Assembly (NCBI GenBank): GCA_965223505.1
Contig: CBDCWP010000013.1
Coordinates: 203,261 to 267,260, forward strand
Reading direction: 5' to 3'
Length of the DNA: 64,000 nucleotides
Source of the DNA: Planctomycetota bacterium
GTDB taxonomy: Bacteria; Planctomycetota; PLA2; JAEUHO01
Below the pieces are notes generated by a model, which saw only the letters and a program-made list of their open reading frames with translations, did not search any database and was not told the DNA's origin. The position numbers were made by a program, and so were the translations under genes. This document shows, piece after piece, positions 1 through 64,000 of this stretch; positions within the stretch are counted from its first letter, which is position 1; each line of letters opens with the position of its first letter.

Positions 1-514
1 CTTCCGCCATCAAATCCGGCGTGTTCTCGGTCCCAGAGATCGCCGGCCCGAGCATGCCCTTTAACGTCTTCCCGGTGTGGCGCTTGAGCGTCGCCATGGT
101 GTCCTGGTAGAACTCGCGCTCCCGCGCTTCCGAGTAGCCGTAGAGATAACGCGTGTTATAAATCCCATGGCTCATGTAATCCCAATCCCGCTCGACCATG
201 GCCGCCGCAATTTCCGGATAGTGTTCGAGCACCGCCATATTAAGCGACACGCAGCACTTGATGGCGTAGGCGTCCAACACCTCCAGCATGCGCCAAAAGC
301 CCACGCGGTTGCCGTAGTCGCGGTAGCTATACTCCCGCACATCGGGATAGGGCATACGGGGCCACGGATTGCGGTGGCCTTCGTAGTCGGGCAGATATTC
401 GTAGTGCTCGACATTCGGCGACACCCAAAACGCCACGCGCGCGTCGTTGGGCCAGGTCAGACGCGGCCGATCGATAATGGGACTGTAATCGACGCGGTGC
501 GGCGGTAATGACAC
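1..514 (-). CDS. Polysaccharide deacetylase / PuuE-allantoinase-like protein, 5' part (runs off the window start)
   Basis: Hand translation from GTG at 514 (GAGGAG RBS): MSLPPHRVDYSPIIDRPRLTWPNDARVAFWVSPNVEHYEY...RDYGNRVGFWRMLEVLD; close paralog of 28325-29233. Not in the ORF track. Confidence 0.85.
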   Translation of the reverse strand, partial: MSLPPHRVDYSPIIDRPRLTWPNDARVAFWVSPNVEHYEYLPDYEGHRNPWPRMPYPDVREYSYRDYGNRVGFWRMLEVLDAYAIKCCVSLNMAVLEHYPEIAAAMVERDWDYMSHGIYNTRYLYGYSEAREREFYQDTMATLKRHTGKTLKGMLGPAISGTENTPDLMAE

Positions 515-672
515 GAGACGGCTCCTCTAATCTCAGAACGATCCGATCGATGATGGCCAGGATGGCGTTGCTCGCCTATCGTATCATGCACACGGGTAAA
601 GTTGCACGACTGACGTCTTGGCCATACTCCAGCCACGCGTGATTACGGAAGTGGCAGCCTGCTGAAATTATG

Positions 673-700
673 TTGCAAAAGGGTATAATAATTATACAAT
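673..700 (+). promoter_or_regulatory. sigma70-like promoter with overlapping palindromic operator for the BrnT/BrnA-like pair
   Basis: TTGCAA (673-678), 16 nt, TACAAT (695-700); perfect inverted repeat GTATAAT-A-ATTATAC (683-697); ATG at 707 suggests a leaderless mRNA. Confidence 0.6.
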
Positions 701-706
701 ATTCAC

Positions 707-982
707 ATGCGAATTCGATGGGACGAAACCAAACGACAACAAGTTTTAGCGCAGCGTGAGATCGATTTTGCTCGACTCGATGAGTTATTCGAGCTGCCCT
801 ACGTAGAAGATCAACGAAACGATGACCCAGAGCAGTATCGTGTCATTGGTTTTGCCGCTGGGCGTCTCGTTTCATTCATCATTGAATACCGAGCGGATGT
901 GCTTGGCGACTATATCTGGGTGGTCACGGCGTGGCGCGCCACCCCACAAGAGGAACATGCTTATGAGCGAGAAGTCTATTAA
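707..982 (+). CDS. brnT: BrnT-family toxin (type II TA ribonuclease)
   Basis: MRIRWDETKRQQVLAQREIDF...EQYRVIG...WVVTAWRATPQEEHAY matches the BrnT pattern (WDxxK, IDF, ..SAR.A..E..Y). Confidence 0.85.
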   Translation: MRIRWDETKRQQVLAQREIDFARLDELFELPYVEDQRNDDPEQYRVIGFAAGRLVSFIIEYRADVLGDYIWVVTAWRATPQEEHAYEREVY

Positions 983-1241
983 CCATTCTGATGCTGAAGA
1001 TATTGAAACGATTGCGGCCCGCGCAGAGCGCGGAGAGGATGTCTCCGCTCACTTCACCAACCGGCACGTGGCCAAACAACGCGTCAACATTGATTTTCCA
1101 CTGGCGTTGCTGCGCCAAATTGATGCCGAGTGCCAGCGCATCGGCGTCACCCGGCAAGCGTGGATCAAGATGGCGTGTGATGAGCGCCTACGCCAGGCGC
1201 TCGCGAGCCCACAATCCGATGAAGCCCGCCGAACCGTCTGA
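963..1241 (+). CDS. BrnA/CopG-like ribbon-helix-helix antitoxin
   Basis: Likely start ATG 963 (MSEKSINH...), overlapping the toxin; C-terminal RVNIDFPLALLRQIDAECQRIGVTRQAWIK is RHH-like. Confidence 0.8.
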   Translation: MSEKSINHSDAEDIETIAARAERGEDVSAHFTNRHVAKQRVNIDFPLALLRQIDAECQRIGVTRQAWIKMACDERLRQALASPQSDEARRTV

Positions 1242-1252
1242 GGCCCGCCGAC

Positions 1253-2899
1253 CTACCCGAACGAAAACTTCGAGTACTCCCCTTCGTCGCACGTGATAAA
1301 CTCCAGCACCGTCGGCCGCCCGGCCTCCGTCGCCGCCAGGCCGCGCTTGAGCGCCGGGATGATCTCCTGCGGCTCGGTGATTTTCTCGCTGTAGGCGCCC
1401 ATGGCGTGCGCCACCTCGGAAAATTCGCCGGAGAGCGTCTTGACGTTGTACTTCTCCAAGGCCACGGGAAAGCGGCTGTTATCGTAAATCGACATGTAGG
1501 CGTTATTGATCACGATGGTCAAAATCGGGATGTCGCAGCGCACCGCGGTTTCGATATCCAATCCGACCGTGCTAAAGGCCAGATCGCCCATCAGGTTGAT
1601 CACTTGCTTGTGCGGCGCCGCCATCTTGGCGCCCATGGCCAAGCCCAGGCTGTAGCCCAATTGCGTGGACTTGCCCCAGCCAATAAAACTACGCGGCGCG
1701 CGGGCCTCCCAGAAGGGAACCATGTACTCCCTGGCGCTGCCGGATTCGTGCGTCACGATGGTGTTGTCGAGGTCCACCGTGTGCATCAAATCCCACACCA
1801 CACGGTAGGGGTTGATCGGCTTGCTCGTCGAGGTCAGCTTGTGCATCCATTGATCCAGCCACTGCGCCTTGGTCGCCTTAATGTCATCCTGCAGCGCGTG
1901 ATCGGCAGGACGCGCGCCGCCAGCCTCGTCTTGCAGGGCCTCCAACAGTTGCCGCAGCGCCAGTTTGGCGTCGCCCACCACCGGATAATCGCAGCGGAAT
2001 TCCTTGTTGATGGCGTCTTCGTCATTGGTCAGGTGCGCGATCGTTTTCCCAGGCGGAATCGGCGCGCCGAAATTGGTGCGGGTAAAGCTGCAGCCCACGC
2101 CGAACACCAAATCCGCGCGCGTCAAATAGCGGTGCACGCCCAGCGTCGTGCTCGGCCCGGCTGCGCCCACGGACAGCGGGTGCGTTTCGGGAAAGGCGCT
2201 CTTGCCGGGCAGGGTGGTCATCACCGGGGCCTGTAAAAACTCGGCGACCTGCACCAACTCCGGGGTGGCCTCGGCGTACAGTACGCCCTGACCCGCGTGG
2301 ATGATAGGCCGCTCGGCCGCCAGCAGGGCCTGGGCGGCGCGGCGCACCAGTTCCGGATCGCCCGCCTGGCGCAGCTTCTGCGGCGGCGTGTAGTCGAGCC
2401 CATTGCCAGGCAGCTCCGCCATCGCCACGTCCTGCGGAATTTCCAGCAACACCGGCCCCGGCCTGCCGCTGCGCAGCTTGGTGAAAGCGCGTCGCATCAG
2501 CTCCGGCACGCGCTCCACCATGTTGATCTCGTCAGCCCACTTGGTGATTGTCTCATAGCTGCGCGCCGGGTAAAAGTTGGGGTGCACGCCGCGCCGGGCG
2601 CGCGCCATGCCAGCGGGCAGCAGCAGGATCGGCACGGACTCCGCATACGCCTGCGCCACGCCGCCAAAGCCATTTTCCGCGCCAGGGCCATTCTGCATCA
2701 TAAAGACGCCGATGCGCTGCCCGTTGTTGATGCGGGAATAGCCGTCCACCATGTGGATGCCAGTCAGTTCCTGGCGGAAGATGAGGGGCCGGATGTCGGC
2801 GATAGCCGCGGCTTCCAGCAAGGGTTGATAGGGCACGCAGGCGATAAAATCCACCCCTTCCATACGCAAAATATTGGCGATCGCGGTAACGCCGTCCAT
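1253..2899 (-). CDS. Thiamine-pyrophosphate-dependent enzyme (acetolactate synthase large-subunit-like)
   Basis: RQE...DGYSR, NGPGAEN, GRPGPVLLEIPQD, TPP motif GDLAF...NN; start ATG 2899. Confidence 0.9.
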   Translation of the reverse strand: MDGVTAIANILRMEGVDFIACVPYQPLLEAAAIADIRPLIFRQELTGIHMVDGYSRINNGQRIGVFMMQNGPGAENGFGGVAQAYAESVPILLLPAGMARARRGVHPNFYPARSYETITKWADEINMVERVPELMRRAFTKLRSGRPGPVLLEIPQDVAMAELPGNGLDYTPPQKLRQAGDPELVRRAAQALLAAERPIIHAGQGVLYAEATPELVQVAEFLQAPVMTTLPGKSAFPETHPLSVGAAGPSTTLGVHRYLTRADLVFGVGCSFTRTNFGAPIPPGKTIAHLTNDEDAINKEFRCDYPVVGDAKLALRQLLEALQDEAGGARPADHALQDDIKATKAQWLDQWMHKLTSTSKPINPYRVVWDLMHTVDLDNTIVTHESGSAREYMVPFWEARAPRSFIGWGKSTQLGYSLGLAMGAKMAAPHKQVINLMGDLAFSTVGLDIETAVRCDIPILTIVINNAYMSIYDNSRFPVALEKYNVKTLSGEFSEVAHAMGAYSEKITEPQEIIPALKRGLAATEAGRPTVLEFITCDEGEYSKFSFG

Positions 2900-3099
2900 A
2901 CCAGTTCTCCTCTCTCCTGTTGTGTGTCGTGTGGCGCATATCGATGGGCGCATTGTATGAACGAGGCGCCACCCGCGTCAAGCGTCATGCGCGCCGGTTG
3001 GCGTCCGCAGGGCTTGACTTTGCCCGCCGAATGGCGGAAAGTACGGAGAGCGCGACTAAATCTTCTAGCGACGCTGCACTGCAGCGGTGGAGGGCGACT

Positions 3100-4296
3100 A
3101 TGCAATTTGGGCTACTTTACGAATGTCAGCGGCCGTTTAAAGGCACCGAGATCGATTGGAACAAGCTCTACAAAGAGACCCTGGAGCAATGCGAACTGGC
3201 CGACAAGGTGGGCTTTGACAACCTGTGGTTCGTCGAGCACCACTTCCTCACCGGCTTTTCCGGCTCGCCGAGCCAGGACGCCATGTTCGGCGCCCTGAGC
3301 CGCATCACTAAACAAATCCGCATTGGCTATGGCGTCTGCATCTTGCCCTATCACCACCCGGTGCGCGTCGCCGAGCGCGTGGCGCTGCTCGACCAACTCA
3401 CTGATGGCCGCATCGAGCTGGGCACCGGCCGCTCCAACGCCTACGAGCAAACCGGCCTGGGCTTGGACCCCAGGGACACGCGCAGCTTGTGGGACGAGTC
3501 CATCACCATGCTGCCGAAGATCTGGACCTCGGACGAGTTCGAGTGGAAAGGCAAACACTGGAACGTGCCGAAGCGGCGCGTGCTGCCCAAGCCCTACCAG
3601 CAGCCGCACCCGAACATGTACCTGGCCTGCACCTCGCCCGATAGCTTCCGCCTGGCCGCGCAAAAGGGCATCGGCGTGTTGTCATCGACGTCGTACGCCG
3701 TCAACGTCCTGGCTGACCTGGTGCAAATCTACCGCGACGAACTCAAAAACGCCCAACCGGTGGGCGACTTCATCACCAACTTCTGGGGCAACAACGTTCA
3801 TAGCTTCTGCGATGACGACGACGATTACGCCAAGGACTTGGCGGCTGAGTCGATGAAGACGTTCTTCGGGCCTGACAAGCCCTATATTCAGGGCCGCATC
3901 AACGCCTATGAAGAGCTGATCGAAGCCTGGGGCGGCATTCCCGACCACTTGCAGGCCGACTTTGGCCGCTGGTTGCGTCAATCCGATGAGGACCACAAAA
4001 AACTGGCCACGGAAGTCGGCGTCTCGTTAGATTCCGGCCCTGGCGCGGCGCGCGCCGCCTTTGCGCAGTTGGACAGCAAGACCCTGGCGGATCGTGGCGT
4101 CATCATTGCTGGCAACCCCGAATCCTGCATCAAAACCTGCATGATGTACGAAGACATCGGCGTTGACCAAGTGATGCTGATCATGCAGACCGAGACCATT
4201 CCGCATGACAAGGTGATGGGCTCGATCGAGAAATTCGGCAAGGAAGTGATCCCGGCGGTGAAGGCCGCCACCGCCAAGGCGGGCGCCGCTGATTAA
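3100..4296 (+). CDS. Luciferase-like (LLM class) flavin-dependent monooxygenase
   Basis: MQFGLLYE, ADKVGFDNLWFVEHHF, HHPVRVAERVALLDQLTDGRIELGTGR, PKPYQQPHP. Confidence 0.9.
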   Translation: MQFGLLYECQRPFKGTEIDWNKLYKETLEQCELADKVGFDNLWFVEHHFLTGFSGSPSQDAMFGALSRITKQIRIGYGVCILPYHHPVRVAERVALLDQLTDGRIELGTGRSNAYEQTGLGLDPRDTRSLWDESITMLPKIWTSDEFEWKGKHWNVPKRRVLPKPYQQPHPNMYLACTSPDSFRLAAQKGIGVLSSTSYAVNVLADLVQIYRDELKNAQPVGDFITNFWGNNVHSFCDDDDDYAKDLAAESMKTFFGPDKPYIQGRINAYEELIEAWGGIPDHLQADFGRWLRQSDEDHKKLATEVGVSLDSGPGAARAAFAQLDSKTLADRGVIIAGNPESCIKTCMMYEDIGVDQVMLIMQTETIPHDKVMGSIEKFGKEVIPAVKAATAKAGAAD

Positions 4297-5960
4297 GATG
4301 CTTTCTGCTTGTTGACCTCGCTTGGCTCGCTGTCGTCGGCGTCGGTAACCCCGACGTCGACGGGGCGGGCTTCGGTTTTAGCTTCCGCAACCGGCGCACT
4401 GCGCTGGCTCCACCAACGCCGATTCGCCAAGATCGCGGGCGTAATGGCCAACGCCGCCAACAGGGTGTTGAGCAAAAAGTAATCGCCCCAAGCTGCAGTG
4501 CTGGCCTCCGCCATCAAGCGTTGATGCAGCAACGCCATGCTCTTCGCGGGCACTAGCGGCGCGATCTCGCCGGACCACATCAAGAACTCCCGCACATGGC
4601 CCATGGCCGCCGTCATGGCGGCGTGGTCGGCCGGCGTGTCGACGGCGTATTGCTGAATGTGATGCTGGAAACGGTAATCCCAGAACACCGCCGACGAGGC
4701 CATGCCCACCGTGGCGCCAATGCTGCGCAGCAGGCCCAGGAGCCCCGCCGCCATCATCACCTGATTGTCGGGCAGGGCGCGCAGCGCAATGAGGTTATTG
4801 GGCGAGCCAATCAGGGCCTCACCAGAAAAGCGCAGGCATAACAGGCTGATCAAAATCGACGCGGTGGTCAGCTCATTCACCCCGGAGTAGTTCCAAAACG
4901 CCCAGCCGTACACCAGCAATCCGATGATGACGAGGATGTGCGGCGAGATGCGATCGGAAAGGCGTCCCACCAGCAGCACGCCAACGCCGTAGGTGAGGTT
5001 CGAGGGCAACTGTGTCCAGGCCACCATGAGCGGAATAAAGCCGAGCATACGCTGCATCAGCACCTGCATCATCGGGCCAGTGCCGCGAAAGGCGACGGTG
5101 GTCAAAAACAGCACGATGGCGGCCATGACAAAGGGCGGCTGACAAAATAGCCGCAGCTCCACCAGGGGTTCGTCGCTGCGCAATTCGATGATGATGAACA
5201 CGAGCGTCGCCACCGCGGCAATGGCGAACAGGGTCAAAATATACTGCGAGTCCCAACCCTCACGGTTGCCCTGGCTCAGGGCCAGCATGAGTGTGATGAC
5301 AGCTACGGCCATGGTCATCAAGCCGTATTGATCCAGGCGGCGCCGATCCGGTTGCTGCAAGTGCGGCAGCAGGAACCAGGCCGCTGCACACCCCAGGCCG
5401 CTCAGGGGCACGACGATGGCGTAGGCCGTGCGCCAGGCGGCGAATTCGAGCACGTAACCCGCCATAAATGCGCCGATCGAGGGGCCTACGGCCCAGCCGA
5501 TGAGGGAAAAGGCCAGGGCCATGCCGCGCTGATTGGGCGGAAAGATCTGGTAGAAAATCGCCATGGTCAGCGGCTGAATGAGTCCCCCGGCCATGCCCGC
5601 CAAGACGCGAAATAACAGCAGCGAGCCCCAGTCCCAGGCCAGCGAGCTACCCAGCCCGCCCAGACAAAACGTCCCCAGGCACAAGATGTACAACAGGCGC
5701 GGCCCCAGGCGGCCGCTGAGCCAGCCGAGCATGGGAATCATCACCGTGCGCGCCAGGCCAAAGGCGGTGAGCACCCAGTGAATCTGGTACAATTCGACGC
5801 GCAGGCTGGTCATAATTTTGGGCAGGGTGTAATTGCTGACCGACGCCTCAATGGCGAAAACGATCAGGCCCGTGCCGAGCAAGGCCGTGGTGAGCCAGCG
5901 CTCGCGGACGCCGAGATAAGTTGGAGTAGCGGATTCGCTCATCGTGGTGTTCAGGCTCAC
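4293..5960 (-). CDS. MFS efflux transporter, DHA2 (EmrB/QacA) family
   Basis: About 14 hydrophobic segments, motif A GWLSGRLGPR, EPLVELRLF. Confidence 0.88.
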   Translation of the reverse strand: MSLNTTMSESATPTYLGVRERWLTTALLGTGLIVFAIEASVSNYTLPKIMTSLRVELYQIHWVLTAFGLARTVMIPMLGWLSGRLGPRLLYILCLGTFCLGGLGSSLAWDWGSLLLFRVLAGMAGGLIQPLTMAIFYQIFPPNQRGMALAFSLIGWAVGPSIGAFMAGYVLEFAAWRTAYAIVVPLSGLGCAAAWFLLPHLQQPDRRRLDQYGLMTMAVAVITLMLALSQGNREGWDSQYILTLFAIAAVATLVFIIIELRSDEPLVELRLFCQPPFVMAAIVLFLTTVAFRGTGPMMQVLMQRMLGFIPLMVAWTQLPSNLTYGVGVLLVGRLSDRISPHILVIIGLLVYGWAFWNYSGVNELTTASILISLLCLRFSGEALIGSPNNLIALRALPDNQVMMAAGLLGLLRSIGATVGMASSAVFWDYRFQHHIQQYAVDTPADHAAMTAAMGHVREFLMWSGEIAPLVPAKSMALLHQRLMAEASTAAWGDYFLLNTLLAALAITPAILANRRWWSQRSAPVAEAKTEARPVDVGVTDADDSEPSEVNKQKAS

Positions 5961-6088
5961 AGGTAGCGGCGCAACGGTTCATGTCACTTTTGGCAGCGTG
6001 ACACATCTCTGCCGCGCCTGTCAAGCTTCTGTTATAATCAACCCTTTACATACGCCGATTTACAACGGATAACCTTGGAGATTCCACC

Positions 6089-7468
6089 ATGGCGACCACC
6101 ATGCCAACGACGCTAATGGAAACGCCCGCCGTGACGGCCGGGGCGCTAACGACAGACGATCTGTCCGCCTTTCAAGACGACTTTCAGTCCAAGCCCGCCT
6201 ACCGCCTGATGCAAAACGCCGTGACCGAAACCACCATTGACGCGGTGGCCCTCAACCGCCAGGTGGTGACGCGCGCCGACCACACCTTTTCCATCCATCT
6301 CGACGACTGGAAGGTGACCAACCAAAAGCAATCGGGCCGCTGCTGGGCCTTTGCCGGCATGAACCTGATTCGCGTCGGCGCCATGCAAAAGATGGGTCTC
6401 AAGAATTTTGAGTTCAGCCAGAATTACGTCATGTTCTGGGACAAATTCGAAAAGGCCAATTGGTTCTTAGAGGCCATTTTGCAAACCGCAGGCCGCGATG
6501 TCGATGACCGCACTGTGCACTACCTCCTCGGCCGCCCAGTGGACGACGGCGGGCAGTGGAACATGTTCGTCAATTTGGTGCGCAAATACGGCCTCGTTCC
6601 CCAGACGCAAATGCCCGAAACCGAGAGTTCCTCCAGCACCGGGCGTCTGAATCAGGCCCTGCTCAACGAACTGCGGCAAGGCGCCCGCACCCTGCGCCAA
6701 CTCGCGGCTGATGGCGCCGGCGATGACGCCTGCCGGGCGCGCAAAAAAGACATTCTCAACACCGTCTACCGCATTCTCTCCATTCACTTAGGCACGCCGC
6801 CGAGCTCGTTCCTGTGGCAGTGGAAGAACAAAGACAAAACCTTTCAGCGCAGCGGCGAAACGACGCCGCAAGCCTTCGCCGCCGAGTACACCACCATCCC
6901 GCTCGACGATTACATCTGCCTGGTGCACGACCCGCGCAACCCTTATGGCAAGACCTACACCGTGGACTTCCTGGGCAACGTCGTCGGCGGCCAGCCCGTG
7001 GTCTATCTCAACGTCGATATCCAGCTCATCAAAGCCATCACGCAGCGCGCCCTCGAAGACGGCGAACCGGTGTGGATGGGCTGCGACGTGGGCAAACAGA
7101 TGAGCAGCAAATTCGGCGTCTGGGACCAGCACCTCTACGACTTCGAGGGCGTCTACGACACGGCTTACACCAACGACAAGGCCGACCGGCTGCGCTACCG
7201 GCAAACCGTCATGACGCACGCCATGCTCTTTACCGGCGTCGATGTCGTAGACGGCGCGCCGCGGCGCTGGCGGGTGGAAAACAGTTGGGGCGACGAGCGC
7301 GGCCAAAAGGGCTATTACCTGATGAATGACAACTGGTTTGACGCCTACATGTTCGAGATCGCCGCGCACCGCAAGTATCTCTCGGCCGACTTGCTGCGGG
7401 CCTTTGACGAGCCGCCGGTGGTGCTGCCGGCCTGGGATCCGATGGGGTCGCTGGCGGGGCGGGGTTAG
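6089..7468 (+). CDS. pepC: Aminopeptidase C / bleomycin hydrolase (peptidase C1B)
   Basis: Catalytic motifs NQKQSGRCW, THAM, VENSWG; C-terminal WDPMGSLA. Confidence 0.95.
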   Translation: MATTMPTTLMETPAVTAGALTTDDLSAFQDDFQSKPAYRLMQNAVTETTIDAVALNRQVVTRADHTFSIHLDDWKVTNQKQSGRCWAFAGMNLIRVGAMQKMGLKNFEFSQNYVMFWDKFEKANWFLEAILQTAGRDVDDRTVHYLLGRPVDDGGQWNMFVNLVRKYGLVPQTQMPETESSSSTGRLNQALLNELRQGARTLRQLAADGAGDDACRARKKDILNTVYRILSIHLGTPPSSFLWQWKNKDKTFQRSGETTPQAFAAEYTTIPLDDYICLVHDPRNPYGKTYTVDFLGNVVGGQPVVYLNVDIQLIKAITQRALEDGEPVWMGCDVGKQMSSKFGVWDQHLYDFEGVYDTAYTNDKADRLRYRQTVMTHAMLFTGVDVVDGAPRRWRVENSWGDERGQKGYYLMNDNWFDAYMFEIAAHRKYLSADLLRAFDEPPVVLPAWDPMGSLAGRG

Positions 7469-7477
7469 GCGCCAGAA

Positions 7478-7521
7478 CGCCGGTTTTCTTGAGTCGATGA
7501 TATGGCTTGGGAAAACCGGCG
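7478..7521 (+). terminator. 18-bp hairpin after pepC (terminator or REP-like)
   Basis: CGCCGGTTTTCTTGAGTC-8 nt-GGCTTGGGAAAACCGGCG, fully paired when G-U is allowed. Confidence 0.5.
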
Positions 7522-7580
7522 CAGTTGAGGACGGGTACACTAAATGGGCCACTCTGATAGGTGCTTGTTTTGTCGCGATT

Positions 7581-7604
7581 TGTGTTGTAAATTATTACAA
7601 CACA
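7581..7604. promoter_or_regulatory. Palindromic operator upstream of a TA pair
   Basis: TGTGTTGTAA-ATTA-TTACAACACA, perfect 10-bp arms, directly before the RBS of 7612. Confidence 0.65.
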
Positions 7605-7611
7605 GGAGAAC

Positions 7612-7890
7612 ATGATGCTTGATGTCGTTGTTATCTGGGATCCCGACGACAACGCAGAGCATATTGCCGAACACGGCATCACGCTAGACGAGGTCGAAGA
7701 CGTCGTAGGCTACCGAGACAATCTACAGGCGACTACGACGACAAGCAGATCTTCCGGCCGCTATATCACGTTTGGCTATACCGCTGACATGCGCTACATC
7801 GCGGTGGTGTGGGAACATGTCGATGACAATCCGCTCACCATTTATCCGATTACTGCTTTTGACGCGCCAGAGCCACGAGGAAGGGGATAA
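7612..7890 (+). CDS. BrnT-like toxin
   Basis: IWD..NAEHIAEHGITLDEVEDV...GRYITFGYT..RYIAVVW...YPITAF. Confidence 0.75.
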   Translation: MMLDVVVIWDPDDNAEHIAEHGITLDEVEDVVGYRDNLQATTTTSRSSGRYITFGYTADMRYIAVVWEHVDDNPLTIYPITAFDAPEPRGRG

Positions 7891-7895
7891 TTGTC

Positions 7896-8252
7896 ATGAA
7901 ACGTATATACCGCAAGATGTCTCATTCGCCCGAAGACAAGGCGCGTTTGCAGGCGATCCGAGATGAATTTCAAACGCAACGACCGTCACTTGATGACTTG
8001 GTCGCATCGGGCGACTATACTGAGCCCACGCCGCACAAAGAGGTCTTGGATGCGATGCGCATCGCCGCCTTATTGAAACGGGCGCGGGAAGAAGCGCAGC
8101 TCAGTTTGGCGGAGGTTTCCAAACGTTGTGGCATCGATCGTTCGGCGATTAGCCGGATTGAAAATGGCGTGTATAAAAATTTAACCATGAGCACCCTGAG
8201 CCGCTTGGCCGGCGCCTATGGGAAACGGGTGACGATCCAACTTGAGGACTAA
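7896..8252 (+). CDS. XRE/HTH antitoxin
   Basis: LKRAREEAQLSLAEVSKRCGIDRSAISRIENG...TLSRLAGAYG is a cro/C1-type HTH; 5 nt after the toxin. Confidence 0.85.
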   Translation: MKRIYRKMSHSPEDKARLQAIRDEFQTQRPSLDDLVASGDYTEPTPHKEVLDAMRIAALLKRAREEAQLSLAEVSKRCGIDRSAISRIENGVYKNLTMSTLSRLAGAYGKRVTIQLED

Positions 8253-8494
8253 ACGCGCTTTTCCGGTGACATGCGCTAGTGCTCGATCGCTCCTAAATTG
8301 ATGGACAGGACTGCCGCCAGTTTTCGACAGTTGCCAATTTCCTTGTTCGCTAATCCATCGTTTTAGCCGCAATGGAGCAATAGTTTCAGACATCATTAAA
8401 AGTCTTCCTCGCTTGACTCACCTGGCCATGATGCGCCAAGCATCCAAAAGTTCAGAAGCATCAAGGAGGCCGCGGCCAAGTGTGGACATGAGGT

Positions 8495-9271
8495 TTAACT
8501 GAGCACATTGCCGCCGTCGATGTTTAGCGTCTGCCCGGTCATATAATCTGAATCGCTCGAAGCCAAAAACGCCGCCACGCTGGCGACATCGGCCGGATAG
8601 GCTGGCCGGCCCAGTGGAATGCGGCGAATGCGCCGCTGTTTCGGCTCCCCTTGGGGCATGCCGCGCTGCTCGGCGGTTTGCGCATCAATGAGAGACCACA
8701 TCTCGGTATCGACCATGCCGGGAGCGAGGGCGTTAACGGTCACGCCTTTGCGGGCGAGGCTCAGGGCCATGGAGCGGGTCAGGGACATCACGGCGGCTTT
8801 ACTGGCGCCGTAGACCGCGCTGTCCGCCACTCCCTGGCGCGCCGCGATTGACGCGGTGTTGATGATTTTCCCGCCGCCCTGAAGCGCCATCTGCCGCGCG
8901 ACGGCCTGGCCACACAGAAAAACCCCCTTGGCGTTGACGGCCATAATGTGGTCCCAGTCTTCTTCCGTGATGTCCAAAAAGTCGTGAATTTTGATCACCC
9001 CGGCGTTATTAAAAAAGACGTCAACCCGTCCGAACGTCTCGACGACTTGCCGCACCATCTGCTCAACCTGGGTGATGTCGGTGACATCCACGGCCAGCGC
9101 CAAGGCGCGCCGGCCCGTATCGGTGATCGACCTGGCGGTGTCTTGCAAGAGGGTATCGCGAATATCGGCCACCGCCACATCCGCGCCCTCTTGCGCCAGA
9201 CGCTCGGCGATCGCCCGGCCAATTCCCCGCGCCGCTCCCGTCACCAAGGCCACTTGATTGTCTAAGCGCAT
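8495..9271 (-). CDS. Short-chain dehydrogenase/reductase (sorbitol/acetoin-DH-like)
   Basis: TGAARGIG, NNAG, YGASK. Confidence 0.92.
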   Translation of the reverse strand: MRLDNQVALVTGAARGIGRAIAERLAQEGADVAVADIRDTLLQDTARSITDTGRRALALAVDVTDITQVEQMVRQVVETFGRVDVFFNNAGVIKIHDFLDITEEDWDHIMAVNAKGVFLCGQAVARQMALQGGGKIINTASIAARQGVADSAVYGASKAAVMSLTRSMALSLARKGVTVNALAPGMVDTEMWSLIDAQTAEQRGMPQGEPKQRRIRRIPLGRPAYPADVASVAAFLASSDSDYMTGQTLNIDGGNVLS

Positions 9272-9348
9272 CGTCTCTCCTCATTGAATTTCCCGCCGCT
9301 TGCTGACGCGAATGCATCGAGCCATCCAGCCGGATGTCGTCATCATGG

Positions 9349-11000
9349 CTATCGGGCGCCTGGCCCGACATCTCGCTTGCGAATTTTAAACGCCTCAGCC
9401 AACCCCTGCAGCACGGCGGCGTCGCGGTCGTAGATGTCCGGGATAAAGGAGACCACGCCATCGCCATCCACCTGCGCCGTCCAATAGAGGATCAGAACTG
9501 GCAAAGGCTGTGGCAAAAACACAGTCTGCGTCTTCCCACTCGCGACGGTCTTCTGAATCGCGGCGGCGCTCCACGCCGCCTCGTCGTTAAGTAAGAATTC
9601 CGCGAATTTGAGTGGGATGCTGCACGCGGATGCAGCCGTGGCTAAAATTGCGCCGGGTTCTGCTAAACAACTCTCGACTCGGCGTATCGTGCAAAAACAC
9701 CGAGTGGGGATTCGGGAAGATAAATTTCACCTGACCCAAGGCATTGTTGGCGCCTGGCCGCTGGCGCAGAATATACGGGAAGTTGTTCCGGTTGTATTGC
9801 GCCCAGTTGAGCTGGCTCTGATCCATGACGTTGCCGGCGCGGTCGATGACATCGATCGATTGCGCCTGCAAATAGGTCCGGATCGCGTTTGACCTTGGGC
9901 AGCATCTCCTTGACCGTAATACTGCGTGGCGACGTCCAGGTTGGGTTAAAGACCAAGTAGGTCATATTGGCTTTAAAAACGGGCGTCTTATGGAAATTCG
10001 ACCCCACCACCGCCAGGGTCTCCCAGACTAGCGCGCCGTGCCGAATCAGATAGACTTTGAAGTCGGCAATGTTCACCACGACATACGTTTCCGGGAGCCC
10101 GTGCAAGACCCAACGGGTCCTTTCCAGATTGACCCGAAGTTGATCGATGCGCTGCGCCACGGGGGTATTCAGGGCGGCGAACGTGTCCGGGCCAACCACG
10201 CCGTCCACCTCTAGACGATGGCGCTGCTGGAAACGCTTGACGGCCGCTTCCAAGGCGTCGTCAAACACCGTCGAGGACGTCTCCATCCCGGCTGGCAGAT
10301 CGCCGGTGACGGCCAAACGTTGGCGCAGCAGCGCCGCGCGGTCGTCTGTCATCCCACGTTTCAAGGTTTCCCCCAAGGGAATGGGCCGCCAGCCGCCCTG
10401 GCTCTGAATGCCGCGATAGGCAGCCAAAACGTCCTTCAGGCGCGGGTAGTAATGATGCTGCGGCTTGAGCTTTTCGATGCCCTGATACACGCTTCCGGCA
10501 TCGAGCATCGCTTGCAACATGGCGGCCGGGTCGAGACGATTGATGTCATAGCTTAAATTCCAGTTGCTATCGAGCCGTTCCGGGTCGACTTTGCCAACCA
10601 GGAGATGATAGCCGAGCCGGATGATCGCATCGGTCTGCAACAAATCAAGGTCAGCAGTGTGTTGTCCATCCGGATTGGATTCGGCGCGCATGCGGTTGAG
10701 CGCAGCCAAGTGATAGTCCTCGGGATCAAGCCCATCCTGCTCACTCTGACGAATAGCGCGAAGCAGCTCGTCCACTGCAGTGGCGCTCCAGGCTGGCCTA
10801 AACTGGCGCTGCTCGTAAAAGGCAGGCAGGACGCGCTTCGAGGCAATTCGGGCGTTGCCAACGGTCAGCTCGCCAAATCGCCGGAGAGATTCGATCTGAA
10901 TTCGAATGCGATGTTGGGGCCTCTGGGTTTGCGCCCATGCCAGGCCCATGCTCAACACCAAGCCCAGCAGGCATAGCGCTAGGCGCTGCATGCCGTTCAT
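9349..11000 (-). pseudogene. L,D-transpeptidase YcbB/LdtD-like, split by two +1 frameshifts (probably sequencing errors)
   Basis: Signal peptide, PG-binding AVKRFQQRHRLEVDGVVGPDT, then YkuD motif LHDTP...SHGCIRV in a second frame and VLILYWTA...DIYDRD in a third, ending at TAG 9349; an extra C at ~9878 and ~9614. Confidence 0.85.
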
Positions 11001-11100
11001 GCCATCCTCCTGAGCGAGCGAATCGCTCGTTTGCCAGGTCCGCGTGTTGCCAACTTCCCGCTGTTCACGGCGCTTTCGTGATGTATTGGCGGTGAGGTTA

Positions 11101-12072
11101 CTAAGGCGTCTTGGAAACCGATTGGTCGGGAAGCTCTAGGCCCACGCCGAGCAAGTGGCCAAACCACTCGGCGAGCTTTTGGCGATCCGCTTCGGGCAAC
11201 GGCGGCTTGAGCAGCGAGGCGATATTGGCGCGCAGGTGCTCGGGATTGCTAGTGCCAAAGAGCGTCACGTGCACCCCAGGCTCGTGGCGCGCGAAGCGAT
11301 AAGCGGCGTCGGTCAGGCTGCTGGCGCCGCTGGCGTGAATGAGAAAGCCGAGCGGATCGTCGCTGTCGGCCAGCCACTGCGGCACGTCGCCGGCGGCGGC
11401 CAACTCTTTCATCTTGGCTTTGAGGCGCTCAGGTTGGCTGAAAATGTTGCGCACCACGAACATCAACACCACGCCGATGCCGTTGGCGATGGTGTGGGGA
11501 AACACCTTGGCGCGGGCGTTTTGGTGCATCATGTTAAAACCCAGCATCACCGTCTCCCAGACGCCGTCGTGCACGGCCCGCTGCAACATGTGCTGCTCGT
11601 GGTCATTGGGCGACGTTTCCGTGATGCCCAAGTGGCGAAATTTGCCCTTTTCCTTTTCGCGTAGCAGCACCGGCGCCACCTCGTATAACGCATGGTCGTA
11701 GAACGCGGGCGGCACGATATGCAATTGAAACACGTCGATGTAATCCGTGTCGAGCTGGCGCAGGGAGCGCTCCAGGCTCTCCACCACCTGAGCCGCCGGA
11801 ATCGGCTCGCCGCCGCGGTGAATGAGGGCTTTAGTGGCAATCACCACGCGGTCGCGCGGCGCAGCTTTCACCGCCTCGCCAACCAGCGCCTCGGTGCCGT
11901 AGGCCGATGCGGTGTCGAAATAATTGAGACCCAGGTCCATCGCTTCATGCAGCAGGGCGAGCGATTCCGCATGCGTCTTGCCGTGTCCGATGCCGACGCG
12001 GCTGTTGCCGCCGCATCCATAACCGGCGACGCTCACGCGCAACCCGGTTCGCCCCAGCGTCACGTACTCCAT
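11101..12072 (-). CDS. Aldo/keto reductase
   Basis: LGRTGLRVS, YFDTASAYGTE, SLRQLDTDYIDVFQLH. Confidence 0.92.
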   Translation of the reverse strand: MEYVTLGRTGLRVSVAGYGCGGNSRVGIGHGKTHAESLALLHEAMDLGLNYFDTASAYGTEALVGEAVKAAPRDRVVIATKALIHRGGEPIPAAQVVESLERSLRQLDTDYIDVFQLHIVPPAFYDHALYEVAPVLLREKEKGKFRHLGITETSPNDHEQHMLQRAVHDGVWETVMLGFNMMHQNARAKVFPHTIANGIGVVLMFVVRNIFSQPERLKAKMKELAAAGDVPQWLADSDDPLGFLIHASGASSLTDAAYRFARHEPGVHVTLFGTSNPEHLRANIASLLKPPLPEADRQKLAEWFGHLLGVGLELPDQSVSKTP

Positions 12073-12105
12073 GCCATCGTCCTTCTATCCGGTTGTCTGT
12101 CGCGC

Positions 12106-12939
12106 TTAATTCGCTTCCCAGAGCGCCGCGGCATAGGGCACGCGCCGGCCCCACCACTCCGGCCCTTCTTGCACGTAGCGCCACTCGGGGTTCTGCTCTA
12201 CATCCCGCAGCGCCGCCATCACCGAGCGAAAAATGTCGGCATGGGCTTCGGCAAACTCGAAATATGGCGTAAAATCGTAGCTGTCCTGGCGCCCATACCC
12301 CCCCGGCGCATGCACATTGCGCCTGACGATATACGGCACGCCGCCGGCGCTGGCCAGCGCATGGCCTTTGGCGACCATGTTGTCCTGCGCATCGTAGCGG
12401 GGCAAAAAATAACTCTCCCGACGCATCCAGTCCATCGCCCACCAGGCCGCCGTCTTGTTCTGGGGCGTCACCACACCCAGCGGACAGACCGAGGCGGGCT
12501 GCGGCGCGAGGGCGGGGGCATAGGCAAACTGCGTCATCGCATGGCTGGTGTAGCTGCGGGGCCGCTGCTCGCCGGGCAGCGTCTCCACCGCGCCGCCGCG
12601 CGCTTCAATGAGCTGTTGCAGGTCTTTGATGTAGCGCAAAATCGGATCGAGGGCAGCGCATTCGAGCCGAATCAAGGCGCTCGCCTGCGACACGCCGGGG
12701 TGGGGGAGGTCGCGTTCCGAACTGAATTCCGGCGCGGCGCGCAGCAACTGAAAGCGGCCTCGTTCAAAGGCGCTGGGCGAGGCGTGCCCCGTTGTTTCAT
12801 GCATGTTTTCCATGCCGGCGCCGAGCGCATCGAGCCCTTGCGCGAGGGACGCATCGGCCTCGCTAGGCGCTAAAGAGACAAACACCGAATACTGATACCC
12901 GGTGACGTCGGTCGAAAGATTGAGATCAGCCGGTTGCAT
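12106..12939 (-). CDS. Chlorite-dismutase-family (heme-binding alpha/beta barrel) protein
   Basis: KTAAWWAMDWMRRE, GH, YDFTPYFEF, ALRD..PEWRYV resemble the Cld-family C-terminal domain; ATG 12939 behind AGGAG. Confidence 0.6.
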   Translation of the reverse strand: MQPADLNLSTDVTGYQYSVFVSLAPSEADASLAQGLDALGAGMENMHETTGHASPSAFERGRFQLLRAAPEFSSERDLPHPGVSQASALIRLECAALDPILRYIKDLQQLIEARGGAVETLPGEQRPRSYTSHAMTQFAYAPALAPQPASVCPLGVVTPQNKTAAWWAMDWMRRESYFLPRYDAQDNMVAKGHALASAGGVPYIVRRNVHAPGGYGRQDSYDFTPYFEFAEAHADIFRSVMAALRDVEQNPEWRYVQEGPEWWGRRVPYAAALWEAN

Positions 12940-12995
12940 CGTCAACTCCTAATTAACTTGCCCAAAGTTAGCCCAAGTGCAGCTAACCAAGCCTG

Positions 12996-13301
12996 TCATT
13001 CGATAATTTCCACGCTTGCCACTCGCTTGGCGCCCTCGTATAAATCAAATGCGCAACCCGGTTGCAATCGGTCTGCGGGAGCCGTATCCATCAGAAACTG
13101 AGCCCGCGCAATGGAGGGATTGCCTTGCTTTGCCGGAGGTTCTTCAAATTCCAAAACGATACTCCACGCCTCTTCCGACCACCGCTCGGCGTCCTCTTTG
13201 AAGCATGAGACCGTGGCGTATCGTTTGCCAGCGGGCAAAGTCATGCGACCGCCTTTTTCGGGCGGCACCCAATGTATCTTGGCGCGTACGGATTTCTTCA
13301 T
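12996..13301 (-). CDS. Stand-alone EF-Tu domain III-like protein; putative antitoxin/immunity
   Basis: AKIHWVPPEKGGRMTL and LQPGCAFDLYEGAKRVASVEI parallel EF-Tu EVYILSKDEGGRHTP and DGLRFAIREGGRTVGAGVV; ATGA-coupled to the upstream gene. Confidence 0.65.
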   Translation of the reverse strand: MKKSVRAKIHWVPPEKGGRMTLPAGKRYATVSCFKEDAERWSEEAWSIVLEFEEPPAKQGNPSIARAQFLMDTAPADRLQPGCAFDLYEGAKRVASVEIIE

Positions 13302-13603
13302 CGTTCATACTGCCTAATCGTTGCGGTCTCTAATTGCGACAAATTGGCGTATCGAGCCGGGCTAATACCATCAAGCCGCATCCAACGTATCAGTTCGTCA
13401 GCGACAGCAGCCGTCAGTTCAACCTCGATAATGCGATATTGCCCTGCGCCTTCCAATGCCTCTCCCCATGCCTTGGCGTGCTCGGGATGTTCCGCGAAAA
13501 ACTTGCCCTCTAGAGCATAAGGGGCCATCGCAAATTTGCCCGTTCTCAAAATTTGTTGAAATTCCGCTTCGCTGACCGCTCGGTAGAGCGTCACCATCTC
13601 CAT
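13298..13603 (-). CDS. Putative ADP-ribosyltransferase-fold toxin (Rhs C-terminal-like)
   Basis: TLYRAVSEAEFQQILRTG (beta1 Arg plus helix), GKFFA, YRIIEVEL; extended -10 TGGTATAGT at 13655-13663. Confidence 0.55.
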   Translation of the reverse strand: MEMVTLYRAVSEAEFQQILRTGKFAMAPYALEGKFFAEHPEHAKAWGEALEGAGQYRIIEVELTAAVADELIRWMRLDGISPARYANLSQLETATIRQYER

Positions 13604-13786
13604 GCAAACGCCGCCATTCGTTACACGCGTCCTGACCATGCCCCAACCATTTCTACTATACCATAATCCGCCCTCGTCAACCGAGGCGCATCAGGAGTGG
13701 ACAACGGCGTCAAACAGTGCGACACTAAGCGCCGTATCACCCAATGGACGCCGAATCGACAACCCCAAACCCCGTAGGAGAGGCTC

Positions 13787-14701
13787 ATGAAGCTCGTATT
13801 TTTCGATGATTTCAAGCTCGGCGTGCTCAACGGCGATCAAGTCGTTGACATTTCCAGCGTCGTGCAAGACGTCCCGCATACCGAGCCCGGCAATTTGATC
13901 AGCGGGCTCATCGCCCAATTCGACAACTACCGCGGCCGCATCGAGAGCGCCGCGCAGGGGCAGGGCAAGCCGCTGAGCGAAGTCCGCCTGCGCTCGCCTT
14001 TGCCCAAGCCCAATAACATCGTGTGCATGGCGGTCAACTACATGGAAGACGGCACGCGGGACGCGCCGGCCCCCATCAATGCGTTTCAAAAATCGCCCAA
14101 TTGCGTCATTGGCAACGGCGACACCATGGTGCTGCCCGACATGCCGGCCACCATTTTCGAGGGCGAAGCGGAACTGGCCCTGGTCATTGGCAAGTACGCC
14201 GCCAACGTCAGCGAAGCCGATGCGATGAGCTACATCTTCGGTTACCTCAACTTCATCGATGGCTCGGCGCGCGGCGTGCCGGCGTTCTACCAGATGAAGT
14301 CGCGCGACACCTTCGCCCCCATGGGGCCGTATCTGGTCACCGCCGACGAGATCGCCGACCCGCAAAAGCTGCAGGTGAAACTCTGGGTCAATGGCGAGAT
14401 GAAGCAGAATTACAACACCGACGACATGGCCCACAAGATTCCGCGGACGATTTCGTGGATCAGCTCCATTCATCCCCTGGAGCCGGGCGACGTGATCGCC
14501 ACGGGCACCAACCACCGGGGTCTCAGCGCCTTCATGGACGGCGATCGCATCGAGCTGGAAACGGAAGGATTGGGTCGCCTGAGCATTTACGTTAAAGACG
14601 ACTTGAAACGCAAGTGGTCGCGCGAGACGCGCCTGGATCGGCAGGAAAAGGGTCTGGACGGCACCACGCCGCAGATCGAGGGCAAGTACAAACCCGCCTA
14701 G
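13787..14701 (+). CDS. Fumarylacetoacetate hydrolase family protein
   Basis: IVCMAVNY, FEGEAELALVIG, KSRDTFAPMGP, LEPGDVIATGT. Confidence 0.92.
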   Translation: MKLVFFDDFKLGVLNGDQVVDISSVVQDVPHTEPGNLISGLIAQFDNYRGRIESAAQGQGKPLSEVRLRSPLPKPNNIVCMAVNYMEDGTRDAPAPINAFQKSPNCVIGNGDTMVLPDMPATIFEGEAELALVIGKYAANVSEADAMSYIFGYLNFIDGSARGVPAFYQMKSRDTFAPMGPYLVTADEIADPQKLQVKLWVNGEMKQNYNTDDMAHKIPRTISWISSIHPLEPGDVIATGTNHRGLSAFMDGDRIELETEGLGRLSIYVKDDLKRKWSRETRLDRQEKGLDGTTPQIEGKYKPA

Positions 14702-14713
14702 CGTAGACAGCCG

Positions 14714-14749
14714 CCGCCCGTCGTGCTCAGCGCTGAACACGACGGGCGG
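14714..14749. terminator. Hairpin between convergent FAH and srkA genes
   Basis: CCGCCCGTCGTGCTCAG / CTGAACACGACGGGCGG near-perfect inverted repeat. Confidence 0.55.
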
Positions 14750-14754
14750 ATGGC

Positions 14755-15756
14755 TCATCCATACAGCCCTAACACCTCACTCTGCTCCCTGAGATCCTGA
14801 ATTTGCTGCGCCCAGTACTGCTCCGTGCCAAAGGCCGGAAAGGCGCGGGAAAAGGCGGGGTCGTCGCGGTGGCTGAGCAGCCAGGCCGAGTAGCGAATCA
14901 TGCGCAGCGTGCGCAAGGGCTCGATGAGGCGCAGGCTGTCGTGATCGAGCAGGCCGAGAATGTCGTAGGAATTGATCAGCACATCGAAGCGGCGCCGCGA
15001 TTCGTCGTCGCGTCCCGGCACGCTCATCCACAGATCCTGCACGATGGGCCCGGTGCCCATGTCATCGAAATCGATAAACGTCGGCTCGTCGCCCCGCCAA
15101 ATCAGGTTGCCCAGATGCGCATCGCCGTGCAATCGTTGCACGCTGACGGCCCCAAAGCGCGGCTCAATGGCGTCGAGAATCTGGGTGACGATCGCCTCAT
15201 AACCCAGCCGCAGGTTGTCGGGCAAGGTGTCGCTATCGAGAATCGCCCGCAGGCTTTGGCGGCCCATGGTCTCGACATCGAAATGGGACCGGTGTTGGAA
15301 CGAATGGCTGCGGCCGACGTTGTGAATCCGCGCCAGCAAATGCGCCAGGGGGCGCAGGGCGTTGTCATCGAGTTCATCGCGCGCCCGGCCCACGATTCTG
15401 GGGAAAATGGCGAAGGGAATGCCCGTGGCCTCGTTGCGCTGCAGGGTCTGGCCATCGGCGAGCGGCTCAGGCGCGGCCACGGCGAGTTCTTCCGCGGCAA
15501 GTTCCAGGAGAAAATTGTGCTCTTCAAGAATGGCGGCCTCGGACCAACGGCCCGGACGGTAGAACTTCGCGATGCGGCGGCCGATGTCGCCCGAGGCCTC
15601 TTCAACTTCCACATCATAGACGCGATTTTCGTAGCTGTTCAGGGCGTGACACGTCCCGGTGCAGGCGAGACCCGAGGTCTCCACCGCCGCCAGAATACGT
15701 TCGGGGGTGAGGTCGAAAAAGGAATGTGAACTGCCGGGCGGTGCGTCGTTTTTCAC
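14755..15756 (-). CDS. srkA: Stress-response Ser/Thr kinase SrkA (RdoA/YihE)
   Basis: LNSYENRVY, KFYRPGRWS, LHGDAHLGN, IDFDD, QDLWM; GTG start 15756 behind AAGGAG. Confidence 0.92.
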   Translation of the reverse strand: MKNDAPPGSSHSFFDLTPERILAAVETSGLACTGTCHALNSYENRVYDVEVEEASGDIGRRIAKFYRPGRWSEAAILEEHNFLLELAAEELAVAAPEPLADGQTLQRNEATGIPFAIFPRIVGRARDELDDNALRPLAHLLARIHNVGRSHSFQHRSHFDVETMGRQSLRAILDSDTLPDNLRLGYEAIVTQILDAIEPRFGAVSVQRLHGDAHLGNLIWRGDEPTFIDFDDMGTGPIVQDLWMSVPGRDDESRRRFDVLINSYDILGLLDHDSLRLIEPLRTLRMIRYSAWLLSHRDDPAFSRAFPAFGTEQYWAQQIQDLREQSEVLGLYG

Positions 15757-15850
15757 GCCATCTCCTTTGCTGCGCGGTCTTGGGCCGTCAGGCGAGCCTG
15801 GGGGGCTCAGGCCGGCTTCCTGGCAACAGCCTACTCGGTCAAGGCGAATC

Positions 15851-15879
15851 TTGCAAGGGCGCGGCCCCTGTGCTTTAAT
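15851..15879 (+). promoter_or_regulatory. sigma70-type promoter of glyQS
   Basis: TTGCAA-17 nt-TTTAAT, with TG extended -10. Confidence 0.5.
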
Positions 15880-15934
15880 CACACAAGCGCCGTGCGCCTT
15901 ATTCATCAGGGACCAGGGACGAGGGGACATACGC

Positions 15935-17674
15935 ATGTCGAAGTCGATGGAGCAAATCGTCGCGCTGTGCAAACGCCGCGGCTTTATTTTCCAAAGTTCG
16001 GAGATCTACGGCGGCATCCAGGGGTTTTGGGACTACGGTCCGCTGGGGACGGAACTCAAGCGCAACGTGCGCGACGCCTGGTACCACGACATGGTGACCA
16101 TGCACGACGACATCACCGCGCCGCCGGGCGCGCCGCGGCCCTTTTCCATGGTGGGGCTGGAAACCTCGGTCATCATGCACCCGCAAGTCTGGAAGTCCAG
16201 CGGCCACTACGATCTCTTTTCCGACCAGATGCAATCGTGCCTGCAGTGCCGCAAGCTGTTTCGCGCCGATCACGTGTGGGATATGTTACGAGAGTCCCCT
16301 TGGGTGGAGTCCTTGGGCGAGCTGTTCCACGCCAACGGCAGCGGCAATGACGGGCTCGAACTCACCGAGGCGCCTGTCGCCTTTTCCGCTAACGACGCCC
16401 TGCAATGGGCCAAAAACCGCCGGCAAGGGCGGCGCCTAGCGCCCGGCTTGGCCCTGGTGCGCAACCCCGAGGCGACCCTGGCTGGCCTCGCCGCCGATCT
16501 CGAAGCCGCCACCGACGCGCCGCTTTCTCTGTCCACCCTGCTCATGTACATGGCCACCGAGCAAAAAGCCGCCACCGGCCTGCGTATGCCCTGTCCCGAA
16601 TGCGGCGGCGATCTCACCGAGCCGCGTCACTTTAATTTGATGTTCGAGACGCATACCGGCGCGTTGCAAACCGACGACAACAAAGCGTTTTTGCGCCCGG
16701 AAACGGCGCAGGGTATGTTCGTCAACTTCAAAAACGTGCTCGACAGCACGCGCGTGCGCTTTCCCTTCGGCATCGCGCAGATCGGCAAAAGCTTCCGCAA
16801 CGAGATCACGCCTCGCAACTTCACTTTTCGCTCGCGCGAGTTCGAGCAGATGGAGATGGAGTTCTTCTGCCACCCGAGCGAATCGCTCGATTGGTACCGC
16901 TACTGGCGCGACCGCCGCTATAAGTGGTACACCGACTTGGGCATCGCCTCGGACAACCTCATCTTGCGCGATCACGAGGCGGCGGAATTGGCGCACTACT
17001 CGGTGGGCACCGCTGATGTCGAATACGCCTTTCCCTTCATGCAGCCCGGCGAGTACGGCGAACTCGAAGGCATTGCGCACCGCGGCGATTTCGATTTGCG
17101 CTCGCACGCCGAGGGCAAGCTCACCAAAGACGAACACGGCGAGTTGGTCATTGAGCAAAACGAACACGGCCAGCCCAAATATCGCGGAAGCGGTAAGGAC
17201 TTGACGTACTTTGACGACCAGACGCGCGAGCGCTTTTTGCCGCACGTCATCGAACCTGCGGCCGGCGCGGACCGCGCCATGTTAGCGTTTATTTGCGAAG
17301 CCTACAATGAAGACGAGCAGCCCGACGACAAAGGCGCGATGCAAACGCGCACGTATATGAAGCTCCATCCCAAGCTCGCGCCGGTCAAGGCGGCCGTCTT
17401 TCCCTTGGTGCGCAAAGAGGGCATGCCGGAACGGGCCGCCGAGCTCTATCGCGGCCTCAAGGCTGCGGGCATCGCGGCGTTTTACGACCAGCAGGGAGCT
17501 ATTGGCCGTCGCTATCGCCGCCAGGACGAGGCGGGCACGCCGTGGTGCATCACCATCGATGGCGACACGCTAGCTGATGGCACGGTGACGATTCGCGACC
17601 GCGACAGCCTGGCGCAAGACCGGGTGGCTTTTGACGATGTGGTGGGCGAATTGCAGCGGCGCTTGCGGGGCTGA
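15935..17674 (+). CDS. glyQS: Glycine--tRNA ligase, alpha2 homodimeric type
   Basis: LCKRRGFIFQSSEIYGG, LRPETAQG, FRNEITPRNFTFRSREFEQME, ELEGIAHRGDFDL, IGRRYRRQDEAGTP. Confidence 0.97.
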   Translation: MSKSMEQIVALCKRRGFIFQSSEIYGGIQGFWDYGPLGTELKRNVRDAWYHDMVTMHDDITAPPGAPRPFSMVGLETSVIMHPQVWKSSGHYDLFSDQMQSCLQCRKLFRADHVWDMLRESPWVESLGELFHANGSGNDGLELTEAPVAFSANDALQWAKNRRQGRRLAPGLALVRNPEATLAGLAADLEAATDAPLSLSTLLMYMATEQKAATGLRMPCPECGGDLTEPRHFNLMFETHTGALQTDDNKAFLRPETAQGMFVNFKNVLDSTRVRFPFGIAQIGKSFRNEITPRNFTFRSREFEQMEMEFFCHPSESLDWYRYWRDRRYKWYTDLGIASDNLILRDHEAAELAHYSVGTADVEYAFPFMQPGEYGELEGIAHRGDFDLRSHAEGKLTKDEHGELVIEQNEHGQPKYRGSGKDLTYFDDQTRERFLPHVIEPAAGADRAMLAFICEAYNEDEQPDDKGAMQTRTYMKLHPKLAPVKAAVFPLVRKEGMPERAAELYRGLKAAGIAAFYDQQGAIGRRYRRQDEAGTPWCITIDGDTLADGTVTIRDRDSLAQDRVAFDDVVGELQRRLRG

Positions 17675-17686
17675 ACCCAAACGAAA

Positions 17687-18070
17687 CTATGACGGGGACT
17701 CTGACCATTCCTGCTGAGGGCCGTTGAGCACCATGCTCACATGGTTGAGAATATCTCGTCCTAATATGCCTCGTTCTGTGTCAATTAAGAGGTAGCGGCC
17801 TCGGAAAACGCGCCTCAAAAAGATCATGTCTAGGATCACGATCGATGCTGTGCTCCGAGTGCCGTCGAAGCCCATCAGTTCGTATCCCTGGTCCCTGAGT
17901 GGAGAAACGCCAAGCTGTTCCACTATGGCTCTAGGGAGTAGCGTCACATCCGAACCGGTATCCAGCAGCAACGCGACATTGGAGACCGTTTTGCTAGTCT
18001 GCGGGTCGCGTAGCGTGACATGAGCAACTGGCGCTGGCGGGTCAAAGCGAGAAGCATCATAACTGGGCAT
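17687..18070 (-). CDS. Retropepsin-like (clan AA) aspartyl protease
   Basis: PPAPV, LLDTGSDVT, ILGRDILN; start ATG 18070. Confidence 0.82.
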   Translation of the reverse strand: MPSYDASRFDPPAPVAHVTLRDPQTSKTVSNVALLLDTGSDVTLLPRAIVEQLGVSPLRDQGYELMGFDGTRSTASIVILDMIFLRRVFRGRYLLIDTERGILGRDILNHVSMVLNGPQQEWSESPS

Positions 18071-18272
18071 CAGGAGCCGCTTCAATGATCTCCTTGACAA
18101 AATCAGCAGCCTGCTCCGGGTACACCAAGTGTGGACTATAGATAACAGCTGGCGACGCCATTTCAACATCGGGAATCACAACGTAGACCCTGGCGTTTTC
18201 GGGCAGCTTGATGTTATTGGCAAGTCGAATCTGGCCATTTTCGACAACGCCCTCGTACGTTGCGATTGTCAT
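18057..18272 (-). CDS. DUF104/AF2212-like small putative antitoxin
   Basis: MTIATYEGVVENGQIRLANNIKLPENARVYVVI; overlaps the protease start. Confidence 0.7.
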   Translation of the reverse strand: MTIATYEGVVENGQIRLANNIKLPENARVYVVIPDVEMASPAVIYSPHLVYPEQAADFVKEIIEAAPDAQL

Positions 18273-18331
18273 TTTGCATCTCCCGATTTCAATCATGGTG
18301 CGTGGTTTATCTCAAGCGCGACAAAACCTCA

Positions 18332-18360
18332 ATACTGCGCAAATTTTGTTTGCGCAGTAT
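18332..18360. promoter_or_regulatory. 12-bp inverted repeat (operator or terminator)
   Basis: ATACTGCGCAAA-TTTTG-TTTGCGCAGTAT between the MaoC stop and the DUF104 start. Confidence 0.5.
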
Positions 18361-18408
18361 ATCAGAGGATGATGGTCGCATGAACAACATATCATACTCA
18401 ATCCGCCC

Positions 18409-18846
18409 TCATGTCCGCTTGAGAAAAATCTCATCGCAGTGATACCCCGCCACCTCCTGATCGTGCTGGTTGCGAATCGAAAAATTCATGTGGACATAGC
18501 CGCGCTCCGGGCGCGTTTTGGATTCGCGCTTGTTCGTAATGGTAATCTCACAGCGCAACGTGTCGCCTGGGCGCACCGGGCGGCTCCAGTGCGCGTCTTC
18601 AAGTCCCCCGGCCCCCTGACCGCCGCCCTGAAACAGCCCGAGCCGAACCACGGCTCCAAACGCCGCCGAGTAGACGTGCCAGCCGCTGGCGATAAGGCCG
18701 CCGTAGATCGATTCTTTGGCTGCGGCTTCGTCCACGTGAAAGGGTTGCGGGTCATAGGTTTGAGCGAAGGCGATGATTTGCTCGGCGCTAAAGCTAAATG
18801 GCTCGGTCGTATAGCTCTGACCGGCTTCAAAGTCTTCGTAGAACAT
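18409..18846 (-). CDS. MaoC-family dehydratase
   Basis: YEDFEAG, FAQTYDPQPFHVD, GLIASGWH, PVRPGDTL. Confidence 0.92.
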   Translation of the reverse strand: MFYEDFEAGQSYTTEPFSFSAEQIIAFAQTYDPQPFHVDEAAAKESIYGGLIASGWHVYSAAFGAVVRLGLFQGGGQGAGGLEDAHWSRPVRPGDTLRCEITITNKRESKTRPERGYVHMNFSIRNQHDQEVAGYHCDEIFLKRT

Positions 18847-18892
18847 CGCTTGCCTTTCGCGTGTTGATGGCGCCAGCGGTGCAGCGGATCAA

Positions 18893-20455
18893 TTAACTGC
18901 CGCCGCGCCGCAGATGCCGGGCCGCGGCGCGGGCGACGCGTTGCCCATCCATGGCGGCGGAGACAATGCCGCCAGCATAGCCCGCGCCCTCACCGCAGGG
19001 AAACAGTCCGGCTAGCTCCGGGTGCATGAGGCTGTCGGCATGCCGGGGGATGCGGACGGGAGAACTCGTGCGGCTCTCCGTGCCGATAACGACGGCGTCG
19101 CGGGTTAGATAGCCTCGCATTTTTTGCTCAAATTGCGGCACGGCCTGACATAATCGTTGGTACACAAAATCCGGCAAGAGACGATGCAACGGCGCGGCGA
19201 ACAACCCTGGGATGTAGGAACTGTTGGGCAGGTCTTGCGACAGCTTGCCCGCGATAAAATCGACCAGGCGTTGCGCCGGCGCTTTCTGCCCGCCATCTCC
19301 GGCGATGAACATCTCCTGCTCGACGCGCGCCTGAAAGGCCACGCCGGCGAGCGGATCATCAGCCCCCCCGGCTAAATCCCCTGCCTCAATGCCCACCACA
19401 GCGCCGGCGTTGGCGTGGGCCGAGTCGCGGCGCGATAGCGACATGCCATTGACCACGATCTCGCCTGGCGCCGTGGCGGCCGGCACCACGAGACCGCCCG
19501 GACACATGCAAAATGAAAAGACGCCCTTGCCGCCTACCTGGCAGGAGAGGGCGTAGCTGGCGGCTGGTAAATGCTGGCTGCGCGGCGATTGCTTGTATTG
19601 GATCTCGTCAATGAGCGCTTGGGGGTGCTCGATGCGCACGCCCAGGGCGAACGGTTTGAACGCTATCGCCAGATGATGGCGGCGCAGCATGTCAAAAACG
19701 TCGCGGGCTGAGTGGCCAGTGGCCAGGATGAGGGCGTCGCCCGCATGGAATTGATCCTCGCCCCAGCGAATGCCGCGCAGGCGGCCGTCTTCGAGCACCA
19801 AGTCGGTGACGTGGGCATTAAAATGGACCACGCCGCCGAACGCCTCGATTGTCTCCCGCAGGCTGCTCACAATGCGCGGCAGGCGGTTGGAGCCGATGTG
19901 GGGATGGGCGTCGACGAGGATGTCGGGATCGGCGCCGTGCTCGACGAGCCAGCGCAGCACCGTGTCGATACTGCCGCGCTTATGCGAGCGGGTGTAGAGC
20001 TTGCCGTCGGAATACGTCCCCGCCCCGCCTTCGCCAAAGCAGTAGTTGGAATGCGGATTGACGACGCCAAATTGCTGGATGTCGCGCAGCGCCCGGCGGC
20101 GCGAGCGCACATCCTGGCCGCGCTCGAAAATGACGGGCCGCAGCCCCAGTCCGATGAGTTCCAAAGCGGCGAAATAGCCGGCCGGCCCGGCTCCGACAAT
20201 CATCACCTCAGGGGCGTTGAAGACCGGTCGCAAGTTGGACTTGAGCGCCTCAGGCGGCGCTAGGGGCTGCTCCCTAACGCGGATGCGCAACTGCACGACC
20301 GCTCTCCGGCCGCGCGCGTCGATCGATCGCCTTTCAATGCGGTAATAGCCGATGTCTTCGACCATCATGCCCATCCGGTCAGCTATGGCCGTAGCGATGG
20401 CGTCCGCGTCACGCGCTGACTCTGGGGATAGCCGAATATCGATCGTTTGGTCCAT
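18893..20455 (-). CDS. FAD-dependent dehydrogenase (COG2509-like)
   Basis: IVGAGPAG, FGEGGAGTYSDGKL, FCMCPGG, ESRTSSPVRI, GEGAGYAGGIVSAAMDG. Confidence 0.9.
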   Translation of the reverse strand: MDQTIDIRLSPESARDADAIATAIADRMGMMVEDIGYYRIERRSIDARGRRAVVQLRIRVREQPLAPPEALKSNLRPVFNAPEVMIVGAGPAGYFAALELIGLGLRPVIFERGQDVRSRRRALRDIQQFGVVNPHSNYCFGEGGAGTYSDGKLYTRSHKRGSIDTVLRWLVEHGADPDILVDAHPHIGSNRLPRIVSSLRETIEAFGGVVHFNAHVTDLVLEDGRLRGIRWGEDQFHAGDALILATGHSARDVFDMLRRHHLAIAFKPFALGVRIEHPQALIDEIQYKQSPRSQHLPAASYALSCQVGGKGVFSFCMCPGGLVVPAATAPGEIVVNGMSLSRRDSAHANAGAVVGIEAGDLAGGADDPLAGVAFQARVEQEMFIAGDGGQKAPAQRLVDFIAGKLSQDLPNSSYIPGLFAAPLHRLLPDFVYQRLCQAVPQFEQKMRGYLTRDAVVIGTESRTSSPVRIPRHADSLMHPELAGLFPCGEGAGYAGGIVSAAMDGQRVARAAARHLRRGGS

Positions 20456-20540
20456 AGCCGTTATATCACCCAACGGGCTTCTCTATCCAACTGCGCCTAA
20501 ACGAGGATAAACCCTTGTCGAATGGCGCTCCCTCAGCCTT

Positions 20541-20843
20541 TCACGGTCTCTTACGGTCAAAAGGCGAGAGCGGCTCTTTCTGCCGATCATCTTCAATGGC
20601 ATTGCGCCACCAGTAATTGCGATCCGCCTCTCGCTCATAGGCGTCTAAAGACCCGTTCAGCTTGTCGCGCTCGGCGTCGCACTGGGCGCTTGTCCCTCCG
20701 GACCGTTGCACACATCGATCATATTCATCCCTCGCGTTCAAATATGCGTTGTAGGCCGTTGTCGAGCACCCGGCGCTCAGCAGCGCAACCAGCGCCATTA
20801 CACCCCAAATCAGAGTTTTCAATCTCACGTCTTGCATCTCCAT
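20541..20843 (-). CDS. Hypothetical lipoprotein
   Basis: Hydrophobic leader with lipobox LSAG-C; two further Cys. Confidence 0.65.
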   Translation of the reverse strand: MEMQDVRLKTLIWGVMALVALLSAGCSTTAYNAYLNARDEYDRCVQRSGGTSAQCDAERDKLNGSLDAYEREADRNYWWRNAIEDDRQKEPLSPFDRKRP

Positions 20844-20956
20844 CCTCAGCCATTCTCAACGCCTCCCCGCTACGTTGAATTATACGCAAATACACGGCAT
20901 CATAGAAGCTGCACACTGATTATTTATGCAAGCATGCGGAACGCAAAGGAGCAGAC

Positions 20957-21754
20957 ATGTCTGAAGGGAAAATCGCCATTGTAACCGGCGCCGGACGCGG
21001 CATCGGCAAAGCGACCGCCTTGGCGCTGGCCAAACAGGGAATTGGCGTGGCGGCGGTCGACATCGCGGGGGAAACGGCCGAGCAGACCGCGGCCGAGGTG
21101 GGGCAGATGGGCGTCCCGAGTCTGGCGGCGACTGTGGACGTGGCCGATTCGGCGCAAGTCGACGCCATGGTCGAGCGTGTCGCGCAAGTGCTCGGACGCG
21201 TGGATATGCTGGTCAACAACGCCTATATCTCGGGCGGCTACGCCCCTGTGCCCGAGACCACGGACGAGGTCTGGCAGCGGGTATTGGGCGTCAATCTCAC
21301 CGGTTTTTTTAACTGCGCCCGCGCCGTGTCGCGCGTCATGATCGCGCAAGGCGAGGGCGGCGCCATCGTCAACATGTCCTCGGGTGCCGGCATTCGCGGC
21401 AGTATTTCGGCCGGGGTGCAGTATACAGCCTCTAAAGCCGGGATTATCGGACTCACCAAGGGTCTCGCGGCTGACCTATCGCCGCACGGCATTCGCGTCA
21501 ATTGCATTGCCCCAGGGGTCATCGATACGGGCTTGGGCGCGCCGGGCACGGGGTGGACGCGGGCGGAATTAGAGCGCTATGGGCAGCGCGACGTAGCCCT
21601 CGGGCGCTACGGGCAACCTGAGGACATCGCCGACGTCATCGTGTTTTTGCTCTCCGACGCCTCCCGCTTTATGACGGGTGAGTTAATCGCGGTGGACGGC
21701 GGCGCCAGCCTTGGGCACCGCCGTAAAAAAGAGATTTCGCCCGATGGAGCCTGA
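20957..21754 (+). CDS. Short-chain dehydrogenase/reductase
   Basis: TGAGRGIG, NNA, YTASK. Confidence 0.92.
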   Translation: MSEGKIAIVTGAGRGIGKATALALAKQGIGVAAVDIAGETAEQTAAEVGQMGVPSLAATVDVADSAQVDAMVERVAQVLGRVDMLVNNAYISGGYAPVPETTDEVWQRVLGVNLTGFFNCARAVSRVMIAQGEGGAIVNMSSGAGIRGSISAGVQYTASKAGIIGLTKGLAADLSPHGIRVNCIAPGVIDTGLGAPGTGWTRAELERYGQRDVALGRYGQPEDIADVIVFLLSDASRFMTGELIAVDGGASLGHRRKKEISPDGA

Positions 21755-21763
21755 AGATAACGC

Positions 21764-22273
21764 CTAATGCACGTGTGTTGCCGCCGAGGCGCTTTTCATT
21801 GTGTCGGCTAAGACGGTGTACGTCACGGTCCATGCCTCTTTCACCTCAGGGGTAAACGCCTCGCCCAAGCCTTGTTCTAGGGTCCAGAGCAAGGCGGCCC
21901 CGACAGTGTCGTACTGACTCTCTTGAACCCCATAGTCGACATGGCGCACGCCCAGCGCCTCAACGGCGGGCACGATCGTCTCAAGCCGGTTGAGTCCTTG
22001 CACCGCCACATCGATCATCTGCATGAGCTTGCTTTTTTGCTCTTCGATATCCACGTTGGCAAACAGCGCCTGGACGCTCGGATCCAGTTCGAATAGTTTA
22101 TTGTAGAAGAGAGTAGCGGCCTGGCCGGAAATAGGCTCGACGCTTTGCCAGGTCGACTGCACCAGTTCAACCTGCCGCGCTGAGATGGGGCCTTCGGGCT
22201 CCGAGTCAAAGGCGGGCATCGACGCCGTATTGGCGGGACGAAACAGGTTGCGTAAGAATGACATGAGGCTCAT
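21764..22273 (-). CDS. Single-domain globin (flavohemoglobin/Vgb-like globin domain)
   Basis: QVELVQSTW, FYNKLFELDP..LF, Q..KL, LGVRHVDYGV..Y..VG.ALLWTL. Confidence 0.93.
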   Translation of the reverse strand: MSLMSFLRNLFRPANTASMPAFDSEPEGPISARQVELVQSTWQSVEPISGQAATLFYNKLFELDPSVQALFANVDIEEQKSKLMQMIDVAVQGLNRLETIVPAVEALGVRHVDYGVQESQYDTVGAALLWTLEQGLGEAFTPEVKEAWTVTYTVLADTMKSASAATHVH

Positions 22274-22356
22274 AGCATGCTCCTGATAGTTGAGATCGAT
22301 ATCACTCGCCGTTGGGATGCGGGGCCTTGGCTAAGCCGACGCCCCCGATCGTCGTG

Positions 22357-22962
22357 TTAGGACTTGGATAGTGGGATGCGAATGACCACGCCGCCCATGA
22401 CCTCGCCGATTTTGAAATCGTTGCGGGGGCTGTCTTTGTGATCGTTGTGGCAATCCACACAGGCTGGGGCGACGGCCATGTCGGCGTAGACCGCCGTGTA
22501 ATAGGTCGTGTCGCCCAACTTCTCTTCGCCGTAGTAGTTTTCGCCCAGGTTCTCCGCGACGAACTGGAGTCCTTCTTTCTCCACTTTAGTTTTGGGTTTG
22601 TTTTGTTTGTTGACGGGCCACATGGAAAGTAAGGAGTAGGTAAAACCCACGTTTTTCTCCGTGACCATTTCCGCGCCCATGCGAAACATCTGCGCCGGCA
22701 AGGGGAGGGCTTTTTCATCTTGCCAATGCTCGCTGGCCTTGATGACCTTATCGTCTTTCACGAGACGATTGACAACTTTGCGGGTGTAAACGGTGCGATC
22801 AGATTCCATGACCGCATGTAACGCATCGGCCATTTTTTGGGGCGAGATGCCGCTAGGCGCCGCCGACGTGTCGGAGCCGCACCCTTGCATGAGCATGCCG
22901 CAGGCAACCAAACCGCAAATACTTATTCCCAGTAACCACATTCTGACGTTCATCAATCTCAT
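22357..22962 (-). CDS. Tll0287/DUF3365-like monoheme cytochrome c lipoprotein
   Basis: Lipobox MQG-C, single CVDCH near the C-terminus followed by FKIGEVMGGVVIRIPL. Confidence 0.8.
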   Translation of the reverse strand: MRLMNVRMWLLGISICGLVACGMLMQGCGSDTSAAPSGISPQKMADALHAVMESDRTVYTRKVVNRLVKDDKVIKASEHWQDEKALPLPAQMFRMGAEMVTEKNVGFTYSLLSMWPVNKQNKPKTKVEKEGLQFVAENLGENYYGEEKLGDTTYYTAVYADMAVAPACVDCHNDHKDSPRNDFKIGEVMGGVVIRIPLSKS

Positions 22963-23027
22963 CTCTCCTGCTTCAAGCCGCGTGTCTGACCATGTTATGA
23001 GGAACCGGCATGATTAGGTTTTGCGCA

Positions 23028-24389
23028 TTAATTGTCCTCCTTTTTCGTCTTGCGAAGCCGTTCCGCTTCGACGCGCCGCATGGCCCAATCGATACTTTCG
23101 ATATGGATGCCGGGACGCCCGGTAAAATTCCGCGCCACCAGCTTGTCGTCGGCCAGGGCGTCGATCGAAAAACGCAGGCCATGGCAGTTCATACAGACGC
23201 TGCGAATCATCTTTTCGTTCGGGCGCAAGTTGTCGTTTTGATTGTGTTGCACCACGACTCGGGTCTCACCCCCTTGCGCGATTTGCGCCCTGGGCAAATG
23301 GCAGGTGGCGCATGAAACGCCGCTGTTGGCAGCGCCAATTCCCGCAAGCTCGTTTTGCCATAACTGGTGGTGTTTCGAATCGGGATAGGCGCGGGTGTGC
23401 GCGTCGTCATGGCAGCCCATACAGGCTTTGACCGCAGCGCGGCGGGTGTCGAAGGTGTGAGCGGCATGACACGACATGCAGGTCAAGGATTGGTCTGACG
23501 CATCGCGCTTCATGGCGATGCGCGCCATGCCCGGCGTCATGGGCGGCAGGTCTTGGGCCAGGCGCATGCCGTGATGACCTAGGAGAAAGCCATCGTGTTC
23601 GGCTTGGTGGCAAGAGGCGCAGACCGCGAGGCTCGGGCGCTCGACCCACTGAGAGCCGGTTGCCGCATTGACGTGGCAGTCTTGACAATTCACCCCGCCT
23701 CGCGCATGGGCCGTCTCAGCCCATGCCGTGAGCAGCTCGGGCTGATAGGCGTGATGGGCGGGGCCGTTGTGCTGGGTTACCGACAATGGACGCGCCGCGT
23801 CGGGGTGCTCCTGGCGATAGCGCCCCGCAAAATCGCGCGCCGGGTTTAAGACGGCAGTGGCAAGATTGGGGCTATTCGCATGTTTGACTAAAAAATCCTC
23901 ATACAGCGCGCGGTTGTCGTGGAAATTGTGGCAGCCCGACGAGGCGCAACTTTGAAAGCTCAGGCCAGCATGGCTTGGGCGCTCTTTGCCAAGATCGGCG
24001 TGGCAGCGGAAGCAATAATCCTCGGGCATGGTCACGCCAACCGGGCGCGTCAGCTCGGGTTCGTGCTCGCGGTGACAGGTAATGCAGAGGCGGGCGTCGA
24101 GAGCCGCGACGCGGTCGGCGTTGCGCGGATCGAGAAATTTTTTGGGTGGATGCGAATCATCCGCCGCTTCGAGTTCCTGGGCATGACACGCCAGGCACGC
24201 ATCTTGTTTAACGCCGCGCATGGGAGTGTGGCAGACATCGCACTTGACTTCGATCTGATAGTGGCCGTGACTGGTCTCGCCGGGCAAAAACACTTCGGCG
24301 GTTTCATCCCGCTGCATGGCCCAACCCAAATAGGCCGCCAGGCAGAGGGAGCCGAGCAGCCATAGGGTCCAGAGGGTTCGCTTCGTCAT
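23028..24389 (-). CDS. Multiheme cytochrome c (10 CxxCH plus one CxxxxCH)
   Basis: CDVCH, CLACH, CITCH, CFRCH, CASSGCH, CQDCH, CASCH, CMSCH, CMGCH, CATCH, CMNCH; N-terminal signal/TM from ATG 24389. Confidence 0.9.
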   Translation of the reverse strand: MTKRTLWTLWLLGSLCLAAYLGWAMQRDETAEVFLPGETSHGHYQIEVKCDVCHTPMRGVKQDACLACHAQELEAADDSHPPKKFLDPRNADRVAALDARLCITCHREHEPELTRPVGVTMPEDYCFRCHADLGKERPSHAGLSFQSCASSGCHNFHDNRALYEDFLVKHANSPNLATAVLNPARDFAGRYRQEHPDAARPLSVTQHNGPAHHAYQPELLTAWAETAHARGGVNCQDCHVNAATGSQWVERPSLAVCASCHQAEHDGFLLGHHGMRLAQDLPPMTPGMARIAMKRDASDQSLTCMSCHAAHTFDTRRAAVKACMGCHDDAHTRAYPDSKHHQLWQNELAGIGAANSGVSCATCHLPRAQIAQGGETRVVVQHNQNDNLRPNEKMIRSVCMNCHGLRFSIDALADDKLVARNFTGRPGIHIESIDWAMRRVEAERLRKTKKEDN

Positions 24390-24406
24390 GGTCCGCCGGG
24401 TCCGTC

Positions 24407-26449
24407 TCAGTAGTAGTAAACCGCCAAAATGTGAAATGCTAACAACACGGGCAGTGGCCAAAACAACAAGAGGTGCGCCCAAGTCGCCAGGGGCCGCCAC
24501 CGTCGCGCCCATTGGGCCAAGCGGCCGCTGCCTTTACCCTCAACCGCCGCCACCCAACCGGCAAAAGCGCCCAATAGGTTGAGAGCGACAAAGATGTTCA
24601 TGAGGGCGAAATTGAGATTGCTGCCAAATCGCAGGCCGGTGTGCGCCGTCAGCCCGATCAAGGCGCTGCAGCCCAGGACGGCGTGCGCGGTGCGCCAGGA
24701 GCGAAAGGCGCCTAGTGAAAACCGCGGCCAGCGCTTGCGCAGAGACAGTCCCAACGCCGCGGCGCTAAGGCCCAGCAAGACATAGCCCGTGGTTTGTTTG
24801 GTGGCGCTCTGCCGCCGGAAGGCCTCGATGTCATGCCACCAATGTTGGATGGAATCGGGAATCGGCAGCGGCGGCAATGTGGTAAGAAGCGCTACGATGA
24901 TGAGGGCCGCCGCAGCGGTCCATTTCAGAGCGCGCGATGATGGCTTCGACGTGTTCATCGCCGATAGCGCCGGATCGGTCAGCTCGACCAATAAGGGCTG
25001 ACATGAACCACAAAGCGTCGAGGCGCTAGTCGCTTTTGCCAGCGCCCCGGCGGACATAGCCCCGGCGCGCTGCGCCGCCACCAGCGTTCCCTTTGTAACC
25101 TTGAAGCAATTGCACACCAAACGATCATCAGGCCACGCCGAGATGGGCTGCACGCTGTCTGGCCAGAGATTACCTTCCTTCTGAAACCGGCTCAGATGCC
25201 GCTTGCCGACTCGATACTCGTCCTGCACGGCAGTTTGAATTTGCCCGATCTGATTCCACGAGCCGACGGAGAGAGCGCCGACCAGGCGTCCCTGACGAAT
25301 CGCGAGCTTGCGGTAGACGCCGTTGCAGCGATAGGTGCAGACGTCGTTCGGCTGCAGGTAATCGCCGATCACCGAGACGTCCACCCCCAGCAATTTGAGA
25401 CGCGTGGAGAGATCGGCGCCCGTAAACGCCGCAGGTTTACCCATGAAGCCATCGGCCGCCACATCGGCCATGGCGTAAGCCGGCGCTGCGAGACCGAAGA
25501 CCTGTCCGCTATAGGAGGCGCATTCGCCAATGGCGTAAATATTCGGGTCTGAGGTCTGCAAGTGATCGTCAACAATCGCCGCGCCGCGCGAGGTGCAGGC
25601 CAAACCAGCATCTACCGCTAGCTCTCCCCTTGGCGTAATGCCTGCGGACACCACCACCATGTCGACAGCCATCGACTCGTGTTCGCGAAAGTGCAGGACC
25701 AGCTTGTCTTGGCATGTTTCGATGCGGCTGGTTTGACGTCCCAATAAAACATTAACCCCAGACCTTCCCACCTCCTCTAGCAGTAGGGCTGCGCCTTCGG
25801 GGTCGAGCTGACGCGGCATGAGGTAATCAGCCATTTCAACCACGGTGGTCTCAAGCCCGAGGTCGAGTAAGGCCCGCGCCGCCTCTAGGCCTAGGAGCCC
25901 ACCGCCTACGACGGCGGCGCTGCGAACGGATTGACTCCGCGTGAGGATAGCCTGCAAATCGTGGAGCGTGCGGTACACAAACACGCCATCCTGATGCGCG
26001 CCATCGATCGCCGGCACGAAGGGATGCGAACCGGTGGCGAGAACCAGGTGATCATAGTGAACCAAGGCGCCGTGGGACGTGTGCAGGAGGTGCTGGACCG
26101 GATCAATTTTGGTGATCGCCTCGTCTAGGCGCAGATCAATGCCATGCTCCCGGTACCAACTCGGATCATCCAAAAGCAAGTTAGCGGGCTCCCGGGTGCG
26201 AAAAAAGTCAGTCAGCCTAACGCGATCGTAGGGCGGGCTCGGTTCATCGCAGAATAAAAGGAGGCGATAGCGCCGCATGCCGCCTTTGGCGACAAGCTGA
26301 TGGCAAAATCGATGCGCCGCCATGCCGCCTCCGACGACGACGATCATGGGAAATGGGGGAGAGGGCGACGCAGGATCGGTGTCGCGGCGACCGGACAGGT
26401 AATTTGTGATAGCCCGTATGATGTTGATAATGTGTCTCATAAGCGACAT
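24407..26449 (-). CDS. NirB-like FAD/NAD(P)H oxidoreductase with BFD [2Fe-2S] and C-terminal probable di-heme b membrane domain
   Basis: VVGGGMAA, VVGGGLLGLEAA, IYAIGEC, LKLLGVDV, CNC...CGSC; then TM helices with two H-x13-H pairs; no siroheme domain. Start uncertain (ATG 26449 chosen). Confidence 0.85.
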   Translation of the reverse strand: MSLMRHIINIIRAITNYLSGRRDTDPASPSPPFPMIVVVGGGMAAHRFCHQLVAKGGMRRYRLLLFCDEPSPPYDRVRLTDFFRTREPANLLLDDPSWYREHGIDLRLDEAITKIDPVQHLLHTSHGALVHYDHLVLATGSHPFVPAIDGAHQDGVFVYRTLHDLQAILTRSQSVRSAAVVGGGLLGLEAARALLDLGLETTVVEMADYLMPRQLDPEGAALLLEEVGRSGVNVLLGRQTSRIETCQDKLVLHFREHESMAVDMVVVSAGITPRGELAVDAGLACTSRGAAIVDDHLQTSDPNIYAIGECASYSGQVFGLAAPAYAMADVAADGFMGKPAAFTGADLSTRLKLLGVDVSVIGDYLQPNDVCTYRCNGVYRKLAIRQGRLVGALSVGSWNQIGQIQTAVQDEYRVGKRHLSRFQKEGNLWPDSVQPISAWPDDRLVCNCFKVTKGTLVAAQRAGAMSAGALAKATSASTLCGSCQPLLVELTDPALSAMNTSKPSSRALKWTAAAALIIVALLTTLPPLPIPDSIQHWWHDIEAFRRQSATKQTTGYVLLGLSAAALGLSLRKRWPRFSLGAFRSWRTAHAVLGCSALIGLTAHTGLRFGSNLNFALMNIFVALNLLGAFAGWVAAVEGKGSGRLAQWARRWRPLATWAHLLLFWPLPVLLAFHILAVYYY

Positions 26450-26508
26450 GCAGCCGTGTTTTTCTAGCAGCTCAGACAAAAAGGTAACAACGCACGCGTA
26501 TCGCTTGG

Positions 26509-26524
26509 GCAAGATGTATGCCAA
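26509..26524 (-). promoter_or_regulatory. sigma54 (-24/-12) promoter of the flavoprotein-cytochrome-globin operon
   Basis: TTGGCATACATCTTGC has GG-N10-GC spacing; AT-rich IHF-like tract at 26549-26578. Confidence 0.75.
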
Positions 26525-26620
26525 ACGCGCCGCCCATGGCGTCCAAGATTTTCAAGGCTTTATAAAATAATTAGTTAGACGGAGGGCAAAGCGACGACTA
26601 GGCGGGGCAAGACCCACCGA

Positions 26621-26636
26621 TGTGACTTGTGGCACA
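26621..26636. promoter_or_regulatory. Candidate upstream activator site
   Basis: TGTGACTTGTGGCACA fits TGT-N10-ACA (NifA-type UAS) and TGTGA-N6-TCACA (CRP-type) with one mismatch; about 100 bp upstream of the -24 element. Confidence 0.45.
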
Positions 26637-26834
26637 GTTGTGCTGGGCAGTTTCAGACGAATTTGTGCAGTTTGCATAGCAGTTCATACCATATGGTATG
26701 AACAACATCCAGAGCAGTAACTGCAGTGATGATAAAGACTGATCCAGAAGATGATTCAGCCTTTGTCATCACGAACAATTTTGTACGCAATTTTTTGATT
26801 TGCGACAAATTCGTTTTTGAAGGCGGGATTGTAT

Positions 26835-27329
26835 CTAGGCAAAAAGCTCGCGCGGCAGCCATAAGTGGAGCAGCTCTCCAGTGGTGTCGTCCTGCAGCTC
26901 CTGCCACGACTCGATCGGCAGGCGGATCACGGCCAGCGCCGCAGTGGGAAACGCCCGCGCCACGCCTGTCATCGCTTCCACGAGGTTGGCGAGCCCAGGG
27001 TTGTGCCCCACGATCATGACGCGCGCATGCGCCTGGGCATGCGTCCGAATGGCTTGGAAATAGGCGCCTGGGGGCGCGAGATACAGGCTCCTGTCGTAGT
27101 GGATGTCGCCCGTGTAGGCCATGGCTTTCGCCGCTCTTTTCACCGTGCTTCTGGCGCGTTTCGCGGTTGAACTCAGGATCAGATCCGGCGCGGCGTTTTG
27201 CTCGGCAATCCACTGCCCCATGCGCGGCGCGGTCTGCTTGCCGCGCTTGTTGAGCGGGCGATCATGATCGTCGATGGCGTCGCCGCCCCAGCTCGATTTG
27301 GCGTGGCGAAAGACGAGTAGGGTTTTCAT
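26835..27329 (-). CDS. sixA: SixA-like histidine phosphatase
   Basis: FRHAKSSW, DHDRPL..RG, SSTAKRARST, IVGHNPG. Confidence 0.9.
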   Translation of the reverse strand: MKTLLVFRHAKSSWGGDAIDDHDRPLNKRGKQTAPRMGQWIAEQNAAPDLILSSTAKRARSTVKRAAKAMAYTGDIHYDRSLYLAPPGAYFQAIRTHAQAHARVMIVGHNPGLANLVEAMTGVARAFPTAALAVIRLPIESWQELQDDTTGELLHLWLPRELFA

Positions 27330-27374
27330 GGCGTGTGCTCCCTGTAATCTATGGAATGTGTCTCGCAACTCGCT

Positions 27375-28304
27375 TTAGGCAGGCGGATGCTGCCGATACC
27401 ACGCCGCGATCTCGCCCCCGGTCGCCATCCACACCCCCTGGCGACGCGTCATGTAATCGAGGGCGTCGCGCAAATAGCGGGCGCGAAACGGCTGCCCCAT
27501 AAGCCAAGGGCGCAGGTTCAGGGTCAGCAGGCGGCCATTGGCGGCCCCGTCCCGGTACAGGGTGTCGAAGCTGTCTTTCAGCATGTCGATGTAGCGCCGG
27601 ATCGGCACGCGCCGGTCCCACAGGGCATTGACGTCATCGACGGGCAAGGTGATGGGCAGCGCCAAGAGGTCGCCCTGCGTAGTGTTCAGGCGGTAGGGCT
27701 GTTCGTCATTCACCCAGTCGCACACGTAGCCAAGGCCGGCTTGCGCCAGCAATTCGGGGGTGCGGGCCGACTCGCCGTACTCCGGTCCCAGCCAGCCGAG
27801 CGGCGCGGCGCCAGTGGCGCGCGTCAGGGCGTCGATCGAGGCGCGAATCTCAGCGCGCTCGTCTTCTTCCGCCATGTTATTCGTGATGATGCGGCTGACG
27901 GACACGCCGTGCGCGATGATCTCGCAGTCCAGGCCCTGGCAGTGGCGCACCAGGAAGGGATAGTGTTCGGCGGTCAGGGCGTCCATGGCCACGGTCGGCT
28001 TGACGCCGTAGGCCTTTAGGGTCTCCAGCAAGCGGAAAATGCCGACGCGGTGCCCGTATTCTCGGTGCGACCAGCGCGTCACATCGGGAAACGGCGACGG
28101 GCCGTAGCCGCCCGCCAGATTGGCCACCTGGTGATGCCCCTCCGGGGCGCGCCATTCCATGTGCTCTAGGGTGACGATGACGCACAGGGCGACGCGCGCC
28201 TCGCCGGGCCAGCGCAGCGCGGGCCGTTGCGCATTCAGCGGCGACCAGTCGTAATGCTCGTGATCCATTCCAACACTTGGCCCAACGCGTAACTCCTCAG
28301 ACAT
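27375..28304 (-). CDS. Polysaccharide deacetylase / PuuE-like protein
   Basis: WPGEARVA, REYGHRVGIFRL, GWLGP, DWVNDEQP; ATG 28304 behind AAGGAG. Confidence 0.85.
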   Translation of the reverse strand: MSEELRVGPSVGMDHEHYDWSPLNAQRPALRWPGEARVALCVIVTLEHMEWRAPEGHHQVANLAGGYGPSPFPDVTRWSHREYGHRVGIFRLLETLKAYGVKPTVAMDALTAEHYPFLVRHCQGLDCEIIAHGVSVSRIITNNMAEEDERAEIRASIDALTRATGAAPLGWLGPEYGESARTPELLAQAGLGYVCDWVNDEQPYRLNTTQGDLLALPITLPVDDVNALWDRRVPIRRYIDMLKDSFDTLYRDGAANGRLLTLNLRPWLMGQPFRARYLRDALDYMTRRQGVWMATGGEIAAWYRQHPPA

Positions 28305-28324
28305 GGCAGGTCTCCTTCGCCGCT

Positions 28325-29233
28325 TTAAGATTGCGCCCGCTCGATGCGCGCCACCGACTGGTCGTAGTAATGGGCCAGGTAGTACTCGGCGATCTCGTCG
28401 GTCGTCGCCTGCCAGACCCCGTCGTGCGACATGATGTAGCGCAGCACCTCTTCGAGATACTTGACGCGGTGCGGCCGCCCCATGACGTAGGGATGGAAGG
28501 CGATGCACATGACGCGCCCGTTGGTCTCGCCCTCCTCGTAGAGCTGGTCGAACTGCGCTTTGCATATCTCGGCGTAATAGTCCGCCTCGTAGTGGTTGCG
28601 GAAGAGGGGGGCGTCGTTGAGTTCTGAGGTGTAGGGGACGCAGACGAACTTGCCCGAACGCACGTTGACGGGCGTCGGTTGGTCATCGATCTTCCAGTCG
28701 GTCTGGTAGACAAAACCGGCCTCAGCCAGCAGATCCGAGGTGCGCTCGGTGTTGGAGGCCGCTGGCCCGGAGTGCCCTTTGATCTCTCGGCCAGTGAGGC
28801 GGTGAAACGTCTCGCGGCAGGCGTGCAGGAATTCCCGCTCTTGTTCCTCCGAGTAGGTGGTGACGTAGCGCGTGTTGTAAAACCCGTGATTGACGAACGT
28901 CCAATCGCGCTGCAGCATGGCCTCGGCCACTTCCGGAAAATGCTGCAGCACCCCCATGCTGAGGGTGGTCGAGCAGCGGATCTGATAGGCGTCGAGCACC
29001 TCCAGCAAGCGCCAGAAGCCGACGCGGTTGCCGTACTCGTGCGACGAGTATTGCTGCACGTCGGGATGGGGCATGCGCGGCCACGGATTGCGCACGCCGT
29101 CGAGAGGCGGCATGTATTCGTAGTGCTCAACATTCGGGGCGACCCAAAAGGCGATGCGGGCGTTGTTGGGCCAGGTGATGACGGGACGGTCGATAATCGG
29201 ACTATAAGGGATGCGATTCGGGGGCAGCGCCAT
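28325..29233 (-). CDS. Polysaccharide deacetylase / PuuE-like protein
   Basis: WPNNARIAFWVAPNVEHYE, EYGNRVGFWRL, PYTSELND, FDQLYEEG, HPYVMGRPHR. Confidence 0.88.
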   Translation of the reverse strand: MALPPNRIPYSPIIDRPVITWPNNARIAFWVAPNVEHYEYMPPLDGVRNPWPRMPHPDVQQYSSHEYGNRVGFWRLLEVLDAYQIRCSTTLSMGVLQHFPEVAEAMLQRDWTFVNHGFYNTRYVTTYSEEQEREFLHACRETFHRLTGREIKGHSGPAASNTERTSDLLAEAGFVYQTDWKIDDQPTPVNVRSGKFVCVPYTSELNDAPLFRNHYEADYYAEICKAQFDQLYEEGETNGRVMCIAFHPYVMGRPHRVKYLEEVLRYIMSHDGVWQATTDEIAEYYLAHYYDQSVARIERAQS

Positions 29234-29394
29234 GATAATAAAACCCTCCCTGGCGGAAGCTTAGCCTGACTAACGCAAACGCCTCCAGCATAGCATGGCT
29301 CGGCGCCGATCGCGAGTCCCTGGTTGCGCTCTTGACGGCCTTCGAGCCGTGGCGTAAGCTGCGCGCATCACCACTCAATATGAGGAGAAATCAC

Positions 29395-30216
29395 ATGCAA
29401 CAGCTTACCCGCAACGTCTTCGTCGAGACCCAGGTCAGGGGCTGTAACCATGGGTTTGTCACCACCTCCGATGGGATTGTCATGATCGATAGCCCCCACA
29501 AGCCTAGCGACGCCATGAAGCTCAAGGCGGAAATCGCCAAGCACGGCGAGCTGCGCTACATCATCAACACCGAGCCGCACGGCGACCACTGGACGGGCAA
29601 CGCCTTTTTTGACGCCCCGGTCGTGGCCCACGAGGGGGTGCGCCGCCGCATTCTCGACACCAACATGGACGAGCACGTGGCGCGCGTCGCGGCCTTCGGC
29701 CCGGAGGAGCCCAAGCTGCTGGAGGGCTACACGGCCAATGCGCCGGTGCTCACGTTTAAAAACGGCATGACCATGCACGTCGGCGACCACACCTTTGAGA
29801 TGATCCACATGCCCGGCCACACCCCCTACCAGGCCGCGATTTTGATTAAAGAAGAGGGGGTGGTGTTCACCAGCGACAACATTTTTCACCAGGTGCAGAC
29901 GTGGCTGCACGAGGCCAATCCCGACCTGTGGCTGGTGGCGCTGGAATCCCTACGCCGCCTCGATGAAGAGACCTTCGTGCCCGGCCACGGCCCGATTTGC
30001 GGCAAAGGCTACCTGGACGAGCAGGGCGCCTTTATCCAGGAGTGGAAGGAATACGTCAAGAACGGCATCGACCGGGGCATGACCAAGGACGAGGCGGTCG
30101 CCAACCTGACGGCGATGACAGAGCGCTACCCCATGGACGTCGGGCAGGACGGCATGGCGCCAATGGTGATGCGCATCAACGTGGCGAATTTGTACGACTA
30201 TTTGACCGGCGCCTAA
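29395..30216 (+). CDS. Metallo-beta-lactamase-fold hydrolase (cyclase-like)
   Basis: TEPHGDHW, PGHTP, SD, VPGHGP. Confidence 0.88.
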   Translation: MQQLTRNVFVETQVRGCNHGFVTTSDGIVMIDSPHKPSDAMKLKAEIAKHGELRYIINTEPHGDHWTGNAFFDAPVVAHEGVRRRILDTNMDEHVARVAAFGPEEPKLLEGYTANAPVLTFKNGMTMHVGDHTFEMIHMPGHTPYQAAILIKEEGVVFTSDNIFHQVQTWLHEANPDLWLVALESLRRLDEETFVPGHGPICGKGYLDEQGAFIQEWKEYVKNGIDRGMTKDEAVANLTAMTERYPMDVGQDGMAPMVMRINVANLYDYLTGA

Positions 30217-30239
30217 GCCGTGAGACAGGGGGCAAACAC

Positions 30240-30956
30240 ATGGCGGATTTTTGGGAGAGCGCGCAGGTTGACGGCAATGACATGAAGCTGTTCGTCAGCG
30301 TCCCGAGCGGCGCGGGTTCGGGGCCGCTGCCTGCCGTCGTGGTGATTCAGCACCAGGGCGGCCTCGATGACTTTGTGCAGGAGATGACGCAGCGCATCGC
30401 GCAGGCTGGCTATGTGGGCGTGGCGCCGGAACTCTACCACCGTGACGGGCCGGATTGCCAGGACGACGGCCCCACGCGCCGGGCGCGCCTGCGCGACGAC
30501 AATGTCATCAAGGATGTCAACGCCACCATCGACTTCCTGCTGGCGCACGACGGCGTGGACAACGACCGCATTGGCATCGTCGGCTACTGCATGGGCGGAC
30601 GCGTCGTCTACCTGATGGCGGCGATCAACCCGCACTTGAAGGCGGGCGTGGACTACTACGGCGGCAACATCATGGTCCCCTGGGGCGATGGCCCCGCGCC
30701 TTTCGAGCGCACGGCGGACATTCAGTGCCCGCTGCTCGGGTTGTTTGGCGAGGCGGACGCCAATCCGTCCCCGGCGGACATGCAAACGCTTGACGCCGAG
30801 TTGACCAAACACGGCAAGGCGCACGAATTTCATTCGTATCCGGGCGCCAATCACGCCTTTATGAATTCACGCGGCGACCGCTATCACGCCGAGGCGGCGC
30901 AGGACTCTTGGCCCAAGGCGCTGGCGTTTTTCGAGAAGCATTTGGGCAAGGCGTAG
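30240..30956 (+). CDS. Dienelactone hydrolase family protein
   Basis: GYCMGG nucleophile elbow, GEAD, YPGANHAF. Confidence 0.92.
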   Translation: MADFWESAQVDGNDMKLFVSVPSGAGSGPLPAVVVIQHQGGLDDFVQEMTQRIAQAGYVGVAPELYHRDGPDCQDDGPTRRARLRDDNVIKDVNATIDFLLAHDGVDNDRIGIVGYCMGGRVVYLMAAINPHLKAGVDYYGGNIMVPWGDGPAPFERTADIQCPLLGLFGEADANPSPADMQTLDAELTKHGKAHEFHSYPGANHAFMNSRGDRYHAEAAQDSWPKALAFFEKHLGKA

Positions 30957-30979
30957 GCGGGTTAGCCTGTCCGTTCGGG

Positions 30980-31016
30980 GGTTGCAGCAGGCCAAGCTCC
31001 GTAGCCTGCTGCAACC
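30980..31016. terminator. Hairpin between convergent genes
   Basis: GGTTGCAGCAGGC-11 nt-GCCTGCTGCAACC, perfect 13-bp arms. Confidence 0.6.
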
Positions 31017-31097
31017 GCTGCAGAAGCGCGATGGACATGGATGCAAGCGCGGGCTGGACCTGATCAGACGACGCCCAGAGCGTCAATGACCAGGCGT

Positions 31098-32045
31098 TTA
31101 GTCGCCCGGCGTTTGCACGCACACCACCCAACACCACACCGTATCGGTGGCTCCCGAGTCGTTACGCCCCTTGCACATCCAGGCGTTGGCGGCATCAATC
31201 CCCAGGGCTTCAATGACAGCCTCATTTGGGTCGTTAAACGCTCCCCCGGCTGGACGAGAAGCGTAGAGCGTAAAGCCAGGGGGGGCCTCGAATCCTCCGG
31301 CGACGACATTCCATCCACTAGGGCAGGTCTCGCTAAACGCCGTAAAATCCGCACCGTCTAACACCTCCTTGGGCAGTCGCTTGACGTCGATAACCACAGG
31401 CGATGCCGTTGGCGGCTCAAAGTAACCGACGACATCGATGATGATGTGGGCGCTGCCGCCATCGACCCGTATCGATATATCCTTGGCGCAGCCCGAACAG
31501 GTCGATACGATGGTCGTATTCGCAACAACCCGCCCAGGGCCCCAGTTTAACACACTGATTAACGGCACAGGATCATTATAGGCAAAGGCGCGGAAGTTGC
31601 CCGAACCGGAAGGAACGGCCGTGATGGTCATGACAATTGCCGGGGGCTCAGTCGTTGCCGGCATGTCCGGGCAACCCAGCTCGTTGCCGCCTTGACCGGG
31701 GATAAGGTCGCCGTTATCATTTACCACGATATCAATGACGGTTCCGCCTCCGGCAATAGGCCCCATAAGCCCCGGATCAGTTGCCAATCGTGTGTCCAAC
31801 ACCCGGCAGGGCGTCACCGGCGTATAGAGCAATTCTCTAGTCGACTCTCCAAATGCCCAGGTCTCTGTGGGGCTCACCGCAAGGATCGCCAGCATCGCGG
31901 CAATACCTACTAACCACAGTTGTCCATGTGACCATGGTCGTAACATGCGGGAGCCATTTTTCATGCGTGTCATGCTCGCGGCAAGTTGATGTAATTTATG
32001 AAAAGGGCTGATTCGCATTAGTTGAATGGAGATCATGGCTTTCAT
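31098..32045 (-). CDS. Secreted/surface hypothetical protein with PCRxxDTR beta-domain and Cys-rich C-terminus
   Basis: Hydrophobic segment ending ETWA, PVTPCRVLDTR, HIIIDVVGYF, CPSGWNVVAGG; start uncertain (32045, 31973 or 31946). Confidence 0.65.
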   Translation of the reverse strand: MKAMISIQLMRISPFHKLHQLAASMTRMKNGSRMLRPWSHGQLWLVGIAAMLAILAVSPTETWAFGESTRELLYTPVTPCRVLDTRLATDPGLMGPIAGGGTVIDIVVNDNGDLIPGQGGNELGCPDMPATTEPPAIVMTITAVPSGSGNFRAFAYNDPVPLISVLNWGPGRVVANTTIVSTCSGCAKDISIRVDGGSAHIIIDVVGYFEPPTASPVVIDVKRLPKEVLDGADFTAFSETCPSGWNVVAGGFEAPPGFTLYASRPAGGAFNDPNEAVIEALGIDAANAWMCKGRNDSGATDTVWCWVVCVQTPGD

Positions 32046-32202
32046 CTTGCTACCTCTTTGTAATTTTTCTATTTTGTTAAATTTCAATAATTCATTATCA
32101 AATTTCAATTTGAAATTAATAGATAATCAAATTCAATTACAATGATATAACTCTACAATATAAAATTAGTAGAGCTAAACTGATATGCTTATATACCATA
32201 TG

Positions 32203-32236
32203 TCGGTAAAATCGCACATTCGGTAAAATCGCACAT
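32203..32236. repeat. Perfect 17-bp tandem direct repeat in an AT-rich intergenic region
   Basis: TCGGTAAAATCGCACAT twice. Confidence 0.9.
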
Positions 32237-32634
32237 AAAAAATATCTAATTTGTGGCCGAGATGAGGCGTTGGCGCGACCGCGCGCCGGTCAGGGCAGGC
32301 AGCAATCCTGATGGCCTCGAATCGTTTGTCTACATTATGTCAACAATCTCATGTAAAAATCGTTAGCCCCTTGGCATAGACCGCGTTCGCATGAAACCAT
32401 CGGCGCCGCCGCTCCCATCCCCCTGGCCCCGCCCCCTATCAGATGCTTTCCACCCAAATGGTTGCGCTCAGGTAGATTGCCGCAGCATGTCACGGCGATG
32501 CCCGCCATCGGCCGCCATTGCCGAAAAAATACACATTCGACGTTGAAATGATATTTTATTTTCGATATTATATAGACAAATAATAGTCAACATTTAATAA
32601 CAACATGCGCGCATTAGGCCGGGAGCCCTTAATC

Positions 32635-33930
32635 ATGACACCATCCGACAACCTGATCACCACGACGGACCTCATCCCCGATGATCGCGTCACCCCCTAC
32701 GCGCCGGATGCAGAAACCCCGCCCAAACGCCTCGACGAGGGCGACGATGCCGTGGCGCGATATTTTGGCGAGGTGCGCAACTTTTCGCTCCTCGATCGCG
32801 AGCAAGAGCAGGCATTGTGGCGCCGGATAGTGCGATTAAAAGCCAGAGGGCGCCGGATACTTTTAACGTCACCCACGGCTTTGTCAACCCTGACGCGGGT
32901 ATGGAACCAACTCAAACACGGCGAACTCGCCGGCGCGCAGATCATGGCGGCCGAGGCGGCTGACGACGATCAGCAGCAATTGGAGGCATTCGGCGCCGCC
33001 GTCGCTGCATGGCCATCGTTCCACGCCAGCCAGAGCGCCGAAAGCCGTTGGCGGCGCTACCGCGCCTGGCATCCCTCGTGGTTGGCGCTACAGTGCAAGG
33101 ACGGCCTGTATGACATCCTGCAAGACGATTTTCAGCAAGCTCATGAACGGCATCCTGACGACTCGAGGCTTGTCGCGGCGTGGCGGGCTTGGTCGCTTGC
33201 GCAACAGCACCTGGCGAAGGCGAAGGCGGACATGCTGCAAGCCAATCTGCGTTTGGTGATCTATGTGGCGCGGAGCTATCGGCATGCCGAATTGCCCTTA
33301 CTCGATCTGGTGCAGGAGGGCAATATTGGCTTGATGCGCGCCATCGAGAAATTCGAGCCCGAACGCGGCTTTAAATTTGTGACGTACGCCTATTGGTGGA
33401 TCCGGCAAGCGATTGGCAGAGGTATTATCCAGCAAGGCCGGACCGTGCGCTTGCCGAGCTATCTGATTGAGCGGCGCAATAAGCTGCTCGCCACGGCTCG
33501 TCAGTTGAATCAGCGTCCTGGGGCGCCGACCGACATCGAAGCGCTTGGATCAGCTTTGGGGTGGCCCCCCAAGGAGATTGAAGATTTGCTCGCCGTGACC
33601 CAATCCGCCCTCTCTCTGCAGCAAATGGACCGGGAGGATGGCCGCGAGCCGATTGATCTGTTGGCGGCTTCCCCGGATCAGGCGCCCGAAGACACTGTGA
33701 GCCGCGTTGAACTGCAGCGCTGCCTCGCCAGTTGCATGGATGCGCTCACGCCTCGTGAAGTCTTTATCCTGCGCCAACGCTACGGCTTCGATGAGGAGCC
33801 GCAGAGTCTGAGAGAGATCGGCGAAACGCTTGGCCTAAGCCGGGAGAGGGTGCGGCAGATCGAGAGGGCGGCCCTGGAGCGCTTGCGCCAATACGCCATA
33901 CGCGATGCCCTCGCGGAATTCGTTTCATAA
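32635..33930 (+). CDS. Alternative sigma70 factor (RpoD/RpoS-like, lacking region 1.1)
   Basis: Region 1.2 DAVARYFGEV, region 2 ANLRLV...DLVQEGNIGLMRAIEKF..TYAYWWIRQAI, region 4 SLREIGETLGLSRERVRQIE. Confidence 0.92.
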   Translation: MTPSDNLITTTDLIPDDRVTPYAPDAETPPKRLDEGDDAVARYFGEVRNFSLLDREQEQALWRRIVRLKARGRRILLTSPTALSTLTRVWNQLKHGELAGAQIMAAEAADDDQQQLEAFGAAVAAWPSFHASQSAESRWRRYRAWHPSWLALQCKDGLYDILQDDFQQAHERHPDDSRLVAAWRAWSLAQQHLAKAKADMLQANLRLVIYVARSYRHAELPLLDLVQEGNIGLMRAIEKFEPERGFKFVTYAYWWIRQAIGRGIIQQGRTVRLPSYLIERRNKLLATARQLNQRPGAPTDIEALGSALGWPPKEIEDLLAVTQSALSLQQMDREDGREPIDLLAASPDQAPEDTVSRVELQRCLASCMDALTPREVFILRQRYGFDEEPQSLREIGETLGLSRERVRQIERAALERLRQYAIRDALAEFVS

Positions 33931-33997
33931 TTTGTCTATATTTTGCTTAGCTATAAGCACAGGTTGCAAATCTATTCATTTATATATGAGGTCCAAC

Positions 33998-35395
33998 ATG
34001 TTCACGCAGTCATTTACGCGCCGCACCCGTATTGACGCCCCTGCCGCCGCCGTCTTTGATTGGCATGCGCAGCCCGGCGCCATTGAGCGTCTGACCCCTG
34101 CCTGGGAGCCGGTGGAAGTGCTTGAGCGAAGCGGCGGCATTGAAAATGGGTCGCGCGTCGTTTTAGGCGTGCGTCAGGGGCCGATCCGGCTGCGCTGGGA
34201 GGCCGAGCACTGCGACTATGAAGCCGGGGCGCAATTTCGAGATATTCAACGCGCTGGCCCCTTTGCCCGCTGGGAGCACACCCACCGGGTGCAGCCGGAT
34301 GGGCCTGAGTCGTGCTATCTGGAAGATCATATCGACTACGCGTTGCCCCTCGCCCCGATGAGCCATCTGGTGGCCGGCGGCTTGGTGCGCCGCAAGCTCG
34401 ACCGTCTATTTGACTACCGCCATCGCATCACGGCTGATGACATCGCGGCGCATCGCCGCGCCGCTGACGCCGCGCCCATGCGCATCTTGGTGACGGGTTC
34501 GAGCGGCCTGGTGGGCTCCGCCCTTGCGCCGTTTCTCACCACCGGCGGGCATTCCGTCACCCGGTTGGTGCGCCAGGCTGAGCCAGCGCAGGCCGGGACG
34601 ATTCTGTGGTCGCCGCAAACCGGCGTCGCCGACCTAGACGCGCTCGAGGGGCTGGACGCCGTGGTGCACCTGGCGGGCGAAAGCATTGCCAGTGGACGCT
34701 GGACGCCGCAAAAGAAAGCCGCCATTCGCGACAGCCGCGTGCAGGGCACACGGTTGTTATGCGAAGCCCTGGCAAAGTTAAAACAACCGCCCAAAGTCCT
34801 CGTCTCCGCCTCGGCGATTGGTTATTATGGCGACCGAGGCGACGAGCGCCTGGGGGAAAATAGCGCCTATGGCCAGGATTTTTTGGCCGGCGTGTGCCGC
34901 GATTGGGAAGCGGCGACAGCGCCGGCTGCGGCCCGCGGCATTCGCGTGGTCAATCTGCGCTTTGGCATGGTGCTGAGCCTCGCGGGCGGCGCGCTCGCCA
35001 AAATGCTGCCGCCGTTTCAACTCGGCGCCGGCGGCGTCATGGGCGATGGCCGCCAATACATGAGCTGGGTGGCGCTGGACGATGCGATTGGCGCGATTCA
35101 CCATGCGATGTTCACCGACACCCTGCAGGGGCCGGTGAACGTCGTGGCGCCCGAGGCGGTGACGAATCGCGTGTTTACCCAGACTCTGGGTCGGGTGCTC
35201 AAACGCCCTGTCCTGGCGCCGCTGCCCGCGCCTGTGGCGCGTCTGATGTTTGGCGAAATGGCGGATGCGCTGTTGTTGTCGAGCGCCAGAGTCGAACCCC
35301 GCAAGCTGCAAGACGCCGGCTATCCGTTTCGCCACCCCACCCTGGAAGATGCTCTGCGGCATGTGCTGGGCCGCGTGGCGCAGCATGAGTCTTAA
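33998..35395 (+). CDS. SRPBCC domain fused to TIGR01777 (YfcH-like) NAD-dependent epimerase
   Basis: N-terminal FDWH...FRDIQRAGPFARWEHTH; VTGSSGLVG, HLAGESIA.GRW, SASAIGYYG. Confidence 0.92.
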   Translation: MFTQSFTRRTRIDAPAAAVFDWHAQPGAIERLTPAWEPVEVLERSGGIENGSRVVLGVRQGPIRLRWEAEHCDYEAGAQFRDIQRAGPFARWEHTHRVQPDGPESCYLEDHIDYALPLAPMSHLVAGGLVRRKLDRLFDYRHRITADDIAAHRRAADAAPMRILVTGSSGLVGSALAPFLTTGGHSVTRLVRQAEPAQAGTILWSPQTGVADLDALEGLDAVVHLAGESIASGRWTPQKKAAIRDSRVQGTRLLCEALAKLKQPPKVLVSASAIGYYGDRGDERLGENSAYGQDFLAGVCRDWEAATAPAAARGIRVVNLRFGMVLSLAGGALAKMLPPFQLGAGGVMGDGRQYMSWVALDDAIGAIHHAMFTDTLQGPVNVVAPEAVTNRVFTQTLGRVLKRPVLAPLPAPVARLMFGEMADALLLSSARVEPRKLQDAGYPFRHPTLEDALRHVLGRVAQHES

Positions 35396-35407
35396 TGTGA
35401 GAAGGTC

Positions 35408-35432
35408 GGGGACAGAATTGCATTCTGTCCCC
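35408..35432. repeat. REP-like palindrome
   Basis: GGGGACAGAAT-TGC-ATTCTGTCCCC in the short gap between two co-directional genes. Confidence 0.55.
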
Positions 35433-35468
35433 TCCGTAAGTCGCAATTTGACATAGAAGGAATGCGCG

Positions 35469-36218
35469 ATGATTCGGGTCATTCGAGCCCCTGAGCGGCA
35501 TTTTACGGATTATCATTGGCTGCAAACCTACTGGCTGTTTTCGTTCGCCGATTACTACGACCCCGACAATATTCAGTTTGGCGCGCTGCGCGTCGTCAAT
35601 GACGACGTGGTGCAACCGCGGCAAGGCTTTGGCACGCATCCGCACGAGGAGATGGAAATTATCACCATCGTGCTCGACGGCGAGGTCACGCACGAGGACA
35701 GCCTCGGCGCCAAAGCCGTGATCCGCGCCGGTGATGTGCAACGCATGTCCGCGGGCACGGGCATTCGCCACTCGGAGTTCAATCTGGGCGATGTCCCGGC
35801 GCATTTTTATCAGATCTGGATCTATCCCGACGAAGCTGGCGTCGAGCCAAGCTATGGGCAGCAGAGTTTCGCGGGCGTGGACCGAACCAACCGCCTCCTG
35901 CCGGTGGCCTCGGGGCAGGGCTTGCCGGATGTCGTCACCTTTCACACCGATGCGACGATCTACCTCTCCGATCTCAAGGCCCAGCAGAGCCTGACGCACC
36001 AGACGGACGGCTCGCGGCGCGTGTTCGTCTATGTGACGGCGGGCGATTTGGAGGTCGAGGGCGAACGGATTCACCCGCAGGACCAGGCGCGCATCGATCC
36101 CGAGGGACCGCTCCGTCTCACCGCCGCCTCGGATGCGAGCTTCTTACTGATTGATGTGCCCTCGTGCCGGGGCTGGGGCTATGATCAGGCGACGCTGCGG
36201 GGCGAATCGGCGTCGTAG
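35469..36218 (+). CDS. Pirin family protein (YhhW-like)
   Basis: FSFADYYDP, FGALRVVNDD, HPHEEMEI, MSAGTGIRHSE, QIWI. Confidence 0.93.
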   Translation: MIRVIRAPERHFTDYHWLQTYWLFSFADYYDPDNIQFGALRVVNDDVVQPRQGFGTHPHEEMEIITIVLDGEVTHEDSLGAKAVIRAGDVQRMSAGTGIRHSEFNLGDVPAHFYQIWIYPDEAGVEPSYGQQSFAGVDRTNRLLPVASGQGLPDVVTFHTDATIYLSDLKAQQSLTHQTDGSRRVFVYVTAGDLEVEGERIHPQDQARIDPEGPLRLTAASDASFLLIDVPSCRGWGYDQATLRGESAS

Positions 36219-36258
36219 CGGCAGTGTGCTGGGCATCGTTCTTGATCCTGCGCGGAAA

Positions 36259-36299
36259 ATGCATTGAAATAATGCATATTTTATGCATAAACGATGCAT
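36259..36299. promoter_or_regulatory. Array of four ATGCAT palindromes upstream of an RHH gene
   Basis: ATGCAT at 36259, 36272, 36283 and 36294 (spacing 13, 11, 11). Confidence 0.7.
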
Positions 36300-36325
36300 T
36301 TTCCGTCTAGTGAAAGGATTAGATC

Positions 36326-36535
36326 ATGCCCAGAATTACCATTGAGTTTTCCAACGACCTCGATAACATCTTGAAAGATTTGGCCAAGCAGGGCAATACG
36401 ACGAAGGTCGAGATCATCCGGCGCGCCCTGGCCCTCTACCATTACGTTAACAAAGAGGTTAAACACAAAAACCTCAAGCTTTCCGTGAGCGATGAAAACG
36501 ACGAACTGCTCAAAGAAATCATACTGGATTTGTAA
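36326..36535 (+). CDS. CopG/RHH DNA-binding protein
   Basis: MPRITIEFSNDLDNILKDLAKQGNTTKVEIIRRALALY. Confidence 0.85.
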   Translation: MPRITIEFSNDLDNILKDLAKQGNTTKVEIIRRALALYHYVNKEVKHKNLKLSVSDENDELLKEIILDL

Positions 36536-36939
36536 TGGCTGCCCCCATGCCTCCAGGGGAGCGGTTCTCTGATGTAACTGGGGCCTTTCCCAACGCGCAT
36601 GAGCCCCCCCACCTTCGCGCAATTGTTCGGGGTGCGCTTTCTGCGGCTGCTCATCTGGATTATTTGCGGCCTCATCGTGGCGCTCTTCATCGCCTGGCTC
36701 TATACCCGCCCGACCTTTACCACCGTGCGGGTCATGCTTGGCGAATCCCCGATCCCAAAGTCGTGATCGAAACGCTGTGCGAACTGCGGCGCGATCACAT
36801 CGACCACTTCCGCGATATCCTCCAACTGTTGGTGCTCTCAGGTCTCACGCCGCTGGTGACGCTGTTTGCTGGCTACACGTTCGGCAGGCAGGAGAACGAG
36901 CGCCGCGCTGGCTCGGAAACGGAAGGGAATGCAGCATGA
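36535..36939 (+). CDS. Hypothetical two-TM membrane protein (central part out of frame)
   Basis: TAATG-coupled. A +1 in C7 (36604-36610) and a -1 in C4 (36747-36750) hide TM helix FLRLLIWIICGLIVALFIAWLY; second TM ILQLLVLSGLTPLVTLFAGYTFG. Confidence 0.65.
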   Translation: MAAPMPPGERFSDVTGAFPNAHEPPHLRAIVRGALSAAAHLDYLRPHRGALHRLALYPPDLYHRAGHAWRIPDPKVVIETLCELRRDHIDHFRDILQLLVLSGLTPLVTLFAGYTFGRQENERRAGSETEGNAA

Positions 36940-37223
36940 ATCAGGTTCCAACCCTTTATATTGGCGTTGCCGCCCCGTTGGTTGAGCGTTCCCGCACCTG
37001 GATGGTCAACTTGCCGGCCGATGAGGGGTCGGAAGCCCTTCGCGCCGTTATTCAAGCCTTTCCCAGACGCGAACTCAACGCCTATGGACTGAAATTTCAC
37101 GATGACGACCCGTCAGTGCTGACATTCCGCACCGCTGAGCGTATGCCTGAGGTGCGGGTGCATGACGCGATTACGAAATGGATCGACGCGCCGCCTGTCC
37201 TTGCTGCATCCCGCTGCCTATGA
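36936..37223 (+). CDS. Hypothetical protein
   Basis: ATGA-coupled start MNQVPTLYIG... Confidence 0.5.
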   Translation: MNQVPTLYIGVAAPLVERSRTWMVNLPADEGSEALRAVIQAFPRRELNAYGLKFHDDDPSVLTFRTAERMPEVRVHDAITKWIDAPPVLAASRCL

Positions 37224-37473
37224 GCCTGATGTGGCGATGACGCTGAACAATTTGGGGACTTTACTCTGTGACCTGGGGGAGCGTGACGAGGCCCGACACG
37301 CTTGCCACGAAGCCCTGGAAATTCTCTGGCCGCTAGCCAACCAATGGCCAAAAGCGTATGTCTATGATTTTAGAGGCGCGCTGAACAACTACCTCATAAT
37401 CGTCGGCGAGGCCCCAGACGACCGCTGGTATCAGATTTGGCAACAGCAGCAACCGGCAGCCAGCGACGACTAA
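37200..37473 (+). pseudogene. C-terminal fragment of a TPR protein
   Basis: HPAAYEPDVAMTLNNLGTLLCDLGERDEARHACHEAL is a single TPR unit with no proper 5' end. Confidence 0.65.
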
Positions 37474-37754
37474 CCCCAACCCCGAGCGCACCCGGTTGAC
37501 CCGCGCCTCCCGCCGATGGCATAATATCACGACTACACCCAACGACGCCGGGCCGCCGCCCCATGGCCGCCCGGCTCGACCTCGACGCCCTCTGCGTCGA
37601 GCGGGTGCGAACCGTCGCGACCGGGTCAACCGATATCACACACGATGCATGCAGGACTTGCCGCCGGCATCTATGACGGCAACGCCGGCGCCTGGCGCCT
37701 CTATGTCTGATCAACCGCACACAACCGCATAAGTCGTCCGTGCGCGCGAGGAGG

Positions 37755-39690
37755 ATGGGCCATCGACAGTCTAATCTATCTGGCGCAGTTTGTCGTTTTG
37801 GCGTTAGCTGCAAAGGAACTCGGCAAATGCAGCTTACTGGTAGGGCTGCCCCTGATTAGCGGCTTTTTGCTCACCGGCGTGTTGGCCGGGCCCTATGGCC
37901 TCGGAATGCTCGGGACCGAGGCCGTGCCGCATTTTCGCTTCATCGATGAAATCGCCCTCGCCTTTATCGCCTTTGCCGCGGGCTCCGAGCTGGAGCTGGC
38001 GCACGTGCGCAGCTCGCTGCGCGCCATCCTGGCGATTTTATTGGGTCAGACCATCGTCGTGTTGATCCTCGGCGCGATCGCCTACGTCTTGCTGGCGGAC
38101 GCCATGCCGTTCATGCAGGGCATGGCGCCGGCGGCGGTGCTCGCCATCGCCCTCATTGGCGCCACCATCATGGTGGCTCGCTCGCCCTCGTCCGCCCTGG
38201 CCATCATCAAAGAAATGCGGGCGCGCGGGCCGTTCACGCAAATTATCCTCGGCATCACGGTATTGATGGACGCGGTCGTCATCATCATCTTCACCGTCAA
38301 TGTGTCGCTCGCCGACGTGCTCATTGAAGGCGTCCCGTTCCGCTTCGCCTTGGTCCTGTTCCTCATCTTTGAAATCGTCCTGGATATCGTCCTCGGGCTC
38401 CTCGTCGGCCAGATTTTGCGTCTCATCCTGGCGCTGTTTCGGGACGCCTATCTCAAAACCATCCTCGTTCTGCTGACCGGCTACGGGTTGTTTTATCTCT
38501 CGCACATCTTGCGCGGCGTGCACATCGGGCCGCTGCCGATCGGCATCTTCTCCGAGCCCTTGCTCATCGGCTTGGTCGCGGGGTTTTTCGTCGCCAACTA
38601 CACCCGTCACCGCGCCGAATTGCACAAAATCATCGAAGAGGCCGCCCCCTGGGTCTTTCTCGCCTTTTTCACCCTGGTGGGGGTGTCGCTCGAAATGGAT
38701 GTGCTGCGGCACACCTGGATGGTCGCCGTGGCCTTGCTGGTGGTCCGCTTGGTGGGCATTTACGTTGGCTGTTTCGTCGGCAGCCGGGCGCTGAGTCACG
38801 GAACGAATCAAAACCTCGTGCTCGGCATGACGTCCATTACGCAAGCCGGGGTCAGCATTGGCCTGGCCAAACAAGTCGGGGTGGAGTTCCCCGACTGGGG
38901 CAGCGGCTTCGCCACCCTGACGATCGGGGTGATCGTGTTGAATCAACTCATCGGCCCGCCCTGCTTTAAGTGGGCCCTTCGCCTGGCGGGCGAGGCGCAT
39001 CCGCCGGCCGACACGCCCGAGTTCGACGGCGTGCGCGACGTGCTCATTTGCGGCGTCGACGAAGAGTCCCTCGCCCTGGCCCGCCTGCTCATCCGGCGCA
39101 ACTGGAACGTGCAGTTGGCGGATTTTGAGGCGCAGCGCATCGAGCGCCTGGTGTGGCCGGAAGTGAAGTCGCACATCCTGCCGGAGGTGAGCGCTGAAGC
39201 CCTGCGCGCCATTGAGATGGAAAAAGTGGAGGTCATCGTGGTCATGCTCGACGACGAGACCAATTATCAACTCTGCGAATTGGTCTACGAACGCTTTGGC
39301 GTCGCCCATATGGTGGCGCGCCTCTACGATCAGGCCAATGCGGCGCGCTTTCAGGAACTTGGGGTGCTGACCCTGCATCCCAACGCCTCCATGATCAATC
39401 TTTTAGATCACTGCGTGCGCTCGCCCTCGGCCGCCTCGCTGATCTTGGGACAAGAGGTGAATCAGGACGTCGTCGAGATCACCGTAGGCAATCCCGCCAT
39501 GCACGGCCTGGCTCTGCGCGACCTGACCCTGCCGGTGGACACGCTGATCGTGTCGATCCGGCGCCACGGCCGCATTTTGCTGTCGCACGGCTACACGCGC
39601 CTGGAAGTCGGCGACGAGGTGACGGTGGTGGGCTCGCCCGAAAGTCTGGAAGAGGTGCAGTGGCAGTTTGAGTCGCGGTTGTACTCTTAA
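37755..39690 (+). CDS. Cation:proton antiporter (CPA2) with TrkA-N and TrkA-C (RCK) domains
   Basis: GLPLISGFLLTGVLAGP, FIAFAAGSEL, QAGVSIGLA, then RCK domains. True ATG 37755 (GAGGAGG RBS) is one base out of frame (extra G in ATGGGCC). Confidence 0.88.
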
Positions 39691-39779
39691 GCGGCGCGCC
39701 TCGACAAACCGCTATGCAAATGCGACAATCCGGCGAGGTCAACCCGTAACGTGAATTCCTCTCTACCATGGTCGTGACG

Positions 39780-40382
39780 ATGCAGCTGATTGTTGGATTG
39801 GGCAATCCCGGCCCAAAATATCTCCAGACCCGCCACAATGTCGGCTTCATGATCGCCGACGCCGCAGCGCAACGCACCCGCCTGCGCCTGTCGACCGCGC
39901 CCAAGGGGTCGAAGTGGACGGCGTGGCTCAAACGCCAAGATCTCGCCGAAGCCGGGCAGGGCTCTTACCAGGGGCGCGCCTTTACCCTAATCAAACCGCT
40001 GACGTTTATGAACCGTAGCGGCGAAGCCGTGGCCCACTACGCGCAGGCGCTGAATCTGGAGGCCCAGGATATTTTGGTGATTTTCGACGACATCAGTTTG
40101 CCGGTGGGAACCGTGCGGCTGCGCAAAAAGGGCGGTGCGGGCGGCCACAATGGCGTGCAGAGCATCATCGATCACCTTGGCACGAGCGAGTTTCCGCGTC
40201 TGCGCTTTGGCGTGGGCAACGATTTCGAACGCGGCGAGCAAGTGGACTACGTGCTCTCGCCCTTCGCGCCTGAGGAGCAAGAGACCGTGGAGGCGGCTAT
40301 CGACCAGGCCGCTGAGGCGGTGCTGGCGTCGATCCGCGAGGGGATCGACATCGCCATGAATCAGTATAATCGCCGGGGGTGA
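39780..40382 (+). CDS. pth: Peptidyl-tRNA hydrolase
   Basis: LIVGLGNPG, TRHNVGF, KPLTFMNRSG, GGHNGVQSI, RLRFGVG. Confidence 0.97.
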   Translation: MQLIVGLGNPGPKYLQTRHNVGFMIADAAAQRTRLRLSTAPKGSKWTAWLKRQDLAEAGQGSYQGRAFTLIKPLTFMNRSGEAVAHYAQALNLEAQDILVIFDDISLPVGTVRLRKKGGAGGHNGVQSIIDHLGTSEFPRLRFGVGNDFERGEQVDYVLSPFAPEEQETVEAAIDQAAEAVLASIREGIDIAMNQYNRRG

Positions 40383-40409
40383 TCCGAGCCCCGCAAGCGC
40401 TCGGATCAT
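40380..40409. terminator. Hairpin between convergent pth and ABC operon
   Basis: TGATCCGAGC...GCAA...GCTCGGATCA. Confidence 0.55.
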
Positions 40410-40421
40410 GGATAGGCTCTC

Positions 40422-41702
40422 TTATTTCGGCAACAACTTCTGCACGTCCCTCGCCATCTCTTCCAGCACCTTCTCCGGCTCGTCGATGCGGCTGCCGGAG
40501 ACAATGGACTGCATGTCGTCAAAAATCACCTTGGTGATTTTCAACCCGTTTTTGCCGGGAAAGGCGTACCAGGTGCGCAGCAGCGGCAGTTGCTTCACGG
40601 CCGTGAAGTTGTTCGGATGCTCGGCGTAAAAATCCTTCAGATAGACCTCATTGGCCTTCTTGTTGGGCGGCATATAGCCAGTGGTTTGCGCCACCACGGC
40701 GGCGCCGCGGCCAGAGGTGGCGAATTTGAGGAAGGTCCAGGCGGCGTTTTGCTTGGCTGGGTCTTTCGTCAGGAGCATGCCGGCGTTGCCGCCAGCGGGC
40801 AGGCCCACGACGTCGGGGTTGCCGTCTTTTAGCTCATAACCGGGAAAGAGCGCCGTTTTGAGTTCGAACATGTCGCCTTTTTCCTCAGTGATCTTGGCCA
40901 GGCGCGAGGTGGACCAGAAAAACATGCCCATTTGCCCGGCGGAAAAAGGCGCGACGGCCTCTTTGACGCTGTAGTTGGGCATTATGCATTCTTTGGCCAG
41001 TTTGGCGAAGGTCTGCATGGCCAGTTTGCCGGTGTCATTGCCGAAGTTGACGCTCTTTTCGTCCGCCGTCAACATGGTGTTGTCGCGCGACCAGTTGAGC
41101 GCCTGCCAGAACCAGTTGCCGGTGATGTTCCAGCCCCAGAACATGGTGTCGACATCGGGGACGTTGGCTTCGATCATCTTGCACAACTCGATGACTTCAT
41201 CCCAGGTTTTGGGCAGCTCTTTGCTCCAGCCCGATTTCTTGACGATGTCCATGTTGTAGTAGGCAATGGGGAGGGAGATGGAGAAGGGCAGCCCGTAGAC
41301 CTGGCCGTCAAACTTGCTCAAGTCTAACATGGCCTGGTGATAGCCATCTTTGAAGAACTGATCCCCTTCTTCTTGAATGAAGGGTTCGAGCGATTGGGCA
41401 ATGCCTTTTTCCACCAAGATGCGTTGGCGATTGAGCCCCTGGAACGTGATGTCCGGGGCTTTTTTGGTGATGGCTTCTTTGAGGACTTTTTGCGAGCCGT
41501 CTTCGTAGGACTCGTAGGGCGAACGGAATTTAACTTTTATATTGGGGTGATCCTTTTCGAATTCTTCCCCAATGATCTTATACGTCTCGTTGAACAAGAC
41601 GCCGTAGGGGTACTGCACTTCGATAGTGATGTCTTCCGCGGAGGCGGCGCTGGCGAAAACCAGTAGCGCAGCGCTCAGGATCAATAGCAGTCGACGCAGC
41701 AT
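40422..41702 (-). CDS. ABC transporter substrate-binding protein (UgpB/CUT1-like)
   Basis: Signal peptide ending ASA, YGLPFSISLPIAYYN, PKTWDEV, AAWTFLKF, TGYMP. Confidence 0.88.
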   Translation of the reverse strand: MLRRLLLILSAALLVFASAASAEDITIEVQYPYGVLFNETYKIIGEEFEKDHPNIKVKFRSPYESYEDGSQKVLKEAITKKAPDITFQGLNRQRILVEKGIAQSLEPFIQEEGDQFFKDGYHQAMLDLSKFDGQVYGLPFSISLPIAYYNMDIVKKSGWSKELPKTWDEVIELCKMIEANVPDVDTMFWGWNITGNWFWQALNWSRDNTMLTADEKSVNFGNDTGKLAMQTFAKLAKECIMPNYSVKEAVAPFSAGQMGMFFWSTSRLAKITEEKGDMFELKTALFPGYELKDGNPDVVGLPAGGNAGMLLTKDPAKQNAAWTFLKFATSGRGAAVVAQTTGYMPPNKKANEVYLKDFYAEHPNNFTAVKQLPLLRTWYAFPGKNGLKITKVIFDDMQSIVSGSRIDEPEKVLEEMARDVQKLLPK

Positions 41703-41719
41703 GCTGGAATCTCCTTTTC

Positions 41720-42544
41720 TCACTTCATGCCGGTGAAGGTAATGCCTTCGATGAAACGCCGCTGCGCCAGTAAGAAGGCGATCACCAGCGGCGCGATGAT
41801 GATGGCGGCAGTCGCCATCAGGGGACCGTAACTCGAGCCCCATTCCTCGTTGCGAAAGTTGGCCACGCCGAGCGGCGGGGTATAGAACGCCTCGCTCGAC
41901 AGCACGATCAGGGGCCAGAAATAATCGTTCCAATGCGCCACCACGGAGAAAATGCCAAAGGCGATGAGGGCGGGGATGGCGGTGGGCAACATGACGCGCC
42001 AGACGATGCCGAATTCGCTGATGCCATCCATGCGGGCGGCGTCGACGAGGTCGTCGGGCACGGTTTTGAAAAACTGCCGCATGAGAAAAATGCCGAAGAC
42101 CGAAATCGTCCACGGGACGATGAGGGCGGCGTAGGAATCGAGAATGCCAATCTTGAAAAACAGCAAATACAGTGGAATGGCGATGGTGTGGGGCGGAATG
42201 AGCAGGCACAGCAGCACCAAGGCAAAGACGGCGTCGCGGCCCCACCAGCGCAGCTTGGCCAGGGCGTAGGCGCAAGGCAGGGCGATCAGCACCTGAAAGA
42301 GAAAGATGGTGACGGTGACGAAGACGCCGTTGAGCATGTAGCGTAACAAAGGCTGTTCAGTGAGGGCTTCACGATAGTTGGCGAAGTCCGGCATATTGGG
42401 CCAGAGCTGTAGCGTCGCCTGATAGATCTCGCTCTCGTCTTTGATCGAGGTGGAGAGCATCTCGACAAACGGTGCGAGAATGACGACAGCCCCGACCGTT
42501 AGTATCAAATGTTTGAGCAGCTCGCTAACCCAGTGGCGTTTCAT
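41720..42544 (-). CDS. ABC transporter permease (UgpE/MalG-like)
   Basis: EAA loop DLVDAARMDG, HWNDYFWPL. Confidence 0.92.
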   Translation of the reverse strand: MKRHWVSELLKHLILTVGAVVILAPFVEMLSTSIKDESEIYQATLQLWPNMPDFANYREALTEQPLLRYMLNGVFVTVTIFLFQVLIALPCAYALAKLRWWGRDAVFALVLLCLLIPPHTIAIPLYLLFFKIGILDSYAALIVPWTISVFGIFLMRQFFKTVPDDLVDAARMDGISEFGIVWRVMLPTAIPALIAFGIFSVVAHWNDYFWPLIVLSSEAFYTPPLGVANFRNEEWGSSYGPLMATAAIIIAPLVIAFLLAQRRFIEGITFTGMK

Positions 42545-43482
42545 GAGTAGTGCACCCGCTTCTCGATAAAAAAGACTTTGACCAGGGTCAGGATAAAAAT
42601 GAAGATCAAAAACACCACCGTGAGACCAGCCGCGTAGCTAGAGCGGAAAAATTCAAAGGCTTCCTGGTAGATGGCGTAGACGAGCACCATCGAAGCGTTG
42701 TCCGGGCCGCCCTGGGTCAGCACGTGAACGGTGTCGAAGACCTGGAAGGAGCGGATGGCGCTGATCACCACCACGAACATGGTGACGGGCGACAACAACG
42801 GCCAGGTGACCGTCCAAAAGCGATCCCAGGCGGTGCGGGCGCCGTCGACTTCCAGGGCGTCGTAGAGGTCGCGCGGAATCGAGGTGAGGCCGGCCATGAA
42901 GAGCACCATGTTGAAGCCGATGGTCTGCCAGATGGCGATGGCGCACAGCGCGAATAGCGCGGTTTCTTTGGTGGTGAGCCAGAAGGGGCTGTCGATGCCG
43001 AAGAAGCTCAGCGTCAGGGCGAGCAGGCCGAATTTGGGATGCAGCAAAAACTCCCAGACGATGGCCATGGCGATGAGCGTGGACATGACGGGCAGAAAAT
43101 ACACCGAGCGCCATATGCCTTTGCCAATCGACAAGGACTCGATCAGCAGCGCGGCGCCGAGTCCCAGCATCACCGATCCCGGCACTACAATGGCGGCGTA
43201 AATGAAGGTGTTGAGCAGGGCTTTGCGGAACGTTTCCTCGCCCAGCATCTCGCGGTAGTTCTCGGCGCCGATCCAGGCGAAGTCGGCATCGCCGAGGCTC
43301 CAGTCGGTAAACGATAGCGCCACCACGGCAATGACGGGCGCGATGAGCAGCACGGCCATGAGGAAGAGGGCGGGGAGCGATAAGGCCCATCCCGTCAGGT
43401 GATCAAGGGCGCGACGGCTTAGGCTCAGCTTGACGCCAGGCGCCGCTATCGGCAAATCGAGAACTGCAGTCGGCTTAGCCAC
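42541..43482 (-). CDS. ABC transporter permease (UgpA/MalF-like)
   Basis: IPRDLYDALEVDGA, SFQVFD.V..LTQGGP. Confidence 0.92.
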   Translation of the reverse strand: MAKPTAVLDLPIAAPGVKLSLSRRALDHLTGWALSLPALFLMAVLLIAPVIAVVALSFTDWSLGDADFAWIGAENYREMLGEETFRKALLNTFIYAAIVVPGSVMLGLGAALLIESLSIGKGIWRSVYFLPVMSTLIAMAIVWEFLLHPKFGLLALTLSFFGIDSPFWLTTKETALFALCAIAIWQTIGFNMVLFMAGLTSIPRDLYDALEVDGARTAWDRFWTVTWPLLSPVTMFVVVISAIRSFQVFDTVHVLTQGGPDNASMVLVYAIYQEAFEFFRSSYAAGLTVVFLIFIFILTLVKVFFIEKRVHYS

Positions 43483-44638
43483 GCACGCGCTCCTGTTGCT
43501 CGGTCGCTGCGAGGCTTGCCGTCAGGCGGTCGCCAGCGGCGTCGAAGAGCAGCACATCCGTTGCGTCAAAGGTAATGTCAAGGCGATCGCCCACCCGCAC
43601 TCGCGGCAACAGCGCCGGTGGGATGCGGGCGATAACCGGCTCCGGGCTGTCGGGATGCTCTAGGTGCACGAGCCCGTCGGAGCCCAAATTTTCCGTGTGC
43701 GTCACCGCGGCGCTGCCGCTCGCGCCCCGCGGTTCGGTGACGCACACAACCTCGGGGCGAACGCCGGCCTGCAGGCGCGCGCCAGGCGTCGCCTCGGTGT
43801 CCATAGCGAAACGCCTGCCCGCGATGTCGATGGTTTTGGCGTCCACGACGCTGGCGGTAAAGCGGTTGATTTTGGGGCTGCCGATAAATTCCGCCACGCG
43901 CAGATCGGCGGGATTGCGGTAGATGTCATCCGGCGCGCCGACTTGAATGAGATCGCCGTCCATCATCACGGCGACGCGATCCGACATGGTCATGGCCTCG
44001 GCCTGATCGTGCGTCACGTAGATAAAGGTCACGCCGATGCGGCGATGCAGTTGGGCGATTTCCGCCCGCATGTGCACCCGCAGTTTGGCGTCGAGATTGG
44101 AGAGCGGCTCGTCCATGAGAAAGGCGACGGGCCGGCGCACCATGGCGCGGCCAACGGCGACGCGCTGGCGCTGGCCGCCGGAGAGCTGTCCGGGCTTGCG
44201 ATGCAGCAGATGGGCGATGTCAAGGGTCTCGGCCGCATCGCGCACCTCGGTGGCAATGCCGCGCTCGATGGCGGCTCGGCCCGGCATCAAGCGCCCGAGC
44301 AGCGGCAGGCGGTGATGAAATCCCAACCGCCGCATGCGCAGGGGCACGGCGATGTTGTCAAAAACGCTGAGATGGGGATAGAGAGCGTAGGATTGAAACA
44401 CCATGGCGAGGTCGCGATCGCGCGGCCGCAAGTGGTCCACCGGGCGCTCGCCAATGCGCAGCGAGCCGCTGCTTTGCCGTTCTAAACCAGCGATAATGCG
44501 CAGCAAGGTCGACTTGCCGCAGCCTGAAGGGCCGACGAGCGTGAGGAATTCGCCGTCTTCGATCTCGAGGCTGATGTCGCGCAACACCTGGGTGGCGCCA
44601 AAATTTTTGCTGATGTGATGCAGGGAGACTTGAGCCAT
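43475..44638 (-). CDS. ABC transporter ATP-binding protein (UgpC/MalK-like)
   Basis: GPSGCGKST, LSGGQRQR, MDEPLSNLDAKLR, YVTHDQ; start ATG 44638 (or 44647). Confidence 0.95.
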   Translation of the reverse strand: MAQVSLHHISKNFGATQVLRDISLEIEDGEFLTLVGPSGCGKSTLLRIIAGLERQSSGSLRIGERPVDHLRPRDRDLAMVFQSYALYPHLSVFDNIAVPLRMRRLGFHHRLPLLGRLMPGRAAIERGIATEVRDAAETLDIAHLLHRKPGQLSGGQRQRVAVGRAMVRRPVAFLMDEPLSNLDAKLRVHMRAEIAQLHRRIGVTFIYVTHDQAEAMTMSDRVAVMMDGDLIQVGAPDDIYRNPADLRVAEFIGSPKINRFTASVVDAKTIDIAGRRFAMDTEATPGARLQAGVRPEVVCVTEPRGASGSAAVTHTENLGSDGLVHLEHPDSPEPVIARIPPALLPRVRVGDRLDITFDATDVLLFDAAGDRLTASLAATEQQERVRG

Positions 44639-44710
44639 AGGGGTCATCTCATGCCGGGTCACGTGTTGGTTGACGACGCGATGCGTGAGTCCGTAGAATG
44701 ACACAGGTTT

Positions 44711-44749
44711 ATGGCAGCAGGATTAGGACAACGTTAAGAAATGATGAAG
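44711..44749 (-). promoter_or_regulatory. Pho-box-like array of four units
   Basis: Minus strand CTTCAT, CTTAAC, CCTAAT, TGCCAT at exact 11-bp period, followed after 10 nt by CATTCT (-10-like), pointing at the ABC operon. Confidence 0.6.
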
Positions 44750-44784
44750 ATACAGACCAACTGCACAGAGGAAAGGGCGACACC

Positions 44785-46038
44785 TTGGGCGCTGACAGCA
44801 TTGAACTAAACGGCATTCGCTATCAAAAACCATCGCGGCCGGTGGCGGTCGTGTGCATTGACGGCGGCGATCCGGCCTATTTTGAGCAGGGGCTCAAAGA
44901 CGGCATTATTCCGACCATCGAGCGCTTTATGACGGACGGCTTCGCCGCCGTGGCGCGCGGCAGTATGCCCAGCTTTACCTGTCCGAACAACATGTCGATC
45001 GTCACCGGCACGGAGCCCGAGGCGCACGGCATTTCCGGCAATTTTTACCTGAATCGCGACACCAATGAGCCAGTAGTGATGACCGGGCCGGAGTTGCTGC
45101 GTACGCGCTCAGTGATGGCGGAATTTTCGCGCCATGGCGTGCGGGTGGCGTCCATTACGGCCAAGGACAAACTGCGGCAGCAGTTGCAAAAGGACATGGA
45201 CTTGACCTGCGGCTCCGTGAGCTTTTCCGCCCAATACGCTAGTCAGTCCAGCCTGGCGGAAAACGGCATCGACAACGTCCTGGACTTTGTCGGGCGGCCG
45301 CAGCCGGATATGTACTCGGCCGACTTGTCGCTATTTGTGCTCGACGCTGGCATTAAATTGTTGGAGACGCGCCGCCCGGATATTTTGTACCTATCACTGA
45401 CGGATTTTATCCAGCACGGCCACGCGCCGGGAACGCCCGTATCGGATCAGTTCCACCGCGATTTGGACGCGCGCTTTAGCCGCCTCGCCGAACTCGGGGC
45501 CGTCGTGGCGCTCACCGCTGACCACGGCATGAACGACAAGGCCGACGCCAATGGCGAGCCGAATGTGATTTTTCTCCAAGATATTCTGGATCGCGATTTG
45601 GGCATGGGCGCCACCACGGTGATTTGTCCCATCACCGACGCCTTTGTCGGGCACCACGGCGCGCTCGGCGGCTTTGTGCGCGTCTATTGTCACGAGGGGC
45701 GGCGGCCTGAAGAAGTGCTGGAGATCGTCGGCGGCTTGCCTGGTGTGGCGCAGGCTTGGGCCGCAGCCGATGTGGCGCGCGAGTTGGAGCAGCCCCTCGA
45801 TCGCGAGGGGGACGTGGCGGTGATGGGCGACAAACACACGGTCATCGGCGGCCGCGAGGCGGACCACGATTTGTCCGCGCTCAAAGGCAGTCGGCTGCGC
45901 ACGCATGGCAGCCTGTTTGAAGCCGATGTGCCGTTCATCATTTCCGAGCCGTTGCAGGGGCCGTACGCCGAGCGCGCCGCAGCCGGCGGCCTGCGCAGCC
46001 GCGAGCTCTTTGAGTTTGTCTTAAATGGGGTGGAGTAG
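44785..46038 (+). CDS. phnA: Phosphonoacetate hydrolase
   Basis: VVCIDGGD, MPSFTCPNNMSIVTG, HGISGNF, AKDKLR, YLSLTDFIQH, TADHGMNDK, LRTHG; start uncertain (TTG 44785). Confidence 0.92.
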   Translation: MGADSIELNGIRYQKPSRPVAVVCIDGGDPAYFEQGLKDGIIPTIERFMTDGFAAVARGSMPSFTCPNNMSIVTGTEPEAHGISGNFYLNRDTNEPVVMTGPELLRTRSVMAEFSRHGVRVASITAKDKLRQQLQKDMDLTCGSVSFSAQYASQSSLAENGIDNVLDFVGRPQPDMYSADLSLFVLDAGIKLLETRRPDILYLSLTDFIQHGHAPGTPVSDQFHRDLDARFSRLAELGAVVALTADHGMNDKADANGEPNVIFLQDILDRDLGMGATTVICPITDAFVGHHGALGGFVRVYCHEGRRPEEVLEIVGGLPGVAQAWAAADVARELEQPLDREGDVAVMGDKHTVIGGREADHDLSALKGSRLRTHGSLFEADVPFIISEPLQGPYAERAAAGGLRSRELFEFVLNGVE

Positions 46039-46135
46039 GTAAACGAAAAGCGCTCGGAGGAAAGCATCAGCGCCCTGCGAACCGATATGCGACTGGCGTC
46101 GGAAAGCGGGGCGTGCGCGAAGTCAATTAGCAGGG

Positions 46136-46357
46136 TTAGGACTTAGGCCAAGGCTGCTTTAAAAATTGATACAGATCCTGAAGGATCGCTTCGGCTTCCT
46201 CTCGACTCGCCCCGACTGCCAACTCGAGCTGTTGATCATCGAGCTGCTTAAGTTGCATTTCTAACGCCGAGGACAGAACGACGATCTCATCTTCTGATAA
46301 CTCTAGCTCGAGTAGGCGCACACTTGCGACCTCTCTTTCGGTAATTTGTTTCGCCAT
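46136..46357 (-). CDS. Small acidic helical protein, putative immunity/antitoxin
   Basis: LELSEDEIVVLSSAL...VGASREEAEAIL; 11 nt downstream of the toxin-like ORF. Confidence 0.55.
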   Translation of the reverse strand: MAKQITEREVASVRLLELELSEDEIVVLSSALEMQLKQLDDQQLELAVGASREEAEAILQDLYQFLKQPWPKS

Positions 46358-46368
46358 TGTTCATCCTA

Positions 46369-46620
46369 CTAAGAGTTCTGAATCCAACGTCCAGATTGGA
46401 GACGGTGTTGACGGTTTCGCCGCGTCGTGCGAAAGCTGGTGTGATGTCTACCATCGGACGTGAAGACATGGGTGCGGCCATTTGGCCCTACATAAATCAA
46501 GTAACCACTATCGACATCCTGATAGACTTCGCGTGGATGCTCGCGATCTCTGAAAGCTTCCGCCGTCGGCCGGTCGTCTTGGCGATGTCGATCCTCACCA
46601 TGCTCTGTGCGTTCAGACAT
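46369..46620 (-). CDS. Small polymorphic-toxin-CT-like protein (putative RNase)
   Basis: TEHGEDR, YQD..SG..IYVGPNGRTHVF..GRHHTSF, Arg-rich tail ending SGRW; extended -10 TGCTATACT at 46653-46661. Confidence 0.5.
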   Translation of the reverse strand: MSERTEHGEDRHRQDDRPTAEAFRDREHPREVYQDVDSGYLIYVGPNGRTHVFTSDGRHHTSFRTTRRNRQHRLQSGRWIQNS

Positions 46621-46748
46621 TTACACCCCTCATCCCTCACCATCATAAAACGAGTATAGCACACATCCGATCTTGACGGCGTCGCCGCATTCATCAAGAA
46701 TAGGCGCAGGACATCGGAGCAACCTCAACACGCAAGGACACGTCAACA

Positions 46749-47498
46749 ATGGGCAAATTCGATGGTAAAGTCGCGCTGGTGACGGGCTCGGGCCGCAATA
46801 TTGGCCGCGCCACGGTATTAAAACTGGCGGCCGAAGGCGCCAATGTCGTGGTCAACGCCCGCAGCAATCGAGACGAGGCCGAGGCCGTCGCCGAGGAGGC
46901 GCGCGCCCTTGGTGTGAAAGCCTTGCCGATCCTGGCCGACCTGGGCAAGCGCGATGAGGTCGAGCGCATGGTGGCGCAGACGATGGCCGAGTTCGGCAAA
47001 GTCGACATCTTGATCAACAACGCGGCGATCCGCCCGCACAAACCCTTTACGGAAGTGACGGTGGAGGACTGGGAAACGGTGCGCGGCGTGGTGCTCGATG
47101 GGCCGCTGTACTTGACCCTCGGCGTCATCCAATCGATGGTGGAAAATCAATACGGCCGCATTCTCTTTTTCACCGGCGAGGGGGCCTTTGTCGGCGGCGC
47201 TAGCCGCGCCCACGTCTCCGCCGCGAAGATGGGCCTGGTGGGCCTGGCGCGGAGTCTGGCCAAGGAGTTTGCGCCGCACAATATCCGCGTCAATGTCGTC
47301 TCGCCGGGCAGCATTGATACGACGCGCGCCAATCCTGAGTGGTATCAGGGACGCGCCCCGAACGCCGAGGGCATTCCCCTGCAGCGTCAGGGCACGAGCG
47401 AGGAAATCGCCGCCACCTGCCTGTTCTTGGTCAGCGAAGACAGCGGCTTTATCACGGGTCAGACCATCCATGCCAATGGCGGCGTGGCCTTCTATTAA
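46749..47498 (+). CDS. Short-chain dehydrogenase/reductase (FabG-like)
   Basis: TGSGRNIG, NNAA; catalytic Tyr appears replaced (HVSAAK). Confidence 0.9.
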   Translation: MGKFDGKVALVTGSGRNIGRATVLKLAAEGANVVVNARSNRDEAEAVAEEARALGVKALPILADLGKRDEVERMVAQTMAEFGKVDILINNAAIRPHKPFTEVTVEDWETVRGVVLDGPLYLTLGVIQSMVENQYGRILFFTGEGAFVGGASRAHVSAAKMGLVGLARSLAKEFAPHNIRVNVVSPGSIDTTRANPEWYQGRAPNAEGIPLQRQGTSEEIAATCLFLVSEDSGFITGQTIHANGGVAFY

Positions 47499-47517
47499 TT
47501 CGATTAAAGGGGGGCGC

Positions 47518-48564
47518 ATGAGCACGGAGCCAGTGGTCTTGCCGAGTCTGACGTCTGGGCTGGACGACGCCTGGCTGACCCAAACCGTCGAGGACATTCT
47601 CGAACCGGAGCTGCCGATTTGCGACCCGCATCACCACCTTTGGGATCGCGGCGGGCATCGCTACTTGCTGCCAGAATTTCTAGCCGACGCCAACAGCGGC
47701 CATCGCATTGTGAGCACGGTGTTCCTGGAGTGCGGCTCCTTCTACCGCGCCGCTGGCCCCGAGGCGATGCGATCGGTGGGCGAAGCGGAATTCGTCAAGG
47801 GCGTCGCGGCCATGAGCGCCAGCGGCCACTACGGCCCGACGCGGGTGGCGGCGGCCTTTGCCGGCTTTGCCGAGCTCACTCTCGGAACGCGCGCCGAGGC
47901 GGTGTTGACGGCGTTAATCGCGGCCGGCGGCGGGCGCTTTCGCGGCGTGCGGCATTCCGCAGCGCGCGATGAGGGGTTTGTCATCGGCAGCAGTCATGGC
48001 CGGCCGCCGGCCGGGCTCTATCGCGACGCCGCATTCCGGCAGGGCTTTGCCTGCCTGGGCAAGTTGGGCCTGAGCTTTGACGCCTGGGTCTACTACCCGC
48101 AAATTCCTGACGTCATCGATCTAGCCCGCAGCTTTCCCGAGCAACCGATCGTGCTCAACCATGTTGGCGGCCCCATTGGCGTCGGACCCTACGCCGGCCG
48201 ACGCGAGGCCGAGTTTCCCACCTGGATGCGCGCCATCCGCGAGTTGGCCGCCTGCAGCAACGTGTTCATGAAGCTCGGCGCCCTCAGTTCCAAGCGCGCT
48301 GGCTTTGGCTGGCATGAACGGCCCCAACCGCCGTCGTCCGAAGAACTCGCCAGCGCTTGGCGCCCGTATATTGAGACGTGTATCGAGGCGTTTGGCGTTT
48401 CGCGCTGCATGTTCGAGAGCAATTTTCCGGTGGATAAGGTCTCGTGCAGTTACGCAGTGCTGTGGAACGCCTTTAAGCGCATTGCCGCCGGCAGTTCGGC
48501 GGCGGAAAAGGCGGCGCTGTTCCGGGATACGGCCGAGCGTTTTTACAAGGTCGAACCGTCTTAG
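47518..48564 (+). CDS. Amidohydrolase_2 family protein
   Basis: DPHHHLWD, GVRH, LSFDAW, LNHVGGP, RCMFESNFPVD. Confidence 0.92.
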   Translation: MSTEPVVLPSLTSGLDDAWLTQTVEDILEPELPICDPHHHLWDRGGHRYLLPEFLADANSGHRIVSTVFLECGSFYRAAGPEAMRSVGEAEFVKGVAAMSASGHYGPTRVAAAFAGFAELTLGTRAEAVLTALIAAGGGRFRGVRHSAARDEGFVIGSSHGRPPAGLYRDAAFRQGFACLGKLGLSFDAWVYYPQIPDVIDLARSFPEQPIVLNHVGGPIGVGPYAGRREAEFPTWMRAIRELAACSNVFMKLGALSSKRAGFGWHERPQPPSSEELASAWRPYIETCIEAFGVSRCMFESNFPVDKVSCSYAVLWNAFKRIAAGSSAAEKAALFRDTAERFYKVEPS

Positions 48565-48621
48565 TGTAAAATAAGTGGAGAACAAACAAAAGATTTATGG
48601 CAGCCCTTGGAGTCATTGGTT

Positions 48622-48942
48622 ATGTCTGAAACGGCAGTGGAATACGTCCAGCAAAACGCAGATGGGACTTGGCGGGTGATGGACAGCCGCGTGTCCTTAG
48701 ACTCTGTGGTTTATGCCTATTGGGAGGGCAAAAGCCCAGAGGCAATCGCCGAGGAGTTCCCAACGCTCAGCGCCGAATTTGTGTACGGCGCCATTGCCTT
48801 TTATTTGCGTCGCAAAAGCGACATTGATGCCTATCTGGCGCAGCAGTCGAATCGTTGGGAACAACTGCGTCAAATGAGTGAGTCGCAACACGGGCCTTTG
48901 TTGGATCGCTTGCGAGCTGGACGAAGGACAAATTCCGAGTAG
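48622..48942 (+). CDS. DUF433 antitoxin-like protein
   Basis: SRVSLDSVVYAYWEGKSPEAIAEEFPTLS...YGAIAFYL. Confidence 0.88.
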   Translation: MSETAVEYVQQNADGTWRVMDSRVSLDSVVYAYWEGKSPEAIAEEFPTLSAEFVYGAIAFYLRRKSDIDAYLAQQSNRWEQLRQMSESQHGPLLDRLRAGRRTNSE

Positions 48943-48953
48943 GACAGCTCGCC

Positions 48954-49127
48954 ATGAGCCAGCCCCGATTTCTCGCTGATGAAGACCTACGCGGCAGTAT
49001 TATCCAGGCGGTGCGTCGCCTGGCGCCAGATGCGGAAATCACCACGGTCGTAGCTCAAGGATTAGCTTCGACCTCTGATGAAAAGGTTCTAGCCTACGCA
49101 TGGGAAAACCATTGGCTGCTAATGTCT
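48954..49127 (+). pseudogene. DUF5615 PIN-like toxin, 3'-truncated
   Basis: RFLADED, GL...SDEKVLAYAWENHWLLMS, then runs into antisense putA sequence before the expected conserved Asp. Confidence 0.8.
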
Positions 49128-50065
49128 CGCTGTCGTAGACCTCGGCTTCCAAAATGGCCAGACTAGCGGCCGAGCACTTTTGCCCGTTGTGGCCAAAGGC
49201 CGAGCGCACCAGGTCTTTGATGGCCTGATCCCGGTCCGCCATGCTGGTGATGATCAGGCTGTTTTTGCCGCTGGTTTCGGCAAATAAGCGCATGCCGGGA
49301 CGCCAGTTTTGAAAGAGGTGCGCAGTCTGAATACTGCCGGTGAGCACCACGGCGTCCACCCTGGCGTCGGTGACGAGCGCCCGGCCAACATCGTCATCCG
49401 GGGCCGGGACGAATTGCAAGATGTCCTGGGGCGCGCCTGCAGCCCAAAACGCCTGCGCCAGATGCCAGGCGACTAACACGGCTTCGGGCGCCGGCTTGAG
49501 AATCACGGCGTTGCCAGCCATCAGGGCGGCCAGCACGCCGCCGGCCGGAATAGCGAGGGGAAAGTTCCAGGGCGGCGCCACCACCACCACGCCCAGCGGC
49601 GTCATCTCGCAGTCCGACACCTCCGCGCCGAGAACCTCGATGTCCAGCGCGCGGGCGTAATAAGCGGCAAAGTCGATGGCTCCGGACACTTCCGGGTCAG
49701 CTTCGCCCACGCTTTTGGCGCTGTCGAGCAACATGGCGCCAATGACGTCGCCGCGCCGCCTCGACAACTCCGCGGCCACATCGAGCAAGATAGCGCGGCG
49801 CGCCGTAGCGCTGCAGCAAATGGCGCAGTTGATCAGCAATGCGCCCAGCGCGATGGCTGCGAAACACTTGATCCACGAGCGCAATGGTCAGTTCCTTGCC
49901 CACGGGGTCGCCCATCAGGCGGGCGAACGTGCGCCCCTGCCGCCGTTCGCTGGCGCGCTGTTGCGCTTGTGCTTGCCGCAGCAGTGCGCCAGCCAGCCCA
50001 ATGGCTTCTTGGGCCAACATATCCTGATCTGGTAAACGTTGGGTTTAGGTGGGTTGATGGGCCAT
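49125..50065 (-). pseudogene. putA: Decayed bifunctional proline dehydrogenase / P5C dehydrogenase
   Basis: ATG 50065 (AAGGAG RBS), in-frame TAA at codon 7, PRODH N-terminus (LVDQVFR) joined out of frame to ALDH part (PWNFPLAI, ETSGKN, GQKCSAAS), 3' end missing. Confidence 0.85.
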
Positions 50066-50158
50066 GTCGCGACTCCTTGTAGACCCAGATGCGACGCCGA
50101 CCTTTTAAATCATAGCCGGAATCACGCAGGGGTGTTAGGAGTCGCGTCCGAGATAACG

Positions 50159-52264
50159 TCAGGAATCCTTGCGGCGCAAGACGCGCTGCAGCGTGTCCGC
50201 CATGTCCTGAACATCCCAGGGCTTATCGAGAAAGGCGTCAATGCCTAGGGTTTCTGCTCTTTCCGCATCGACCAGATGGCTAAACCCAGTCACCAAAATA
50301 ATCGGCAGGTCAGGGCGGATGCCGTGAAGAATCCGGGCGAGTTCCTCTCCAGTCATAAAAGGCATTGTCTGATCCGTGATGACCAGATCAAACTGTTGCG
50401 GGTCGGCCCGAAAAGCATCCAGAGCGCTGCTGCTCGACAGGTGTGTCACCACTTCGTAGCCAAGCTCTGTGAGCTGCATCCCGGTGGCTATCGCCACCGG
50501 TTCTTCATCTTCAACGAGCATAATGCGTTCGCCCCCGCCAGGGACAACGCTCGACGGCTTGGCGAGTGCGGGCGCCGGCGGCGCTTCGTTGACGGCGCGT
50601 GGCAGGTAGACGCTAAACGTCGTTCCGGCGCCGGAGCTGTCAACCGTGATGGCGCCCTGATAGCTCGCGACGATGCCGTGCACAATCGCCAGGCCCAATC
50701 CCGATCCCTCGCCAGCCGCCTTTGTCGTGTAGTAGGGTTCAAAGATGTGCGGTAAGACCTCTGGCGAAATGCCCGGCCCGGTATCTTCAACCGTCAGCCG
50801 AAGGTGCGGACCCGGCTCAAGCGAGGGATGTTGACCGGCAAAGGCCGCATTGACCTCAGTGACGTCCAAGCCAATGCGCAGAAGGCCGCCATATCGCCGC
50901 ATGGCGTGCTCGGCATTGGCGCACAAATTCATCAGCACCTGATGGAGGTGGTCCGCCTGCGCCAGCACCATACCGACGCCAGGGTCGAGTCGGTGTTCAA
51001 TAGAGATGGTCGCCGGCAGCGTGGCTCGCATTAGGCTCATGGCCTCTAGCGCCACGTCGTAAATCGACACCAATTGGCGTTCCACCTGATTCTGCCGGGA
51101 GAAGGTGAGGATGTGTTGCACCAACTCTTTGGCCCGCAGCGCCGCGGCGCGAACTTCTTTGAGATGGCTCTGCACCGGGTTGCCGTCGTCGAGGGCGCCC
51201 GCCGTCATATGCGTATAGCCCATGATCGCCGTTAAAATATTGTTGAAATCATGGGCAATACCACCGGCCAGGGCGCCGAGCGCCTCCATTTTTTGGGTTT
51301 GGCGCAGGCGGACTTCAATTTGCCGCTGTTCGCTGATGTCCCGAAAGACGATGACGGCTCCCTGCGGCGGGCCGACGGGGGGCAAAATGGTGGCGGCGCA
51401 CGCCGCGACAATGCGCGTCTCGTCACCGCGGGCGGTTAAGATCATATACATCGACGAGCCGTCCGTCCCCTGGGATTGGAAGACCTGACGCGCCAGGTCG
51501 CCGGCAGGCTGACCGGTGCGCTCGTCGTCCAGACCCCATACCGTATCGAGGGCGCGCCCCAAAGCCGCTGAGACGGGCCAGCCAGTGAAGTCGACCGCGG
51601 CGCGATTGAGGAAGGTGATCCTGCCATACGTGTCCGTCGTAATCAGACCATCGCCCATACTTGACAGCGTCACATCGAGCCAATCGCGCTGGGCGCGCAA
51701 CGCCTCGGCCTGGTGCCGGGCGCTGACGTCACTGAGCACCAGCCGGCACAGCTCGCCCGCCTGCGGCCCCGTGGTCATGACGTGAGCCTGGAATTGCGCC
51801 ACCCAGGGCGTCCCCCCGGATCGTTGGATGCGGAATTCCTCTTCTCGCTGTTCTGAGCGAAAAAGCCGCCGCATAAAGACAAAGAAAGCGTCACGATCCT
51901 CGACCGCGATAACATCGCTGATTCTTAACCCGGCGATGCCATAAGTCTCCCCGACGAGTAAGAGCCGGGCGGAACGATTCGCTTCGCGAATGACGCCCTG
52001 TTGATCGACCGTCAGGCAACCCACTGGGACGGAGTCGTAGAGTTCCGCAAAACGATCGCGTTCGGCTTCAGCTTCCTGTTGGGCGCGGCGCAATTCCTCA
52101 TTTTGGAGTTGCAACTCTTCCTGATGGACACGCAACTCGTGGAGGAGTTCCCGTATCGCTGCTGGTGATAAGTGATCCACAGCCTCATCATCGTAACGAG
52201 TCAGGGTGCGCTCTGCCTGTTCGCGCAAGCCGGCAAAGCGTGGATCGTGAGAGTAATTCGCCAT
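50159..52264 (-). CDS. Hybrid PAS sensor histidine kinase / response regulator
   Basis: ELRVHQEEL coil, two PAS domains, GGIAHDFNNIL, NLCANA, GSGLGL, receiver ITDQTMP. Confidence 0.95.
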   Translation of the reverse strand: MANYSHDPRFAGLREQAERTLTRYDDEAVDHLSPAAIRELLHELRVHQEELQLQNEELRRAQQEAEAERDRFAELYDSVPVGCLTVDQQGVIREANRSARLLLVGETYGIAGLRISDVIAVEDRDAFFVFMRRLFRSEQREEEFRIQRSGGTPWVAQFQAHVMTTGPQAGELCRLVLSDVSARHQAEALRAQRDWLDVTLSSMGDGLITTDTYGRITFLNRAAVDFTGWPVSAALGRALDTVWGLDDERTGQPAGDLARQVFQSQGTDGSSMYMILTARGDETRIVAACAATILPPVGPPQGAVIVFRDISEQRQIEVRLRQTQKMEALGALAGGIAHDFNNILTAIMGYTHMTAGALDDGNPVQSHLKEVRAAALRAKELVQHILTFSRQNQVERQLVSIYDVALEAMSLMRATLPATISIEHRLDPGVGMVLAQADHLHQVLMNLCANAEHAMRRYGGLLRIGLDVTEVNAAFAGQHPSLEPGPHLRLTVEDTGPGISPEVLPHIFEPYYTTKAAGEGSGLGLAIVHGIVASYQGAITVDSSGAGTTFSVYLPRAVNEAPPAPALAKPSSVVPGGGERIMLVEDEEPVAIATGMQLTELGYEVVTHLSSSSALDAFRADPQQFDLVITDQTMPFMTGEELARILHGIRPDLPIILVTGFSHLVDAERAETLGIDAFLDKPWDVQDMADTLQRVLRRKDS

Positions 52265-52372
52265 TGCGTTCGCCTTCCTTGGGCAAAGAATATGTAGGGG
52301 ACAAGTAACATGAGGGAAAAAGTAATGTTAGGGATTCGAGGACAGCAACGACTGTCCATCCGCAACTGCGTC

Positions 52373-55300
52373 CTAAGCGCGGAGGGGCGCTGCTCCGTTC
52401 TCTTGGCGCGGCTTGATCTCCGTGATAATGGCGATTAGCGCCTCAATCGTCCCATCGGGGCGGCGCGCCGGACTGAGAGACAAGCCGGCGCGGCACACCG
52501 CGCCGTCATGGCGCCGATAGCGTTGCTCCAGGGTGAGAGCGCCGAGTTCGCCGCAGCGCAACCTCTCGAGTTGCGCCAACATGGGCTGCAAGTCATCCGT
52601 GTGCGTGATGTCCTGAAGGGTCTTTTGGCGCAATGCCGATCGCGTGTACCCGAACATGACGACCAAGGTGTTGTTGACTTGCAAGAAGCGGCCCTCCGGA
52701 TCGATAACCCCCAGGCCATGCGCGGCATTCTGAAAGATGGCGCACAATCGTTCTTCGCTCTCGCGTAAGGCAGCCTGCGTGTTTTTGAGTTCAGTGATAT
52801 CAGTGGCCAAGCCAAAGTAGCCATCACCGCCGCCATCAGGGTAGTGCTGTGGGACAAGGTGCGTCAGCATCCAGCGCGTCTCGCCCTGAGGTGTAACGCG
52901 ATAGTTTTCAAACCTAACTTTCTGTCCGCTGAGCGCGGCGTCAATGTAGGACTTAGAGCGCTCATAGACCGACTCGCCCACGACGTCGCGCACGACCATG
53001 CCCCGAATCGACTTGGCATCGAGCCCAAACCAACGCGCAAACTCCTCATTGACATAGCGATAGCGTTGATCCGAACCGACGTGCGACATACAAGCGGGCA
53101 GATTGTTGGCAACCAAGTGTAAGATAGACTCCGCCTCGCGCGCGTCTTCGTGAGCCGTCTTGAGCCGGGTCGTATCGATAAACGTCACCACCACCCCTTC
53201 GATCTGGTGTTTCTCGGTGCGGTAGGGCAGCATCCGCTGCATGTACCATGTCCCATCCGAGGTGCGCAGTTCGCGCTCGAGCGGCCTCAAGGTGTCGAGA
53301 ACCATTTCAGCATCGGCGCGCAGTGACACTTGATTCTCGGCCGCGTCAGCAAATCTCGAGGAAAAATCCTCGATGGGCCGACCGACATCGGCGGGAATCA
53401 GATGCAGCAACGATTGCGTCGCTGGGGAGAAGCGTTTGATGCGCAACTCGAGATCGAGAAAGAGGGTGGGAATATTCGTGCTGACCTGCAGATTGGTCAG
53501 ATCGTCATTCACTTCCTCCAGTTCTTTCACTTTCTCTTGTAGCTGCACATTAAGCGTAGTAAGTTCCTCGTTAAGAGATTGGAGTTCCTCCTTAGAAGTT
53601 TCAAGCTCTTCATTAGCAGCCTGAAGCTCCTCATTCATCGACATAATCTCCTCATTGGAAGCTTTTAGCTCTTCATTTGAGGTTTCCATTTCTTCAAGGG
53701 AGTTTTGTAAATCTTCGCGTACGGCCTCAAGTTCTAGTTCCAGTTGGCGCACCGTTACGCTTTCGTCATTGTCCAGCTCATTCGTTGCGGCGACAGATAG
53801 CGGCTGCCCAGGTTCATCCCGAAAGGTAATAAGGAACAAATCTCGCGCTTCCACGGGCTCCGTCACCGGGCGCACAAAAAACGACACGGGATAAAACGTT
53901 CCATCGCGCTTAACGCGCGCGTTCGACACCGTGACTGGCTCCTTTTCGCGCATCGCCTGCGTGAGGGCCACACGCAGCTTTGTGCGCAGACCATGCATGA
54001 CAATTTTGGTTAGGTCATTAGTCGGCTCACCCTCGGGAAAATCGAGGTATTGCCGCACCGTTCCTTGCAGATTTAGCACCTCGTAATTGCGGTTGATCAA
54101 CACCGTAGCCGGCGCAAACTCCCGCACCAGTTGCTGCTGCACCACCGACGTCAGATTGAGCGGATGGGCCGGTATGGCGCGACGCGGCGCCTGGCCCATC
54201 CCACGACTGCCGCCGCGAATCGGGATGTCCGTGAGATGGAGCTGTCCTGATTCCAAGCGCTGGTAGATGCGAAGCTCTTTCGATAATGCCTGAAATAGGT
54301 CTTCACGGTTTCCAACCGACTCCGACTTGCCCAGCACCAACCAACCTCCTGGACGCAAGGCGAAGTGAAAGAGGCTCATGATCTGCTGCTGGACTTCGGG
54401 TTGCAGGTAGATCAAAAGGTTCCGGCAACTGATAAGATCGAGCTTGGAAAAGGGGGGATCGCTGATCAGATTCTGCACTGAAAACACCACCGATTCCCGC
54501 ACCTCTTTGTTGATGCGATAGGCATGTTGTTCTCGCGTGAAAAACGCCTCTAGATAGGCGGGGGGCACATCGGCGGCAATACTCTCGGGATAGAGGCCGG
54601 AGCGCGCCCGCTCCAAGGCGTACTCGTCGATATCGGTGGCGAAAACTTGCACCCGGCAGGGCTTATGCATCGTCTGCAAGTGGCGCAAGAGCAGCATGGC
54701 TAGGGTGTAGGGCTCTTCACCGGAGGCGCACCCCGGCGACCACACTCGGATGACGCCGCGCGCGGGCGTCTCCTGCACCAATTTGGGGATGATCTCCTGT
54801 CGCAGGTACTGCCAGGCGTCGGGCTCGCGAAAGAAACTGGTGACGCTGATCAAAAAGTCCCGAAACAAGGCCGAGACTTCCTCCGGATCCGTGCGCAAGC
54901 ATTGCAAGTAGTCGCTGCTTTGTTCCATATGCCGCACCCCCATGCGCCGGTCGATGCGGCGCAGGAGGGTATTGTGTTTGTAATGGCTAAAACTATGCCC
55001 CGTGCGGGTTTGGATCACCGCCAAAATGCGGCGTAAATGATCCAAGCGATCGGCGCTCACGGATGGTGATTCGCCATTGACGTAGGGATGCTGCGCATAG
55101 CCGAGAAGCACTTTGGGCATCTGTTCCACCGGCAAGACGTAGTCGACCACATCGGTGGCGATGGCGCTGCGCGGCATGCCGTCGTACTGCGCCGTCGACG
55201 GATCCTGCGCGATCACCATGCCCCCCGCGCTCTTGATCGCCCGAAGCCCTAGCGTGCCGTCCGTCCCCGTGCCCGACAGCACAATGCCAACGGCGCGCGC

Positions 55301-55750
55301 ATGCTGGTCCTCCGCCAGCGAGCCAAAAAAGAAATCGATCGGCATGCGCATGCCGCGGCGCTCCACTGGCACGGTCAGGTACAACTCGCCTTGGTCGATG
55401 GACAGATATTTGTTGGGCGGAATCAGATAAACGTGATTGCGCTGGATGGGCATACGGTCTTCGACTTCCACCACCGGCATCGTCGTGTAGCGGCCGAGCA
55501 GTTCCGCCATGAGGCTCTCGTGGTCAGGGGCCAGGTGTTGGATGAGGACAAAGGCGATGCCCGATTGGTTGGGCATCGCGGTGAAGAATTGCCGAAAGGC
55601 CTCCAGCCCCCCCGCCGAAGCGCCAATGCCGACGACCGGGACATCCCAGTCTCTAGGTTCCTGGGCGTCAGGCCCATCGCCTAAAGTCGAGGGGCCATCC
55701 GGCGCTGAGGCGGCCTGCGGATCGGGTGCATCGTGCGGATATTCTGACAT
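52373..55750 (-). CDS. CheB methylesterase - CheR methyltransferase fusion with PAS domains
   Basis: GASAGG, IQHLAP, LSGTGTDG, SVTSFFRE, GCASGEEPY, CRNLLIY, (S/T)NEELQS coiled coil, three PAS domains. Confidence 0.95.
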   Translation of the reverse strand: MSEYPHDAPDPQAASAPDGPSTLGDGPDAQEPRDWDVPVVGIGASAGGLEAFRQFFTAMPNQSGIAFVLIQHLAPDHESLMAELLGRYTTMPVVEVEDRMPIQRNHVYLIPPNKYLSIDQGELYLTVPVERRGMRMPIDFFFGSLAEDQHARAVGIVLSGTGTDGTLGLRAIKSAGGMVIAQDPSTAQYDGMPRSAIATDVVDYVLPVEQMPKVLLGYAQHPYVNGESPSVSADRLDHLRRILAVIQTRTGHSFSHYKHNTLLRRIDRRMGVRHMEQSSDYLQCLRTDPEEVSALFRDFLISVTSFFREPDAWQYLRQEIIPKLVQETPARGVIRVWSPGCASGEEPYTLAMLLLRHLQTMHKPCRVQVFATDIDEYALERARSGLYPESIAADVPPAYLEAFFTREQHAYRINKEVRESVVFSVQNLISDPPFSKLDLISCRNLLIYLQPEVQQQIMSLFHFALRPGGWLVLGKSESVGNREDLFQALSKELRIYQRLESGQLHLTDIPIRGGSRGMGQAPRRAIPAHPLNLTSVVQQQLVREFAPATVLINRNYEVLNLQGTVRQYLDFPEGEPTNDLTKIVMHGLRTKLRVALTQAMREKEPVTVSNARVKRDGTFYPVSFFVRPVTEPVEARDLFLITFRDEPGQPLSVAATNELDNDESVTVRQLELELEAVREDLQNSLEEMETSNEELKASNEEIMSMNEELQAANEELETSKEELQSLNEELTTLNVQLQEKVKELEEVNDDLTNLQVSTNIPTLFLDLELRIKRFSPATQSLLHLIPADVGRPIEDFSSRFADAAENQVSLRADAEMVLDTLRPLERELRTSDGTWYMQRMLPYRTEKHQIEGVVVTFIDTTRLKTAHEDAREAESILHLVANNLPACMSHVGSDQRYRYVNEEFARWFGLDAKSIRGMVVRDVVGESVYERSKSYIDAALSGQKVRFENYRVTPQGETRWMLTHLVPQHYPDGGGDGYFGLATDITELKNTQAALRESEERLCAIFQNAAHGLGVIDPEGRFLQVNNTLVVMFGYTRSALRQKTLQDITHTDDLQPMLAQLERLRCGELGALTLEQRYRRHDGAVCRAGLSLSPARRPDGTIEALIAIITEIKPRQENGAAPLRA

Positions 55751-56032
55751 GTTCTTCGCCTCTCCTCACAACAATTCCACTGTATTAATTTTGCTGGAAA
55801 CAGACGGAATCAGAATGCGCCTGCGCGATTAGATGGCGACATCACGACTGCAGCATGGGATGGTCCGCATCCTACGCCGATGTCGAGAATTTTAAGGGCA
55901 TTCGGCACTGTAGCATGCGGTTCTTCAATCAACTATAATACACTTTTCCGAAAGCTCTGTCACATCTCATTTTCACTCCGGAAAGTTAAGCATCTGAGGC
56001 CGAATGAACCCTATCGATGTTGACTCGGACAC

Positions 56033-56084
56033 ATGGGTGAATACACGATCAACCTGCACGATGCCTAACTCACGTCGTGAGTTA
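56033..56084 (+). pseudogene. Possible Phd/YefM antitoxin remnant ending in a palindrome
   Basis: MGEYTINLHDA* followed by ACTCAC resembles the (V)NxHEAKTH Phd N-terminus; TAACTCACG-T-CGTGAGTTA at 56066-56084. Confidence 0.35.
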
Positions 56085-56206
56085 ACAGCCTACCGCCGCC
56101 ATCCCCCTCTGTTGGACTAGAGGCGATCGAGCGCTGGCGCGGCGCATGGCGTCGCGGCGATCACAACACGGCGACAGAGGACACGAAGGGAGAAGGGGAG
56201 AGGAAC

Positions 56207-58483
56207 ATGGGACCGTATATTGGACAGTCGATCAAGCGCTTTGAAGATCCGCGTTTACTGCTCGGCGAGGGGCGCTTCGTCGATGATATGCAACTGCCGG
56301 ACATGCTGTACGCCGTGGCGCTGCGCAGTCCCCACGCCCATGCGCGCCTCGTCTCCGTCGACGCGGAGGCGGCGCGGCGTCTGCCCGGCGTCATCACGGT
56401 GCTGACGGCGCGCGACTTGGCCGGCAAGGCGCGGCCCATTCCCCGCCGCGTCGTGGAAGACCTCAGCGGCGTCGATCTGCCGGAGCATTCGGTGTTGGCC
56501 GAAGCGCGCGTCTGCTATGTCGGTCAGCCGGTGGCCATGGTCGTGGCCGAAAGCCGCGCGTTAGCCGAAGACGCCGCCGAGCAGATCGAGGTGACGTACG
56601 AAGCGTTGGCGCCGGTGGTCGATTTGCGCGCGGCGAGTAAAGACGGCGCGACGCTGACGCACGATGAAACGGGAACGAACGTCGGCCTCAAGCTGCGTCT
56701 GGGGCGCGGCGATGTCGACGCCGCTTTCGCCGCCGCCGACCACATCGTGCAGCAGCGCTATGAAGTGCCGCGGCTATCGGCCGCGCCGATGGAAGGGCGC
56801 GGGCTGATCGCTCAATACGAGGCGGCGGAGCAACGGCTGACGCTTTGGACCTCGACGCAAGTTGCGTTCAAAGTCAAACGCTTTTTGCAGCAAACCCTGA
56901 TCGAGACGCCGCGCGAGGTGCGCGTCATCACCCCGGATGTGGGAGGCGGCTTTGGCCAAAAAGTCGAGCTTTGGCCTGAAGAAGTGGCGTGCAGTCACCT
57001 AGCCATGGCGTTGCAGCGGCCTATTAAGTGGATCGAGACGCGGCGCGAGAATTTGCTCGCCTACCACGGCCGCGGTTACTGCGGCGATGTTGAAGCCGCG
57101 GTCACCAACGATGGGCGCATTCTCGCCATGCGCTGCCGCATTCTCGCCGATCTCGGCGCCTATTCACTCAACGCCACGCCCGGCCCTCCGGTGAACGCGG
57201 CCAAGCGCGTCGCCGGCCCCTACGACATCGCGGCGATGGATGTCGAGTGCGTGGGCATCATGACGCACAAACCCCCGACCGGCCCCTACCGCGGCGCGGG
57301 CGGCCCGGAGGGCGCCTTTTTTATGGAGCGCACCATCGACCTCATCGCCCGCGATCTCGGCCTTGATGCGGCCGAGGTGCGCCGCCGCAATTTCATAGCC
57401 GCGCACGCCTTTCCCTACACCACCGGCACCGGGCTCACCTACGACTCCGGGCAGTTTGAAGCGGTGTTTGCGCGCGCCTTAGAGCTGGCTGACTACGACG
57501 AGATGCGGCGACGTCAAGGCCAGCGGCGTGAGGGCGAGCCGCGCCTTGGCATCGGCATCGCCACTGTGGTGAAAGCCTCGGGCGGCCAGGGCGAGATGCT
57601 CAACAGCAACGCCCGCGTGCGGGTTGAGCCTACAGGCGAGGTGACGGTGTACACTGAAGTGTCGCCGCACGGCCAGGGCACGGAGACGACGTTCGCCCAG
57701 ATCACGGCCGACGCGTTGGGCGTCGAGCCCGAACGGGTGCGAGTGCGGCACGGCGACACCGACATGCTCCCCTGGGGGCAGGGCACCTTCGCCAGCCGCG
57801 GCTTATCCGTCGGGGGCTCGGCCATGTACGAGGCCCTGCAGCAGGTGCGCGAAAATTTGTCGCACGTGGCCGCCGAGCATCTCGACTGCGCCCCGCAAAA
57901 CATTGACTTTCGCGACGGCCAACTGGTGAATCGCATCGATCCGGCCCAAAGCATGGCGTTTGACGCCGCTGCGGCCGCGTCGTCGAGCGGTCTGGAATGC
58001 CAGATCGAATACGGTTTGCCCAACAATCCCTTTGGCTTTGCGGCGCATGTGGTGGTGGTGGAAATCGACCCGGAGACCGGGGCCCTGCGCTTTTTGCGTT
58101 ACGCCGCGGTGCACGACAGCGGCCGCATCATCAATCCGAAATTGTTCGAGGGGCAGGTCTATGGGGCCATTGCCCAAGGCTTGGGACAGGCTCTAGGCGA
58201 GGGAATGTTCTACAGCGACGACGGGCAGCCGCTCACCGGCAGCTTTCTCGACTACGTCATGCCGCGCGCCGCCACCCTATTGCCGCTGCGCGCCGAGGCC
58301 ATGGAGACGCCATCACCCACCAATGCGCTCGGCCTCAAAGGCGTTGGCGAATTGCCCACGGTGGCCTGTCCGGTGGCGGTGGTCAACGCCGTGCTCGACG
58401 CCTTGAGCGATACGCCGGCGCGCCATCTCGACGCGCCAGTAACGCAGGAGAAGATCTGGCGCGCTATGCAACAGAGCGCGTGA
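56207..58483 (+). CDS. Xanthine dehydrogenase family molybdopterin-binding subunit (CoxL form II-like)
   Basis: RFEDPRLL.G.G.FVDD, DVGGGFGQK, PYRGAGGPE, HGQGTET, KGVGE. Confidence 0.92.
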   Translation: MGPYIGQSIKRFEDPRLLLGEGRFVDDMQLPDMLYAVALRSPHAHARLVSVDAEAARRLPGVITVLTARDLAGKARPIPRRVVEDLSGVDLPEHSVLAEARVCYVGQPVAMVVAESRALAEDAAEQIEVTYEALAPVVDLRAASKDGATLTHDETGTNVGLKLRLGRGDVDAAFAAADHIVQQRYEVPRLSAAPMEGRGLIAQYEAAEQRLTLWTSTQVAFKVKRFLQQTLIETPREVRVITPDVGGGFGQKVELWPEEVACSHLAMALQRPIKWIETRRENLLAYHGRGYCGDVEAAVTNDGRILAMRCRILADLGAYSLNATPGPPVNAAKRVAGPYDIAAMDVECVGIMTHKPPTGPYRGAGGPEGAFFMERTIDLIARDLGLDAAEVRRRNFIAAHAFPYTTGTGLTYDSGQFEAVFARALELADYDEMRRRQGQRREGEPRLGIGIATVVKASGGQGEMLNSNARVRVEPTGEVTVYTEVSPHGQGTETTFAQITADALGVEPERVRVRHGDTDMLPWGQGTFASRGLSVGGSAMYEALQQVRENLSHVAAEHLDCAPQNIDFRDGQLVNRIDPAQSMAFDAAAAASSSGLECQIEYGLPNNPFGFAAHVVVVEIDPETGALRFLRYAAVHDSGRIINPKLFEGQVYGAIAQGLGQALGEGMFYSDDGQPLTGSFLDYVMPRAATLLPLRAEAMETPSPTNALGLKGVGELPTVACPVAVVNAVLDALSDTPARHLDAPVTQEKIWRAMQQSA

Positions 58484-58484
58484 T

Positions 58485-59273
58485 TCAGTTGCCGTAACGG
58501 CGCTGCCGGCCTTGGTACATGCGCAGGGTGCGTAGAAAGTCGCGCTTGCGAAAGGCGGGCCAGTGCACATCGATGAAGCAGAGTTCGGCATAGGCCAGTT
58601 GCCACAGGAGAAAGTTCGACACCCGCTCCTCGCCCGAGGTGCGGATGACGAGATCCGGATCCGGGGTGCCGTTGGTGTAGAGATACTGGGAGACAAGTTC
58701 CTCGGAGATGTCTTCGAGGCTAATTTTGCCGCTCTCATGGTCCGTTAAAATGCCCTTGATGGCGTCCACCAATTCCTGCCGACCGCCATAGGCCAGGCAC
58801 ACGGTGAAGACCAAATCATCGTAGTCCTTGGTGGCGGTCTGCGCCTGCTCGATGGCCTGGATGACCCTGGGCGGCAGCAGGTAGAGCTGTCCCATGGCCT
58901 TGCAGCGCACGCGGTCGCGATGGATTTCATGGTCATCAGCCAGTTCGAGAAAGCCGGTTTCGTAAAGGCTGTATAGGGTGTCGAGTTCGTCGGGCGAGCG
59001 GCTGGTGAGGTTCTCCGTCGAGAGCGCATAGACTGTCAGGTACTTGATGCCGCTATCTCGACACCATCGCATGACCTCGCGCACTTTCTCCTTGCCCATG
59101 CGGTGCCCCTCTTGGCGCGCCAGGCCGCCGGCCAGGGCGAAGCGGCGATTGCCATCCATAATGATGGCAATATGGGTGGGGAGCGGTCCTCGCTTGAGCT
59201 TGTTGATCAGATAACGATCGTAGACGAGGCCGAAGCCGGCCTCAAAGCGGCGATTGGACGACTCGTTCGTCAA
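58485..59273 (-). CDS. uppS: cis-prenyltransferase (undecaprenyl-diphosphate synthase family)
   Basis: HIAIIMDGNRRFA, YALSTEN, AYGGRQE, IRTSGEERVSNFLLWQ, RRYG. Confidence 0.92.
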   Translation of the reverse strand: MTNESSNRRFEAGFGLVYDRYLINKLKRGPLPTHIAIIMDGNRRFALAGGLARQEGHRMGKEKVREVMRWCRDSGIKYLTVYALSTENLTSRSPDELDTLYSLYETGFLELADDHEIHRDRVRCKAMGQLYLLPPRVIQAIEQAQTATKDYDDLVFTVCLAYGGRQELVDAIKGILTDHESGKISLEDISEELVSQYLYTNGTPDPDLVIRTSGEERVSNFLLWQLAYAELCFIDVHWPAFRKRDFLRTLRMYQGRQRRYGN

Positions 59274-59452
59274 ATCTAACTCTCCTCAGACCCGCTCTGT
59301 GGCGCGGCATTCACCATCGTCCCTAACGGGCGGCGGGCGCGCGATGCGGCGCAGAGCGACTTGACAACTCGGACGTACACCTTAATAAGATAAATAAACG
59401 CCGGGATTTAGGCAAGCAAAACCGCTCCTGAGCGTCGTCCAGACGCCTGCGG

Positions 59453-60637
59453 TTAGCCTTCGTACGACACCTGCGCCCGCTCAAACGCAGCGCTGAGCGG
59501 CTCGGCCATCGCCTCGACGTCAGCGCAGACGGCGTAACGCACATAGCCGGGAAAGTGCACCCCGACCACGCCGGTTTCGCGGATCATCAGCAAGTTAAAA
59601 TCGGCGGCGCTCTCCAGCCGCTGCCCAAAGGCGTAGCGCGGCGCGCGCCACAGGGTGAAAAAGCCGGCGCGCGGCTCGATCGCCAATTGCATGCCGCAGC
59701 GGCGCATCAGGCCGATCAACACCCCGAGGCGGCGGCGGTACGTCTCGCGGCGCTGCGCAATGCCGTCGCGATCGGTTTCGAGGGCGGCGATGACGCCAAC
59801 CGCCATGGGGGCGACAAAACCGGCATCGGTTTTACCCTTCACCTCGCCGACATCGGCGATGAAATCGGGCGATCCGACCATGGCACCGACATGCCAGCCG
59901 GTGCCATTAGCGATGAGCTTGGCGGCGGTGAACGCCTCGGCCCAAGACAGATCGGGAAAGTCGCCCGCCACCTCGCTCAGGGTGACGCTCTCGTGGGTGT
60001 AACTTAGAATGCAGTAGGCGGCGTCGTTGAACAGGCGAATGTCGTGCGTTTGACAATAGGCGCAGAGCTGCCGCAGCCAGTCCCGCGTGGCGATCTGCCC
60101 CGAGGGGTTGTGGGGATAGTTGAGCATGGCTAAGTCAGTACTTGGGTCGAGCGCCGCCGCCGGAAAGCGAAAGTCGTTGTCCGCTGAGGTGGGCAATGCC
60201 TGGTGGCGCACATAAGGATGATAGGCGCACCAATCCGCGGGAATCGGGTAGCCCGGCGCCGTCATGGTGGCCACCGCGACCTGGCGCTGGGCGCAGCCGC
60301 AGGCCAGGGGCAGGAGCCCCAGCATGGGCTTAATGCCGGGGATGGGCAGATAGGCGACGTCCTGACCCTCGAGTGCGCCGGGGACATGCGCCCGCACAAA
60401 GCGCTCGGCAAAGCCCGGCGCGCCCGGACTGCCATTGTACTGGTAGGCGTGCATGGCCTCGGCGTCGCTCATCACGGCGCTTTGCGCCGCTTGCCGCGCG
60501 CTCAACAACGCCGGGCCTCTCGGCTCGCCGATGGAGAGGTCGAGGAGCGCGACGCCAGCCGCCTCCGCCTCGGCGCGCACGGCGCGAATGGTCTGGAAAA
60601 TATTGGCTCCTCCGGCCGGCAGTCTCGACTGTCGCAT
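59453..60637 (-). CDS. PLP-dependent aminotransferase class I/II (LL-DAP aminotransferase-like)
   Basis: DLSIGEP, PGYP, LNYPHNPSG, NDAAY, TAAK. Confidence 0.88.
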   Translation of the reverse strand: MRQSRLPAGGANIFQTIRAVRAEAEAAGVALLDLSIGEPRGPALLSARQAAQSAVMSDAEAMHAYQYNGSPGAPGFAERFVRAHVPGALEGQDVAYLPIPGIKPMLGLLPLACGCAQRQVAVATMTAPGYPIPADWCAYHPYVRHQALPTSADNDFRFPAAALDPSTDLAMLNYPHNPSGQIATRDWLRQLCAYCQTHDIRLFNDAAYCILSYTHESVTLSEVAGDFPDLSWAEAFTAAKLIANGTGWHVGAMVGSPDFIADVGEVKGKTDAGFVAPMAVGVIAALETDRDGIAQRRETYRRRLGVLIGLMRRCGMQLAIEPRAGFFTLWRAPRYAFGQRLESAADFNLLMIRETGVVGVHFPGYVRYAVCADVEAMAEPLSAAFERAQVSYEG

Positions 60638-60887
60638 AGCGCTCGCCTCCCGAGGTGTTGCGGGGTGTTCGAAACCCTCTCGCATCAGGCGCGCATCTGG
60701 CGCGCATCAGGGCAATTCAACAGCCGGTTTTAAGTGTACCTGAGATCGCCAGCAATTTGGGAAAAGAGTTGGCGCGCCGGCCGGGGCCGCCACGCCAGAG
60801 TGCAATGACCTATTGATCTCATGGCGCTTTGCGCGTACAATGGCCGGGAGAGCAATCAGATTATCTACCATGATTAGGAGAAAGATT

Positions 60888-61388
60888 ATGGCCCACACGC
60901 TCGAATCGTTTTCCGCCGAGTGTCATCGCCTGCTCAAGGCCGAGCCCGGTCCCGCGGGACGCAACAAAGTTTGCGAACTGCTGCAAGATGTGCTCAAAGA
61001 TGAAACCTTCGTGGCCACGCATCTGAGCGATGACTGCCCCGATCGCAATATTCTCTACGAAGATCCCGAACTCGGCTTCTGCATCCTGGCGCACCACAAT
61101 CCCGGCGCCAAACAGAGCCCGCCGCACGATCATGGCCCCACCTGGGCCATCTACGGCCAGGCCGCCGGCGAGACGGAAATGACGGATTGGGAAATGGTTG
61201 AGCCCGCTGGCGAAGGCAAGGTCGGCAAGGTGCGCCCGGCCAAGGTCTACACCCTGAAACCTGGCGACGCTTACGTCTACAATGAAGGCGACCTGCACTC
61301 CCCGCGCCGCGAATCGACGACGAAGTTGATCCGCTTTGAAGGCGTCAACGTCGAAACGATCCAGCGCTACCGCTACGAAGCGATCTAA
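60888..61388 (+). CDS. Cupin, cysteine-dioxygenase-like
   Basis: SPPHDHGPTWAIYG, LKPGDA, DLHS. Confidence 0.8.
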   Translation: MAHTLESFSAECHRLLKAEPGPAGRNKVCELLQDVLKDETFVATHLSDDCPDRNILYEDPELGFCILAHHNPGAKQSPPHDHGPTWAIYGQAAGETEMTDWEMVEPAGEGKVGKVRPAKVYTLKPGDAYVYNEGDLHSPRRESTTKLIRFEGVNVETIQRYRYEAI

Positions 61389-61401
61389 GCGCCCGCCTCT
61401 C

Positions 61402-61430
61402 GGCATGGGGACTCCTAGAATCCCCATGCC
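61402..61430. terminator. Hairpin between convergent genes
   Basis: GGCATGGGGA-9 nt-TCCCCATGCC. Confidence 0.55.
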
Positions 61431-61492
61431 TGGGTCAGCGCCTAGCGCTCGTCTGACGTCAGGCGCGTCAGACCTTGTTGCGTAAGCATCGA

Positions 61493-62127
61493 TTAATGCA
61501 TGATGCATACGTCATCGATGAAGGTCTGGCTCGCTCCGCCCAACAGGAAGCCTTGGATGCCTTTCCCTGGCAGGGCCTGCAGCGTTAACGTGCCGCGGAC
61601 CCAGTAAGAACCATTGCCGCCCGCATTGGCGCTCGCCGAAATCCGCACCTTACCCCCATTTTGGCTGTCTCCCAAGATCTTGCCGTCAAGCTGTCCCAGA
61701 GCGCCGTCCCAAACCCGGCTTTGGCCGTTGACGCCAAAGTTAAGATGATGGCGACCGTTCTGACCAAGGTTTTCAGCGTACTTCAGCGTGACCTTCCTAA
61801 CCTTCTCTAGGGGAACGACATGGGTGACGATCGAAGTCAACTTCAATGATGGCGCCCGCCCCCTTGCGGCAGGTTGGAATTGACAATCTCGGCGGCTTGC
61901 ACCTTAGACTGAGACGGGCCATTGGTGGTGTGAAATTGCCGCAAATGAATAGTCGAGTGCCGGGCGTTCACTGTCTGTCCAAGTTTGTAGATGGTGCCCA
62001 CGGCCGGGCCGCTGAAATTATAACACTTCGTTCCTGCCCAGGCGGTCCCGCCGAGGGCCACGATGGCTCCTAGCAGACCTGAGACGCAACCGCGAGTGAT
62101 GCTTCGTTTCCAATTGCTTGTTGTCAT
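61493..62127 (-). pseudogene. Secreted beta-rich hypothetical protein with one -1 frameshift
   Basis: Signal peptide ending TAWA; one G missing at ~61856 joins ORFs 61843-62235 and 61493-61846; Cys near both termini of the mature chain. Confidence 0.65.
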
Positions 62128-62322
62128 GTCATTCTCCCTAAGTTCTTTCATATTCCTGTCCTGTGTTAGTGGCATGTCAAGAGCCGGACAGGTCGACACT
62201 CCTGACAATCTTTTGGGACCCACTTCGCCATGCATGTCTGGCGCAGGAACATCCTGATGAGTCCCTCATGTTCAAGCGTCTTGGCGTGCGCGTCTTGGCG
62301 CCAACCTGGTTGCGCAGCGCCG

Positions 62323-63562
62323 CTATGGACAACTCGCCGCAGGCTTGATCGTGATCTGGCCCAATAGAGGCGTCCAGTCCGAGATGACCTCGCCGGTGAC
62401 TTGGTTGGTGGCGTCGATATGCACGATGAGTTCATAGGTGGCGTCGTAAGCCACAGCGGCCGGGACTGTATAGATGCGCCCCTGCTGCGTCGATCCGGAC
62501 ATGCTCACGGATGTTGAGCGAATCTCGCTCGACGGGATGTCCACTGCCGGGCTGTAACGGGCGTCAAGCGACCACCATAGCGTCATGTTGACGTCGACAA
62601 AGTTCGTGCCGTAGTTGGCGAGGGCGACGCGAGTGAGCACGATATCACCCGGACAAACCTCGGTCGACGCAGGCGCGCCAGCGTCAACGCCGCACAGGTC
62701 GTCAAATCGGCTCCCCCAGTTCGGGCCAGCGCTCGGGGCGCAGAGAAACTTCTGCTTGGCCTCCCGGCCCTTGTCGACCGTGTCGTCGGGGTCAAACCAC
62801 GTATTCAACACCGCCACGTCATGCCGTTCGCCTGATCCGGGATAGAGCGCCCGCAAGCCCTCGACGTCGTCAGGTAGCGGCATGAATTGATCGCCTGGGC
62901 CGCGGTTGGCCCACGGTCGATCCGTCGCATTGAGCATGGAGTACGAATCGTTCGTGTGCCTGAGGCCGAAGGCATGCAAGAGTTCGTGCGTGTAGGTAAG
63001 CCGCCAGTAACGGGCTCCGTCGACCTCTTGCCCGGCGGCCCACCGGTCTTCCCCCTCGTCCTCGGGCTCCCTCCAGACCCAGGCGTAGACGTCTGGATGC
63101 TTACCGCGATGTGCGCTTCGCGCATCGCGCAGGTGGCCAGATTCTTACGGGGTTTTGCGCCAGCCGGATAGGAGAGCGACTTGTCGAACCCAACGTGAAT
63201 GGTATTTTCCCGGCCGTACCAGACGCCGAATGTGAACGGCTCGTCAGTCCGTTTGAACGAAGCGATCGACAGGCTGGAGCCGCCGATCTGTTCAAACTGG
63301 TCATGCACGTCCGCCATCGCCACGAGCAAGGCGAGCGTTCGGTGGCGTCGAGACTCTCGATCTCGGACATATGGAGCACAATTGTAGGCGGTTCAGTATA
63401 AACGAAACCGTTGGGACACGACACTGAGGTCATGAGATTGTAGGCCCAGGCCGTTGAGGAAAGATTGAAAGATGCTGCCGACATACAGAGTGAAATGAAC
63501 AAAATCGTTAAACGAGATGCGGGACATACTGACGTCATGACAAAGCGCGATTTCTGCAACAT
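62323..63562 (-). pseudogene. Secreted metzincin (matrixin-like) zinc metalloprotease with two -1 frameshifts
   Basis: Signal peptide ending TAWA; HELLHAFGLRH plus Met-turn SML; an A missing at ~63339 and ~63101 splits it over three frames. Confidence 0.8.
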
Positions 63563-63724
63563 AACTCTTCCTTCTGCGTTTATGTTCAATCTGATGTTTT
63601 TCATACTTAAAAGTGTTCGCTTACCAGAGAAAATGTCCCAATTTGTGATGCAGATCACATCCCTTTGAGCGTCACAACAAAGCGAAACCGCAGGTGCGGA
63701 GGCGGCTGGCTCTCTTGATGGAGC

Positions 63725-64000
63725 CTAGGGGCGCGACTCCAACGTCGTGATACGCGTCTTGAGGCGTCGACAGGCGCGAGAAACGCGGGTGCGAACCGTA
63801 CTCACTGGGTCCCCGGTCGCAGCGGCGATCTCCTGGTAGGATGAGCCCTGGAACAAGAGCGACATTGTCGTTCGCTCACCATGCGGCAGGGCATTCAGCT
63901 CGCGCGCCAGGACGGCGCGATCTCCTGGCGCAGAAACGCCATTTCGGGGGTCTCGCCATCGGGCGGCGCATCGGCGTCTTGGGTCATCGAGACGGGAGAG
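63725..64000 (-). CDS. ECF sigma factor, region 4 (5' part outside the window; one -1 frameshift)
   Basis: TPE..FLRQ / DRAVLARELNALPHGERTTMSLLFQGSSYQEIAAATGDPVSTVRTRVSRA; not in the ORF track. Confidence 0.8.
   Translation of the reverse strand, partial: LSRLDDPRRRCAARWRDPRNGVSAPGDRAVLARELNALPHGERTTMSLLFQGSSYQEIAAATGDPVSTVRTRVSRACRRLKTRITTLESRP

Follow-up and report, generated by a model that had tools for sequence, protein, structure and literature searches.

A pair of small genes on the minus strand of the window (the whole stretch of 64,000 nucleotides that was analysed) is probably a free-standing, co-translated toxin-immunity module descended from the tip and immunity cassette of an Rhs-type toxin, in which a minimal ART-fold enzyme is followed by an EF-Tu-like partner. 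This reading is built on folds, family architecture, gene linkage and purifying selection, all of which were computed. Neither protein matches an entry of Pfam, NCBIfam or PADLOC (Pfam and PADLOC searched down to E <= 1), and the two protein families are without a name in these curated libraries.

The gene pair and its setting

The features of the locus, in positions of the window, are as follows.
12750..13950, no strand: low-GC patch around the module (0.53-0.56, flanks 0.60-0.69; composition profile)
12996..13301, minus strand: immunity (antitoxin-like) gene, downstream, 101 aa, beginning MKKSVRAKIHWVPPEKGGR (ORF)
13298..13301, minus strand: ATGA overlap of 4 nt, toxin stop over immunity start (ORF coordinates and sequence)
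13298..13603, minus strand: toxin gene, upstream, 101 aa, beginning MEMVTLYRAVSE, stop TGA at 13298-13300 (ORF)
13655..13663, minus strand: TGGTATAGT, extended -10-like element (TGn-TATAGT), about 50 nt 5' of the toxin start (read from sequence)
13675..13680, minus strand: TTGACG, -35-like hexamer, separated from the -10-like element by only 14 nt (read from sequence)

The mechanical ORF of the upstream gene is longer (13298..13639, minus strand, 113 aa). Because nearly all of 33 relatives of its product are about 101 aa long and begin with ME[TM]VTLYR, the true toxin start is placed at the ATG at 13603, and LYRAVSEAEFQQILRTG corresponds to residues 6-22 of the protein. The first-pass annotation had described two ORFs of about 101 aa joined by ATGA, and this holds for both genes; the overlap, judged from the sequence, suggests translational coupling of toxin and immunity protein. 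The same annotation had recognised two EF-Tu domain III signatures in the downstream protein, E.GGR (residues 15-19) and F.LYEG...V (residues 85-94), and profile alignment sets them on EGGR and F.IREGG.TV of EF-Tu. Its proposal that the module carries an extended -10 of its own stands in part: TGGTATAGT at 13663-13655 matches the consensus, but a two-hexamer promoter scan of 12700-14000 returned zero sites, and the element is therefore treated as a consensus match only.

The module is separated by 183 nt of intergenic DNA from a divergent FAA-hydrolase gene; also nearby are genes for an aldo/keto reductase and for a protein of 279 aa that matches no Pfam entry. The genome's RHS-repeat ORFs, two of which measure 2001 and 2009 aa, are located away from the module's contig, on C42, C5 and C34. 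Both observations agree with the earlier statement that the pair has no secretion or Rhs carrier. No flanking repeats resembling an insertion scar were found around the module, no Rfam family at the locus and no tRNA gene in the window, and no copy turned up when 39 further genomes from this bacterium's order were scanned with the immunity profile.

Folds of the two proteins

The AlphaFold2 model of the toxin (pLDDT 88.2) has six strands and helices in the order expected for an ART. When this model was submitted to Foldseek, TreTu was the top match (7zhl_A, E 4.4e-3, probability 1.00), followed by ParT, KptA/Tpt1, RES and exotoxin A, with nothing at E <= 0.001. In a wide search independent of Foldseek, covering 48,161 representative chains, about 43 of the 50 matches listed were ART, PARP, Tpt1 or ART-fold NADases as judged by their entry titles. 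Among the matches listed, diphtheria toxin was the best (Z 9.2), and none had an rmsd as low (2.6 A) or an identity as high (18%) as TreTu (Z 7.4, 87 residues aligned); Z values of 7-9 between the toxin and ART folds are middling by the search tool's own note. The quality of the model and the dominance of ART entries in both searches are in agreement with the ART fold proposed in the first-pass annotation, and a split beta-sheet core with the strand order 4-5-2 / 1-3-6 is likely for the modelled upstream protein. At the sequence level, the HMMER profiles A1 and A4 gave no meaningful ART match among all PDB sequences at E <= 10 (best 9qe9, E 0.67), and TreTu (7ZHL, 7ZHM) was absent from their matches at that threshold.

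The residues conserved in 148 sequences of the toxin domain are R8, E14, G33, K34, F36, A37, A43, W46, G47, L77, D78, I80, G81, P82 and A83. R8, on the first predicted strand, is kept in 143 of these sequences, and the strand-4/5 region holds D78 (146/148) and W74 (82/148). The window copy departs from the family at two positions, with Ser81 in place of a near-universal Gly (144/148), a change that it alone carries among 33 close relatives, and Ala30 in place of the usual Ser (125/148). Because of these two replacements, the window toxin may be attenuated.

The closest described system is TreTu-TriTu, a C-terminal ART toxin of a Salmonella Rhs-main protein with its immunity protein (PDB 7ZHL, 7ZHM), in which TreTu has 113 aa and the site residues R6, E12, S25, H31, F41 and W68 (PMC9825190, of which part of the text was available). 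As in TreTu, a small ART fold stands at the tip of Rhs proteins in the toxin family, a strand-1 Arg is followed by a Glu six residues on (R6 and the essential E12 in TreTu, R8/E14 here), and the helix-1/strand-2 loop bears a Ser (S25 in TreTu, S30 in most family members); S30, K34, W46 and W74 may correspond, at roughly shifted positions, to residues of the TreTu site pattern (PMC9825190, partial text). Unlike TreTu, the window toxin has no Rhs fusion, shows no detectable sequence homology to TreTu when the A1 and A4 profiles are run against PDB sequences, and, in its model, lacks the extended C-terminal helix through which TreTu attaches to helix D of EF-Tu (PMC9825190, partial text).

The same fold matches bear on another reading of the enzyme, in which it would degrade NAD+ as a glycohydrolase or phosphorylase in the manner of RES, MbcT, Tne2 and Tse6, depleting the cell of NAD, with the barrel acting simply as an inhibitor. 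RES toxins (9r35, 6gw6 and 8gug, Z 7.4-7.5), Tne2 (6.2) and MbcT (5.1) are indeed among the matches, yet RhsP2, KptA and diphtheria toxin score equally high or higher. The order Arg, Glu, Ser from which RES takes its name is conserved (R8, E14, and S30 in 125/148), and the domain is very small, with few loops to recognise a target. TreTu, however, is equally small and its site can likewise be read as an alternative R/E/S triad, yet it is a genuine transferase (PMC9825190, partial text). The NADase Tse6 also binds EF-Tu, according to the title of entry 4zv4 and the available part of bioRxiv 10.1101/2025.10.28.685041. The fold alone does not decide between transferase and NAD-degrading activity; we consider NAD+ degradation unlikely, but of some weight.

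The immunity protein was modelled as a beta-barrel (pLDDT 88.0). Its superposition on domain III of bacterial EF-Tu (about residues 300-391) gave Z 12.2 and an rmsd of 2.2 A over 89 of 101 residues at 17-21% identity, and EF-Tu accounts for all 50 matches listed in that comparison. In the wide search EF-Tu scored Z 11.6-11.9, ahead of domain III of GTPBP1 (10.2), Hbs1 (9.8), aEF1A (9.6), eRF3, CysN, SelB and eIF2-gamma; the translational GTPases other than EF-Tu spanned 7.7-10.2 overall, and unrelated barrels reached at most 6.9. The domain III fold claimed for the partner in the first-pass annotation is thus strengthened, EF-Tu standing ahead of all other barrels. The protein consists of a single barrel, and no DNA-binding fold occurs among its structural matches.

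Sequence comparisons point in the same direction at lower strength. With hhalign, the narrow alignment A2 matched EF-Tu domain III at E 0.023 with only 17 columns aligned, whereas weak full-length matches were obtained with A5 (E 4.7e-4, probability 32%) and with A6, the cyanobacterial branch (E 5.1e-5, probability 67%, 29% identity). HMMER searches of PDB sequences with the immunity profiles gave nothing significant, EF-Tu appearing only at E 0.65-1.2; for the cyanobacterial branch the two best matches are both EF-Tu (E 0.65 and 0.78, not significant). The Pfam model GTP_EFTU_D3 (PF03143) stays below its gathering threshold, with one match among 26 family members (E 0.081) and none to the window protein at E <= 1. 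The JGI label 'translation elongation factor EF-Tu-like GTPase' is carried by 4 of the 85 immunity relatives listed.

The immunity protein therefore shares with EF-Tu domain III the same barrel, with EGGR and F.I/L.EG..V at homologous positions. It differs from that domain by falling below Pfam detection and by a family-specific insertion of five residues (W..EAWS, within residues 41-47), and GGR is missing in divergent members (L032, and L041 with its relatives). It differs from EF-Tu itself by standing alone, with neither GTPase domain nor domain II, and by being always encoded behind the toxin domain and not in a translation operon. Most likely it is a stand-alone barrel derived from domain III of bacterial EF-Tu. 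In the literature searched, no immunity protein or antitoxin is described as a descendant of this domain, and the available part of the 2012 toxin catalogue (PMC3482391) contains neither 'EF-Tu' nor 'elongation factor'. A search of phages with the immunity protein gave no match beyond chance level (a phage nicotinamide phosphoribosyltransferase, E 0.3-0.9). Separately, BFVD contains a 91-aa phage protein that shares the barrel fold (A0A6J5RG77, E 1.1e-4, 26% identity).

Family architecture, linkage and the predicted complex

At E <= 1e-3 the toxin profile A1 retrieved 891 representatives of clusters at 50% identity. In 138 of the best 147 of these 891, the toxin domain ends no more than 12 residues from the C-terminus, and among 30 proteins scanned RHS_repeat was present in 18, that is, in every one of the 18 with at least 467 aa, PT-HINT being present in one. 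Because the domain forms the extreme C-terminus, often after RHS repeats, the family is best described as an unnamed polymorphic-toxin tip. The window copy, being unfused, is a stand-alone relative and not itself a polymorphic toxin, in line with the free-standing polymorphic-toxin module that had been suggested from the sequence. Neither tblastn of the toxin against plasmids and phages nor scans of viral contigs with profiles A1 and A2 found a relative. The stand-alone form of the pair also occurs in unrelated housekeeping contexts of other phyla, and in two Armatimonadota genomes it lies within a fatty-acid synthesis operon.

The 21 genome loci compared come from many phyla, and in 20 of them the gene right after the toxin domain belongs to the EF-Tu-like family (18 recognised by hmmsearch and two by hhalign: L039, E 1.6e-20, and L032, E 3.2e-7), so that the co-occurrence expected in the first-pass annotation is conserved. 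In the single exception (L038) the toxin match extends no further than residue 54 and the ORF behind it is a different one, of 150 aa. Some loci have irregular arrangements: in L037 the toxin is split across two frames, and next to it stand an intact immunity gene and another of SUFU type; L033 has an extra immunity copy and L021 an immunity remnant.

The modelled complex of toxin and partner scored 0.83 (runs 0.83, 0.82 and 0.85) against 0.00 for the best of three controls. Of 157 solved complexes 116 attain this mark, compared with 2 of 215 mismatched pairs. At least 98% of the contacts were common to the runs, and the partner had a pLDDT of 90. The model thus supports binding between the two proteins. 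It places the partner over the putative NAD cleft of the toxin, with a predicted toxin interface of residues 28-33, 49-50, 72-80 and 85. Conservation of this interface is 0.67 versus 0.55 in the rest of the domain (permutation p ~0.035), and the corresponding values for the immunity protein, 0.58 versus 0.53, are not significantly different (p ~0.17). The tightest predicted contacts are made by immunity residues 41-47 (W..EAWS), and the EF-Tu-type motifs R19-T21 (E.GGR) and E89-K92 (YEG) also fall in the predicted interface.

These data are in agreement with the following mechanism, in which enzyme activity, neutralisation and cellular role are inferred. The upstream protein would be a minimal, NAD+-using ART-fold enzyme of about 100 aa, whose candidate site residues are Arg8 (first strand), Glu14 (helix 1, six residues on) and the invariant Asp78 of the strand-4/5 region. 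The downstream barrel is predicted to bind it 1:1, adding a strand against toxin residues 74-78 and covering the helix-1/strand-2 loop (28-33), and would close the putative NAD cleft. TriTu closes that of TreTu in a comparable way: encoded directly downstream of the toxin, as here, this flat five-stranded sheet with two helices forms a lid over the cleft and its binding orders strand 4 of TreTu, the equivalent of the strand 74-78 with which the window partner is predicted to pair, whereas the partner itself is an EF-Tu domain III-like barrel (PMC9825190, partial text). Having no delivery domain, the pair must act within its own cell in the manner of a type II toxin-antitoxin system, and it would also guard against incoming Rhs toxins with the same tip.

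Among four free-standing copies, dN/dS ratios of 0.12-0.14 (toxin) and 0.07-0.11 (immunity gene) place both genes under purifying selection. This result bears on two further explanations. In the first, the pair is kept mainly as protection from the Rhs toxins of neighbours and the local toxin is weakened or idle, as Ser81, found only in the window copy among its close relatives, and the survival of immunity genes beyond their toxins elsewhere (L037, L033, L021) would suggest. We judge it improbable, given that the dN/dS of the toxin is low like that of the immunity gene, that the length of 101 aa and the start are kept in close relatives, and that the ATGA coupling and the promoter-like element place the toxin first in the operon. 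In the second, the pair is a silent orphan cassette, kept in reserve until it recombines into one of the genome's Rhs genes. Rhs loci are known to contain orphan cassettes of a tip and its immunity gene (PMC3482391, partial text) and the genome does hold long RHS-repeat ORFs, but these are on contigs other than that of the module, the toxin ORF has a Met of its own right where the domain begins, with no Rhs-core homology upstream, the pair is under purifying selection, and the same stand-alone form recurs in housekeeping contexts of other phyla; we give this explanation very little credence.

Possible targets and meaning of the EF-Tu likeness

As to the target of the toxin, we give even odds to a component of the translation apparatus, whether protein or RNA, and regard EF-Tu itself as a possible but rather doubtful candidate. 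The most specific version of the latter, which extends the target mimicry put forward in the first-pass annotation, is that the toxin docks on the EGGR...YRPQ and REGG face of EF-Tu domain III and ADP-ribosylates EF-Tu, and that the immunity protein is a captured and exapted copy of this domain. Showing the same docking face, the copy would titrate the toxin, and through that face together with the W..EAWS clamp it would hold the toxin with its cleft shut. In EF-Tu-GTP this face presumably packs against the G domain, and it presumably carries kirromycin-resistance positions; it would therefore be exposed in the open GDP form.

We regard this target mimicry as tentative and on the whole doubtful. 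The partner is nearer to domain III of bacterial EF-Tu than to that of other GTPases (Z 11.6-11.9 against at most 10.2), its two full-length profile matches are to this domain (E 4.7e-4 and 5.1e-5), and the non-significant best PDB matches of the cyanobacterial branch and the JGI name on 4 of 85 listed relatives point the same way, whereas the Pfam model of the domain finds only 1 of 26 members. The EF-Tu-type motifs lie within the predicted interface, but the tightest contacts go through the insertion that EF-Tu does not have, GGR is missing in L032, L041 and relatives, and the Gly-rich motifs may be kept merely for the fold. The ART fold of the toxin is, moreover, shared with NAD-degrading toxins. 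EF-Tu is a known target of toxins, being modified by TreTu and phosphorylated by Doc, and a helper of others, the toxins Tse6, Rhs2CT and CdiA-CT, which bind it (PMC9825190 and bioRxiv 10.1101/2025.10.28.685041, both in part). TreTu, however, modifies D21 of the G domain and uses helix D instead of domain III as its docking site, and its immunity protein TriTu is not EF-Tu-like (PMC9825190, partial text).

Doc, Tse6, Rhs2CT and CdiA-CT hence provide precedent for EF-Tu as toxin target or helper. On EF-Tu, Doc acts at Thr382, which belongs to the domain III motif REGGRT. To our knowledge, no EF-Tu-like immunity protein or antitoxin has been reported for any of these four toxins.

As a two-gene system, the pair resembles ParT-ParS, RES-Xre, MbcT-MbcA and DarT-DarG, with two small genes, an ART-fold toxin that would act in the cell that makes it and a protein partner, whose neutralising role is predicted here; the toxins of all these systems are among the fold matches of the window toxin. 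For the toxin-antitoxin or anti-phage role raised in the first-pass annotation, the bearing of these results is confined to this architecture. The pair is unlike these type II pairs in that the toxin gene comes first, the partner is of immunity type, has neither a DNA-binding nor a hydrolase domain and is unrelated in fold to their antitoxins, and most of the toxin family consists of tips of secreted Rhs toxins.

These results define two families, a widespread ART-fold tip of Rhs toxins with 891 representatives and its cognate immunity family. If the likeness of the partner reflects the target, the pair would allow immunity through target mimicry to be tested and would represent a novel means of attacking EF-Tu: the immunity protein would be the first made from a piece of its toxin's own essential target, and the toxin would belong to a new EF-Tu-directed ART family across many phyla. 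Even without target mimicry, the pair shows a secreted-toxin cassette turned into a chromosomal two-gene module in several phyla.

Gene layout and linkage of the pair

The module comprises two overlapping minus-strand genes preceded by a promoter-like element; residues are numbered from the start of each 101-aa protein.

12996–13301, minus strand: downstream (immunity) gene, ORF of 101 aa
13298–13301, minus strand: ATGA overlap of the toxin TGA stop and the partner ATG start, from the ORF coordinates and the sequence
Start at 13639, minus strand: longest form of the upstream (toxin) ORF, 113 aa, mechanical ORF call
13663–13655, minus strand: promoter-like TGGTATAGT, about 50 nt upstream of the toxin gene
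Ahead of TGGTATAGT at a short, 14-nt spacing, minus strand: TTGACG, read in the sequence

The toxin start was placed at the ATG at 13603, because its 33 relatives, with few exceptions, have a length of about 101 aa and the N-terminus ME[TM]VTLYR. Since a two-hexamer promoter scan of 12700–14000 returned no site, TGGTATAGT and TTGACG are taken as a consensus match only. The first-pass annotation had described two ORFs of about 101 aa, coupled by ATGA and preceded by an extended -10-like element, and this description is correct. Neither protein has a match in Pfam, NCBIfam or PADLOC, or a match at a useful E-value among PDB sequences.

Searched against 1.84 billion proteins, the toxin-family profile recovered 891 representatives at E ≤ 1e-3; for 462 of these the E-value was 1e-10 or lower. 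The domain lies at most 12 residues from the C-terminus in 138 of the best 147, of which 122 exceed 130 aa and 14 exceed 700 aa. When 30 toxin-domain proteins were scanned against Pfam, RHS repeats were found in 18, that is, in every one of at least 467 aa, some with additional SpvB, TcdB or FG-GAP modules; PT-HINT, a weak PT-TG and a laminin-G domain occurred once each, nine proteins had no match, many of these being of medium size and perhaps cut short by gene calling, and the tip itself was not covered by any model. On these grounds the domain is a toxin tip of polymorphic toxins, C-terminal and as yet unnamed.

The toxin alignment, searched against one genome per species, gave 21 loci from Entotheonella-like bacteria, Myxococcota, Acidobacteriota, Gammaproteobacteria, Gemmatimonadota, Chloroflexota, Deinococcus, Clostridia, Armatimonadota and cyanobacteria. 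The ORF right after the toxin domain matched the immunity profile (E < 1e-3) in 18, and hhalign added two (L039, E 1.6e-20; L032, E 3.2e-7), giving 20 of 21; the sole exception is L038, where the toxin match ends at residue 54 and an unrelated 150-aa ORF follows. Rhs-sized toxins among the linked loci reach 1245 aa (L027) and more than 1430 aa with an open 5' end (L028, L031, L032). This is the linkage expected of a cognate toxin–immunity pair, and both the co-occurrence and the polymorphic-toxin origin suggested by the first-pass annotation are borne out. Typical immunity-gene leftovers were also observed: a toxin broken over two frames next to an immunity gene that is intact (L037, Herpetosiphonaceae, 2665–3217), a second copy of the immunity gene (L033), and a 26-aa immunity remnant of 62% identity on a Candidatus Entotheonella palauensis contig (L021, 1742–1819). 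The L037 locus, which also carries a SUFU-type immunity gene upstream, looks like an immunity-gene island.

Predicted folds of the toxin and its partner

All structures used for the toxin, the partner and the complex are predictions. The AlphaFold2 model of the toxin, built with 33 relatives, has a pLDDT of 88.2. Foldseek against the PDB gave zero matches at E ≤ 0.001; its top match was TreTu, the C-terminal tip of a Salmonella Rhs protein, which ADP-ribosylates EF-Tu (E 4.4e-3, probability 1.00), followed by ParT, KptA/Tpt1, RES toxins, exotoxin A, diphtheria toxin and cholera toxin. Re-alignment gave Z of 9.4 for diphtheria toxin, 8.9 for KptA, 8.4 for RhsP2, 7.9 for ParT and 7.4–7.6 for TreTu (rmsd 2.6–2.7 Å, 85–87 residues, 18% identity), values of 7–9 being middling on the tool's own scale. 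A Foldseek-independent search of 48,161 representative chains found 49 at Z ≥ 5, and about 43 of the 50 rows listed were, by title, ARTs, PARPs, Tpt1/KptA or ART-fold NADases. The case for an ART fold, as the first-pass annotation had anticipated, draws on the consistency of these match lists and on no single score.

Near-invariant positions in 148 toxin domains are L6, R8, E14, G33, K34, F36, A37, A43, W46, G47, L77, D78, I80, G81, P82 and A83. According to PMC9825190, TreTu needs R6 (strand 1), E12 (helix 1), S25 (next loop), H31, F41 and W68, and an alternative triad, R6-S25-E12, is put forward there. In the present family R8 and E14 repeat the spacing of R6 and E12, and position 30 is Ser in 125 of the 148 domains; at the sequence level this parallel may serve as a lead only. 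The window toxin has Ala30 at the latter position, and Ser81 (codon 13361–13363, minus strand) in the motif LDGIGPA, where 144 of 148 members have Gly; Ser81 is unique to this copy among 33 close relatives. It may be a weakened copy.

The partner model (pLDDT 88.0) matched EF-Tu in all top Foldseek hits (best E 2.6e-4, TM 0.73, rmsd 2.2 Å). Its residues 1–101 re-align to EF-Tu residues 300–391 or so, i.e. domain III, with Z 12.2, rmsd 2.2 Å over 89 residues and 17–21% identity, and 50 of the 50 rows listed were EF-Tu, in line with the domain III fold predicted in the first-pass annotation. The wide structure search placed bacterial EF-Tu first (Z 11.6–11.9), ahead of domain III of GTPBP1 (10.2), Hbs1 (9.8), aEF1A (9.6), eRF3 (9.1), CysN (8.5), SelB and eIF2-gamma (7.7–7.8), and then of unrelated barrels (at most 6.9).

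The sequence-level signals are weak and all point in one direction. With domain III of this genome's EF-Tu and of 17 relatives as the target, hhalign gave E 0.023 for a narrow immunity alignment, 4.7e-4 across 89 columns when 26 members were aligned, and 5.1e-5 at 29% identity for the cyanobacterial branch, whose HMM has EF-Tu as its two best, non-significant PDB matches (E 0.65–0.78). Pfam GTP_EFTU_D3 was touched by one of the 26 members (E 0.081), and the EGGR and F.I/L.EG..V motifs of the two families align. Among the matches listed, 4 of 85 immunity relatives carry the JGI label 'translation elongation factor EF-Tu-like GTPase'; these cyanobacterial proteins of 110–119 aa (P0199, P0200, P0205, P0206) are so labelled yet have no GTPase domain. 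The immunity barrel probably descends from domain III of bacterial EF-Tu. The best viral structural match of its model in BFVD is A0A6J5RG77, an uncharacterised protein of 91 aa encoded by an uncultured tailed phage (E 1.1e-4, TM 0.67/0.73, 26% identity), whose coding DNA was not found in the collections searched; this phage-borne barrel could be a counter-measure.

Predicted complex and a possible decoy role

The toxin–partner model scored 0.83 (runs 0.83, 0.82 and 0.85; best of three controls 0.00), with 59–60 contacts, of which the runs shared 98% or more; the pLDDT of the partner was 90. Of 157 solved complexes 116 attain this mark, as do 2 of 215 mismatched pairs, a calibration that holds only roughly here because our own alignments went into the model. 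The prediction supports binding of the two proteins. On the toxin, the modelled interface covers residues 28–33 (the loop before strand 2), 49–50, 72–80 and 85, and the tightest contacts place toxin 74–78 in register with partner 41–47, like an added strand. This resembles TriTu, the TreTu immunity protein, which caps the toxin's concave sheet and brings order to strand 4 of TreTu (PMC9825190). Conservation in the toxin family is higher at the interface (0.67 vs 0.55 for the rest, p about 0.035); in the immunity family the difference (0.58 vs 0.53) is not significant (p about 0.17).

The partner interface (19–21, 23–25, 27, 29–31, 41–47, 55, 57, 70–71, 73–74, 89–92) therefore takes in the Arg of E.GGR, the Glu-Gly of YEG and the W..EAWS segment, an insertion relative to EF-Tu in the 26-member hhalign alignment. 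In that alignment the interface maps onto RHTPFF.KGYRPQ and EGGR of EF-Tu, which we take to be the surface contacting the G domain in GTP-bound EF-Tu and bearing the kirromycin-resistance positions 316, 329, 375 and 378. It is an attractive idea that the barrel could be a decoy mimicking EF-Tu as the target of the toxin: it is specifically EF-Tu-like, the shared motifs fall within the predicted interface, and EF-Tu is repeatedly a toxin target (TreTu, Doc) or helper (Tse6, Rhs2CT, CdiA-CT) (PMC9825190; bioRxiv 10.1101/2025.10.28.685041). However, the main predicted contacts are made by the family-specific insert, GGR is absent from some divergent immunity members, and TreTu acts on the G domain and has an immunity protein that is not a mimic (PMC9825190). 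We regard the decoy as rather improbable.

Genomic history and proposed role

The module lies in a GC dip (0.53–0.56 vs 0.60–0.69 in the flanks), flanked on one side by an FAA-hydrolase gene in divergent orientation and on the other by a 279-aa gene without Pfam match and then an aldo/keto reductase. Each gene occurs once in the 5.15-Mb assembly, whose RHS-repeat ORFs are on other contigs. When 39 further genomes of the order, 16 with a completeness of 90% or more, were searched with the immunity profile, none had a copy. The Entotheonella palauensis contig has the FAA hydrolase at 86% identity, the reductase at 82% and the module at 77–80%, in a rearranged order, the full pair following the reductase and the immunity remnant lying between the FAA-hydrolase and reductase genes, at the site of the module in the window; the pair therefore predates the split of the two organisms. 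Among four free-standing copies, dN/dS was 0.12–0.14 for the toxin and 0.07–0.11 for the immunity gene, some dS values being saturated, which indicates that both are kept as proteins. Plasmid, phage and viral-contig collections searched with the toxin, and the latter two with the immunity protein, gave no relative.

The contexts of stand-alone pairs are unrelated to one another. In three Pseudanabaena genomes the pair comes after a SIS-domain gene and DUF3067, whereas in two Armatimonadota genomes (L039, 3995–4671; L041, 3971–4716) it separates fabH from fabD within a plsX-fabH-[pair]-fabD-fabG operon, an odd, conserved location for a toxin module. In an Entotheonellaceae genome (L023, 925–3431) a 567-aa AAA_21/AAA_15 ATPase and a 269-aa gene lacking a Pfam match immediately precede the pair, an arrangement resembling ATPase-nuclease defence pairs. 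Elsewhere in the window, a minus-strand L,D-transpeptidase gene (9587–11000) looks broken: the match of its 445-aa ORF to the YkuD model is confined to the first half (positions 2–75 of 146) and the catalytic HGCIRV motif is in another frame (ORF 9587–9871), through either a frameshift or an assembly error. A second small low-GC (0.53–0.56) cassette (17687–18296, minus strand) consists of two overlapping ORFs of 79 and 160 aa, the longer of which has weak matches to retropepsin-type aspartyl proteases (E 3e-5, below the Pfam cut-off).

Taken together, these data likely describe a self-contained toxin–immunity pair, in which an NAD-using toxin, so called from its ART fold, would be kept inactive by a 1:1 cap, the EF-Tu-derived barrel. 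The fold is compatible with either a transferase or an NADase; we lean slightly towards the former, the latter seeming less likely. Judged from the models, the pair would work similarly to TreTu–TriTu and to ART-fold toxin–antitoxin pairs, without being a sequence member of either. Neither 'EF-Tu' nor 'elongation factor' occurs in the 300,000 characters covered of the 2012 polymorphic-toxin catalogue (PMC3482391), and no immunity protein is described as EF-Tu-like in the literature searched, supplements aside. The pair would act within the cell in the manner of a type II toxin–antitoxin system, with immunity against Rhs toxins carrying the same tip as a by-product, and would be a new module derived from polymorphic toxins, made of two undescribed families and with an immunity protein of unusual origin.
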